From UHGV virus genome UHGV-0322223: a DNA stretch of 33,830 nt; one strand, given 5' to 3'. Shown piece by piece: positions 1 through 33,830 of this stretch. Within the stretch, counting starts at the first letter, position 1. Every line of letters starts with the position of its first letter. The translations under genes and the position numbers were made by a program. The notes beneath the pieces were generated by a model. That model was not told the DNA's origin, ran no database searches, and saw nothing but the letters and a program-made list of their open reading frames with translations. This stretch comes from a virus.

Positions 1-153
1 CATCCACCCGGTTATCCAGTCTGCTACATTAAGTAGCAAAAAGGCTGCAAATAAGATCCAGTGCTCTCCTAATATGTAGGACAACACCGCCACAATCGCT
101 CCTGCAATCGCATTGTATCCGTCAATAATTGCTTCTGCATAATTCATTTTCAT
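1..153 (-). CDS. Phage holin (TcdE / Phage_holin_4_1-like), 5' part only; gene runs off the left edge
   Basis: The reverse complement of 1-153 translates MKMNYAEAIIDGYNAIAGAIVAVLSYILGEHWILFAAFLLLNVADWITGW... with a transmembrane-like segment. An RBS (GTGAGGAAT) lies upstream of the ATG at 151-153. It sits immediately downstream of the tail genes, as a lysis module would. Confidence 0.55.
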   Translation of the reverse strand, partial: MKMNYAEAIIDGYNAIAGAIVAVLSYILGEHWILFAAFLLLNVADWITGWM

Positions 154-174
154 ATTCCTCACTTTCCTTTCTCG

Positions 175-945
175 TTATGCAACTTCTTTCCAGAGACTCT
201 CGGATCCAACTGCACCCGGTTCCCACACATTGCTGTCTACAAGAGACTCCCACGTTTTCCCTTTATGTGTTACCCTATCACCTTTTTTGTATGGGTTTGT
301 GCTGTTTGGCTGCTCCCACGGCAATACTTTTCCGTCTGGATCTGTGAGTACCTTAGCGTATAAGCTTGAGGCAGTGTCCGGTGTCCAGTCCGCTTGTGAT
401 GTGTGATTTTGCAACACTTTATACAAGATATTATTGTAACGTAAATATTTTCCTGTTTTATACGCCACACCTTCTCCACTCCACGCATCATATAAATCCG
501 ACACTTTAAGCGCTTGCTCATCATTCGTAATCTCTTCTGCGGACATTTTGGCCATTGTAAACACTGACATGTAAGTGTCAGGGAGATTTCCGCCGCCGTT
601 TTCAATCTCTTCTTTTACTTTTTTCAGTTCTTCCGCCTGCTGCCTTGTCGTTTCTTCCAGGCTTTCAAGTCGTTCGTCTGTGTCCGCTTCAGTTTGTCGC
701 ATTTCCACCTCAAACACTCCGCCAGTTTCTTCTTTGATGTACTTAAACTGCGTGTAATTTTCATACGCGGCTATCTGTTGCTGATTTTCAAAGTAAGTCA
801 TTCTTTGCGTTGCAAACGTGTCACCAAAAAGCGCCTTTAGTGATTCCGTCGTCACAAGGATCGTTCTGATGTGCAGCACGCCGTCTGATTCCGTGACGGA
901 CTGTACTTCGATCTGTCTGCTGTCGTTAAATACTATTTTTTTCAT
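175..945 (-). CDS. Tail-associated protein with N-terminal coiled coil and two C-terminal CBM5/12-like carbohydrate-binding repeats
   Basis: A 256-aa ORF. The C-terminus carries two motifs of the form AW..G..Y..G..VxYNG..Y...Q.HTSQ..W.P and W.QP....Y..GD.V...GK.W.S.....W.PG, which match the CBM5/12 (chitin-binding type 3) signature. It is positioned between the tail fibre genes and the holin. Confidence 0.5.
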   Translation of the reverse strand: MKKIVFNDSRQIEVQSVTESDGVLHIRTILVTTESLKALFGDTFATQRMTYFENQQQIAAYENYTQFKYIKEETGGVFEVEMRQTEADTDERLESLEETTRQQAEELKKVKEEIENGGGNLPDTYMSVFTMAKMSAEEITNDEQALKVSDLYDAWSGEGVAYKTGKYLRYNNILYKVLQNHTSQADWTPDTASSLYAKVLTDPDGKVLPWEQPNSTNPYKKGDRVTHKGKTWESLVDSNVWEPGAVGSESLWKEVA

Positions 946-960
946 GGTTTTTCTCCTTTT

Positions 961-1149
961 TTATTTTTTTGGGTATTTATATGGATATTTCCGTCCTTCC
1001 GCTTGCGCGATCCCGGCGTATCTGTGCGGGTACTTTCCCGGGTATCGTTTTGCATTACTGTACGTCTCTTCTATCGTGATTTCGATTTCAAGTTCTCCTC
1101 CGGCTGCTGCCGGATTCGGCTCGATTCTGACGTCTGTAACCTGTATCAA
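961..1149 (-). CDS. Small 62-aa protein with TTG start, carrying a KRYPGKYPHRYAG motif shared with Dit
   Basis: A strong SD (GGAAGGAGG) sits 9 nt upstream of TTG at 1147-1149. The N-terminus resembles the Ig-strand at the C-terminus of the 1167-2057 product. The C-terminal motif is near-identical to KRYPGRYPCRYANG in the 4531-5367 product. Confidence 0.35.
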   Translation of the reverse strand: MIQVTDVRIEPNPAAAGGELEIEITIEETYSNAKRYPGKYPHRYAGIAQAEGRKYPYKYPKK

Positions 1150-1166
1150 GTCCGGCAGCCTCCTTC

Positions 1167-2057
1167 CTATTCATCTGTTGCCTCGACAGTGATTGTGATT
1201 TCTTCACCTACTCCGACCGGGTTCGGCGCAATTTCGATGCTGATTACCACCGGAGCTTCCGGGTCGTACGTTACTTCTCTTGTAACTGTGGTTACTTTTC
1301 CGGCCAAGCTTGTTGCTGTGATTAAGATTACATTTTCGCCCGGTGACAATGATACCTGTTTACTAAATTGTCCTGTGCCGTCAAGCGTTACTGCGCCCTG
1401 ATCCGTGTTTCCCACTTTAATTGTCACCCTGCAGTCCGGGCTTGTTTTACCGGATACGGTGATCTGCTTTTCGTTTGTGATTAACGTTTCCGGTGGGCTT
1501 GTAATGTTTAATGTCGGAGCGATCGTGTCTACTGTAAATGATGCTGTCTTTTCGATCGCTGCGTTGTCGTCGTTATCTGATGCATTAACCTTGACTGTAT
1601 GTGCTCCATTTTGTATTGTCGCCGTGTAGCTGCATTTGTATCCGCTTTCGATCGGTACTTTTGTGATGCCCTCTTTGATTTCTGCACCGGAGTCAATTTT
1701 TGCAGAGATACTATTTTCGTTTACTCCTGATTCTGCATCTGTTACGGTAAATTCCACCTTCACACTGTTGCTCCCGAGGTATGCGCCTTGTGCCGGTGAT
1801 GTGATCGTAATAACCGGTGCTTCCGTTTCTTTTACTCGTAACATCATTTTGTCTCCGAATGTCGGATCGTCTTTGTTAATTGTCGTCACGTTCCCGGCTA
1901 CATCTGTGATTTTTAACTGAGTCTCATATTTATGATCTTTTTCGCTCCACGATGTTTTCCCGGGGGCGTTGATCTTTTTTCTATAGGTCCTCCCGCTGTC
2001 GAGCGGGATCTGGTGTACTTGCCCATTTAGGTAGTACTCTACTTTTTGTATAGCCAT
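1167..2057 (-). CDS. Phage tail protein with bacterial Ig-like (BIg) repeats (fibre or decoration)
   Basis: A 296-aa ORF rich in T/V/S beta-strand repeats (..VTVTD.., ..ITVEATDE) typical of Big-domain tail proteins. It lies in the distal tail module. Confidence 0.55.
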   Translation of the reverse strand: MAIQKVEYYLNGQVHQIPLDSGRTYRKKINAPGKTSWSEKDHKYETQLKITDVAGNVTTINKDDPTFGDKMMLRVKETEAPVITITSPAQGAYLGSNSVKVEFTVTDAESGVNENSISAKIDSGAEIKEGITKVPIESGYKCSYTATIQNGAHTVKVNASDNDDNAAIEKTASFTVDTIAPTLNITSPPETLITNEKQITVSGKTSPDCRVTIKVGNTDQGAVTLDGTGQFSKQVSLSPGENVILITATSLAGKVTTVTREVTYDPEAPVVISIEIAPNPVGVGEEITITVEATDE

Positions 2058-2083
2058 TTTATCACCCTTTCTTTTTTATTTAT

Positions 2084-2473
2084 TTGAATAATGCATATTT
2101 GTCGGAGGTATCATCCGATTTTACAAAAATAAAAAACTACATTGTCGAAGAAGGTAGCAACTCCAACGGTAAATATCGCAAGTGGAACGACGGAACGCTC
2201 GAAATGTGGTTCGATTCGCCGTTTACGTGCGCGATCGGAACAAAAGCCGGCAGCATTTACACAAGCGGACAATTTACATTAAACTTCCCGGTTGTATCAA
2301 AAACGAGATGTAATATCGTGCTTACAATAGGCGCGGGCGGTGCAATATGGGGTAAAATATACGGATCTGCAAATAGCTATAAATCAAGCTTTTCGTATCA
2401 TCTGCTTGCTGCTACGGTATGGAATACAGCAAGTTTTGATTTATCTTATTATGCACGAGGTACTTGGAAGTAA
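2084..2473 (+). CDS. Hypothetical protein on the opposite strand inside the tail-fibre module (TTG start, no clear RBS)
   Basis: A 129-aa non-low-complexity ORF fills a 420-bp gap that has no minus-strand ORF. The start is TTG with a poor SD, so expression is uncertain. Confidence 0.3.
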   Translation: MNNAYLSEVSSDFTKIKNYIVEEGSNSNGKYRKWNDGTLEMWFDSPFTCAIGTKAGSIYTSGQFTLNFPVVSKTRCNIVLTIGAGGAIWGKIYGSANSYKSSFSYHLLAATVWNTASFDLSYYARGTWK

Positions 2474-2479
2474 TAACTG

Positions 2480-3361
2480 TTATCCGACTTCCCACTCAGC
2501 ATCAATAAAAAGGTAATTATTTGTGGCTTTTGGGATACAGAAAAGCAGATTGCCGTTTGCTTTTGCTAAAGAGGTACAGGCAACTGAATTTTTATATGTT
2601 CCATCTGACGCAGTTACATTGACAGCAGTATCAATTAACGGTCGGTACTGTGACGGTATCGTAAAAGCATTGTTGTACACATTATTTGCAACAATTATAG
2701 CGGTTGTGTAGATTTCCATGTTTAGGTGTATCGTGTTACCGATCTTGTAAGAGTTGTTTACTATTGTTTTCCAAATCCCAGTGTTCAATCCGAGATCAGT
2801 CGGTGTGAGCATCTTTTTATCGTGATACAACTGTAACTCTGACAAATATGTATTTAACATAGGGATTGTCGGGATGCTTTCGAACATCTTTTCTACTTTT
2901 GTGATGCTTAATCCTTCAATTTTCACTCGATAGAGCGGCATTTCTCTGATTTTTCCCGATTGGTACAAATCGTTTTGTGTTAGCGCCGGATCGGTTGCCG
3001 CCCCGGTTGTGGATGCGCCCTGTTTGACCTCTAATGTATAGGTGTCGATGCCGCCTGTTCCCGTGGTGACGAATTTTGCTATGATGATGTCGTTTCGGTT
3101 TCTTCCGGATTGCCCGTTGACAATCTCACAGTCAATATAATCTCCGTACTGGATGCGGGCAAAATGTCCGCCTACTACGATAACTCCGTCTTTTACCCTG
3201 ACTTTATTGTTACTGATTACTTGACTTTCACATTGCTGGCCGATCATCATGACCCCGTCTGATCCGACAATGCTCTGATAAATCGCTGCGTCGTCTTCCG
3301 CGCAAATATGTGCCTCCGCCGCTGGGTCGGTATTGATTGTAATTCCTTTCAACTTTCCCAT
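2480..3361 (-). CDS. Tail fibre / receptor-binding-like protein
   Basis: A 293-aa ORF immediately downstream of the Tal-like gene. Its ATG abuts the upstream stop (TAAATG) and is preceded by an AAAGGAGAT SD. The Gly/Thr/Asn-rich beta composition is typical of receptor-binding proteins. Confidence 0.5.
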   Translation of the reverse strand: MGKLKGITINTDPAAEAHICAEDDAAIYQSIVGSDGVMMIGQQCESQVISNNKVRVKDGVIVVGGHFARIQYGDYIDCEIVNGQSGRNRNDIIIAKFVTTGTGGIDTYTLEVKQGASTTGAATDPALTQNDLYQSGKIREMPLYRVKIEGLSITKVEKMFESIPTIPMLNTYLSELQLYHDKKMLTPTDLGLNTGIWKTIVNNSYKIGNTIHLNMEIYTTAIIVANNVYNNAFTIPSQYRPLIDTAVNVTASDGTYKNSVACTSLAKANGNLLFCIPKATNNYLFIDAEWEVG

Positions 3362-4555
3362 TTAATCATCTCCTTTTACTTTATATTCTGTTGTTGTTTT
3401 TCCGTTTTTTATTTTTATGATTTTCCTGACGATCGGCTGTTGTAGTCTCGTCCCTGTAATTTCTTCATATCCGCCGACAATATCGCCGATTTCCAAGTCA
3501 ATCCCTTCTACGTTGACGTTGATGCTTTTATAGTTTTGCAGCTCTTTCAGTCGCTTTGTTCCATCCTCTTCCAGCTTTTCTTTGTCCGCGCTCGAAAACT
3601 CATAAACCGCTTCGTTTTCTTCGAGTCCTGTGTAATACGGAGTCTTTCCGACGCTTCCGTCTTTTTGTACGTATAAATGCAGGATGATCCGCTCTTCGTT
3701 TTGTCCTTTTCCGGCGCAGATCAAGTGATTGACACCGCCTCTGTAATCTTTTATGGTAAACTGTACCTCTCCGTCTTGTGGGTATTCCAGTGTTTCCGAG
3801 TAGTCTTTGACTTGTACAGCTCTGATGGAAACATACCCGTAATCAAGGTTTTCCGGCTCAATATAGCTGATCTGCAGGCGATATCCTTGAGTGCTTAACA
3901 TTTTATCGACTGCATCATATAACGTGACGTATCGGTCGATCTGCCAGCCTGTGACGGTGATCCCCGCCTTTTCTTCCGGTACAAAAAAAAGACCGTCGAA
4001 TCGGTCTTTGATAAGTTCTCTCAAGATGTCGTTCAAGTCTCCGCTCACCGTCAGGTGGTCCTCTCCCTCCGGCGGTTCTATGATTTTTTGCTTTAACAGT
4101 CCTCTCCACGTTGTGCCGCACCACACAATTTCTTGCGTTTTGGTCATCACTTCGAGGCTGTTTAGGATTCCGCCGTATTCTGTTCCCGGTACAAAAATGC
4201 GATTTCCGTACCAGTACCATTCTTTTGCCCACTCTTCCTGCGGTAAGCGGATTTCAAAGTCGTCCGTATCTCCAAGATCCATGTCGATCGCAACGCTCTG
4301 ATCTAAAAATCCCAGCTCTTCTCCGTTTTTTCGGGCAATGATAAATTCCAGTGGGAATAGGTCTGCGTTTCGCACGATCAAGTCTCGTGTCTCTTCTGTT
4401 ACTCCGCCATTATCCCCAGTCGCGGTAATCATTACCGGGTAAACCGCTTCTTTCGCTTTCGTTGTCGGCGCGTTTAGTTTTCCTTGGTAGCGATTTTCTC
4501 CGATTTCCGGTAAATTCTGCGTATTCCCGTTTAGCGCTGCTTCCACCCGCTCCAT
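3362..4555 (-). CDS. Tail tip protein Tal-like (gp27-like N-domain; prophage tail family)
   Basis: A 397-aa ORF directly after the Dit-like gene, following the canonical siphovirus order TMP-Dit-Tal. The call rests on synteny plus size. Confidence 0.5.
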   Translation of the reverse strand: MERVEAALNGNTQNLPEIGENRYQGKLNAPTTKAKEAVYPVMITATGDNGGVTEETRDLIVRNADLFPLEFIIARKNGEELGFLDQSVAIDMDLGDTDDFEIRLPQEEWAKEWYWYGNRIFVPGTEYGGILNSLEVMTKTQEIVWCGTTWRGLLKQKIIEPPEGEDHLTVSGDLNDILRELIKDRFDGLFFVPEEKAGITVTGWQIDRYVTLYDAVDKMLSTQGYRLQISYIEPENLDYGYVSIRAVQVKDYSETLEYPQDGEVQFTIKDYRGGVNHLICAGKGQNEERIILHLYVQKDGSVGKTPYYTGLEENEAVYEFSSADKEKLEEDGTKRLKELQNYKSINVNVEGIDLEIGDIVGGYEEITGTRLQQPIVRKIIKIKNGKTTTEYKVKGDD

Positions 4556-5367
4556 CTTGGTTCGCTCCTTTCCTCGTAGATCGTTAAGTCCCAGTCGAAT
4601 TTACCCGACCACACAACTTTTTGTCGTCCGGGCGGGATCTTCTTGAAAAATGTCTTTCCCTTTTCCCTGTTATGAAACGCGTTAACTTTTTCTCCGTTTT
4701 TTGACACTTTCGTAACGGTCCTCGTGCGGCTGTCTATCTCCAACCGCTCTCCTTGCTCTAAAACAATGTTGACCAAATAGCTTTTATCTCCGATGATGAC
4801 TTGAGGGTTTGCAACCGGTCCGTAAATTACAAGTGTAAAATTTACGTCTGTAAAATGAGGGTTTTGGATGTATGTGTTATTCATGCCATTTGCGTAGCGG
4901 CATGGGTAACGCCCGGGGTAGCGTTTATTGTCTGAAGACGATACACCGTAACTGTGAAATGTGTACGGGTTTTCTTTTGTCCATATCGGGCGCGGACAAT
5001 ACAATTTTATTTTATTCTGTGAATAATAGACTGCTATATCCGACGTTTCTGTCTCAGATGATGTTACAAACCCTTCTATGTAATAATCTCCAAAATAAAT
5101 TGTTCCCGGTCTTTTCAGCAAAACATCCGTTTCAAACGCGTCCTGTATTTCATCCAAGAAGGTTTTTCGGTCTTCAAGTGTTCCTCTAATCGTGAAAGTA
5201 ATTTCGTACTCCGCCGCGTCTTTCTCAAAACCTTGTACAGCTTCTCCTATTTTTCTTTTACTCGTTTCCGGCTTCCATGTATGTTTGTGGAAATTTCCGC
5301 TCGTTGCTCTCATTCTCGCATCGTAAAATTTGTATTCTTTCCCTTCCGAATTGATATATCGTATCAT
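4531..5367 (-). CDS. Distal tail protein (Dit)
   Basis: A 278-aa ORF immediately downstream of the tape measure gene. The position and length are typical of siphovirus Dit proteins. Confidence 0.55.
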   Translation of the reverse strand: MIRYINSEGKEYKFYDARMRATSGNFHKHTWKPETSKRKIGEAVQGFEKDAAEYEITFTIRGTLEDRKTFLDEIQDAFETDVLLKRPGTIYFGDYYIEGFVTSSETETSDIAVYYSQNKIKLYCPRPIWTKENPYTFHSYGVSSSDNKRYPGRYPCRYANGMNNTYIQNPHFTDVNFTLVIYGPVANPQVIIGDKSYLVNIVLEQGERLEIDSRTRTVTKVSKNGEKVNAFHNREKGKTFFKKIPPGRQKVVWSGKFDWDLTIYEERSEPRWSGWKQR

Positions 5368-5379
5368 TTTGTCTTACCT

Positions 5380-7422
5380 TTACGCTTCTGCTAAAGCTCT
5401 TCCTAATTCTCGTCTGTCTAAAAACATTGTAACTTCTTGTTTTTTCCCCGCTATGGCGATTAATATTTTCTCGATCGCGTCTAGTGTCTCCTCGATTTCA
5501 CGCCGCCCGTTTTCGTTCCCTGTTTTTTCGATTTTTGCCGTGTATGATAAATCTGTAACCAATGGATCATACGCAGCTTTTTTTATAAAGTCCGTGGAGT
5601 CTGTCACTAATTTTGCATCACCCGAAATTCCGTTTGCAATTCCTTGATCGATCATTCTTCCTACATATTCGCCCCACCGCGATGGCGAATGGATTCCGAA
5701 GAAGTCAAGAATCTTGTCTTTAAAGTCTCCTAAGGCGCTTTTTACTGCATCCCACAGTGCACCGGCTGCGTTTGCTAATCCATTCGCGATTCCTTTTATG
5801 ATGTTTAATCCGATTTCTCCCCAATCTACGGATGTAAACTCATTTTTTATGTTGGTTATAATCGTCGGAATTTGTGCGATCAAATTCGGGATCGCTCGTA
5901 TAAGTCCCGCGGCTAATTTCCCGATGATTTCGATTCCGCTTTGCAGCACTGACGGCAGATTCCTTCCTATCGCCGCTACATATTGCATGATTGCGCTTCC
6001 TGCTGCCGATGCAATCTGCGGCAAATTCGTTATGATCCCATTAACAAGTTTCAAAATGAGCTCTGCTCCCTTTTGCATTATCACAGGTAGCATCGGTGCC
6101 ATTCCGTTGACGAAGCTTACTATCGCTTCGCCCGCCATTGTAATTAATTCCGGGAGCGATTCCAGTATTCCGTTTGCGATTTTCGTCACCATCTCGCTGC
6201 CCTTGTCCAAAAATTCCGGTAATTTCTCCGATATTCCCGTCATGATCGTGTCTATTATATTTGTGTCTGTTCCTAATATTTCAACCGCCGCTGTCTCCAA
6301 TCCCGTTTTTAATCCCGTTATCAGATTTTGCGCAACGAGCAGCCAATCTGTCGTTAAAATTGCATTTGTAAAAGACGCTACCAAGTTCAGCGCCGCCTCC
6401 GCAAGGTACGGAAGTGCTGTTACAATTCCTGTTACAAGCGACGTCACGAACGAAACTCCTGATTCCAATATTTGATCGCTGTTCTCTGCGATCATGTTCA
6501 GCCCTGCCGCCGCAAAATCCTTTCCGAGCAAATCAGGAATTGACGCCAGTACATTTCCGATCATCGGTATTAAGTTACCCGTCAAAAATGTAGCGACCGT
6601 TTCTCCTACCTGTTTTAATTCGTCCGTGATATCCTCTCCGATAGCGATATTTCCAAGTAGATTGTTAAACGCCGCTTTCATGGATGCCAAAGACCCCGAC
6701 AGTGTTGTTTCCGCTTCTTTCGCCGTTGTTCCTGTAATTCCAAGCTCTCCTTGTATTACATGAATCGCCGAGTATACGTCTGATAAATTATTGATATCAT
6801 ACTTTACTCCTGTAATTTTTTCCGCATCCGCAAGCAGCCGCTCCATTTCCGTTTTTGTGCCGCCGTATCCTAGTTTTAGGTTGTCCAGCATTGTGTAGTT
6901 TTGCTTTGCAAAGCCTTGATATGCGTTTTTGATATCCTCCATGTTCGATCCCATTTTGTTCATGTTATCGGACATGTCTGTCATTGCCATATCTGCCACA
7001 TCTGCCGCTTTAGCTGTATCATTTCCTAAACTTTGTAACAGACTCGCGGAGAAGCTTGTTGTTAACTGCATGTATTCGTTTGCGCTCATCCCAGCCGTCT
7101 TGTAGGCGTTCGCAGCGTTTTGTTTTACTTTCTCTGCACTGTCTTTAAATAGTGTTTCAATTCCGCCTATGCTTTGCTCTAGTTCTGCACCTTCGCTGAT
7201 TGACGCAGAAATGGCTTTTCCGATCCCCGCCGCGATTACAGCGACTTTGATCGCTCCGCCGATTCTGCCTCCGAGCGATTTTCCTGCCGCATCCGTTTCT
7301 CCGCCTACTTCGTTTTGCAGCATTCCGCCTATCCCTTTTGCGGACGGTATAATTTGCACATACGCCTTCGCAAGTTCTGTCTTTTCCACTATTTCACCCC
7401 TTTTTCTGTCAGCCGTTTCCAT
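5380..7422 (-). CDS. Tail tape measure protein
   Basis: A 680-aa ORF, rich in Ala/Gly/Ile and helical, with a GIGKAISA-type N-terminal region typical of tape measure proteins. It lies between the chaperone pair and Dit. Confidence 0.85.
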   Translation of the reverse strand: METADRKRGEIVEKTELAKAYVQIIPSAKGIGGMLQNEVGGETDAAGKSLGGRIGGAIKVAVIAAGIGKAISASISEGAELEQSIGGIETLFKDSAEKVKQNAANAYKTAGMSANEYMQLTTSFSASLLQSLGNDTAKAADVADMAMTDMSDNMNKMGSNMEDIKNAYQGFAKQNYTMLDNLKLGYGGTKTEMERLLADAEKITGVKYDINNLSDVYSAIHVIQGELGITGTTAKEAETTLSGSLASMKAAFNNLLGNIAIGEDITDELKQVGETVATFLTGNLIPMIGNVLASIPDLLGKDFAAAGLNMIAENSDQILESGVSFVTSLVTGIVTALPYLAEAALNLVASFTNAILTTDWLLVAQNLITGLKTGLETAAVEILGTDTNIIDTIMTGISEKLPEFLDKGSEMVTKIANGILESLPELITMAGEAIVSFVNGMAPMLPVIMQKGAELILKLVNGIITNLPQIASAAGSAIMQYVAAIGRNLPSVLQSGIEIIGKLAAGLIRAIPNLIAQIPTIITNIKNEFTSVDWGEIGLNIIKGIANGLANAAGALWDAVKSALGDFKDKILDFFGIHSPSRWGEYVGRMIDQGIANGISGDAKLVTDSTDFIKKAAYDPLVTDLSYTAKIEKTGNENGRREIEETLDAIEKILIAIAGKKQEVTMFLDRRELGRALAEA

Positions 7423-7754
7423 TCTTTCTCAAACTCTTCCCCAGTTTCAAACGATATGATTTTTCGTTCTTCTTCGCCAAGTAGTCTCGGTAATATCGTT
7501 TTGGGTCTGTTTTTTCCTTTACGCGCATCTTCTGTTTGCATCCATGTCAGCAATTTTGTATGATCTGCGATAGATGCCAATAGCATATCTTCCAGCGTAA
7601 CTTTAACGCCTGCCAATTTCATTTTTATTCTCGCGTTTTCTTTTAAACCTTTTGCATATATCGCCGCCATTTTACACGGTATCTCTTTATAGTTATAAAT
7701 CCGATATGTTTCCGCAAAATCGCATATGAGTGCCTCCTCGTCTGTGTTTAGCAT
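7389..7754 (-). CDS. Tail assembly chaperone, T-portion (expressed as a G-T fusion by -1 frameshift)
   Basis: A 121-aa ORF in the -1 frame relative to the upstream G-like gene. It lacks its own convincing SD and overlaps the TMP start, which is the canonical gpG/gpGT arrangement. Confidence 0.55.
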   Translation of the reverse strand: MLNTDEEALICDFAETYRIYNYKEIPCKMAAIYAKGLKENARIKMKLAGVKVTLEDMLLASIADHTKLLTWMQTEDARKGKNRPKTILPRLLGEEERKIISFETGEEFEKEWKRLTEKGVK

Positions 7755-7765
7755 ACAAACGAGGA

Positions 7766-8032
7766 TTAAGAGTTTTTTCCCTGTTGGTTTCCTCTTAAAA
7801 TTTCCCCGATTTCGTCAACCATTCGTTTTATCGATACTCTTCCCGTTTCGTCTCTTACATGTTTTTTTAACTGCTCTTTTTGTTCTGAGCCTATGATCTT
7901 TTCTATTACGTCTACTATCAGACTTGTGTTCCCTTTGTCTATTTCTCGCAATTCTTCGAGCAGTTCGTAATCGTCTAATGCACCTTCTTGTATAGTGTAA
8001 TTAAACCCGCTTTTCGTTGTTCCTTTAATCAT
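7766..8032 (-). CDS. Tail assembly chaperone (gpG-like)
   Basis: An 88-aa acidic ORF between the major tail protein and the T-frame ORF. It ends in the slippery heptamer. Confidence 0.6.
7772..7781 (-). other. Programmed -1 ribosomal frameshift slippery site GGGAAAAAAC (A_AAA_AAC)
   Basis: The mRNA reads ...CAG GGA AAA AAC TCT TAA at the end of gene 7766-8032. A -1 slip on A_AAA_AAC reads [13 protein letters not shown]... directly into ORF 7389-7754 with no intervening stop. Confidence 0.6.
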
Positions 8033-8598
8033 TTTTCATCACCTCTTATCCCGCTTTTTTTAATATATTCGTAGTGTGTGTTCCCTTCCTTGTCCGCGAC
8101 TGCTGCGATTGTTAATTCATATCCCGTCGCCTCGTTGTCTTTGTATACAATATCCCCTAACTCCGAGATGCTTGCCTGCGGAATTACAATTCTTTTCACT
8201 GCTCCTTTTAGTATCATGTCAAATACCCAAGATACTTGTTCCGTCTCACTGTTGTTTGCTTTAATTGTTATTCCGTCTTCTATCGTTCCCGTTACGTTGT
8301 TTTCCCCGTACACTGTTTTTAACACATCTACATTTAGCACTTCCAAGAGCTTTAATTTAAACGTATCTGCTTTGCTTGCCTGCATGTTCAGCACTGTATC
8401 TCCGCCCCATGCCTTTTGCTCTTCAGTTTCCGGGCTGTTTGTGTTTGTTATCCCATCGTCAGAGCAATATCCAAGTCCCTTAAAAGCCGCGTTAAGTTGT
8501 GTCGTTACATCTTCCGGCAGCTCTGTTCCAATCGGCGCTACGAAGACTGCTCCTCCTATTTTGGGTTTTCCTGCACTTACATTGTTCACATTTGTCAT
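8029..8598 (-). CDS. Major tail protein (phi13-family-like)
   Basis: A 189-aa ORF upstream of the chaperone pair. The sequence pattern is typical of Firmicutes siphovirus major tail proteins. Confidence 0.7.
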
Positions 8599-8612
8599 TT
8601 TTCTTTCTCCTT

Positions 8613-8945
8613 TCAGTAGTACGCTATGTTAAATACCGCTTGATATCTGTATTTTTTTCTTTTTGTATCCGTGTAATTGTAGTCACTGTTTAGTTCGCAC
8701 CTGCAAACGCCATCTCTTTCCGTGATTCGCTTCATCGCTTCCTTCATTTCTTCGTTTAATTTTGCCGTGGAATAGAGCGTGTCAGAAAAAGACTGGACCG
8801 CCAGTGTTGCATGTTTAATATGATCCACTTCGCTTCCTCCAGTCTTTTCAAGCAAGATATATTTCTTTTCCTTGTTTTCTTCTTCCATTAACACCGGTAC
8901 GTCCAAAATCGTTTTTAGGTGTTCTCTTACAATTTCTTCGATCAT
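8613..8945 (-). CDS. Head-tail joining protein (tail completion / terminator-like)
   Basis: A 110-aa ORF immediately upstream of the major tail gene. The call is by synteny. Confidence 0.45.
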
Positions 8946-9154
8946 TTTCCCACCGCCTTTAATAGGCTGTTGTTTCCGTCGTCTCCTGTTACTTCCGCAA
9001 CCGCCCTTGTTTGTGCTACATATGTCTCGACTGTTCCGCCGGATGTTCCGGCAATTCGTTCCGCGTGTTTTTGTATGGTTGCGCGCATCTCTTCCGACCG
9101 CAATAATGCTGTGATTCCTTTTCTATTTAAGACAATTTTCGCTTTCTTACCCAT
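8942..9154 (-). CDS. HK97 gp10-like neck protein (short)
   Basis: A 70-aa ORF whose N-terminal pattern (KIVLNRKGITALLRSEEMRATIQKHAERIA) resembles the HK97 gp10 family. It overlaps its neighbours by 4-8 nt, which suggests translational coupling. Confidence 0.4.
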   Translation of the reverse strand: MGKKAKIVLNRKGITALLRSEEMRATIQKHAERIAGTSGGTVETYVAQTRAVAEVTGDDGNNSLLKAVGK

Positions 9155-9494
9155 ATCGCTCTACCATCCACTTTTGATTCCATTCCAGCGGTATATTTTG
9201 TTCGATTCCCTGCTGCGGAAATCCTATTACTTTCCAGATTTCTCCAAAAAATTCTACTTTATTATCTTTCCATGTGTGCTTATCTCCTTTAGGTATTGCG
9301 ATCGTGTAAACTGCCTTTTTCCCCGTTAAGTTCAGCGCATCCAAAACCTCTTGTGTATTCGTGGAGGCTACAAGTACATTTTCAACTTTTGTCGGCGTTT
9401 CCTTGTAGATCAGTTTTCCAAATGGATCTTCATTTATTTTTTCCTTTTCATAAAGTGTCACTGTGATCCCTTTTATCATCGCCATACAGATCAA
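9147..9494 (-). CDS. Head closure / head-tail adaptor protein (SPP1 gp16-like)
   Basis: A 115-aa ORF with the motif pattern ITVTL...DPFG...T......VL......TIAIPKGD...KV.F.G..W.V typical of phage head-closure proteins. Confidence 0.55.
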   Translation of the reverse strand: MICMAMIKGITVTLYEKEKINEDPFGKLIYKETPTKVENVLVASTNTQEVLDALNLTGKKAVYTIAIPKGDKHTWKDNKVEFFGEIWKVIGFPQQGIEQNIPLEWNQKWMVERYG

Positions 9495-9867
9495 TCACCC
9501 CTATTCTTTGTCGTTTCAGTCCGAGCCTTGCCAACTCGCTTTTTTTAATAAATAATCCGCCTCCCGGTACTAGGTATGTCCCAGAAACAGAATAACCCAG
9601 TGCCGATTCTGACCGTTGCGTCATCGGCTCTGCGTCTGTTGACGTCATAAGCGTGCGCGCTATCACATCTACAACTACAGACTTTGCAACATTTTCTAAA
9701 TATGATTTTTCTTCTATCATACGATCAAGGTTTTTCCCCACCTTATCGGCTTCCATTCTCAAGCTATCCTCTACTATTGGCAGTAAGTTTTTTGCGCGCT
9801 CTTTTTCGTCTTCTGTCAGCGATCTCCACAGTTTTTCAACATCTTCGATCTTGGCAAAATTATTCAT
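9448..9867 (-). CDS. Head-tail connector protein (gp6/gp15-like)
   Basis: A 139-aa ORF directly downstream of the capsid gene. The call rests on size and position. Confidence 0.5.
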   Translation of the reverse strand: MNNFAKIEDVEKLWRSLTEDEKERAKNLLPIVEDSLRMEADKVGKNLDRMIEEKSYLENVAKSVVVDVIARTLMTSTDAEPMTQRSESALGYSVSGTYLVPGGGLFIKKSELARLGLKRQRIGVIDLYGDDKRDHSDTL

Positions 9868-9987
9868 CTTTTTTCACCGTCTTTCTCTTTTTAGTGGTGG
9901 ATCTGGGCGGCTTTTCTGCCTCCCAGTCTCCACCCTTCAGTTCGCACTGTGTTTCGATCACATTCCCTGTTCGTTTGTTTCTGTATA

Positions 9988-10869
9988 TCAATCTTCGTCT
10001 ACCACCCTTGCGAAATATTCCGGCACAAGAATTCCCCATCCGAGATAGACTTCTGCGCGGATGTAAACCTGGTTGTAACCTTTTAAATCTTTTCCCGTGT
10101 TGTCCGGATCGCCATATTTGATGATCTCCAAAGGAATTTCTTTCGAGAACCCCCACTTGAAAGCGTTGGAAAAATCGCCCACGATTGCGTGATCTTTCAC
10201 AGTGTCGTTGTATACAGTCTTGTTTACACTTGTTTTCATTCCTCCGAGAGATTCCGGCGATGCTCCAAACCTAAATTCTGGGTACTGTCTGACTCCGTTT
10301 TCCTTTACCGTTGCCATGTCTGCCCCGAATGCATTTGACAGCGCTATCCCTGTAACGTCTCCGTCCGATCCCTGCACCATTGCAATCGCCGCATCCAGAT
10401 TTGTATCCGGCGTTCCTTTTGTATATTTGACTTTTTGTGTTACTTTACTGTCAAAGTGATTCGTGCCTACAACTGTTGATGCTCCGCCTGTCCGTGGGTT
10501 AATGCCGTGAAACGCTGCCAGATCAAAACCTTTCGCTACTTTTGCCGCAAAACCATTGTTAAACGCTGTTAAAATATCAAGCTGTTCTTCTTCTGTCGCG
10601 TACAAAAATTCGTCTGAAACTCTCGCTCCGTACTCAAATTTGATTGGCACGATTTTTACCGGATCTACAGTAATGCCGCCCTCTGACTTTTTCCCGTTTT
10701 CTGCTACAATATCGATCTCATTGTCCATTGAAAAAATAAATTCTTTCAGTCCGTTGAATGGGATCGGCGTCTGTCCCGACAAAACCGCTAAAGATGATTT
10801 TCCCTTCACTTTGTTCATTAGATCTTTTACAAGTACCGCGTCAAATAAATTTTCTCTTCCTGTTGCCAT
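9988..10869 (-). CDS. Major capsid protein (HK97 fold)
   Basis: A 293-aa ORF with N-terminal ..LFDAVLVKDLMNKVKGKSSLAVL.. and a GINPRTG.. region characteristic of HK97-type major capsid proteins. It follows the scaffold gene. Confidence 0.85.
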   Translation of the reverse strand: MATGRENLFDAVLVKDLMNKVKGKSSLAVLSGQTPIPFNGLKEFIFSMDNEIDIVAENGKKSEGGITVDPVKIVPIKFEYGARVSDEFLYATEEEQLDILTAFNNGFAAKVAKGFDLAAFHGINPRTGGASTVVGTNHFDSKVTQKVKYTKGTPDTNLDAAIAMVQGSDGDVTGIALSNAFGADMATVKENGVRQYPEFRFGASPESLGGMKTSVNKTVYNDTVKDHAIVGDFSNAFKWGFSKEIPLEIIKYGDPDNTGKDLKGYNQVYIRAEVYLGWGILVPEYFARVVDED

Positions 10870-10873
10870 GTTC

Positions 10874-11335
10874 TTATTCTCCTTTCAAATTGTTTAACAT
10901 TTTTTTCGTTGCTTCTCTGATCGAGTCGTCTTTATTGTCTGTGTCTCGTGTAAAGTTCGGGTATGTGGTTTTTCCCTTCAAAAATTTAGAAAAAGCTTCC
11001 GCGTCTTTCTTCATTTCGTCTTCTGTTCCCCCTGACAACTTCCCTGCAAGTTCGTAGGGAATTCCGTTTTCCATTGCCACTTTTACCCTTTTCGATTCTT
11101 TTTCGTACTTTGCGATCGTGGCGTCTTTGTTCGCCGCATCTTCCGGGGATAAATACCCTTTGTACTTCTCTTCTGCTTCTTTCGGTGATAAGTACTCTTT
11201 GTACTTCTCTTCCACAGCTTCTGGTGATAAGTATCCGCTAAATTCCCTTCTTACCGTTTCTCTTTCCTGTTCCAGCCGATCTTTCACAGCCTCCTCGAAC
11301 TGTTCTCGCGTTTCAATAGCTTCAAAATCACTCAT
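10874..11335 (-). CDS. Capsid scaffolding protein (DUF4355-like) with internal 13-aa tandem repeats
   Basis: A 153-aa acidic coiled-coil protein immediately upstream of the capsid gene. It contains three copies of the repeat YLSP.EA.EKYK. Confidence 0.6.
   Translation of the reverse strand: MSDFEAIETREQFEEAVKDRLEQERETVRREFSGYLSPEAVEEKYKEYLSPKEAEEKYKGYLSPEDAANKDATIAKYEKESKRVKVAMENGIPYELAGKLSGGTEDEMKKDAEAFSKFLKGKTTYPNFTRDTDNKDDSIREATKKMLNNLKGE
11147..11263. repeat. 39-bp tandem repeat (about 3 copies) inside the scaffold gene
   Basis: The units are ggataaataccctttgtacttctcttctgcttctttcggt / gataagtactctttgtacttctcttccacagcttctggt / gataagtatccgct... Confidence 0.7.
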
Positions 11336-11414
11336 TTTTTGTTCTCCTTTCCCCGCTTAACCCGGTGGTTTTGGTATTTTTGTATATTAAAAAAGTGCTG
11401 TTTCCAGCGTCTTT

Positions 11415-12809
11415 TTAATATCTTGCTATCTGTTTTTTTCGTTCCTTTGTTTCTGTGCATTTCCAGTATGCAAGGATCACACTGTCAAGCAGCGCGATTT
11501 CAACCCCTTCTTTTAATGATCTGTATCCGAATCCTCCGTTTGATCCTATCGCCCTTTTTTCGCTGTTGCTTACAGACTGTGTTAACGATGCTTGGTTAGA
11601 ATGACAGATATTTCCTTTAAACAGTCCTTGTTCAAAAGTCGCGTTTGCTCCTATAATTTCTTTTACAGTTGGCAGGGTTGGTGCTTTCATTTTTGCATCT
11701 TTCATGTCTTTTTCGAGTATATGCTGCCCGTTCGCTCCGTCTGCAACTACCGTTTTGGGTTTCATTTCCGCAATGTATGATAGTATCCAGTCGTTCCCTT
11801 CGCGGATTGTTCTGCAGTCGAGTGCCTCAACGAAAATTTTTCCTTCATTCGTTTTTGATGCTACCGACATCGCAACATGCTGTCCGTCATGTCCATATTT
11901 AACCCCAACAAAAAGTTCTCCTTTTAATTTTGGTTTTGATGCGATCGCCAGTGATTCCCACTCTGTTTTACTAATCGCCGATTTTTGATTATATTTTAAC
12001 CACAGTCCCAGTCTTTGGATGTTAAAATCTATATCATCCGTTGTAATTTCTGCCCGGATCTTCCTTTCTGTCAGTATTGTTCCTAACGACGGGTTTGTTT
12101 CGTACCACGCCTCAACATCGTTCGCGGATGTCAAGTTTTCAACCGACCATTCCGCCCATCCAGAGTCAAATCCCCGGCCGGCAAGTACTGTCTCCCTATA
12201 TTTTGTAAAAACTGTTCCGGCCGATACCGCCGTCGGCGGCGTTCCAAGCATGATTGTTTGTGGGTTCTCGCTGTCTGATACAATATATTTCAGTGACGTC
12301 TCCTGTGCTTCCGTGTATTCTTGTGCCTCGTCTATAATTAACACGTCGTACCCTTCGCCAAGTCCGCCCGATGATGTTCTTGTTCGGAATTCCACCACAC
12401 CTCCATCACTTGTGTATAAGTGTTCTTTTCCGAACGCCTTAAATGATGATGATATCTTGATTCCTGCTTTTTCGCACATTCGATCCAGCCGCTCCCACAC
12501 TGCGTGTGATGTTGTTGCTCTGTGTGCCGTGTATAGAATTCTTTCGCCTTTTTTCAGTCCCCATAGGCAGCGCGCCAACACATTTTCCGACTTTCCGTTT
12601 CGTCTCGGCACTGAATAGCCATATTTCTGATGCATCCATAAACCATCATCGTTTACGGCCATAATGTCGCATTGTAGCAACTGCTGCCATTCAAGCAGCT
12701 CGTTCCCCGTCTTCGCGTACAGTTCCGCAGCTTCTTGTCCTCGTGTTTTTGAGTAAGGAATCGTTACGGATTGAGTAGGCGTCTGACGTCCCAGTCTCGT
12801 TTCCGTCAT
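11415..12809 (-). CDS. Terminase large subunit (Terminase_1-like)
   Basis: A 464-aa ORF with Walker A (GYSVPRRNGKSE) and Walker B (YDVLIIDEAQE). The N-terminal pattern VPRRNGKS..LA..L..L is typical of Terminase_1. A GGAGGAAAG SD precedes the ATG. Confidence 0.8.
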   Translation of the reverse strand: MTETRLGRQTPTQSVTIPYSKTRGQEAAELYAKTGNELLEWQQLLQCDIMAVNDDGLWMHQKYGYSVPRRNGKSENVLARCLWGLKKGERILYTAHRATTSHAVWERLDRMCEKAGIKISSSFKAFGKEHLYTSDGGVVEFRTRTSSGGLGEGYDVLIIDEAQEYTEAQETSLKYIVSDSENPQTIMLGTPPTAVSAGTVFTKYRETVLAGRGFDSGWAEWSVENLTSANDVEAWYETNPSLGTILTERKIRAEITTDDIDFNIQRLGLWLKYNQKSAISKTEWESLAIASKPKLKGELFVGVKYGHDGQHVAMSVASKTNEGKIFVEALDCRTIREGNDWILSYIAEMKPKTVVADGANGQHILEKDMKDAKMKAPTLPTVKEIIGANATFEQGLFKGNICHSNQASLTQSVSNSEKRAIGSNGGFGYRSLKEGVEIALLDSVILAYWKCTETKERKKQIARY

Positions 12810-12890
12810 AACTTTCCTCCTGTCTTTTAACTATATCTTTCATGGGCAATATCACCCCATTGCCTGAAGGGATATTTTTTAAATTGCATT

Positions 12891-12917
12891 AAAAAACGCG
12901 CTTTTCGCGCGCTTAAG
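12891..12917 (-). terminator. Rho-independent terminator after gene 12913-13248
   Basis: The minus-strand RNA reads AAGCGCGC-GAAAA-GCGCG followed by UUUUUU. Confidence 0.55.
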
Positions 12918-13248
12918 TAAATGGAGTTATTTCTTTTATGTCTTTCAAAAATTCTTTCGCTTTCTCTATCAAGGAGTTGTTGCACACATACGCAATCCCT
13001 TCCGGTGTGATCTCTGCCGTTTTTAAATCATAAATCAATTCTTTGCCCCACACTTTTTCTGTTTCGCATGTTATATATCTGTCTTCAATTAAATTTCTCA
13101 TGATATAATCCCAGTATTTCCGGTTGATCTGCAGTAGTTGATTGTCGTGAGTAATCATGTTTGGATTTACATCTTCCCCCGATTTCAATTTTACATACAA
13201 GTACGATAGTATCTTGTATACAATTACAAAATAATCGTCTTTTGCCAT
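12913..13248 (-). CDS. Hypothetical small protein (possibly a wHTH / YjcQ-like fold)
   Basis: A 111-aa ORF. Its N-terminal pattern is similar to the 25115-25438 product. It is followed by a terminator. Confidence 0.45.
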   Translation of the reverse strand: MAKDDYFVIVYKILSYLYVKLKSGEDVNPNMITHDNQLLQINRKYWDYIMRNLIEDRYITCETEKVWGKELIYDLKTAEITPEGIAYVCNNSLIEKAKEFLKDIKEITPFT

Positions 13249-13254
13249 TTCGCC

Positions 13255-13551
13255 TCACCCTTCGATCTCTTCTATCATTTTTTCAAACATTTCTTTTTCA
13301 TTCATTTCTTCCATGTAGAACAGCTTTCCATCCTCAAACATGTTTTTTTCCACTTCTGTTTTTGAGAATGCGTGTTCTAATACGATCGCGTTTGCCCAAC
13401 TCAGCCCCGATACAATAAAAAACTCGTCCTCTCTTACAGCAAAGCACTTTTTCCCTCGCACTTCTGTTTCTTTCTTGTATCTTCTTTCAAATTCTTTTTC
13501 TAACGCCTTGCATCTTTCGTCAATCTTCTTTTTCTTTTCCGTTGATATCAT
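13255..13551 (-). CDS. Hypothetical protein; candidate immunity protein for the upstream MuF toxin-like domain
   Basis: A 98-aa ORF that overlaps the MuF gene's 3' end by 32 nt, consistent with a co-transcribed partner. Confidence 0.4.
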   Translation of the reverse strand: MISTEKKKKIDERCKALEKEFERRYKKETEVRGKKCFAVREDEFFIVSGLSWANAIVLEHAFSKTEVEKNMFEDGKLFYMEEMNEKEMFEKMIEEIEG

Positions 13552-14638
13552 ATCTTTTCACACCTCCTTCTCCTGTAGAAATTTTATAGTATTCACCTCC
13601 GTGATGACTTCTTTCTCCTGGGTGATACATTAATAATCCATCTCCCCCGAAGTTTACCCTGTATCCTCCGCCCTCTTCAAATGGAATATCTCTGTAATTT
13701 TTCCCTTTTAAAGGTTTTATCTCATATCCCGATTCTTTCAGTGCGTAGTATAAACCTCTCGGTGTATACGCGCTTAACATTTTGGGGTGTCCTGATATTC
13801 TTGAAGCAAGATCGAGTCCGTTTTCCTCTTTGATCCTTTTTTCTTTTTCCTTTGGCGTTTCTTTTATCTTATCACTTTTTTGCTTGTTAGACCACTCTTT
13901 CGTATTCTCTATTCTTCTGTTTACATCTTTCTTGTCTGTCGTTTTCTTTGTGTGTACATTTGTTACTTTTCCGTCTCCAGCGTCATACTCTACGGTACAC
14001 CTACAATGCTTGTGCCGCCTGAACACATCGTTTCCGGTGTCCGATACAGCTTCGTAATCATATACCCCTGTAAGCCTGTTGCACCATTCGCAGCATTTTC
14101 CTGTTGATGTTCTTCTGATTTTCGGTCTTAACCCTGCTTTTAAGTGAAAATCTGCATTTTCTTTTACCGCTGCATCTATTACAGATTGCGTAAAGTTTAC
14201 GACCGCTTCTCCTAGTATGTACGCGACATCCTCGTATTTTCCTCCTGATACGATGTTAATAATTCCTCGAACCCTATCTTCGTTCATTTCCGGTTTTATG
14301 GCTTTGATTCCGATTCCTGCTTTTTCGTTTAATATCTTTTGAACTTCTACTGCTGCCTCTGCTGTAATATCATAATTATGTTCCAGTCGTTCCCTTATTA
14401 CCCTGTCAGCGATATTGTAATACATTTTGCCATCCGGTAATATTTCTTTTGATAAATTGCTTTGAAACGCATCCGCTAGTAGTTCCCCTGTTTCGATCGC
14501 AAAATCATTCGCATCTTTATATGTCGCTGTTTTTTTCTTAACCTTTTCTCGAAACGCTTTGATCGTCTCGCTTTTTTTTAATTTCTTTTCAAAATCTTTT
14601 TTTATTTTTTCCAGTAATTCCGGTGCGATATCTTTCAT
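13520..14638 (-). CDS. Minor head protein, Mu F-like (SPP1 gp7-like), with a C-terminal extension carrying an SHH motif (toxin-like nuclease candidate)
   Basis: A 372-aa ORF. The conserved MuF C-terminal motif CCEWCNRLTGVYDYEAV...RRHKHCRCTVEY is present. It is followed by a Lys-rich linker and about 90 aa ending GGGYRVNFGGDGLLMYHPGERSHHGGEYYKISTGEGG. Confidence 0.75.
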   Translation of the reverse strand: MKDIAPELLEKIKKDFEKKLKKSETIKAFREKVKKKTATYKDANDFAIETGELLADAFQSNLSKEILPDGKMYYNIADRVIRERLEHNYDITAEAAVEVQKILNEKAGIGIKAIKPEMNEDRVRGIINIVSGGKYEDVAYILGEAVVNFTQSVIDAAVKENADFHLKAGLRPKIRRTSTGKCCEWCNRLTGVYDYEAVSDTGNDVFRRHKHCRCTVEYDAGDGKVTNVHTKKTTDKKDVNRRIENTKEWSNKQKSDKIKETPKEKEKRIKEENGLDLASRISGHPKMLSAYTPRGLYYALKESGYEIKPLKGKNYRDIPFEEGGGYRVNFGGDGLLMYHPGERSHHGGEYYKISTGEGGVKRYDINGKEKED

Positions 14639-14648
14639 TTATCCCCTC

Positions 14649-15866
14649 TTATATCCCCGTGAAATCTTTCATTTTATCTTGTGTAATATATCCCGGGATT
14701 GCCTGATTGATTTTTATAGCTCCGTCTCCATAACTACTCAATGCGGCCGCGTCCGGTTCAAAGACCGGCTCCCATTTTGGTTTTGTTAAATAAAACTGCC
14801 TCCGCTCGTACGGGTAGTTATCCCTCAAGCACGCCGCGATGTATCCCGCGTTTAAAAAACCTGTGCCAAACGTCCTCTGCGCTTTTCTTGCGATTAGTCT
14901 AAGATTTTCGTGACTTGCCTTGATTGCTTCCGCACTGCTTGGATTGTCTGTTACAAACCCTAGATCGTCCAGCGTTAGACCTGTCTCTCCGGCAAATAAT
15001 CCGGCAAACATTTTTAGCTGATCGTTGTGAGGTGACATGCTTTGCTGCGCAAATTGCCCTAGCTGCGGTTTGTCGCCGCCCTCGCCTTTCGTAAATTCCA
15101 ACAAGCTCGACATTGCAGCCTTCCATTTGTTAATCGGTTCTAGATCAGGGTCAGTTCCAACTACATATTTTTGCGGAAACGAGTAAAACTCTGCCGCAAT
15201 TTCTGATCGTTTTACCGTCCTCATTGCACTGTTGACAATATCCATGCACGCTCGACTGATCCTGCTATGACCAAACGGTCTTACCGCATCCGGCCGGAAT
15301 ACGATCGGGACAAGAAGCGGGTGTGGTACGTTGTTTTTAATTCTCTCCGGCGTCTCGTCTCCTTTTCTGTATATCCATGTGTCGCCTTTTGTAAAATATG
15401 CTTCTGTTTTCGGGTTTTTGTTTTTATCTCGTTCGAGTACGGCGTAACCTTCCACCAACAGACCTGTGCTATCGTCTATGATCCCCGTTGCATTCGCGCC
15501 GTCTATTACTTGCAATTTCGGAAATCCTGTTTTGTCTACTGATATATAAACAAAACAGCATGAAGAAATAAGCGCTGACAGTACGGCGCTGTCAAAAAAT
15601 GTATCTGGGTTGTTCATCAAAAAAATTTCTCCGATGTCAAAATTATCATTTGTGAATTCTCTGAATACAATCCTGTCTGCAAGGTTATCCACTGCTTTCC
15701 CGCACCATCCGAGAACCGACTGTACGTTTCTCAATTCTGGCGGTGTCGATATCTGAAAATCCTTCACCCTGTTCTTCATTTCATAGTATTTGTAACGCAT
15801 TTTCACTCGTTCGCTCTTTATCTGTAAACGTCTTCGTAAATAATTTACCCCTCTGTAATCTGCCAT
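14649..15866 (-). CDS. Portal protein (SPP1 gp6-like)
   Basis: A 405-aa ORF immediately upstream of the MuF-like gene (the SPP1 gp6-gp7 order). The N-terminal YYEMK...P....V.....GK.VD.L. pattern is typical. Confidence 0.55.
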   Translation of the reverse strand: MADYRGVNYLRRRLQIKSERVKMRYKYYEMKNRVKDFQISTPPELRNVQSVLGWCGKAVDNLADRIVFREFTNDNFDIGEIFLMNNPDTFFDSAVLSALISSCCFVYISVDKTGFPKLQVIDGANATGIIDDSTGLLVEGYAVLERDKNKNPKTEAYFTKGDTWIYRKGDETPERIKNNVPHPLLVPIVFRPDAVRPFGHSRISRACMDIVNSAMRTVKRSEIAAEFYSFPQKYVVGTDPDLEPINKWKAAMSSLLEFTKGEGGDKPQLGQFAQQSMSPHNDQLKMFAGLFAGETGLTLDDLGFVTDNPSSAEAIKASHENLRLIARKAQRTFGTGFLNAGYIAACLRDNYPYERRQFYLTKPKWEPVFEPDAAALSSYGDGAIKINQAIPGYITQDKMKDFTGI

Positions 15867-15961
15867 ATTAGCTTCCTTTCTTTTAGCGTGTGTTTTTTTT
15901 CACAGTGACGGCGTGAAGTGCATCCATGCCCGTGTATAGGGGTGGTATGCCCCCTTATTTC

Positions 15962-16330
15962 CTATTTACTGCGTCTTATATTTTTCCAATCAAACGTGTG
16001 CGGCAACACTCTGTTGCTTATAACTTCATCCTTTTCTTTGTCTCTCCGCTTTATCAACTTGTCACTCTTCTGCCTGTTGCACGTCCAGTGTGCAAGCTGA
16101 AGATTGTTTATATCTGATGGATGTCCCCCTTTTGCTATCGGGATAATATGATCTATGCACGGCGACAACGGATGCGGATATTTTAATCCGAAGTCAACCG
16201 GTTTCCCGCATATCCCGCATACCGTCTGTGTTGCATATATTTTCTTCTTATTCCGTTCAAACGCTCCTCGGTGTGATCCATCTCGATCCGGTCTGTATAC
16301 CATGCCTTCATCCTTTTTCTTTATATACAA
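15962..16330 (-). CDS. HNH endonuclease
   Basis: The motifs CGICGKP....HIIPIAKGGHPSDINNLQLAHWTCNRQKSDK give an H-N-H core with a Zn-binding CxxC. Confidence 0.8.
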   Translation of the reverse strand: MYIKKKDEGMVYRPDRDGSHRGAFERNKKKIYATQTVCGICGKPVDFGLKYPHPLSPCIDHIIPIAKGGHPSDINNLQLAHWTCNRQKSDKLIKRRDKEKDEVISNRVLPHTFDWKNIRRSK

Positions 16331-16412
16331 AAAAGCAGCCGACTTTCGCCTGCTGCCCTTTGTATTTCTCTGTTTACTTTTCTTCGATTCTTTTATTTGT
16401 TTCCGCTGTTCT

Positions 16413-16640
16413 TTATTTCTCCAGCTCTTCTGCTAACTCTCGGAATACTTCCGATAATTCTTTGCACTCTTCTTTGGTTAAATCATGCCCGAAACAATAG
16501 TCACAGCATTCCATCAGTGTAATGTTTTCTTCGTTCCATTCCAGCGAAAATACTCTGTCTTTTTCCCCTAGTTGTTTTAAAAGTTGCTCATGCTTTTTAA
16601 CTACCTCTTTATCTTTGTATTGATCGTAATTGCAAAACAT
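16413..16640 (-). CDS. Hypothetical protein (75 aa from ATG; the ORF-track TTG start at 16670 lies inside a terminator hairpin)
   Basis: The ATG at 16638-16640 is preceded by GAAAGAGAGTGA. It is Cys-rich (MECCDYCFGH). Confidence 0.45.
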   Translation of the reverse strand: MFCNYDQYKDKEVVKKHEQLLKQLGEKDRVFSLEWNEENITLMECCDYCFGHDLTKEECKELSEVFRELAEELEK

Positions 16641-16667
16641 GTCATCACTCTCTTTCAAAATAGTTTT

Positions 16668-16697
16668 CAAAAAAAGGACGCCCTTTCGGATGTCCTT
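16668..16697 (-). terminator. Rho-independent terminator downstream of the ArpU-like gene
   Basis: The minus-strand RNA forms AAGGAC-(12 nt loop)-GTCCUU followed by UUUUUG. A second hairpin AAGAGGG-AAAUAA-CCCUCU lies just upstream. Confidence 0.5.
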
Positions 16698-16796
16698 GCG
16701 CGTGGTTATGAGAGGGTTATTTCCCTCTTTGTCTTTTAATTCAGTTTATACTATATCACATTTTCGAGTCTCACGGAGTCTCATTTTATAAAATTT

Positions 16797-17216
16797 CTAT
16801 AAAATTTCAAAGTTTTCCAGTGCACTATCATATATTCTGTATAGTTTCGCCTTACTTACTCCCATTTTTCGTTGTATCGCTTTATTGTTTTCTCTAAGTA
16901 AATAGTATCTTGTAAGTGCTTCTTTTTCTTGTTCATCATTCATTTTGTTTATTGCTTTTCTGATGCGTTCGTACCGGATCACGCTTTCAACCCATTCTTT
17001 TTTTAACTCCTCCATGAGGCTTTCGATCTTTGCCGTGTAATCTGATAGATCCTTTTGACTGCTGCCCCGTGGTATCCCATCGCCTTGCAACGCCGGAAAC
17101 ATCGTGTCGAGTCTTAGTTGTTGTATCTGATCTTTTATTAGAGCTTCTCTATTCTTTGAATTTATGTATCCCTCTAGGTATTCTTTTTTCTGTTCGATTT
17201 CTTCCCATTTCTGCAT
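16797..17216 (-). CDS. ArpU-family late transcriptional activator (sigma-70 region-4-like HTH)
   Basis: A 139-aa ORF with the C-terminus YYLLRENNKAIQRKMGVSKAKLYRIYDSALENF, which resembles sigma r4 / ArpU. It sits just upstream of the packaging module. Confidence 0.6.
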   Translation of the reverse strand: MQKWEEIEQKKEYLEGYINSKNREALIKDQIQQLRLDTMFPALQGDGIPRGSSQKDLSDYTAKIESLMEELKKEWVESVIRYERIRKAINKMNDEQEKEALTRYYLLRENNKAIQRKMGVSKAKLYRIYDSALENFEIL

Positions 17217-17336
17217 TATTATTGCCTCTCGTCCTTCTCCAGTATTCCAGTACGGTTTCCTTTCTTAACTGCTGCCCCTGCGCTCGGATCAGCGCGGCAG
17301 CACTTGGTTCATTTGTGTTGATCAATGTATCATCTC

Positions 17337-17978
17337 CTACTCTACTTTCATAAATCTGCTCATAATGTGTTCCTTGCATGACGACTTCTCTTTCTTAGGT
17401 TGTCTGTACGGCTTTGGAAGTGACTGCCATGCGATCACATCCGGATTTTTCCATTCTGGATAGTTATCTAACATCCAGCCTTCTTCTTTTTCGTAAAGTG
17501 CAAATTCAAAAGCGTTATCAAATAATATGTTATCTGCTGGTTTTCCGCTTACTTGTACCAACACTATTTCTTCACAATCTTCCGGCAATCTCTCTTCTAC
17601 CGGAATCCAACCATCATTGCTAGGGACATTTGTGTCCTTACCGACATTAACAACTATCTTAGACTCTCCGCAAAATTCAAAGCAATTATTAAGCCAATCA
17701 ATAACATAGTCTAAATAATACGAGCTATACCCCACTGTGTAATGATCTTCACCCACTTTTTTGTACTTGATCCCATAATATGGTTTCCTGTCAGTCTTAC
17801 GCGATATTATTTCCGCGCTTGTTACTTTTTCTTTTTCATTCATGTGTGAACGAATGATATCTTTTACCCTACTCGCCCGCACATACCCATCCACCTCCAT
17901 ATTACCTATATAAATAGGCGCATCTTCTTGAAATGTCGCTTCTTCAATCTCTTCCAGAATCTTCTCTAGTACATTCAT
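17337..17978 (-). CDS. DUF551-domain phage protein
   Basis: The C-terminus WIPVEERLPEDCEEIVLV...EEGWMLD..PEW..PDVIAWQSLPKPY matches the DUF551 pattern. Confidence 0.5.
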   Translation of the reverse strand: MNVLEKILEEIEEATFQEDAPIYIGNMEVDGYVRASRVKDIIRSHMNEKEKVTSAEIISRKTDRKPYYGIKYKKVGEDHYTVGYSSYYLDYVIDWLNNCFEFCGESKIVVNVGKDTNVPSNDGWIPVEERLPEDCEEIVLVQVSGKPADNILFDNAFEFALYEKEEGWMLDNYPEWKNPDVIAWQSLPKPYRQPKKEKSSCKEHIMSRFMKVE

Positions 17979-18394
17979 CGTTCTACCTCCAACAAATCTG
18001 CATTATCGAAAATGTTGCCGATTACTTCAACACAGTTCCTTTCACATACATAAAAACCAAGATTGCAGGCGTCTGTGTGCATCTCTTTTCCAAATACATA
18101 ACTGTAATCTAACTGCCAATCTCCTTTATTGTATGTCACGATTTCAGGATATTTTTCTTTTCTATTGCAGATATCATTCTCCCAAATCTTATTACCGTTC
18201 TTGTCAGTAAGTCCTGTGTACTGGCAGATGGTGCCGGGGTCGATTTCAATCCATTCATTTTCTCTTTCATCAAAACCTATTTCTTTATTTAGGATCTGGA
18301 GAATATAGCGGCGTTTCCTGCAATAAACATAATATCCTTCCACCCATTCACCATTATCTTTTCTCTTTGCTTTAAAAAGTATTTGTCTATTCAT
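17975..18394 (-). CDS. YopX-family protein
   Basis: A 139-aa ORF with the YopX-like core and a C-terminal GNIFDNADLLE motif. Confidence 0.65.
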   Translation of the reverse strand: MNRQILFKAKRKDNGEWVEGYYVYCRKRRYILQILNKEIGFDERENEWIEIDPGTICQYTGLTDKNGNKIWENDICNRKEKYPEIVTYNKGDWQLDYSYVFGKEMHTDACNLGFYVCERNCVEVIGNIFDNADLLEVER

Positions 18395-18484
18395 CTTCTA
18401 CCTCATTAAAACTCTAATCTAATTCCCGTATATTCCAGATGTTGTATTCATATGTGTCATGTTCTGCAATTTCTTCTTCGTCCC

Positions 18485-18868
18485 TTACTTGTTCTCTCTG
18501 ATCCCTAGCTCAATCCCTAGTTCCTCTTTGATCGTTTTTATATAATCGTTCCAGCTTGCCATGTCATCCATGATGCATTCCGCCTTTTTGTTAAACCTCT
18601 TAATAAATCGGTCGCATCTTTGTGTTCCGAAGCCGAACTCGTCATGTAAGGTTGCCACGGAAAGGATTGTTACTGTGTCTACTGTCTGTTCTTTGATCTT
18701 GATTGTCGCCCTGTTAATGTCTTTTTTTGCTAAGGCGGTACGGATTCCGGTGACATTCCTGAATTTGATTTCTTTTTCCAACGCTTCGACACCCTCATTT
18801 TTGACGATTTCAAGCGCCATTAATAATCCATCTTCCCGTCCTGTTATGTAATCGTTTCTTTTTGCCAT
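18485..18868 (-). CDS. Hypothetical early protein
   Basis: A 127-aa ORF. The upstream region contains an 18-bp perfect palindrome. Confidence 0.45.
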   Translation of the reverse strand: MAKRNDYITGREDGLLMALEIVKNEGVEALEKEIKFRNVTGIRTALAKKDINRATIKIKEQTVDTVTILSVATLHDEFGFGTQRCDRFIKRFNKKAECIMDDMASWNDYIKTIKEELGIELGIRENK

Positions 18869-18919
18869 TGTTTTTCCTCTTTTTCATCCTTTTTTTCGAG
18901 ATGTCAAAATCCCACTTCA

Positions 18920-18937
18920 AAACAGTAATTACTGTTT
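18920..18937. promoter_or_regulatory. 18-bp perfect palindrome AAACAGTAATTACTGTTT (candidate operator / regulator binding site)
   Basis: The sequence is exactly self-complementary. It lies between genes 18974-19216 and 18485-18868, next to a TTGACA hexamer on the minus strand. Confidence 0.45.
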
Positions 18938-18973
18938 GTAGCAGGTTTTTGATTGATCCTTTTTTCTATCCTT

Positions 18974-19216
18974 TTATACTATAATTTCTTCGACACTTAT
19001 ACAGCGTTTGTGATGCAATTCTTTTCCCGATCTATAGTAAAGATCGCCTGTTTCTGCATTCCAACCCCAATCAATCACGTTATAAACGGTCTTGATGCCT
19101 GTTTTTGTTTTTATTTTTAAGATCCTCACGTTTTTCTCCTTTCTCCCGCCGCACAAAACGGCGGGGAACCCTGTATTTACTGGTTGCGCGTGACATTTTA
19201 TATGTATCATCGCCAT
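18974..19216 (-). CDS. Hypothetical small protein (possibly 51 aa from an internal GTG with a strong SD)
   Basis: The ATG at 19216 has a CCTCC (anti-SD) context. An internal GTG is preceded by AGAAAGGAGAAAAAC, and a GC-rich hairpin lies just upstream. Confidence 0.3.
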   Translation of the reverse strand: MAMIHIKCHAQPVNTGFPAVLCGGRKEKNVRILKIKTKTGIKTVYNVIDWGWNAETGDLYYRSGKELHHKRCISVEEIIV

Positions 19217-19228
19217 ATGGCGGAGGTA

Positions 19229-19621
19229 CTAGAGGTAGTTCTTCCTTGCGATCTGTTCCCATTCTTTTCGGGTGTGAACCTTTTCAAACTCTGTTTGTGC
19301 GATTTTACAGAGCAGCTCCCTTGTTTTTCGGCTGTTGTGTACTGCCTGCTGCCCCGTTCGATGATGCTCAATGCATAGGTCTACTTTTAACCCGTTTTCT
19401 TCAGATATCGCTCTTTGTCCTGCCCCGAACAGGATATGATGCTCTTCCGTCTGCTTTACGGAATAGTCACCATTTAACCGGGCGCATAAGTAGCAAATGC
19501 CCTTTTGACTGTTTAAAATGCTTTTTTTGTGGATTTTCCGTTTTTTCTTCTTTCTCGGCTTCGGGAAAGCCATGTCCGAATAGTCAATGCTCATCTTCCG
19601 TCTCCTGTGTGTATAACTCAT
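19229..19621 (-). CDS. HNH nuclease, YajD/HNHc_6-like
   Basis: The motifs C.LCARLNG....EEHHILFGAGQRAISEENGLKVDLCIEHH give an HNH with a CxxC...H..H core. Confidence 0.5.
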   Translation of the reverse strand: MSYTHRRRKMSIDYSDMAFPKPRKKKKRKIHKKSILNSQKGICYLCARLNGDYSVKQTEEHHILFGAGQRAISEENGLKVDLCIEHHRTGQQAVHNSRKTRELLCKIAQTEFEKVHTRKEWEQIARKNYL

Positions 19622-20972
19622 GAGTCCCGTTTAGGATCTTTAGTTCTTCCAGTGATCGAAATGAGAACCCCATCTGCTGAAGTAATCTATAGAAGTCTCT
19701 TAGGCATTTCATCCCTTTTTCGTAGTGTCCGTAATAGTCAGTTGCTTCGTACGGCTCTGCCGTCCGGGTCAAGAGGATCAGCATTTGCTTTTCTTGGCTT
19801 ATTTCTGCAAATTCTTTTTCGATCCGTTCTTTTTCCTCTTCTTTCGCTTTGTACGCGTTTTCGATCCCGTAAAATCCATACACCTCGTTCATGTGTGCTA
19901 CGCTTCCGCCGTCCGTTATCCGGTTTATCATGATCTTCCAGCCTGTTTCTTTTACATCAACTTCTTTCGGTATTGTGATTTTTCCCGACACAAGTTCTTT
20001 AATAAAATCGTTCCTTTCCCTTCTCATCCTTTTCAGGATTTCCGTTATTTTTCTTTTGTTTTCCTTGATTTTCTCCGTTTTCTTTTCCTGTTCCGTTTTT
20101 TCCCGCTCTTTTTGTATTACTTTTTTTACTACATAGATCCTATCGTAGTATTGATAATAATAGAGCTGATCTTTTGTGTCTTGCAGATCGATTTTTGTTT
20201 GATCCTCCCACTGTGATAGATCAATATTTGTTATCTCTTTCCATTTTCCGGTCCATCTTTCTTCTTTCGCTCTTTTCGGCGCGGCTTTTACTCCTTTTTC
20301 TTCCAGTATTTCAAACACTATTTGAGCGTTTTTCTTTATTTTTTCTTCTTTCACGGCCTGTTTTGCTTTCCATGCGATTTCGCGTGACGATACTGCAGTC
20401 TTAAGGATTTCATTCCTTTTTTTGATGTCTTGTACCTTCTCCAGCTCGTAAAGGTCCGTTAATGTGAGTTGGAAGTTCTTATTTTCTTCGCGCCTCGTAA
20501 GTGTTTCTTGATCCAGTTTTGCAAGATTTAACCTATGTCGTACTGTACTTCTGCTAAATCCGGTCTTTTCCGCGATTGTTGTTTCTGTTTCTCCCAAATC
20601 CAACATGAGCTGGAATCCTTGTGCTTGCTCGCTTACTGATAGATCGCTGCGCTGCATGTTTTCCAACAACATCGTTGATATTTGCTCTTTTTCCGTCATT
20701 TCCACAACGGAACAGGGCATTGTTTTCAATCCCGCTTTTCTCGCTGCCGTCAGTCTTCGGTTTCCGATCACTACAAGATAGTGGTCTTTTTTGTCCGGGT
20801 TTGGTACTACAGTCAAATTTTGCATTACGCCACGAGCTTTTATGCTTTCCGCCAGCTCGTCAATGTCGGTGTATACCTTCCGCACGTTCTGCGGGTGTAT
20901 GTCTAACTGTTCGATTGCAATATCTTGTATCATATCTGCTCTCCTTTCAGTAATTTTTCCACTTCCCACCAA
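19584..20972 (-). CDS. ParB-like N-terminal nuclease domain protein with a long K/E-rich coiled-coil C-terminus
   Basis: The N-terminus ..IEQLDIHPQNVRKV......LAESIKARGVMQNLTVVP......YLVVIGNRRLTAARKAG matches the ParB/Srx motif (GNRR). The C-terminal 250 aa are low-complexity K/E-rich. Confidence 0.65.
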   Translation of the reverse strand: MVGSGKITERRADMIQDIAIEQLDIHPQNVRKVYTDIDELAESIKARGVMQNLTVVPNPDKKDHYLVVIGNRRLTAARKAGLKTMPCSVVEMTEKEQISTMLLENMQRSDLSVSEQAQGFQLMLDLGETETTIAEKTGFSRSTVRHRLNLAKLDQETLTRREENKNFQLTLTDLYELEKVQDIKKRNEILKTAVSSREIAWKAKQAVKEEKIKKNAQIVFEILEEKGVKAAPKRAKEERWTGKWKEITNIDLSQWEDQTKIDLQDTKDQLYYYQYYDRIYVVKKVIQKEREKTEQEKKTEKIKENKRKITEILKRMRRERNDFIKELVSGKITIPKEVDVKETGWKIMINRITDGGSVAHMNEVYGFYGIENAYKAKEEEKERIEKEFAEISQEKQMLILLTRTAEPYEATDYYGHYEKGMKCLRDFYRLLQQMGFSFRSLEELKILNGTHELYTQETEDEH

Positions 20973-21190
20973 GTAAACGACCTTTTGATCCCGTAAGGGT
21001 TTTCAAAAAGTGCGTGGTGTGGAAACGCTTTTAAAAAGCGCATCCGTTTCTTGATGGCAGTGTGTTTTTCGCTTCTTTCCGGCTGCTGCCGGAAAATCAA
21101 CGTATATATCTTTCCTTCAACGAGTCTTGGGCGGTTGCCGATGTATTCCCTTGCGTTTTTCGCGCATCTTGCTTCTTTTGTAATTCTCAT
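20930..21190 (-). CDS. Hypothetical protein
   Basis: An 86-aa ORF overlapping the ParB-like gene start by 43 nt. Confidence 0.35.
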   Translation of the reverse strand: MRITKEARCAKNAREYIGNRPRLVEGKIYTLIFRQQPERSEKHTAIKKRMRFLKAFPHHALFENPYGIKRSFTWWEVEKLLKGEQI

Positions 21191-21200
21191 GGTGTCCTCC

Positions 21201-21626
21201 TTATGTTAGTTCTTCTCTTAGCAATCCCTGATAATCATTGCTGGCGCAAAAGCGAAATTCCGTTTCGTGTTTCTCCGCTTCCTCAAGGTACATTTTCCAT
21301 AATTCTTTATTTTGGACTTCCGCGCCTGTGGCTTTTTTCCACTCGGATCGCCGCCACTTCTCCGGCGCTCCTTGTTCTGAAATATTTTTGATATAAGCGT
21401 TATCAGTGTGAATTACAACATGACACTGCTCTTTTAATTTTTGTAATGATTTTATGATTGCGATCAGCGTCAATCTGTTGTAAGTAGATTCGCACTCTTC
21501 GCCACTCATGACCCGGTATGCTTCTTCTCCGTTTGACCTAGTAAATACTAGGGCGGATGCGTATTTCCCATCTTTTACAATGGGGGATTTTATGGTGGTT
21601 TCTATGTAGATATTTACTGTTTTCAT
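21201..21626 (-). CDS. RNase H-like protein (RNase HI fold)
   Basis: The sequence aligns to E. coli RNase HI: VNIYIETT..(DGS region), TYNRLTLIAII (TNNRMEL region), HVVIHTDNAY (ILSTDSQY). The first and second catalytic positions appear as E and T rather than D and E. Confidence 0.5.
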   Translation of the reverse strand: MKTVNIYIETTIKSPIVKDGKYASALVFTRSNGEEAYRVMSGEECESTYNRLTLIAIIKSLQKLKEQCHVVIHTDNAYIKNISEQGAPEKWRRSEWKKATGAEVQNKELWKMYLEEAEKHETEFRFCASNDYQGLLREELT

Positions 21627-21627
21627 T

Positions 21628-22389
21628 TTAAATCCTCCTGTGGATTCTGATCAGTGTGTATCTGCGGTATCTCATCCCCGTAGCCGGGTTGATCCCCTCG
21701 TAACTGTTTGCGATGTAATAGCCTTTTTTGGGTTTTACTTCTTTTTGCCAGCGTACAAGTTTTTGGGATTTCGGTTCGGGTAACGGCATATTTTTCGCAT
21801 GGTTGTAGCTTGCTTCTTTTAGTCGCGGTTTTCCTTTGCTTCCGTCCGATCGTTTTTCTCTTGTTTTTTCGTTTTTTGTCATATAGTTTGCCAGTTTTGT
21901 AAAATCCTCATCGTAAAACCGGCTTTTTTTGATCTGCGTAATATAGATTGCTCCGTGTTCCCATGCATCTTCGATCCATTCTGCCGCCCCTGATGTTTTT
22001 TTAATGACTAGATGGATGTGCCATGCACCCTTTGTGCCCCGCTCTATGTTTCTGATCCAGTAAAACGGAGTGTTTGCCTTTTTATATTTCGGACGGAGCT
22101 TTCGGAGTGCTTTTTGTAAGTCTTTTAGTGCCACTGTCATGTCTTTCGGTCTTTGCTCGACTTTGTAGGTGTATGTTACAAAGTAGTCTCCTGCATCAAA
22201 ATATTCGATCAGTAATCGTCTGCATATCTTCGCTCGGTTGGCTTGGTTGACTGCCGCCATCTGTTCCGGCGTCGGTTTCTTTTTCTTTTGCCGTGCCTTT
22301 CCTTTTGCTCCATATCTTCCGTCTGGATATTCCTCTACGTCGTAGACGTCTCCGCCCCGTAATTTGTACGTTTTTCTCCGTGTTGCCAT
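21628..22389 (-). CDS. Rolling-circle replication initiator (HUH endonuclease Rep, pC194/phiX-like superfamily)
   Basis: The three RCR motifs occur in order: FVTYTYK (motif 1), AWHIHLVI (HUH, motif 2) and LANYMTK (YxxK, motif 3). A strongly basic N-terminus is present. Confidence 0.55.
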   Translation of the reverse strand: MATRRKTYKLRGGDVYDVEEYPDGRYGAKGKARQKKKKPTPEQMAAVNQANRAKICRRLLIEYFDAGDYFVTYTYKVEQRPKDMTVALKDLQKALRKLRPKYKKANTPFYWIRNIERGTKGAWHIHLVIKKTSGAAEWIEDAWEHGAIYITQIKKSRFYDEDFTKLANYMTKNEKTREKRSDGSKGKPRLKEASYNHAKNMPLPEPKSQKLVRWQKEVKPKKGYYIANSYEGINPATGMRYRRYTLIRIHRRI

Positions 22390-22455
22390 CTTTTATCTGT
22401 CCTAACTTTAATATCTTTATCGAGGTTTAAAAGCGGGAGTCCCCGCGTGTATCGC

Positions 22456-22484
22456 TTGACTTCCCGCCTCTTATTTGATACAAT
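22456..22484 (+). promoter_or_regulatory. Consensus-like sigma-A promoter TTGACT-N17-TACAAT overlapping the dso hairpin
   Basis: TTGACT lies at 22456-22461, the spacer is 17 nt, and TACAAT lies at 22479-22484. It would fire rightward toward a terminator about 40 nt downstream. Confidence 0.35.
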
Positions 22485-22508
22485 ATATTTGTCCTAACAA
22501 GAGGCGGG
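22463..22508. promoter_or_regulatory. Candidate double-strand origin (dso) nick-site hairpin
   Basis: A perfect 10-bp inverted repeat CCCGCCTCTT...AAGAGGCGGG has a 26-nt loop containing TCTTATTTGATACAATA. This loop closely resembles the pC194/pUB110/phiX174 nick region TCTTATCTTG^ATA. It lies 75 bp upstream of the Rep start codon. Confidence 0.45.
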
Positions 22509-22553
22509 AACGCCATCTTTTAAGCGCATCAGTTGCTGTGATGCGCTTTTTTT
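22491..22553 (+). ncRNA. Candidate short transcript (about 60 nt) from the promoter to the terminator; possible Rep-control countertranscript or origin RNA
   Basis: The promoter at 22456-22484 is followed by a strong terminator at 22522-22553, with no ORF between them. Confidence 0.25.
22522..22553 (+). terminator. Rho-independent terminator
   Basis: A 10-bp perfect stem AAGCGCATCA / TGATGCGCTT with a 7-nt loop, followed by TTTTTTT. Confidence 0.65.
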
Positions 22554-22688
22554 AATTGATTACATATGTACCGCCGCGCTTTTTTTGCTTTTCGCGCGCA
22601 TACGCTTCGACTTCCGATCTGGTCATTGCCTTGCACTCTAATGCGTACGGATCTCCCCAGCGGATGATCCACAAAATAACTTCTTCTT

Positions 22689-22934
22689 TCATTTCATGAG
22701 GTGTTTCGCTGCTTCTCTCGCTATTTCTTGTGCTGATTTTTTTATTTCCTCTTCTATTTCTTCTTGCGTCATTGTGGATGTTTCAACTATTTTTTGCATT
22801 GACTTTTCTGCGTGTTTTTTTCCGTACTCTTCTTCGAGGATGTTTCTTATTCCTCTTAATATCATGACTGTTTCTGCTTCTAATAATATTAAATTTCCTT
22901 TTATTTCCACATTGCCTTTACTGCATTTAATCAT
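22689..22934 (-). CDS. Hypothetical early protein
   Basis: An 81-aa charged ORF. Confidence 0.4.
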   Translation of the reverse strand: MIKCSKGNVEIKGNLILLEAETVMILRGIRNILEEEYGKKHAEKSMQKIVETSTMTQEEIEEEIKKSAQEIAREAAKHLMK

Positions 22935-22984
22935 CTTTACAAATTCCTTTCTTTCCCGTACAATAATCTTGGTTGTTTATCTAT

Positions 22985-23016
22985 GCGTCCTAGAGGTTGC
23001 CGCCTCTTATGGGCGC
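22985..23016 (-). promoter_or_regulatory. Conserved two-tier hairpin downstream of paralog A
   Basis: The structure is GCGTCC-TAGAGG-ttgccg-CCTCT-tat-GGGCGC. The inner stem AGAGG/CCTCT differs from the copy-2 inner stem TGAGG/CCTCA by a compensatory pair. Confidence 0.4.
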
Positions 23017-23213
23017 TTTTTTGTTCTGTGAACGTCAAAGTCTTCGCGATTGCCTATGTTTCCCCACGATGTGATCTGATCGTTTTTTGTAAGTACAACT
23101 GCGTCTGTATAATCCTGATCGTATTTCAGACACCATTCTTCAAGCAGTTCTAAGATGCAGTTCATTTCTTCTTCGGCATCTTTCTTTACCTCTTCGTCCA
23201 TTTCTTTGTTCAC
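23007..23213 (-). CDS. Small acidic protein, paralog A (68 aa)
   Basis: MNKEMDEEVKKDAEEEMNCILELLEEWCLKYDQDY..., about 85 percent identical to the 23869-24075 product. Confidence 0.5.
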   Translation of the reverse strand: MNKEMDEEVKKDAEEEMNCILELLEEWCLKYDQDYTDAVVLTKNDQITSWGNIGNREDFDVHRTKKRP

Positions 23214-23217
23214 CTCC

Positions 23218-23292
23218 TTAGATTGGGCCTGCCTGCAGGATGTAAATAATCACAGCCATCACCGCATTTAACATCACACTATCTTCTTTCAT
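23218..23292 (-). pseudogene. 24-aa remnant of the 72-aa membrane-protein gene, translationally coupled (TAATG) to the upstream gene
   Basis: MKEDSVMLNAVMAVIIYILQAGPI is identical to the C-terminus of the 24080-24298 product. The start ATG overlaps the stop of 23292-23801. Confidence 0.35.
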
Positions 23293-23801
23293 TACTCAAC
23301 GTATTTTCTATTTCCTACTTCGTTTTCATCCTCTTCAAATCTGAGTTCCATCAGGTCTGCCAGCATCAGGTATTCTTGTGCCTTCTTTGTTTCTCCGTGT
23401 GTCTCCCGGATCTTATCCCGGAACTGTGCAAGCGTCCCGTAGAAGCATCCGCACCGCACACCCACGCCGCCATCTTTGAGACGGAAGAAGGTCGTTGTAC
23501 GGTTGACAGATCCGAAACCGTGAGCGTATGCATAGTCCCCATTGCCGCACACCCGCGCATCGCCGGAAACCTGTGCATCTCCGTACACCAGCGCATTGCC
23601 GGAAACCTGTGCATTGCCGGAAACCCACGCATTGTCGTACACCCACGCATTGTCGTCATGACCAAGGTTTGATTCCTTCTCCACATACCCGCCAAGTTCT
23701 CCGGCTTCCACATCGCCGAACTCAACAAGGGCACGGATGCGGAACAGCTTTGTCCCGAACATATTTGTTACAAATTCATTTGTTAATTCAAATTTCTTCA
23801 C
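23292..23801 (-). CDS. Hexapeptide-repeat (left-handed beta-helix-like) protein, GTG start
   Basis: A 169-aa ORF with repeats NAWVYDNAWVSGNAQVSGNALVYGDAQVSGDARVCGNGD. SD AAAGGA lies upstream of GTG. The DNA shows an 18-bp tandem periodicity at about 23520-23650. Confidence 0.5.
   Translation of the reverse strand: MKKFELTNEFVTNMFGTKLFRIRALVEFGDVEAGELGGYVEKESNLGHDDNAWVYDNAWVSGNAQVSGNALVYGDAQVSGDARVCGNGDYAYAHGFGSVNRTTTFFRLKDGGVGVRCGCFYGTLAQFRDKIRETHGETKKAQEYLMLADLMELRFEEDENEVGNRKYVE
23520..23650. repeat. Imperfect 18-bp tandem repeats (about 7 copies) encoding the hexapeptide repeats
   Basis: gcattgccggaaacctgt and its variants are repeated. This leaves all six frames open, which explains several overlapping ORF-track entries. 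Confidence 0.6.
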
Positions 23802-23845
23802 TTTTCTCGTCCTTTCTGTTACAATAATGTTGATTATTTATCTAT

Positions 23846-23878
23846 GCGCCCTGAGGTTGCCGCCTCATTTATGGGCGC
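23846..23878 (-). promoter_or_regulatory. Conserved two-tier hairpin downstream of paralog B
   Basis: The structure is GCGCCC-TGAGG-ttgccg-CCTCA-tttat-GGGCGC. Confidence 0.4.
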
Positions 23879-24075
23879 TCTTTTGTTCTGTAAACGTCAA
23901 AATCTTCGTGATTGCCTATACTTCCCCACGATGTGATCTGATCATGTTTTACAAATACAGCCGCGTTTGCATAATCCTGATCGTATTTCAGACACCATTC
24001 TTCAAGTAGATCTAAGATGCAGTTCATTTCTTCTTCGGCATCTTTCTTTACCTTTACATCCATTTCTTTGTTCAC
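23869..24075 (-). CDS. Small acidic protein, paralog B (68 aa)
   Basis: It is about 85 percent identical to paralog A at the protein level. Confidence 0.5.
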   Translation of the reverse strand: MNKEMDVKVKKDAEEEMNCILDLLEEWCLKYDQDYANAAVFVKHDQITSWGSIGNHEDFDVYRTKERP

Positions 24076-24079
24076 CTCC

Positions 24080-24298
24080 TTAGATTGGTCCTGCCTGCAA
24101 GATGTAAATGATCATAGCCATCACCGCGTTTAACATCATGCTGGCAACCGTTACTGCGATCAGACCTCTTGCAGCGCTGTCTCTTTCTTTTCTTTTGTGC
24201 TGAATTTTCTCCTGCTTGTGATCCTCTTCCGGAAAATTTCTCCGCTCGATCGGGATCAGCTCCAGCTCCGGCACTGTCGGTAATTTAATCTCTTCCAT
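24080..24298 (-). CDS. Small protein with a C-terminal transmembrane anchor
   Basis: A 72-aa ORF with a charged N-terminus and the hydrophobic C-terminus GLIAVTVASMMLNAVMAMIIYILQAGPI. SD GAAAGGAAGG is present. Confidence 0.45.
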   Translation of the reverse strand: MEEIKLPTVPELELIPIERRNFPEEDHKQEKIQHKRKERDSAARGLIAVTVASMMLNAVMAMIIYILQAGPI

Positions 24299-24518
24299 GC
24301 TTGTCCTTCCTTTCTACCGCTTACGCGGTTTTCTCTTTTCGTATTAATGCTTCTCTGATAATCCGACTGCATGCGTCTATACTGCTTTGGATCTCTTCTT
24401 TTGTACGGTTTACATAACTGTCGTCATGCACTCGGATTGTTGCACCTCTTATGCGGATTTCTTCAACAATCACGTTCTTCACCTCCTGTTTATGTTTATG
24501 TTTTAATGTTTGTACTTG

Positions 24519-24547
24519 TTGCGTTGTCCCTAAAAATCTCCTATACT
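24519..24547 (+). promoter_or_regulatory. Promoter TTGCGT-N17-TATACT
   Basis: The hexamers and 17-nt spacing read directly from the sequence. It lies about 50 nt upstream of the 24598 ATG. Confidence 0.45.
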
Positions 24548-24597
24548 TTAAATACAGGCACCGGCATGCCGAGTATTAAGAAGGGAGTAGCTACTAT

Positions 24598-24819
24598 ATG
24601 TATGATATTTATTTTTCATATTTCGATGGAAATGATCACTTGTGCACGAATGTAGATAAAATCGAAATTCCTACTTCATCCGGAATAAGAACATATTCGG
24701 GCGATGAAATTGCATCTCAGCATTTTAGGATTCATTCAGAGATTTACCTGTATAGTTCTAGTACAAGCTACACAATTTCTACAACTGGGTTAAAAGCCAT
24801 CGAAATCAGAAAGAAATAA
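24598..24819 (+). CDS. Hypothetical Ser/Tyr-rich small protein on the opposite strand (moron-like)
   Basis: A 73-aa ORF with its own promoter and SD AAGGGAG. It lies in a local AT-rich region. Confidence 0.4.
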   Translation: MYDIYFSYFDGNDHLCTNVDKIEIPTSSGIRTYSGDEIASQHFRIHSEIYLYSSSTSYTISTTGLKAIEIRKK

Positions 24820-24824
24820 TCTTT

Positions 24825-24947
24825 CTATACTAGAACCTCTATACTAATTTCTGTATGGGGGTGCTCTTTCTTTAATTCTTCTGCTTTCTTCAAAACATCA
24901 CTAACATCGTCCATCCTTGTTATGTGAAAAATTATTTTTATTCTCAT
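24825..24947 (-). CDS. Small 40-aa protein (internal ATG with a strong SD inside ORF 24825-25025)
   Basis: GAGGAGGTGAAGGTAATA precedes the ATG at 24947. The upstream TTG start has no SD and sits on a -10 box. Confidence 0.35.
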   Translation of the reverse strand: MRIKIIFHITRMDDVSDVLKKAEELKKEHPHTEISIEVLV

Positions 24948-25034
24948 TATTACCTTCACCTCCTCTTTTGTTTCCTCTATCTTTTTTTGATAAATCTCCC
25001 GATTTCTACGCCCAGAGCGTTGCAAATTATACGC

Positions 25035-25063
25035 TTGTTTTATCTCTCTTAATCCCCTATACT
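25035..25063 (+). promoter_or_regulatory. Promoter TTGTTT-N17-TATACT
   Basis: It lies upstream of the 25115 gene. It overlaps back-to-back with a minus-strand TATAAT (25026-25031). Confidence 0.4.
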
Positions 25064-25114
25064 TTAGTTACCGGTTCGTGGTGTTACGGAACACTAGGGA
25101 AAGGAGTTATTGCT

Positions 25115-25438
25115 ATGCTTACAAAAGAAGCTAAGACTGTTCTGTATCAGCTCTATAAGGAATACCTTGTGCGCCGTGATGGCAATGTTTCACGGTCTCG
25201 TGCAAAATGTTTCTCTTCCGCAGAATCGATTCATGCATCTTTGTTTCCGGACTGGTCACTCGAAGACGTTGAAGATGTTCTGCGCGAACTTGGGCGTAAT
25301 GGTTTTCTCGACAATAGTTACGCCGACGATACAATCTACGATTGTTCCCTTTCCGATGTCGCCATCGTAAAGATGGAGAATCAGAAAAAGGAAACTCTGC
25401 TGACAGTTGCTGACTTTATCTCTAAATTCATTCCGTGA
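25115..25438 (+). CDS. Hypothetical protein (possibly a wHTH), plus strand within the early region
   Basis: A 107-aa ORF from the ATG with SD AAAGGAG at 8-nt spacing. The longer ORF-track N-terminus (from 24917) lacks an SD and overlaps the promoter. Confidence 0.5.
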   Translation: MLTKEAKTVLYQLYKEYLVRRDGNVSRSRAKCFSSAESIHASLFPDWSLEDVEDVLRELGRNGFLDNSYADDTIYDCSLSDVAIVKMENQKKETLLTVADFISKFIP

Positions 25439-25658
25439 TAACAGTCCAGTCGTCAGCCATCAGATCATCCGCTGTCGGATTCCATCGCCCTGCTGTTTTT
25501 CTCGGTTTTCCATCATGCAATACCGTGATCAGACACGCATCATAAGAATTCGTCGGAGTAATCTCGGAATATATGTCGGATTCCGGTCTCCGTGCGGATG
25601 ATCTGATGATTTTTCCATTTTCTTTCACTGCTTTTTCTACCGCTTCATGTATATACAT
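25428..25658 (-). CDS. Small phage protein with a W.P...DL.ADDW motif (DUF2829-like)
   Basis: A 76-aa ORF with SD GGAGGTG 6 nt before the ATG. The C-terminus reads GRWNPTADDLMADDWTVI. Confidence 0.45.
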   Translation of the reverse strand: MYIHEAVEKAVKENGKIIRSSARRPESDIYSEITPTNSYDACLITVLHDGKPRKTAGRWNPTADDLMADDWTVITE

Positions 25659-25695
25659 CTATGTCACCTCCTTCATTTCTCACTTATAGTGATTT

Positions 25696-25893
25696 TTAAT
25701 TGTAAAAAATAAATTGCACAGAGCATTTATGATATTCTGCAATTCTCTTCTTTACCTCATCACTAGGAAGTCTTTCACCATTTTCATACATCGAATATGT
25801 GCTCTGGCAAACATTAATAGCTTGTGCCACTTCTTTTTGTGTGCGTGTTCCGCGCAATTCCACTAATTTTTTGCCTATCCTTTTCCTATCCAC
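25696..25893 (-). CDS. Cro-like XRE-family HTH regulator (65 aa from GTG)
   Basis: The HTH is LVELRGTRTQKEVAQAINVCQSTYSMYENG. SD CAGGAGGTGA lies 8 nt before the GTG at 25891-25893. The ORF-track N-terminal extension covers the promoter hexamers. Confidence 0.7.
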   Translation of the reverse strand: MDRKRIGKKLVELRGTRTQKEVAQAINVCQSTYSMYENGERLPSDEVKKRIAEYHKCSVQFIFYN

Positions 25894-25909
25894 TTTTATC
25901 ACCTCCTGT

Positions 25910-26045
25910 TCACTATTAGTGACCCTTTGTGTTTTCATACTAGCATTACTATTTTCCTTTGTCAATCACTTTGAGTGAACTTTTTTGGTTTTGTGCATTT
26001 TCACTAAAAGTGATATGTTGTGTTTACATAGTTCACACAAAGTGA
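25910..26045. promoter_or_regulatory. Operator array: four 13-bp palindromes TCACT-N3-AGTGA
   Basis: The sites are TCACTATTAGTGA (25910-25922), TCACTTTGAGTGA (25966-25978), TCACTAAAAGTGA (26001-26013) and TCACACAAAGTGA (26033-26045). The last one lies in the spacer of the cI promoter. Confidence 0.6.
25937..25965 (-). promoter_or_regulatory. Early leftward promoter (PR-like): TTGACA-N17-TAGTAT
   Basis: On the minus strand, -35 TTGACA is plus 25960-25965 and -10 TAGTAT is plus 25937-25942. It is flanked by operator palindromes. Confidence 0.55.
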
Positions 26046-26051
26046 TATTAT
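26023..26051 (+). promoter_or_regulatory. Repressor promoter (PRM-like): TTTACA-N17-TATTAT
   Basis: The hexamers and spacing read directly from the sequence. The transcript would start about 25 nt upstream of the cI GTG. Confidence 0.5.
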
Positions 26052-26084
26052 AATTTTATAAACTAGATATTTCTATAAAGGCAG

Positions 26085-26771
26085 GTGAATATAATAGTGG
26101 ATTTCAAAAATATAATATTAGCTCTTCGCAATGAAAGAGGGTTTAGTCAAGAGCAATTAGCTAAAGTTCTTCATGTTTCTAAAAGTACCGTTGCTATGTG
26201 GGAGACAGGTCAACGTCTTCCAAGTGTTGAAAAATATGAAGAAATTGCTGATTATTTCAATGTTGATATGGATTTTCTTTATGGTCGAACCTCTATAAAG
26301 AGGAGAGCTCTATTTGATGAATCCGGTTCTGAATATGTAAATAGTAAACTTGTTACTAGCATTTCACGCAAAAATCAAGGTATTATAATTAACGTTCTCG
26401 GTCGTGTTGCTGCCGGTATCCCGATCGATGCCGTTACCGATATTATAGATACAGAAGAAATCTCACTGGAGATGGCTCGAACTGGTGAATTCTTCGGGCT
26501 TCAAATCAAGGGTGACAGTATGGAACCCAAAATTTCCGACGGCGATGTCGTGATCGTTCGGCAGCAAAACGACGCCGAAAGTGGGGATATTGTAATCGCT
26601 ACAATAAACGGGGACGAGGCTACTTGTAAAAGGATTAGAAAATACCGAGACGGTATAGAACTTGTTTCAAGTAATCCTTGTTACGAACCTATGTTCTTTT
26701 CAAATGAAGAGATAGAAAATAAGCCCGTAAGAATTATCGGGCGAGTTGTTGAGTTAAGAGCTAAATTTTAA
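26085..26771 (+). CDS. CI-like repressor, LexA-type: XRE HTH plus S24 peptidase (autocleavable)
   Basis: The HTH is LRNERGFSQEQLAKVLHVSKSTVAMWETG. The cleavage-site context is RVAAGIP, the Ser nucleophile is in GDSMEP, and the Lys is in TCKRIRK. The start is GTG (26085), with an alternative GTG at 26097. Confidence 0.85.
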   Translation: MNIIVDFKNIILALRNERGFSQEQLAKVLHVSKSTVAMWETGQRLPSVEKYEEIADYFNVDMDFLYGRTSIKRRALFDESGSEYVNSKLVTSISRKNQGIIINVLGRVAAGIPIDAVTDIIDTEEISLEMARTGEFFGLQIKGDSMEPKISDGDVVIVRQQNDAESGDIVIATINGDEATCKRIRKYRDGIELVSSNPCYEPMFFSNEEIENKPVRIIGRVVELRAKF

Positions 26772-26975
26772 AGATATAACCACTACGGTGATTATATAAA
26801 GTGGTGTTAAAGGAACAGGGGACAAAAGAAAGTCTAACTATTAAAAGTCAAGGTTAAAATGAAGATTTTTTGAGTAAATTGCAGAAATGCTTTTCAGATA
26901 TATTTGAACCTTGAAAACTGCATGACAATAAGAGCATCTTTGCAGGTGCTCTAAAAGGAGATATGAAGTTAAATT

Positions 26976-28151
26976 TTATGCTGCTCTATGATAAAGCTGC
27001 CCTGACTTTTCTAGTTGGTAAATAACCCTGACCAGTTTCTTGGCAGCATGGGATATGGCAACATTATAGTGTTTGCCTTCGGAACGCTTCTTTGCAAGAT
27101 AAGCAGAGAACTGATTATCCCAAATGCAGACAAATTTTGTCGCATTAAACAGCGCATAGCGGAGGTAACGGGAACCACGCTTTTCCATGTGAGAATAACA
27201 GCCGTCAAGCTGACCTGATTGGTAAGTAGAGGGAGAAAGTCCTGCATAGGCAAGTATCTTGTCAGGGGAACTAAAACGGTTGAAGTCGCCAATCTCAGCA
27301 ATGATCATCGCACCCATTCGGTAATTGATACCGGGGATGGAAAGAATTGGAGAGCGGATTTCGTCCATAATGGATTTAATGGAGCATTCTATTTCATCAA
27401 TCTCAGAAGTTAATTCCTGAATAAGCCGAATTGTGTGCTTTAGTTCAAGAGATTTTGCAGGCATATTTGAACCGATGGAATGTTTGGCGGCATTTCGGAT
27501 TTCTATGGCTTTTTCCTTATTGTAGTGTCCCTTAGAAGCATTCGCCAGCAGATTTGTGAGGCGAGTCAGATGGCATGAAGCAATCTGAGCAGAAGAAGGA
27601 AACTCGGCTAAGAGTGCGTATATAGAAACCATGTGAAGACTAGGAACAAGTTTTTCCAGTTCAGGGAAAAGGATGTTAACAAGGCGTGAGATAGAAGTTT
27701 TCAGTTTTGCTCGTTCTTGTACTTTATCAAACCTGTATCTGGTTAATGACTTAAGCTCTTCGTTGTGATAAGATGTGTTTGAGTAGGACTGTAAGTTTAC
27801 TCCAGACATCATCATAAGAGCAATCGTATGGGCATCCACTTTATCGGTTTTTGTCTGTCTAAGGCTAAGACTTTTACGAAACAGATTGGTATGCAAAGGG
27901 TTGATGACAAAGGTGGGGAGACCTTTATCAATGAGAAAACCTAACAGATTGTAATTGTAGTGTCCGGTAGCTTCCAGTCCTACTTTTACGTTAGAAAAAT
28001 CATTTGTTAAGGAAGAAATCTTTTGAAAGAGGTCATGGAAACCATCCGCATTGTTTGGAATAGTAAATGCGTTAAAAAGCACTTCTCCTTCTGAGTTTGT
28101 GATAAAACAATCGTGTTTGTCTTTTGCAACATCAATACCAATATAAATCAT
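26976..28151 (-). CDS. IS110-family transposase / recombinase (DEDD)
   Basis: A 391-aa ORF with N-terminal MIYIGIDVAKDKHD..., typical of IS110/IS1111 transposases. Its GC content is distinct from its flanks. Confidence 0.85.
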   Translation of the reverse strand: MIYIGIDVAKDKHDCFITNSEGEVLFNAFTIPNNADGFHDLFQKISSLTNDFSNVKVGLEATGHYNYNLLGFLIDKGLPTFVINPLHTNLFRKSLSLRQTKTDKVDAHTIALMMMSGVNLQSYSNTSYHNEELKSLTRYRFDKVQERAKLKTSISRLVNILFPELEKLVPSLHMVSIYALLAEFPSSAQIASCHLTRLTNLLANASKGHYNKEKAIEIRNAAKHSIGSNMPAKSLELKHTIRLIQELTSEIDEIECSIKSIMDEIRSPILSIPGINYRMGAMIIAEIGDFNRFSSPDKILAYAGLSPSTYQSGQLDGCYSHMEKRGSRYLRYALFNATKFVCIWDNQFSAYLAKKRSEGKHYNVAISHAAKKLVRVIYQLEKSGQLYHRAA

Positions 28152-28400
28152 GGCAAATCTCCTTTGAATATATTTGACACTGTTTTAGAACCACAGTTGC
28201 TCTTCGCAGTTGTGAACTCGTTCTAAATAAACCGTCATGCGGTATCTAACTGATTAACAATCAAGCAAAGAGACTGTGGCTGGACACTTTCTGAAACCAT
28301 CAAAGTGGTAGAGAGGAAACACCAGTCCACAGCATCTTATATATCATAACCATACCTGTAGAAAAGGTAAAGAATGGTTATGATGGAAATAGCATACAGA
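28152..28400 (-). ncRNA. Presumptive IS110 bridge RNA region (5' non-coding region of the recombinase gene)
   Basis: Established knowledge: IS110-family elements encode a structured bridge/seeker RNA upstream of the recombinase gene. Seen here: a 250-bp ORF-free region with multiple stem-loops, including an 11-bp IR ATCATAACCAT...ATGGTTATGAT at 28343-28384. Confidence 0.3.
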
Positions 28401-28495
28401 CCTTGGAGAGGGTCTATAAATACTACTACTTTATAATACGAGAGAGGGAAGTAAAAACGCTATGAAACAAAAAGAAAAATATTTTTTCGATAAAA

Positions 28496-29209
28496 ATGAG
28501 GTCATCGGAAATAAAAAAAAGAGCTATAAAAACCCTTAATGAGCTGCTTGAAGCACACATTAAAAAAGCACCTGAAGACAGCACAACAGAAAACGATTCC
28601 CATCTCAAAAAAATAAATCTGCTTTCGTATTGGATCAATACATATTGTAGATTTATTAAAAAAGAAAAAACATTTGATGCTTCAAAAAATAAAGTATACA
28701 AAAGAGGTGAAATTATTCAAGTTGACCTAGGCTTTCGTATTGGTCATGAAGAAGGCGGATTGCATTATGCGGTTGTTTTAAATAAAAAAGACTCCCCTTA
28801 TTCCGATATATTAACCGTACTTCCTCTTTCATCTAAAAAAGAATATACCACACCTAATAAATTCACTATTGATTTGGGAAACGAAATATATGATAAGCTC
28901 CATCAAAAGTATATGCAAAAATTCAATAATTCAATTCAAGATGTGAAAGTATCGCCAAATCCGGTGTATGCCGGAGAGAAAATAACGATAGCTTTTACAG
29001 TAGATACAACGGAAGCCGATAAGGTGCAAAAAGAAATTGATTTAATGAAAACTGGAAGCATTGGCTTAGTTTCTCAAATCACAACAATTAGCAAAATACG
29101 AATAACAAAACCTTTGCATTATTCCGATGCTTTTGCAGGTATAAAATTAAGCGATGAAAGTTTAAATATAATAGATAAAAAAATCTGCGAATTATATATT
29201 GGTAAATAA
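28496..29209 (+). CDS. MazF/PemK-fold domain protein with an N-terminal extension and an approximately 80-aa insertion
   Basis: RGEIIQVDLGFRIGHEEGGLHYAVVLNKKDS...ILTVLPLSSKK ... GLVSQITTISKIRITKPL aligns to the MazF beta-strands (GDLIWVDFDPTKGSEQAGHRPAVVLS..CVPCTTQ..ADQVKSIAW). The region is AT-rich. The ATG has a poor SD. An A8 homopolymer lies at 28514-28521, and an out-of-frame 25-aa ORF with a better SD starts at 28461. Confidence 0.5.
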   Translation: MRSSEIKKRAIKTLNELLEAHIKKAPEDSTTENDSHLKKINLLSYWINTYCRFIKKEKTFDASKNKVYKRGEIIQVDLGFRIGHEEGGLHYAVVLNKKDSPYSDILTVLPLSSKKEYTTPNKFTIDLGNEIYDKLHQKYMQKFNNSIQDVKVSPNPVYAGEKITIAFTVDTTEADKVQKEIDLMKTGSIGLVSQITTISKIRITKPLHYSDAFAGIKLSDESLNIIDKKICELYIGK

Positions 29210-29224
29210 TTATAGTATAAAGTA

Positions 29225-29253
29225 TTGACTTTTGGGGCATACCAACATATAAT
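29225..29253 (+). promoter_or_regulatory. Perfect-consensus promoter TTGACT-N17-TATAAT
   Basis: Read directly: TTGACT at 29225-29230 and TATAAT at 29248-29253. Confidence 0.6.
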
Positions 29254-29257
29254 GTTA

Positions 29258-29344
29258 TAGAACAAAACACCTTAGCGTGTATAACATTAGGACAATGCAG
29301 TTTACCTGCACAACTTAGACCCCGTAGTAATACGGGGTCTTTTA
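29258..29344 (+). ncRNA. Candidate small RNA (about 85 nt) between the consensus promoter and a strong terminator
   Basis: There is no ORF with an SD between the promoter and the terminator. It lies immediately upstream of the toxin-like peptide gene. Confidence 0.35.
29317..29344 (+). terminator. Rho-independent terminator
   Basis: A 10-bp stem AGACCCCGTA / TACGGGGTCT with loop GTAA, followed by TTTT. Confidence 0.7.
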
Positions 29345-29473
29345 CGTTATACGAAATATACCCGACACTCCCAAAGTCGCCGGAGCATATACGAAGGAAA
29401 ATGTATTTACCAGGGTAGCCGGAGGACGAGCTTCCACCCATTCCGAGAATCCTGTGGAGGGGGGGTGGTAATT

Positions 29474-29557
29474 ATGAGTACATATGAAGAACTCAGTTTG
29501 ATCATAAGCATTGCGCTTTTGGTTGTAGCCATTCTGAATTATACGCATAAAAAATAG
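29474..29557 (+). CDS. 27-aa hydrophobic peptide (type I toxin-like)
   Basis: MSTYEELSLIISIALLVVAILNYTHKK has a single TM helix and a charged C-terminus. The SD GGAGGGGGGGTGG is very strong. An upstream CCACCC (29437-29442) can pair with the GGGTGG of the SD, which would sequester it. Confidence 0.35.
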   Translation: MSTYEELSLIISIALLVVAILNYTHKK

Positions 29558-29726
29558 CCGTCCTGCCCTGACAAAGCTGACGACTATTTCTTATAGTTTT
29601 TTAAGTTGCACCGGAGCGGGTGAGGTGCAGTCACCTTCCGGCTATCCTGTTAAGTACATTATAGCAAATGTACCATAAATGTCAACTATCTAGATTTTCC
29701 AAATAGTTAGAAAGAGGGTGTGATAA

Positions 29727-30620
29727 ATGGATGATTTTGAAAACAAATTAACTGAATTACATGATCGTGTTCTTAGTAAGGCTCTTACCGAGGATGAACA
29801 GAACAGCTATACCGAATCTTTATTTGAATCCATTAAACATATCAATGAATATGGAGAGGAGTTTTGGTACGCAAGAGAACTTCAGCGTGCTCTAGAATAT
29901 ACTGAGTGGCGCAACTTTTCTAGAGTTATTGATAGAGCTGTAACCGCTTGTGAAAATAGCGGAAATGATGTCTTTCATCATTTTGTTGAAGTCAACAAAA
30001 CGATAGATATGCCTAAATCTGCAACAAAAGAAATTACAGATTACGCACTCTCCCGCTATGCATGTTATTTAATTGTACAGAATGGCGATTCCCGGAAAAA
30101 GGTGATTGCTCTCGGTCAGACATACTTCGCCGTAAAGACAAGACAACAAGAATTAATAGATAATTTTAACGAATTAAATGAAGACCAAAAGAGATTAGCT
30201 ATCAGACGTGAAATGGCAGAGCATAATAAATTATTAGTAGAAGCCGCAAAAAATGCAGGAGTTGAAACAAACCTTGATTACGCTATCTTTCAAAATTATG
30301 GGTATCGTGGTTTATACGGTGGTATGGATGCAAAGGCTATCCATCACCATAAGGGATTGAAACCATCTCAAAAAATCCTTGACCATATGGGATATGAAGA
30401 ACTTGCCGCTAATTTATTTCGCGCCACACAAACAGAGGCTAAAATTAAACGTGATAATATACAAGGGAAAGAAAATGCCAACCAGACGCACTATAACGTC
30501 GGTAAAGAAGTTCGTGATACTATTTCACGATTAGGGGGAACGATGCCAGAGGATCTCCCCACCCCAACTAAAAGCATTAAGCAGATCGAACGCGAGCAAA
30601 AGAAACTGGAAGATAGATAG
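29727..30620 (+). CDS. DinD-like (DNA-damage-inducible protein D family)
   Basis: The N-terminal region GEEFWYARELQRALEYTEWRNFSRVIDRAVTACENSG...HFVEVNKTI......ITDYALSRYACYLIVQNGDSRKKVIALGQTYFAVKTRQQE closely parallels E. coli DinD. SD GAAAGAGGGTG is present. Confidence 0.65.
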   Translation: MDDFENKLTELHDRVLSKALTEDEQNSYTESLFESIKHINEYGEEFWYARELQRALEYTEWRNFSRVIDRAVTACENSGNDVFHHFVEVNKTIDMPKSATKEITDYALSRYACYLIVQNGDSRKKVIALGQTYFAVKTRQQELIDNFNELNEDQKRLAIRREMAEHNKLLVEAAKNAGVETNLDYAIFQNYGYRGLYGGMDAKAIHHHKGLKPSQKILDHMGYEELAANLFRATQTEAKIKRDNIQGKENANQTHYNVGKEVRDTISRLGGTMPEDLPTPTKSIKQIEREQKKLEDR

Positions 30621-30833
30621 AAAAACCGCCCCTGCGTCAACAGGAGCGGTCAACACGCCCTCTCCGCACAGCAGAGATAGGACGGCTTAACTATAACATC
30701 TCCGGAGATGCTACAGCATTCCAACCAAAAAATATTGTATCATCTTCGGTCAGCTATCGCAATCAGAACATCTGTTTTTGATAGCTGTTATTTTTATACC
30801 TTTTTACATATAATTACATAGGAGTGTGATGCA

Positions 30834-32366
30834 ATGTCTTATTTTATTTATGCTCGTAAATCAAGGAAGGATGCTGATCTCGAAGCGTTGGGAATCGATG
30901 TGCTCGAGCGCCATATCACCACTTTGCTGGAGCTTGCCAAAACGCTGTTGCTTCCGATCGGGGCAATTTATCGCGAAGTCGTCTCCGGCGACAGTATTGA
31001 TTCCCGCCCGGTGATGTCTCAAGTGATGGCCGAAGTAGAGTCTTGTATGTGGGACGGATGTCTTGTTATGGACGTTGACCGCCTCGCCCGCGGAGATACG
31101 ATCGATCAAGGGCGGGTACAGCGTGCATTTTTCTACTCAAACACAAAGATCGTTACTCCTAACAAGACGTATGATCCGGCAAACGAGTACGATAACGAAT
31201 ACTTTGAATTTAGTCTGTTTATGAGTCGCAGAGAATACGCAACAATTAAGCGCAGGATGCAGCGTGGCAGAGAACGAAGCAGCTCTGACGGATATTATGT
31301 CGGAAATATACCGCCCTACGGATGGCGTCGCGTTATCGCTCCTGATGGTAAGCACTTCTCTCTTGCTCCCGATCCAACCGAATCCCCCGTGCTCGATCTG
31401 ATGTATGATCTATGCGGCAATAAACAATACGGTTATCAAAAAGCATGTACTCATATGGCCGAAATGGGAATTTTATCAAGAAGCGGACGCCCGTTTACGC
31501 CGTCCACGCTAAAAGGAATTATATCTAATCCGGCAAATATCGGAAAAGTTCGCTGGGGACATCGGAAAACGGTTCGTACGGTCAAAGATGGGAAAATTTC
31601 TCGTTCTCGCCCGCACTCGTCAGATTATATTCTTGCCGATGCAGTTTGGCCGCCCCGGATCAGCGCGGACCTTTTCCAGCGTGCCAACCAGCCAAAAGGG
31701 AGCTGCTCCGCTCCGGTGCGTGATGACAGACCGATTCAGAATATTTTTGCCGGTCTTGTCCGGTGTTCCCAGTGTGGCCGGCTGATGGTTCGTAAAAAAG
31801 CGCATACTAAAACGCCTTATGACATTCTGATTTGTCAATATACTGAATGCCCTACAGTCGGTATCCGAATTGATGAGTTAGAGCTCGCCTTGTTGGAATG
31901 GCTGCGGAATTACATAGATAAATACGAGCTCACTGACGCGTTGCCCGAAGACGTGGAGAACGTCGCTGCAAAAGAAGCGATTGTTAAGAATTTTGAAAAA
32001 GAACATGAAACGCTTTTAAAGCAACGTGAATCCCTTTTTGATTTTCTCGAGCAGGGTATCTATACGAAGGAAATTTTTATCGAGCGGTCAAACGCTCTTG
32101 AGCGACGCGTAAAAGAATGTATGGAGCACATTATCTCCGCGCAGAACGACCTTCACGCCACACTCGCACTACAGGCAAACCGTAAAAATTTCGTTCCGCG
32201 CTGTAAGAATTTGCTCGGCGAATGGGGTAGACTTACAATTCCCGAAAAGAACAGCGCTTTAAAGGTTTTAATTGAAAAAATCATGTTCACAAAGACAAAA
32301 CGAAACAAAAAGGGGCAGGATCGTTCTGATTTTGAAATTGATGTGTTTCCAAAAGTGCCGAAATAG
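30834..32366 (+). CDS. Large serine recombinase (phage integrase)
   Basis: A 510-aa ORF. The N-terminal resolvase domain has the catalytic Ser in FIYARKSRKD and the ..VMDVDRLARG motif. It also has a recombinase domain, a Zn-ribbon (CSQCGRLMVRK...C), and a C-terminal coiled coil. SD AGGAGTG is present. Confidence 0.85.
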   Translation: MSYFIYARKSRKDADLEALGIDVLERHITTLLELAKTLLLPIGAIYREVVSGDSIDSRPVMSQVMAEVESCMWDGCLVMDVDRLARGDTIDQGRVQRAFFYSNTKIVTPNKTYDPANEYDNEYFEFSLFMSRREYATIKRRMQRGRERSSSDGYYVGNIPPYGWRRVIAPDGKHFSLAPDPTESPVLDLMYDLCGNKQYGYQKACTHMAEMGILSRSGRPFTPSTLKGIISNPANIGKVRWGHRKTVRTVKDGKISRSRPHSSDYILADAVWPPRISADLFQRANQPKGSCSAPVRDDRPIQNIFAGLVRCSQCGRLMVRKKAHTKTPYDILICQYTECPTVGIRIDELELALLEWLRNYIDKYELTDALPEDVENVAAKEAIVKNFEKEHETLLKQRESLFDFLEQGIYTKEIFIERSNALERRVKECMEHIISAQNDLHATLALQANRKNFVPRCKNLLGEWGRLTIPEKNSALKVLIEKIMFTKTKRNKKGQDRSDFEIDVFPKVPK

Positions 32367-32385
32367 CGGCGTTTTTCATTCGTTG

Positions 32386-32423
32386 CATCTTCTACGAGCG
32401 AAAGAACTCGCTCGTAGAAGATG
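32386..32423. repeat. 15-bp perfect inverted repeat CATCTTCTACGAGCG-N8-CGCTCGTAGAAGATG, 20 nt after the integrase stop
   Basis: Read directly. It is not followed by a T-run. Confidence 0.6.
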
Positions 32424-32460
32424 AAGCTAATTAAATAATGATAAGATGATGCAATATTTC

Positions 32461-32492
32461 TCCCCGGAGCTGATACTCCGGGGAATATTTTT
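32461..32492 (+). terminator. Hairpin TCCCCGGAG-ctgata-CTCCGGGGA followed by an AT-rich T-run; likely terminator between the integrase and the convergent endolysin
   Basis: A 9-bp perfect stem followed by ATATTTTT. Confidence 0.5.
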
Positions 32493-33465
32493 AATATAAC
32501 TGGAATTTATCAAGCGCAATGCCGAAACATCCGGCATATCCGTCCTGCCCGTTTCCTACTTCATTGTCGAATTGCCACGGATAGTAACCGCCGCCAATCG
32601 GAGCAACTCTGTACTGCGCTTTTTGATAACCATATTTTGCAACAATATCCGCCGGAGTATCATAATATACCTCTACGGCATCGATCACAGCTCCCGGATA
32701 TCCAGCATAGCCGTTGTTTGCGTCAGACCAGTTACATCCGGTTACGTAAGGTAACCATCCCTTGCCCTTTACATGCACGCGGTATTTTACAGTACCTTTA
32801 TTAACCTTTATCGCGATACCGGCGATTGTACGACCCGGAAGTCCTGCAAAATCAGACAGGTTATTCACAAAGGGCAGGATTGTTCCGTCGGTCAACATAA
32901 CGCCATAAGTAAACACAATGCCGGGATCACCGGATGCTGCACTGCTTCCGCCTCCACTGACAACCGGAGCATCCGGCAACTTGTCCATTCCCATATACTC
33001 ACGGATTTTATTAATAAAATATGTTTTACAGCCAGATGTGCCCCCATGAATCTCTACAGATCTGTGCGGACACGCTGTTGCATACACCTCCTTGTGCAGC
33101 CGGATTGTATTCGTGTTTGGAACGATACCGTACTGCTTACACTTCTGCGCTGCCAGCTTCAACGCATTCTCTTCATTTTTCTTAAAGATTTCCAAATCCC
33201 CCATACTCTGACAGACCTCGATCGAATAATAGTTCCGGTTTCCGTCTGTCTGCCCGCAGTGCCATGCTGCGTAGGCATCATCTTCCGCATACAAGATCCC
33301 GTCACTAGCTACATAAGCGTGAGCAAATCCGTTTTCTAACGGATGCGTTTGCAGCCATTTTCTGTAAAACGCTGCATTTGCATTTTGTGATCCTGCATCG
33401 TTGTGAATAAAAATTCCTCTCGGATTTCCACCTCTAAGTCCTGCTACTCCTCTACAAATACTCAT
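32491..33465 (-). CDS. Endolysin: N-acetylmuramoyl-L-alanine amidase (Amidase_2/PGRP) with a C-terminal cell-wall-binding region
   Basis: From the ATG at 33463-33465, with SD AGAAAGGAGAAGAAC. The motifs are GIFIHNDAGS...AWHCGQTDGNRNYYSIEVC...LHKEVYATACPHRS. The ORF-track N-terminal 17 aa lack an SD. Confidence 0.8.
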   Translation of the reverse strand: MSICRGVAGLRGGNPRGIFIHNDAGSQNANAAFYRKWLQTHPLENGFAHAYVASDGILYAEDDAYAAWHCGQTDGNRNYYSIEVCQSMGDLEIFKKNEENALKLAAQKCKQYGIVPNTNTIRLHKEVYATACPHRSVEIHGGTSGCKTYFINKIREYMGMDKLPDAPVVSGGGSSAASGDPGIVFTYGVMLTDGTILPFVNNLSDFAGLPGRTIAGIAIKVNKGTVKYRVHVKGKGWLPYVTGCNWSDANNGYAGYPGAVIDAVEVYYDTPADIVAKYGYQKAQYRVAPIGGGYYPWQFDNEVGNGQDGYAGCFGIALDKFQLY

Positions 33466-33512
33466 GTTCTTCTCCTTTCTTCCGGCATTTGCACCGGCGC
33501 AAAAGAGGGCGA

Positions 33513-33821
33513 TCACTCGCCCTCTGAATCTCCATCTTTATTTACGACCTTGTCTGCAACCTCTAAACCTTTAATCAATATAATCGGCACGTTAAATCCA
33601 GCTTCTACGAAATTTTCCAAAATCGAGCGAATCTCATTTATAAGCAAGCTGGCCAGTACGAACCATCCAAGCAATGTAGTGATCCCTAAATCTACACCGA
33701 TCGCCTTACCGATCTCGATAAAGATTGCCGATGCCCCAAACGCAACCATAATCATAAGCCAGTACCCCAACTTCTTAAGGACGCCTTTCCAGCCTCTGAC
33801 AGAGTTTTCTTTGTTGGCCAT
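33513..33821 (-). CDS. Holin (TcdE / Phage_holin_4_1-like)
   Basis: A 102-aa ORF with TM segments and the C-terminal ...LLINEIRSILENFVEAGFNVP pattern, as in TcdE-family holins. It lies immediately upstream of the amidase. Confidence 0.7.
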   Translation of the reverse strand: MANKENSVRGWKGVLKKLGYWLMIMVAFGASAIFIEIGKAIGVDLGITTLLGWFVLASLLINEIRSILENFVEAGFNVPIILIKGLEVADKVVNKDGDSEGE

Positions 33822-33830
33822 CTTGCTCTT

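Follow-up and report, generated by a model that had tools for sequence, protein, structure and literature searches.

A probable replication cassette with an HUH initiator, an RNase H and a predicted antisense RNA in a temperate tailed phage of the human gut

HUH initiators of rolling-circle replication (RCR) are known from small plasmids, from phiX174 and from tailed phages. In phiX174 the origin is found inside gene A, and motif 3 of the gene A protein (gpA) uses two tyrosines. The A protein of the tailed temperate double-stranded DNA (dsDNA) phage P2 belongs to the Phage_GPA family and likewise has its origin inside the gene; P2 provides the precedent for an HUH nick followed by rolling-circle synthesis in a phage of this type. 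HUH Reps of tailed dsDNA phages, those of Myoviridae included, are on record (PMC6668415). Initiators of the pC194/pUB110 plasmids carry a single catalytic tyrosine within the motif Y-x-x-K. Origins of the pC194 family need not hold the nick in a hairpin loop (PMC5037232). Plasmid pMV158 encodes RNAII, a small RNA comprising a 5' tail, one hairpin and a U-tail, which blocks translation of repB (PMC4485353).

The window, meaning the whole stretch of DNA analyzed here, comprises 33,830 nucleotides of the virus genome UHGV-0322223. By its gene content (portal, terminase, major head, tape-measure, CI-like repressor, serine integrase and endolysin) the element is a temperate tailed phage, as a first-pass annotation of the sequence had proposed, and it is of a kind common in the human gut. 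With a full structural module present, nothing in the window points to the satellite-like replication strategy that the same annotation had suggested. GC skew across the window tracks gene orientation and gives no origin signal at 22.4 kb, and a tRNA search of the window found none.

The gene at 21628-22389 (minus strand) encodes Rep, a protein of 253 aa that, from its HMM matches, invariant motifs and a model fold that appears HUH-like, is an HUH rolling-circle-type initiator. The motifs reported in the first-pass annotation are present in the expected order (I, FVTYTYK; II, HIHLVI; III, YMTK). Residues 68-173 match Pfam PF23343 (REP_ORF2-G2P) with 52.4 bits against a cut-off of 27.8 (E = 6.7e-14), and the protein also matches phrog_3584 (4e-55). 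The histidines and tyrosines of the motifs are conserved, with T72, T74, Y75, H124, I125, H126, Y169, T171 and K172 invariant among 23 homologs of 57-66% identity. An AF2 model of Rep (pLDDT 85.3) has HUH nucleases as its top Foldseek matches in the PDB, namely SIRV1 ORF119, AAV Rep, circovirus Rep and IS608 TnpA, at scores that are low (best E = 4.6e-3, none at or below 0.001; TMq 0.2-0.3), and a sequence search of the PDB returned no relevant match. In existing records the protein is labeled only "replication initiation protein" or "hypothetical."

Rep shares features with the initiators of both pC194 and phiX174 while belonging to the family of neither. The pC194 Rep and phiX174 gpA each match PF23343 above the cut-off, as Rep does, and motif III of Rep has a single tyrosine, in the Y-x-x-K arrangement of pC194/pUB110 and unlike the pair in gpA. 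Unlike pC194 Rep, however, the protein has no match to the Rep_1 (PF01446) HMM at E <= 1 and no profile similarity (hhalign probability 0.2% against pC194 Rep); unlike gpA, it has no match to the Phage_GPA (PF05840) HMM, with an hhalign probability of 0.1% against phiX174 gpA. The first-pass annotation had named Rep_1 among the HMM families to be searched, and a match to an HUH family was indeed found, to PF23343 and not to Rep_1. The replicons also differ, the phage being a 34-kb tailed phage compared with the small plasmid pC194, and its genome being of the double-stranded, tailed-phage type, unlike that of phiX174.

Directly downstream of Rep lies a gene for a type 1 RNase H (21201-21626, minus strand), the product of which matches Pfam RNase_H at 1.3e-12 and phrog_531 at 8e-31. 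Of 73 non-redundant loci, 62 have an RNase H homolog 3' of Rep, the median distance between the two genes being 42 nt. Rep neighbors other than RNase H vary between loci, and the upstream genes of the window are seldom common to homologous loci; among these upstream genes no conserved CopG-like partner, as would parallel pMV158, was found. Together with the region upstream of Rep described below, the two genes probably constitute a replication cassette, comprising an HUH Rep, an RNase H and a structured control/origin region with a predicted antisense RNA. A Latilactobacillus phage carries the cassette as well, and so does the cultured phage phiCs5676-1 of [Clostridium] scindens DSM 5676, in which all of the elements are found.

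The Rep family is large, with at least 956 protein clusters, 443 IMG/VR contigs and 84 GTDB matches, and the exact Rep protein of the window represents more than 1000 database sequences. Relatives in contigs were found by an alignment-based search, a contig search with the single Rep protein having found none. The family is abundant in phages of Lachnospiraceae and nearly absent from plasmids, the plasmid collection searched yielding a single weak match. The first-pass annotation had called an RCR initiator in a tailed phage unusual and its replication plasmid-like. Neither description is supported, given the size of the family, its presence in cultured tailed phages, the HUH Reps already documented there (PMC6668415) and the near lack of plasmid members.

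As judged by comparison of homologous loci, the most conserved DNA of the Rep locus is a box just 5' of the Rep start codon (CTCGATAAAGATATTAAAGTTAGGAC; 22399-22424, minus strand), for which the 26-nt consensus is CT(T/C)GATAAAGATATTAAAG(T/A)TAGGAC. This pattern recurs at an unchanged location in 78 of the 83 non-redundant loci, as CTTGATA in 38 and as CTCGATA in 20, and in most loci it lies on the Rep-sense strand 29-38 nt upstream of the ATG. Mean pairwise identity within the box is 84%, compared with 77% for the DNA encoding the HUH motif and 45% for adjacent non-coding DNA, and 17 or more positions hardly vary even where protein identity falls to 30%. No second copy of the box occurs in the window, and an exact 19-mer of it found in viral contigs is directly upstream of a Rep homolog in 84 of its 112 occurrences. 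Its 3' end contains the Shine-Dalgarno (SD) sequence of Rep, AGGA (22400-22403), so conservation of the box may partly serve translation or RNA pairing in place of nicking.

The nick heptamer of pC194 and phiX174, CTTGATA, is carried by the majority form of the box. It is read on the Rep-sense strand upstream of rep, a placement also seen in pC194; the window differs in having CTCGATA instead. The two reference origins were verified, as CAACTTG^ATATTAATAAC for phiX174 and TCTTATCTTGATAATA for the double-strand origin (dso) of pC194. The former shares ACTTGATA and GATATTAA with the family consensus ACTTGATAAAGATATTAAAG, although it lies inside gene A whereas the box is upstream of rep. By this analogy, which crosses families since Rep lacks a Rep_1 or Phage_GPA match, the box is a candidate dso combining nick and recognition site and the best nick-site candidate of the locus, and the nick would fall at CTCG^AT, between 22421 and 22420 on the minus strand. 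The first-pass annotation had placed a pC194/phiX-type nick sequence in a hairpin loop farther upstream; the idea of such a sequence may be right, but at 22399-22424 on the minus strand.

The hairpin in question is formed by an inverted repeat that had been described as perfect over 10 bp (CCCGCCTCTT / AAGAGGCGGG, 22463-22472 / 22499-22508). The repeat is present and extends to a perfect 12 bp (TTCCCGCCTCTT / AAGAGGCGGGAA, 22461-22472 / 22499-22510), spanning 22461-22510 with a 26-nt loop. Folded as RNA it reaches -32.1 kcal/mol (z = -9.1), far beyond chance. Across homologous loci the sequence of this stem varies and its complementarity is kept: 67 loci contain 61 distinct arm sequences (median z 2.9), with loops of 8 to 44 nt, and cognate arms pair at a mean of -14.4 kcal/mol compared with -8.6 for unrelated pairs (p = 1.3e-10, a value that, like the other p-values for locus comparisons given here, is optimistic because the loci are phylogenetically related). 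Mismatches in the stem, used as a wobble test for the strand of action, comprise 21 A:C and 10 G:T and thus give no support for the hairpin as a selected RNA structure of the Rep-sense strand.

Sequences of the window and its homologs favor the hairpin as the site of a promoter for a small, conserved antisense RNA over the nick-site reading. A predicted sigma-70-type promoter, near consensus, is found at 22456-22484 (plus strand), consisting of the -35 element TTGACT (22456-22461), a 17-nt spacer and the extended -10 element TGaTACAAT (22476-22484), and scores 10/12 plus TG in a promoter scan. Of the 83 non-redundant loci, 67 carry the strict pattern TTGACN-17-TAnnnT on the antisense strand, compared with 0 for the Rep-sense strand and 0.26 for shuffled sequences; nearly all loci share the 17-nt spacer, and variation of the -10 hexamer is promoter-like. 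One arm of the inverted repeat coincides with the promoter spacer and its partner with nt +9 to +20 of the predicted antisense RNA, while the loop contains the -10 element, the start site and a copy of the Rep SD region.

The predicted antisense RNA, of about 65 nt (22491-22555, plus strand), is antisense to the Rep leader, and its predicted gene is situated on the opposite strand, 65-165 nt upstream of the Rep ATG. It would begin with a single-stranded 5' tail (GUCCUAAC), followed by a small stem, the hairpin of an intrinsic terminator (22522-22548; 10 bp, then T7) and a U-run, with a predicted fold of -24.8 kcal/mol (z = -4.0) that leaves the 5' tail free. Pairs of promoter and terminator bound predicted RNAs of 54-79 nt in 67 of 83 loci. 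Mismatches in the terminator stem are of the G.U type 13 times on the antisense strand, compared with twice on the Rep-sense strand. An Rfam search with the RNA gave no match at the gathering score, the best being to an unrelated miRNA model (E 0.37). In existing records the control region is either unannotated or carries a mis-called small ORF, as in phiCs5676-1.

The inverted repeat might instead be a DNA-level origin element, a lineage-specific Rep-binding or cruciform "bind" locus beside the universal nick box, as in pT181, where IR-III provides specificity and IR-II the nick; overlap with the antisense promoter would then be incidental or additional. A two-part makeup, with a bind site and a nick site, is described for RCR origins (PMC5714925). 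The arms are indeed lineage-specific, in 61 variants, next to a universal box, and the wobble test showed no G.U enrichment on the Rep-sense strand. The range of loop lengths argues against a duplex-DNA dimer, although not against a cruciform, and the repeat is tied to the RNA gene in that the promoter spacer invariably forms one arm, with the -10 element and start site invariably in the loop. We consider the DNA-level element unlikely.

Two segments at 22486-22522 (plus strand) repeat the translation-initiation region of Rep. The direct repeat TGTCCTAAC of the first-pass annotation is one of these; it occurs twice, within a full repeat of 13 nt with one mismatch (22394-22406 / 22486-22498, the latter copy reading TATTTGTCCTAAC). 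A second direct repeat is the exact 11-mer GCCATCTTTTA (22385-22395 / 22512-22522). The two copies of the annotated repeat are thus real, but as a duplication of the ribosome-binding and start-codon region of Rep inside the antisense RNA rather than as an origin feature. In the window, nt 1-8 of the RNA are predicted to pair with the SD region and nt 22-32 with positions -6 to +4 around the AUG, an exact complementarity of 8 nt (SD) and 11 nt (AUG). Complementarity between the 5' part of the small RNA and the Rep initiation region is greater for cognate than for unrelated loci (p = 1.6e-5 to 2e-4), a modest effect. An exact complement of at least 7 nt is found in only 22 of 67 loci, and strong pairing with the Rep start in only about a third of lineages. 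Like pMV158 RNAII (PMC4485353), the predicted RNA would be a small RNA opposite rep with a single-stranded 5' tail, complementary in the window to the rep initiation region, a terminator hairpin and a U-tail. Unlike RNAII, it would be encoded about 90 nt upstream without overlapping the Rep initiation region, and would reach the SD and AUG only via short duplicated segments present in some lineages.

The leader contains a second structure, a small G+C hairpin (GCGGG-GACT-CCCGC, then TTTT; 22429-22446, minus strand) separated from the box downstream by 4-8 nt. Its folding energy in the window is -9.7 kcal/mol (z = -3.4), and a hairpin occupies this fixed position in homologs, with a median dG of -11.7, z < -2 in 79% and 47 distinct stems; complementarity of its arms is specific to the cognate locus (p = 9e-9). 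This hairpin could be a Rep-sense attenuator or terminator, or part of the origin. Spacing between GTCAAG and the box hardly changes, the whole segment measuring 44-46 nt in most loci. By these comparisons the two leader hairpins are conserved in structure and not in sequence. Neither the whole leader nor the GTCAAG-to-box segment, aligned with MAFFT, yielded predicted pairs in RNAalifold. As the stems are displaced by 1-3 nt between loci and are entirely different in sequence, hairpin complementarity was assessed instead by position-defined duplex tests of cognate versus non-cognate arms.

Three further features of the leader were considered and rejected. Evidence for an attenuation switch was too weak (p = 0.03 for the 3' arms of the big and small hairpins, p = 0.06 for the 5' arms). 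A conserved leader peptide was sought, and the window has a 29-codon ORF starting at the duplicated ATG; an ORF of at least 20 codons is found in only 26 of 67 loci, and in 21 of 67 it has fewer than 5 codons or is missing. An outer stem GTCAAG/CTTGAT, seen in several MFE folds, shows no compensatory change in loci with CTCGAT.

Initiation at this locus is moderately likely to proceed as follows. Rep would nick the Rep-sense strand in the box, with the cut placed at CT(T/C)G^ATA from the pC194 and phiX174 analogy, and unidirectional rolling-circle synthesis would then be primed through rep and on through the rest of the genome. The antisense RNA would act like the countertranscripts of RCR plasmids, of the pMV158 RNAII type, by pairing with the leader of the early-operon mRNA. 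In the lineage of the window, its 5' tail (anti-SD) and nt 22-32 (anti-AUG) would also pair with the ribosome-binding site of Rep. The nickase would remain untranslated as a result, except where early transcription outpaces the RNA, as might happen after induction. The inverted repeat would most simply be a structured target that offers a complementary loop to the 5' tail of the RNA. Such a system would resemble that of P2 in being an HUH nickase of a tailed temperate dsDNA phage, and would differ from it in the Rep family, in a candidate origin upstream of the gene, and in the predicted antisense RNA and RNase H partner.

It is decidedly unlikely that the box serves only as a translation or RNA-pairing signal, or as an operator for Rep autoregulation, with the origin located elsewhere, for instance inside rep as in P2 and phiX174 gene A. 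The box does include the SD and sits in the mRNA leader, the small RNA is complementary to its 3' half in some lineages, and the phiX174 origin provides a precedent for an intragenic site. RNA pairing would permit co-variation, yet the box has 17 or more near-invariant positions; its 5' half, CTYGATAAAGATATTAA, is dispensable for ribosome binding, and Butyrivibrio phage Arawn keeps the box where no antisense promoter was seen by eye.

A more elaborate scheme, which we regard as quite improbable, would make the cassette a self-contained phage replicon and give the one antisense RNA two jobs: in the lysogen it would lock the HUH nickase through pairing at the ribosome-binding site, and after induction the RNA, or its promoter on the displaced strand, would give a complementary-strand primer to be processed by RNase H. 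If true, this would be a combined dso, single-strand origin (sso) and countertranscript unit, not described for tailed phages. Highly unlikely is the related proposal that the antisense unit is an sso outright, in which, once Rep has nicked the box, the displaced Rep-sense strand folds, RNA polymerase makes the lagging-strand primer and RNase H processes or removes it. On the displaced strand the unit directly precedes the candidate nick site, a position that ssos occupy in RCR plasmids (PMC5037232), and RNA polymerase primes ssos of the pT181 type (PMC5714925). Co-conservation of RNase H with Rep also fits, as does the polarity of the antisense RNA, which suits priming on the Rep-sense strand. 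On the other hand, primers from ssos are usually about 20-45 nt, and, as P2 illustrates, lagging-strand synthesis can be coupled in a 34-kb dsDNA phage that has no sso. The sigma-70 promoter, complete and of the duplex type, and the canonical terminator fit an ordinary gene, and the pairing of -35 element and box (TCAAG/CTTGA) is without compensatory change where the box is CTCGAT. In the comparison with pC194-type plasmids, no sso was identified in the window.

The nick-like string TCTTATTTGATACAATA that the first-pass annotation placed in the big-hairpin loop is present, but its TCTT is part of the stem and it carries a 1-nt deletion relative to the pC194 string TCTTATCTTGATA. The window contains 32 copies of TTGATA where 25.7 are expected, and 8 pC194-like 13-mers, allowing up to 2 mismatches, where 6.1 are expected, so the resemblance of the loop to the pC194 nick string is within chance. 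The loop TTGATA (22475-22480) overlaps the extended -10 element of the plus-strand promoter, and by its place in that promoter the TTGATACAAT of the loop is the extended -10 itself. In homologs the loop TTGATA is not conserved, being absent from 65% protein identity downward, and what the loops conserve is TAnnnT exactly 17 nt from TTGAC. That an extruded 12-bp hairpin presents TTG^ATA in its plus-strand loop as the nick, in a hairpin-loop dso like those of pT181 and pMV158 with a pC194-like sequence, is extremely unlikely, since a real and very stable repeat, a pC194-like string with one deletion and a 21 to 10 lean of mismatches toward wobble on the plus (antisense) strand are set against homolog loops that keep the promoter spacing and not TTGATA, a chance frequency in the window and a far better conserved CTYGATA on the other strand.

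The candidate box and Rep are a possible compact origin/initiator pair for genetic tools in Clostridia. If the predicted antisense RNA is real, annotation of these phages should replace spurious small ORFs with a non-coding RNA. Among temperate Lachnospiraceae phages of the human gut the Rep family is one of the most frequent replication modules, and the box, the predicted antisense RNA and the Rep-RNase H pair could explain how a site-specific nickase is silenced in a tailed prophage and how replication of the phage starts.

The 253-aa product of the ORF at 21628-22389 (minus strand) is an HUH Rep, as the first-pass annotation had proposed. The three rolling-circle motifs noted there (FVTYTYK, HIHLVI and YMTK) are all present, and their residues are invariant across 23 Rep homologs of 57-66% identity. 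Rep scores 52.4 bits with Pfam PF23343 (REP_ORF2-G2P; cut-off 27.8) and also matches phrog_3584, "replication initiation protein" (4e-55). An AlphaFold model built from an alignment of the 23 homologs has a mean pLDDT of 85; the PDB structures closest to it are those of HUH nucleases (SIRV1 ORF119, AAV Rep, circovirus Rep and IS608 TnpA), all weak matches, with a best E of 4.6e-3. Profile searches, including the Rep_1 search suggested in the first pass, gave no match of Rep to Rep_1 or Phage_GPA, and aligning its profile with those of pC194 Rep and phiX174 gpA revealed no similarity; judged by profile, Rep belongs to neither the pC194 (Rep_1) nor the phiX174 (Phage_GPA) family. Both pC194 Rep and phiX174 gpA themselves score above the PF23343 cut-off, so Rep is an HUH initiator with domain-level kinship to the pC194/phiX group.

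The window is a temperate tailed phage, as previously recognized, encoding portal, large terminase, major head, tape-measure and minor tail proteins together with a CI/LexA-like repressor, a large serine integrase and an endolysin. A leftward early operon holds Rep, then RNase H and a ParB-like protein. The latter (462 aa, ParB_N plus HTH; 19584-20972, minus strand) is encoded alongside the serine integrase gene (30834-32366) in this window, and its gene is common to only 5 of 73 homologous loci. The lysogeny region has probably received an IS element: a transposase-like gene (26976-28151, minus strand; phrog_2199 at 9e-75) lies downstream of the CI-like repressor gene (26085-26771) and precedes a MazE/MazF-like gene (28496-29209). 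The Rep family comprises at least 956 protein clusters matching at E <= 1e-5, with 1067 sequences in the cluster of the window Rep itself, and has 443 confirmed IMG/VR and 84 GTDB genome matches, mostly in Lachnospiraceae. Cultured tailed phages also carry it, including phiCs5676-1 and the Butyrivibrio phages Arawn and Idris, and a plasmid collection yielded one weak match. HUH Reps are already on record for tailed dsDNA phages (PMC6668415). Given this family size, the cultured carriers, the near-absence from plasmids and the published precedent, the earlier description of the system as unusual, plasmid-like or satellite-like is not supported. The sole plasmid match lies at 4689-5081 of NZ_CP124276.1 (Paraclostridium sordellii, 33.9 kb; 28% identity); this 34-kb "plasmid" with a phage-type Rep may be a phage-plasmid or an episomal prophage.

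Opposite the Rep leader, the plus strand carries a near-consensus promoter with an extended -10 (TTGACT, 22456-22461; 17-nt spacer; TGaTACAAT, 22476-22484) and a strong terminator (22522-22548) followed by a run of T. No plus-strand ORF lies between them, and the predicted antisense RNA of about 65 nt (22491-22555) matches no Rfam family. Among 83 non-redundant regions upstream of Rep homologs (30-100% protein identity), the strict pattern TTGACN-17-TAnnnT occurs at the equivalent place on the antisense strand in 67, compared with 0 on the sense strand and 0.26 in shuffles. The spacer is 17 nt almost everywhere, the -10 variants are promoter-like (TACAAT, TATAAT, TATACT, TACTAT), and promoter and downstream antisense terminator delimit an RNA of 54-79 nt in 67 of the 83 loci. 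Terminator-stem mismatches form G.U pairs on the antisense strand in 13 cases, against two on the opposite strand, a signature of selection on the antisense transcript, whose expression we infer. The cassette is also found in phiCs5676-1 and a Latilactobacillus phage. In the former (L197, OR574845.1, 1320-1430), a deposited 36-aa hypothetical ORF, CS5676_0051, lies exactly over the antisense-RNA and hairpin region and is likely a spurious gene call. Two further plus-strand promoter-to-terminator units in the window (22936-23026 and 23797-23888), which share 89% identity, are each about 55 nt long and fold with z of -3.2 and -3.5, overlap the 3' ends of paralogous 68-aa genes (23007-23213 and 23869-24075, minus strand) and are candidate additional early-region antisense small RNAs.

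The direct repeat TGTCCTAAC reported in the first pass is present within a 13-nt repeat (22394-22406 and 22486-22498), and an exact 11-mer, GCCATCTTTTA, recurs at 22385-22395 and 22512-22522; inside the antisense RNA these repeats are copies of the Rep translation-initiation region. The free 5' tail of the RNA, GUCCUAAC, is complementary to GUUAGGAC at the Rep Shine-Dalgarno sequence, and nt 22-32 to positions -6 to +4 around the Rep AUG. The same repeat logic appears with different sequence in the homologous locus L041 (repeats CGGGATGGC), and loci L040, L043, L049, L166 and L069 have 12-13 nt complements between the RNA and the Rep initiation region. Family-wide, cognate pairing exceeds unrelated pairing (p = 1.6e-5 to 2e-4); complements of at least 7 nt occur in only 22 of 67 loci, so pairing with the Rep start is lineage-dependent. 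A 29-codon minus-strand ORF in the leader (22427-22523; ATG 22516-22514), not conserved in homologs, begins at the duplicated AAAAGATGGC and stops at a TAA in the T-run after a small hairpin.

The inverted repeat of the first-pass annotation is real and slightly longer than stated: TTCCCGCCTCTT (22461-22472) is perfectly complementary to AAGAGGCGGGAA (22499-22510) across a 26-nt loop, and as folded RNA reaches -32.1 kcal/mol (z = -9.1). A hairpin is kept at this site in homologs, its arms taking 61 different sequences across 67 loci, and cognate arms, set by position only, are more complementary than unrelated ones (-14.4 vs -8.6 kcal/mol, p = 1.3e-10). Mismatches in its stem (A:C 21, G:T 10) single out no one form; the hairpin may work as part of the Rep-sense mRNA, as folded single-stranded DNA or as a cruciform. 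Such retention with changing arms would suit an element that acts as DNA, binding Rep or forming a cruciform in a lineage-specific way next to a nick site common to all, a reading we consider rather unlikely; one arm coincides with the promoter spacer and the second with nt +9 to +20 of the antisense RNA, and the loop contains the -10, the start site and the first 8 nt of that RNA.

Conservation across the locus peaks in a 26-nt non-coding box just 5' of the Rep ATG (22399-22424, minus strand), which reads CTCGATAAAGATATTAAAGTTAGGAC and is single-copy in the window. Its consensus, ACT(T/C)GATAAAGATATTAAAG(T/A)TAGGAC, was detected in 78 of 83 loci, with a mean pairwise identity of 84%, against 77% for DNA encoding the invariant HUH motif and 45% for the 27 nt just upstream. 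CTTGATA occurs in 38 loci and CTCGATA in 20, including the window. CTTG^ATA is the nick sequence of pC194 and phiX174, and a hairpin loop is not required for pC194-type origins (PMC5037232). The nick strings were verified as TCTTATCTTGATAATA in NC_002013 (pC194) and read as CAACTTG^ATATTAATAAC in phiX174 (origin annotated at 4306); in pC194, as with the box, CTTGATA lies upstream of rep on the rep-sense strand. In viral contigs, 84 of 112 exact occurrences of the 19-nt core lie directly upstream of a Rep homolog, and nearly all others fall by coincidence in reading frames where they encode the peptide LDKDIK. Butyrivibrio phage Arawn retains the box, and no antisense promoter was seen there by eye. 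In the IMG/VR contig L310, an intergenic core, CTTGATAAAGATATTAAAGATAC (1745, reverse strand), precedes a 173-aa ORF that is non-Rep by HMM and could be a diverged initiator or mark a displaced origin. That the box serves only translation or as an operator, the origin being at some other site, appears unlikely. Situated 4-8 nt upstream of the box, with a nearly constant spacing to the -35 element, is a small G+C hairpin (22429-22446, minus strand) with 47 distinct stems (cognate specificity p = 9e-9); TTTT directly follows it in the window and in about half of the loci, so attenuation of Rep-sense transcription could also occur.

In the window the RNase H gene (21201-21626, minus strand) comes immediately after Rep, an arrangement shared by 62 of 73 homologous loci, and the pair looks like a conserved functional unit. 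Other neighbours vary, so the mobile unit appears to comprise the antisense RNA, the hairpins, the box, rep and rnh. Any role for RNase H is presumptive; the partnership would suit a reading of the antisense unit as a single-strand origin, its RNA serving as primer for the complementary strand and RNase H as the processing enzyme, which we regard as distinctly improbable. The origin earlier placed in the big hairpin loop is very improbable: the loop more likely holds promoter sequence and has no conserved nick site, its TTGATA (22475-22480) being TG plus the first part of the -10, not conserved even in the closest diverged relatives and at chance frequency in the window (32 observed, 25.7 expected). 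The box is the better origin candidate, with the nick placed by analogy.

A mechanism combining a nick in the box, rolling-circle replication and antisense restraint of Rep seems reasonably probable overall. The early operon would supply Rep, which would cut the Rep-sense strand within the box, at CT(T/C)G^AT by analogy, and then drive unidirectional rolling-circle synthesis. The antisense RNA, constitutively promoted, would pair with the leader and, in the window lineage, also with the Rep ribosome-binding site, keeping Rep translation low; this direction of regulation resembles that in pMV158, where RNAII holds down repB translation (PMC4485353). The locus reads as a tailed-phage version of the HUH rolling-circle module, under countertranscript-like control, and adds two previously undescribed elements, a candidate origin box and a predicted antisense RNA.

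Follow-up and report, generated by a model that had tools for sequence, protein, structure and literature searches.

A 27-aa peptide and a minus-strand antisense RNA that converges on its gene probably constitute a TxpA/RatA-type type I toxin-antitoxin-like module, located at the lysogeny/integrase end of a Lachnospiraceae prophage. The module was found in UHGV virus genome UHGV-0322223, whose whole 33,830-nt stretch is referred to here as the window. We infer a toxin-antitoxin function from family membership and architecture, both the antisense transcript and the toxicity of the peptide being predictions. The defining trait of type I systems, a noncoding RNA gene complementary to the toxin mRNA, was found in silico in the form of a conserved promoter followed by a covarying two-hairpin RNA. 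This kind of module is already known and its mechanism is the expected one; the conserved, covarying RNA partner is previously undescribed. A type I module had been proposed in the initial annotation of this DNA, and its peptide, its sequestered Shine-Dalgarno sequence (SD) and its prophage architecture stood, while the RNA put forward as the partner, which lies upstream, did not.

Relatives were collected in several ways. A search based on the neighboring DinD, an extremely common protein, yielded a set of near-identical prophage ends (L001-L013). A peptide query padded with the in-frame translation of the leader found 44 homologs, and gene callers often wrongly extend these homologs into the leader. 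A degenerate DNA pattern for AILNYTHKK retrieved 68 stretches from one-genome-per-species contigs, nearly all of them from Lachnospiraceae and about 60 of them distinct, intact 27-aa ORFs, and the same pattern recovered 46 viral contigs from IMG/VR. Locus L014 belongs to [Ruminococcus] torques ATCC 27756, a cultivable carrier. DNA and tblastn searches of phage and plasmid collections returned nothing, the 27-aa query probably being too short or of too low complexity. As the loci are mutually related, the shuffle and permutation statistics given below overstate their independence.

The peptide and its leader

The elements of the toxin gene, all on the plus strand, are as follows.

29397..29402, position of the toxin -10 box (GAAAAT in the window)
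29409..29473, toxin 5′ UTR, predicted to start near 29409 (alignment A3, pair counts)
29410-29433, leader 5′ element
29434-29439, anti-SD CCACCC, which pairs with GGGTGG at 29463-29468
29449-29455, leader loop ATCCTGT, directly 5′ of the SD
29456-29468, extended, G-rich SD, GGAGGGGGGGTGG
29474..29557, 27-aa TxpA/Hol_Tox-family peptide MSTYEELSLIISIALLVVAILNYTHKK (Pfam PF16935, phrog_9488, comparison of 60 CDS)

The ORF opens with the ATG at 29474, and the hydrophobic peptide with a KK tail described initially is indeed encoded at 29474-29557. Its layout, MSTYEE-LSLIISIALLVVAIL-NYTHKK, is that of a single hydrophobic helix with a charged C-terminus and fits the Hol_Tox/TxpA type. Residues 1-24 score 28.3 bits against PF16935 (Hol_Tox), above the curated gathering cut-off of 23.3 bits. 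Of the Fst/TxpA/BsrG-like assignment first suggested for the toxin, the TxpA part is upheld by this match and the Fst part is not: the Pfam scan of the 27-aa peptide gave Hol_Tox and a weak Class_IIIsignal match, with no Fst family among them, which by this test places the peptide outside the par/Fst toxins. The B. subtilis TxpA sequence matches the same Pfam model with 31.3 bits and is 43% identical to the window peptide across 23 residues (residues 1-23). The peptide also matches phrog_9488, a 27-position PHROG family with no assigned function, and its close homologs carry the NCBI name "putative holin-like toxin". Proteins annotated as holin-like toxins have been described as members of the TxpA family, to which the 27-33-aa proteins BH0344 and EF3263 were also tied; EF3263, a short TxpA-like gene, has an RNA of ~110 nt antisense to its 3′ UTR, and Clostridiales also contain TxpA-like sequences (Fozo et al., 2010). 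A later review names Clostridium bolteae for toxins of this type. All 60 distinct toxin CDS are 84 nt long, so that the length of 27 aa is fixed, and the entropy at codon positions 1, 2, and 3 is 12.4, 5.8, and 27.8, respectively. Because the variability falls mostly on third codon positions, we conclude that the ORF is under purifying selection as a coding sequence.

Since RNAalifold gave no useful consensus on the alignment of toxin 5′ UTRs, a structure was drawn by hand, with a hairpin at the 5′ end, the helix between anti-SD and SD, and a second, small hairpin immediately 5′ of the SD, and tested against controls in which the partner columns were slid. In this structure 87.4% of the cells are paired vs 33-59% in the slid controls, a comparison that favors the structure as it was derived from the same sequences. 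Double changes occur in 10 of the 15 leader pairs (alignment A3). Within the anti-SD:SD helix, pair 49-88 is CG in 24 sequences, UA in 15 and GC in 6, and the helix as a whole takes the forms CCACCC:GGGUGG (the window), UCACC:GGUGA, GCACC:GGUGC, and UUCCC:GGGAA. The CCACCC:GGGTGG pairing noticed originally is therefore not only present in the window, it belongs to a helix that covaries across relatives, which supports the reading of a sequestered SD. The window leader by itself is not unusually stable (z = +0.8).

The toxin -10 box reads nATAAT in 41 of 56 relatives, where it continues as ATRCTTACC, and no conserved -35 was found upstream of it among the aligned relatives. Given the degenerate GAAAAT of the window, the toxin may here be poorly expressed, or expressed only via read-through. 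We also observed that the G-run within the SD (29459-29465) differs among prophages that are otherwise 98-100% identical, the window having 7 G, L002 and L011 having 8, and L013 having 9; this could be a hypervariable homopolymer that alters SD pairing or spacing, or an assembly error.

The convergent antisense RNA

Beyond the toxin ORF, the following elements were identified.

29546..29595, both strands, shared bidirectional terminator hairpin, strong on minus and weak on plus
29548..29651, minus strand, predicted antisense (antitoxin) RNA of ~104 nt with two hairpins (fold, covariation, covariance model R1)
29642-29610, minus strand, nested hairpin 1 of the predicted RNA
29650-29644, minus strand, single-stranded 5′ tail ACAGGAU of the predicted RNA
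29658..29685, minus strand (read 29685-29658), antisense promoter TTGACA-N16-TATAAT with a TG extension (TGnTATAAT), 12/12 match
29622..29650, plus strand, segment complementary to toxin 5′ UTR 29411-29433, a candidate 3′ fold-back element (duplex energies)

The initial annotation saw no obvious promoter on the minus strand. This was wrong: the site at 29685-29658, which matches the TG-extended consensus at 12 of 12 positions, is the best promoter match of the whole 3-kb region. At least 10 of 12 positions are kept in all 60 distinct loci (60/60), with a perfect match in 45 and TATAAT in 58, and the spacers vary. The arrangement between stop codon and promoter is also constant. Every toxin locus has a TAG hairpin between the A-run of the KK codons and a T-run, then a nested second hairpin rich in G+C, and then ATTATA-N16/17-TGTCAA, which on the minus strand reads TTGACA...TATAAT. 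The terminator hairpin of the antisense RNA thus starts at the toxin TAG stop, and the KK codons serve as its U-tract.

Several comparisons distinguish the two strands. The same 71 nt of the terminator fold at -24.1 kcal/mol (z = -5.5) on the minus strand vs -11.6 kcal/mol (z = -1.7) on the plus strand, and the stem contains 78 G·U cells on the minus strand vs 11 A·C cells. The full predicted antisense RNA folds at -39.6 kcal/mol (z = -4.86). For an alignment of 57 distinct minus-strand antisense RNAs (alignment A2), RNAalifold predicts two hairpins; with this structure of 21 base pairs, 97.6% of the cells are paired vs 35-56% when it is slid, 15 of the 21 pairs are changed on both sides (95 cells), and none of 500 shuffles reaches the observed values. 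Over the RNA as a whole the minus strand has 111 G·U cells vs 16 A·C cells, which would be G·U if the RNA were read from the plus strand. These counts support the view that the structure of the putative antisense RNA is selected on the strand opposite toxin and dinD.

A covariance model built from alignment A2 (R1) found one strong copy only in the window, at 29548-29652 on the minus strand (99.8 bits, E = 1.5e-19). An R1 copy abuts the peptide on the opposite strand in 46/46 IMG/VR contigs, which were left out of model building and many of which are close relatives; the antisense promoter, too, is present in these 46 contigs. No Rfam 15 family reached its gathering score in the window, RatA and other antitoxin RNAs included, and at E-values up to 10 the region 29100-29800 gave only chance-level hits to mir-2363 and a CRISPR repeat, so the RNA matches no antitoxin RNA family in Rfam. 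By its promoter, its covariation and the model hit, the convergent minus-strand RNA just downstream of the ORF is the real candidate for the antitoxin. The model also revealed tandem arrays, with five copies in L045; arrays of 3-5 module copies occur in L045 (3743-5171), L062, L072, and L076, which are other Lachnospiraceae genomes, and some of their peptides were missed by the C-terminal pattern.

In two close relatives of the prophage, L001 and L003, antisense promoter and RNA are kept and the toxin is absent, from which it follows that the RNA can persist alone. The orphan copy lies at 2817-2926 and scores 58.8 bits. Both relatives are also without the PemK-like gene and the small RNA described below. 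An 11-bp direct repeat, TGAYAAAGCTG, is found in the window at 26990-27000 and 29569-29579 and flanks the segment that is missing in L001 and L003 (IS110 element, PemK-like gene, small RNA, and toxin). Judged from these junctions, the toxin appears to have been lost through a microhomology deletion that left the antitoxin in place.

A separate observation concerns the origin of the RNA. The toxin leader (29397-29440) and the antisense RNA (29610-29663) have in common, in inverted orientation, a -10 box and ~50 nt of 5′ sequence, which gives the antisense gene the appearance of an inverted duplication of that leader.

Genomic context and the upstream unit

The module is flanked by a PemK-like gene and by dinD, whose start is 170 nt downstream of the toxin ORF, and lies 1.3 kb from a large serine recombinase. 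Across the loci, the commonest large neighbors are tyrosine integrases (16), serine recombinases (7), and XRE repressors. The 237-aa protein encoded directly upstream of the module (28496-29209, plus strand) contains a partial PemK/MazF domain (Pfam, 42.6 bits) and strongly matches phrog_1412, annotated as "antitoxin mazE-like" (186 bits). In Enterococcus faecalis, the mazEF locus that adjoins ratA regulates ratA (PMC6563280). Just upstream of the PemK-like gene we found an IS110-family element (26833-28440, transposase ORF 26976-28151 on the minus strand), and the stretch 26833-28440 is absent from L004 and L005, which are otherwise >99% identical. A recurrent minus-strand terminator motif, approximately CCGnCCnnG...GCGCA...GGGCGGTTTTT, accompanies the modules (30624-30651 in the window, and many other loci); its position is either close upstream of the toxin promoter or a little past that of the antisense RNA, and it may insulate the modules from outside transcription. 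At the far end, relatives L001-L010 have a split Mn-catalase gene after the serine recombinase (5600-6894), the presumed integration site, and in the window (32366-33830) the homology to them ends at 32413 and is followed by a minus-strand amidase and a holin. The window may be an excised or circularly permuted phage genome, or have a different junction. A plus-strand promoter-like site at 29568-29597, considered as a dinD promoter and set aside, lies in the terminator loop.

Between the PemK-like gene and the toxin leader lies a further unit, on the plus strand.

29225..29253, sigma-70-like promoter TTGACT-N17-TATAAT, 11/12 consensus positions
29260..29344, candidate small RNA or leader of ~85 nt, lineage-specific (promoter and terminator, fold)
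29317-29340, intrinsic terminator with a 10-bp stem, 6 G-C pairs and a 4-nt loop, followed only by TTTT (terminator search)

Both signals had been pointed out before and both were recovered, the promoter at 29225-29253 with 11 of 12 positions and the 10-bp-stem terminator at 29317-29340, which delimits a well-folded candidate RNA (the 87 nt at 29260-29346 fold at -26.8 kcal/mol, z = -4.9). The surrounding 3 kb are rich in A+T and contain many promoter-like sites (15 vs 9.4 +/- 3.3 expected), so a single match is weak evidence. A 7-aa ORF inside the RNA, MQFTCTT, was dropped, being absent from L013. The unit (29225-29344) occurs only in the prophage lineage with the adjacent 237-aa PemK/MazF-like gene and is absent from ~60 other toxin-bearing loci and from L009. 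In L013 the PemK-like gene is 49% identical, and behind it come a separate TTGACT-N18-TATAAT, a different RNA body, and the same terminator; of the unit in the window, only this terminator is shared with L013 and L023. The candidate small RNA therefore exists in two versions (29260-29344 in the window and ~2770-2880 in L013), each downstream of a different PemK-like variant, which hints that it belongs with that gene; the unit may thus be functionally part of the PemK-like locus. We regard it as a separate lineage-specific element that at most supplies the toxin with attenuated read-through.

How far such read-through goes is the alternative that fares best. The upstream promoter could be the effective promoter of the toxin in this prophage and the terminator at 29317-29340 an attenuator, most transcripts ending as the 85-nt RNA and a few reaching the toxin leader. 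This reading, which is compatible with the TxpA/RatA-type module, is possible but somewhat doubtful to us. It draws on the family -10, degenerate in the window (GAAAAT vs nATAAT), on the point at ~29400, right at that -10, where this prophage lineage first becomes homologous to other toxin loci, and on the terminator stem being followed by just four U residues; moreover, in L013 an independent promoter precedes the same terminator at an equal distance. On the other hand, L009 and most family members do without such a unit, the terminator stem is strong (10 bp, 6 G-C), and no anti-terminator structure was found.

A different alternative concerns the peptide itself, which might be no toxin but a small phage membrane protein, with a role in lysis timing, superinfection exclusion or membrane signaling, and the antisense RNA its regulator. 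The toxicity of TxpA-family peptides depends on host and dose, some candidate type I toxins, YhzE-2 among them, were not toxic, the PHROG family has no assigned function, and L001 and L003 lost the peptide and kept the prophage. Against this, two family members, EF3263 and TxpA, are experimentally toxic (Fozo et al., 2010), and toxin control typically shows the features seen here, namely tandem arrays and layered repression (a sequestered SD, and an antisense promoter of consensus type facing a weak toxin promoter). We consider a nontoxic peptide unlikely.

The initial annotation proposed that the ~85-nt upstream RNA (29260-29344) acts in trans as the antitoxin. Its near-consensus promoter, good terminator, stable fold and position next to the toxin speak in its favor. 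Nevertheless, the energies predicted for its duplexes with toxin mRNA, antisense RNA, pemK-like mRNA, and dinD leader did not surpass those of shuffled sequences, and this result, together with its restriction to the PemK lineage and its absence from the ~60 toxin loci, argues against an antitoxin role; downstream, moreover, there is a partner of much higher conservation. Such a role is, in our opinion, very improbable. We give still less credit to the idea that the region is merely the leader or promoter of dinD, with the peptide ORF and hairpins incidental, as suggested by the proximity of dinD (170 nt) and by the stretch 29569-29726 that stays attached to it in L001 and L003, given that the genes downstream of the module are unrelated among the ~60 genomic and 46 viral loci in which it recurs, that the ORF varies as a coding sequence does, and that the RNA structure appears to be selected opposite the dinD strand.

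Proposed mechanism and related systems

In the TxpA/RatA-type module that we favor, the plus strand would encode a 27-aa single-helix membrane peptide whose extended SD is held by the upstream C-rich anti-SD, and the minus strand would give rise, from a consensus promoter, to the ~104-nt RNA converging on the toxin gene. The antisense RNA would be made in excess over the toxin mRNA, as expected from a consensus promoter compared with a toxin that has a -10 only, degenerate in the window. It would pair with the 3′ part of the toxin mRNA over at least ~45-55 nt, or ~100 nt in case of terminator read-through, and the duplex would be degraded in the RNase III-type manner established for txpA/ratA; for this system and for par, the mechanisms are described in PMC4147584.

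Two further complementarities would add to this scheme. The heptamer ATCCTGT is directly repeated at 29449-29455, in the loop 5′ of the SD, and at 29644-29650, and the loop AUCCUGU is consequently complementary to the antisense 5′ tail ACAGGAU. The predicted duplex (-10.2 kcal/mol) lies 17 nt 5′ of the ATG, and the pairing covaries across loci (CAAGAC:GUCUUG, AACAGGA:CCUGUU, ACAAAGAC:GUCUUUG). Through this contact the tail may also block translation, in a par-like manner. Cognate tail:loop pairs gave -7.38 vs -5.72 +/- 0.24 for permuted ones, with 0/20000 permutations as low, in a test on related loci that are not independent. The loop has a second potential partner of about equal strength in the 5′ end of the toxin mRNA itself, a homolog of the antisense tail, and the comparison between the two ended in a tie. 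The second predicted pairing joins 29411-29433 in the leader to 29622-29650 on the same strand, with -31.4 kcal/mol in the window; cognate pairs average -24.5 vs -19.5 +/- 0.4 for permuted pairs, again from related loci and not as an independent test. It includes 123 G·U pairs vs 8 A·C mismatches, and in 43 of 54 loci the duplex formed by the plus strand is the stabler one when compared with its complement. These values point to a fold-back like that of hok, provided that transcription of the toxin continues past the weak plus-strand terminator.

Taken together, these elements could form a three-element RNA switch that would be new for TxpA-type systems, although we put it forward as a speculation that is more likely to fail than to hold. 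The antisense RNA would be an inverted paralog of the toxin leader (with the -10 box and ~50 nt of 5′ sequence in common), the toxin mRNA would pass a deliberately weak terminator and fold its 5′ end onto its 3′ tail, and the antisense RNA would compete both for that tail and for its copy beside the SD. If true, the switch would merge the logics of hok/sok, par, and ratA in a single 280-nt cassette, which is widespread in prophages of gut Lachnospiraceae.

Type I systems have been experimentally characterized in Bacillus, Enterococcus, Staphylococcus, and Clostridioides difficile; to our knowledge, they are essentially uncharacterized in the commensal Clostridia that dominate the human gut. 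The present analysis gives an explicit annotation to a peptide that is usually missed or wrongly extended in gene calling, and defines an antisense RNA family absent from Rfam that recurs, often in tandem, in prophages and other integrated elements of many Lachnospiraceae of the gut. With alignment A2 and model R1, such loci could be searched for in a systematic way. Prophage stability, phage defense, and counter-selection tools in gut Lachnospiraceae are areas for which the module could be relevant.

The closest known systems are txpA/ratA of the B. subtilis skin element, EF3263/ratA of E. faecalis, and sprG/sprF of S. aureus. With txpA/ratA the module has in common the Pfam family of the toxin (Hol_Tox), the N-terminal MSTYE motif and the location on a prophage-like element, and with EF3263/ratA of E. 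faecalis an adjacent MazF-type gene. However, the window peptide has 27 aa and TxpA 59, and the window antisense RNA has no Rfam match, so that its likeness to RatA is one of toxin family and architecture. It also differs in being complementary to the toxin leader, whereas no complementarity of RatA to the translation initiation region is reported (PMC4147584).

The predicted arrangement resembles the par locus of pAD1 in Enterococcus faecalis (Fst, RNA I/RNA II) in its convergent RNAs that end at one terminator, in a short direct repeat that would be transcribed in both directions, and in the complementarity of the antisense 5′ end beside the toxin ribosome-binding site. Nevertheless, the window toxin is Hol_Tox and not Fst, there is one repeat of 6-9 nt where par has DRa plus DRb, and the window loop could pair instead with the toxin's own 5′ end. 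As for hok/sok of plasmid R1, whose full-length mRNA folds back on itself, the resemblance lies in a leader 5′ end complementary to a same-strand segment ~200 nt downstream, a sequestered SD, a strong antisense promoter, and a weak toxin promoter. In the window the 5′/3′ complementarity is conserved and strand-asymmetric, and the pairing would need read-through of the plus-strand terminator. [quoted passage not shown]
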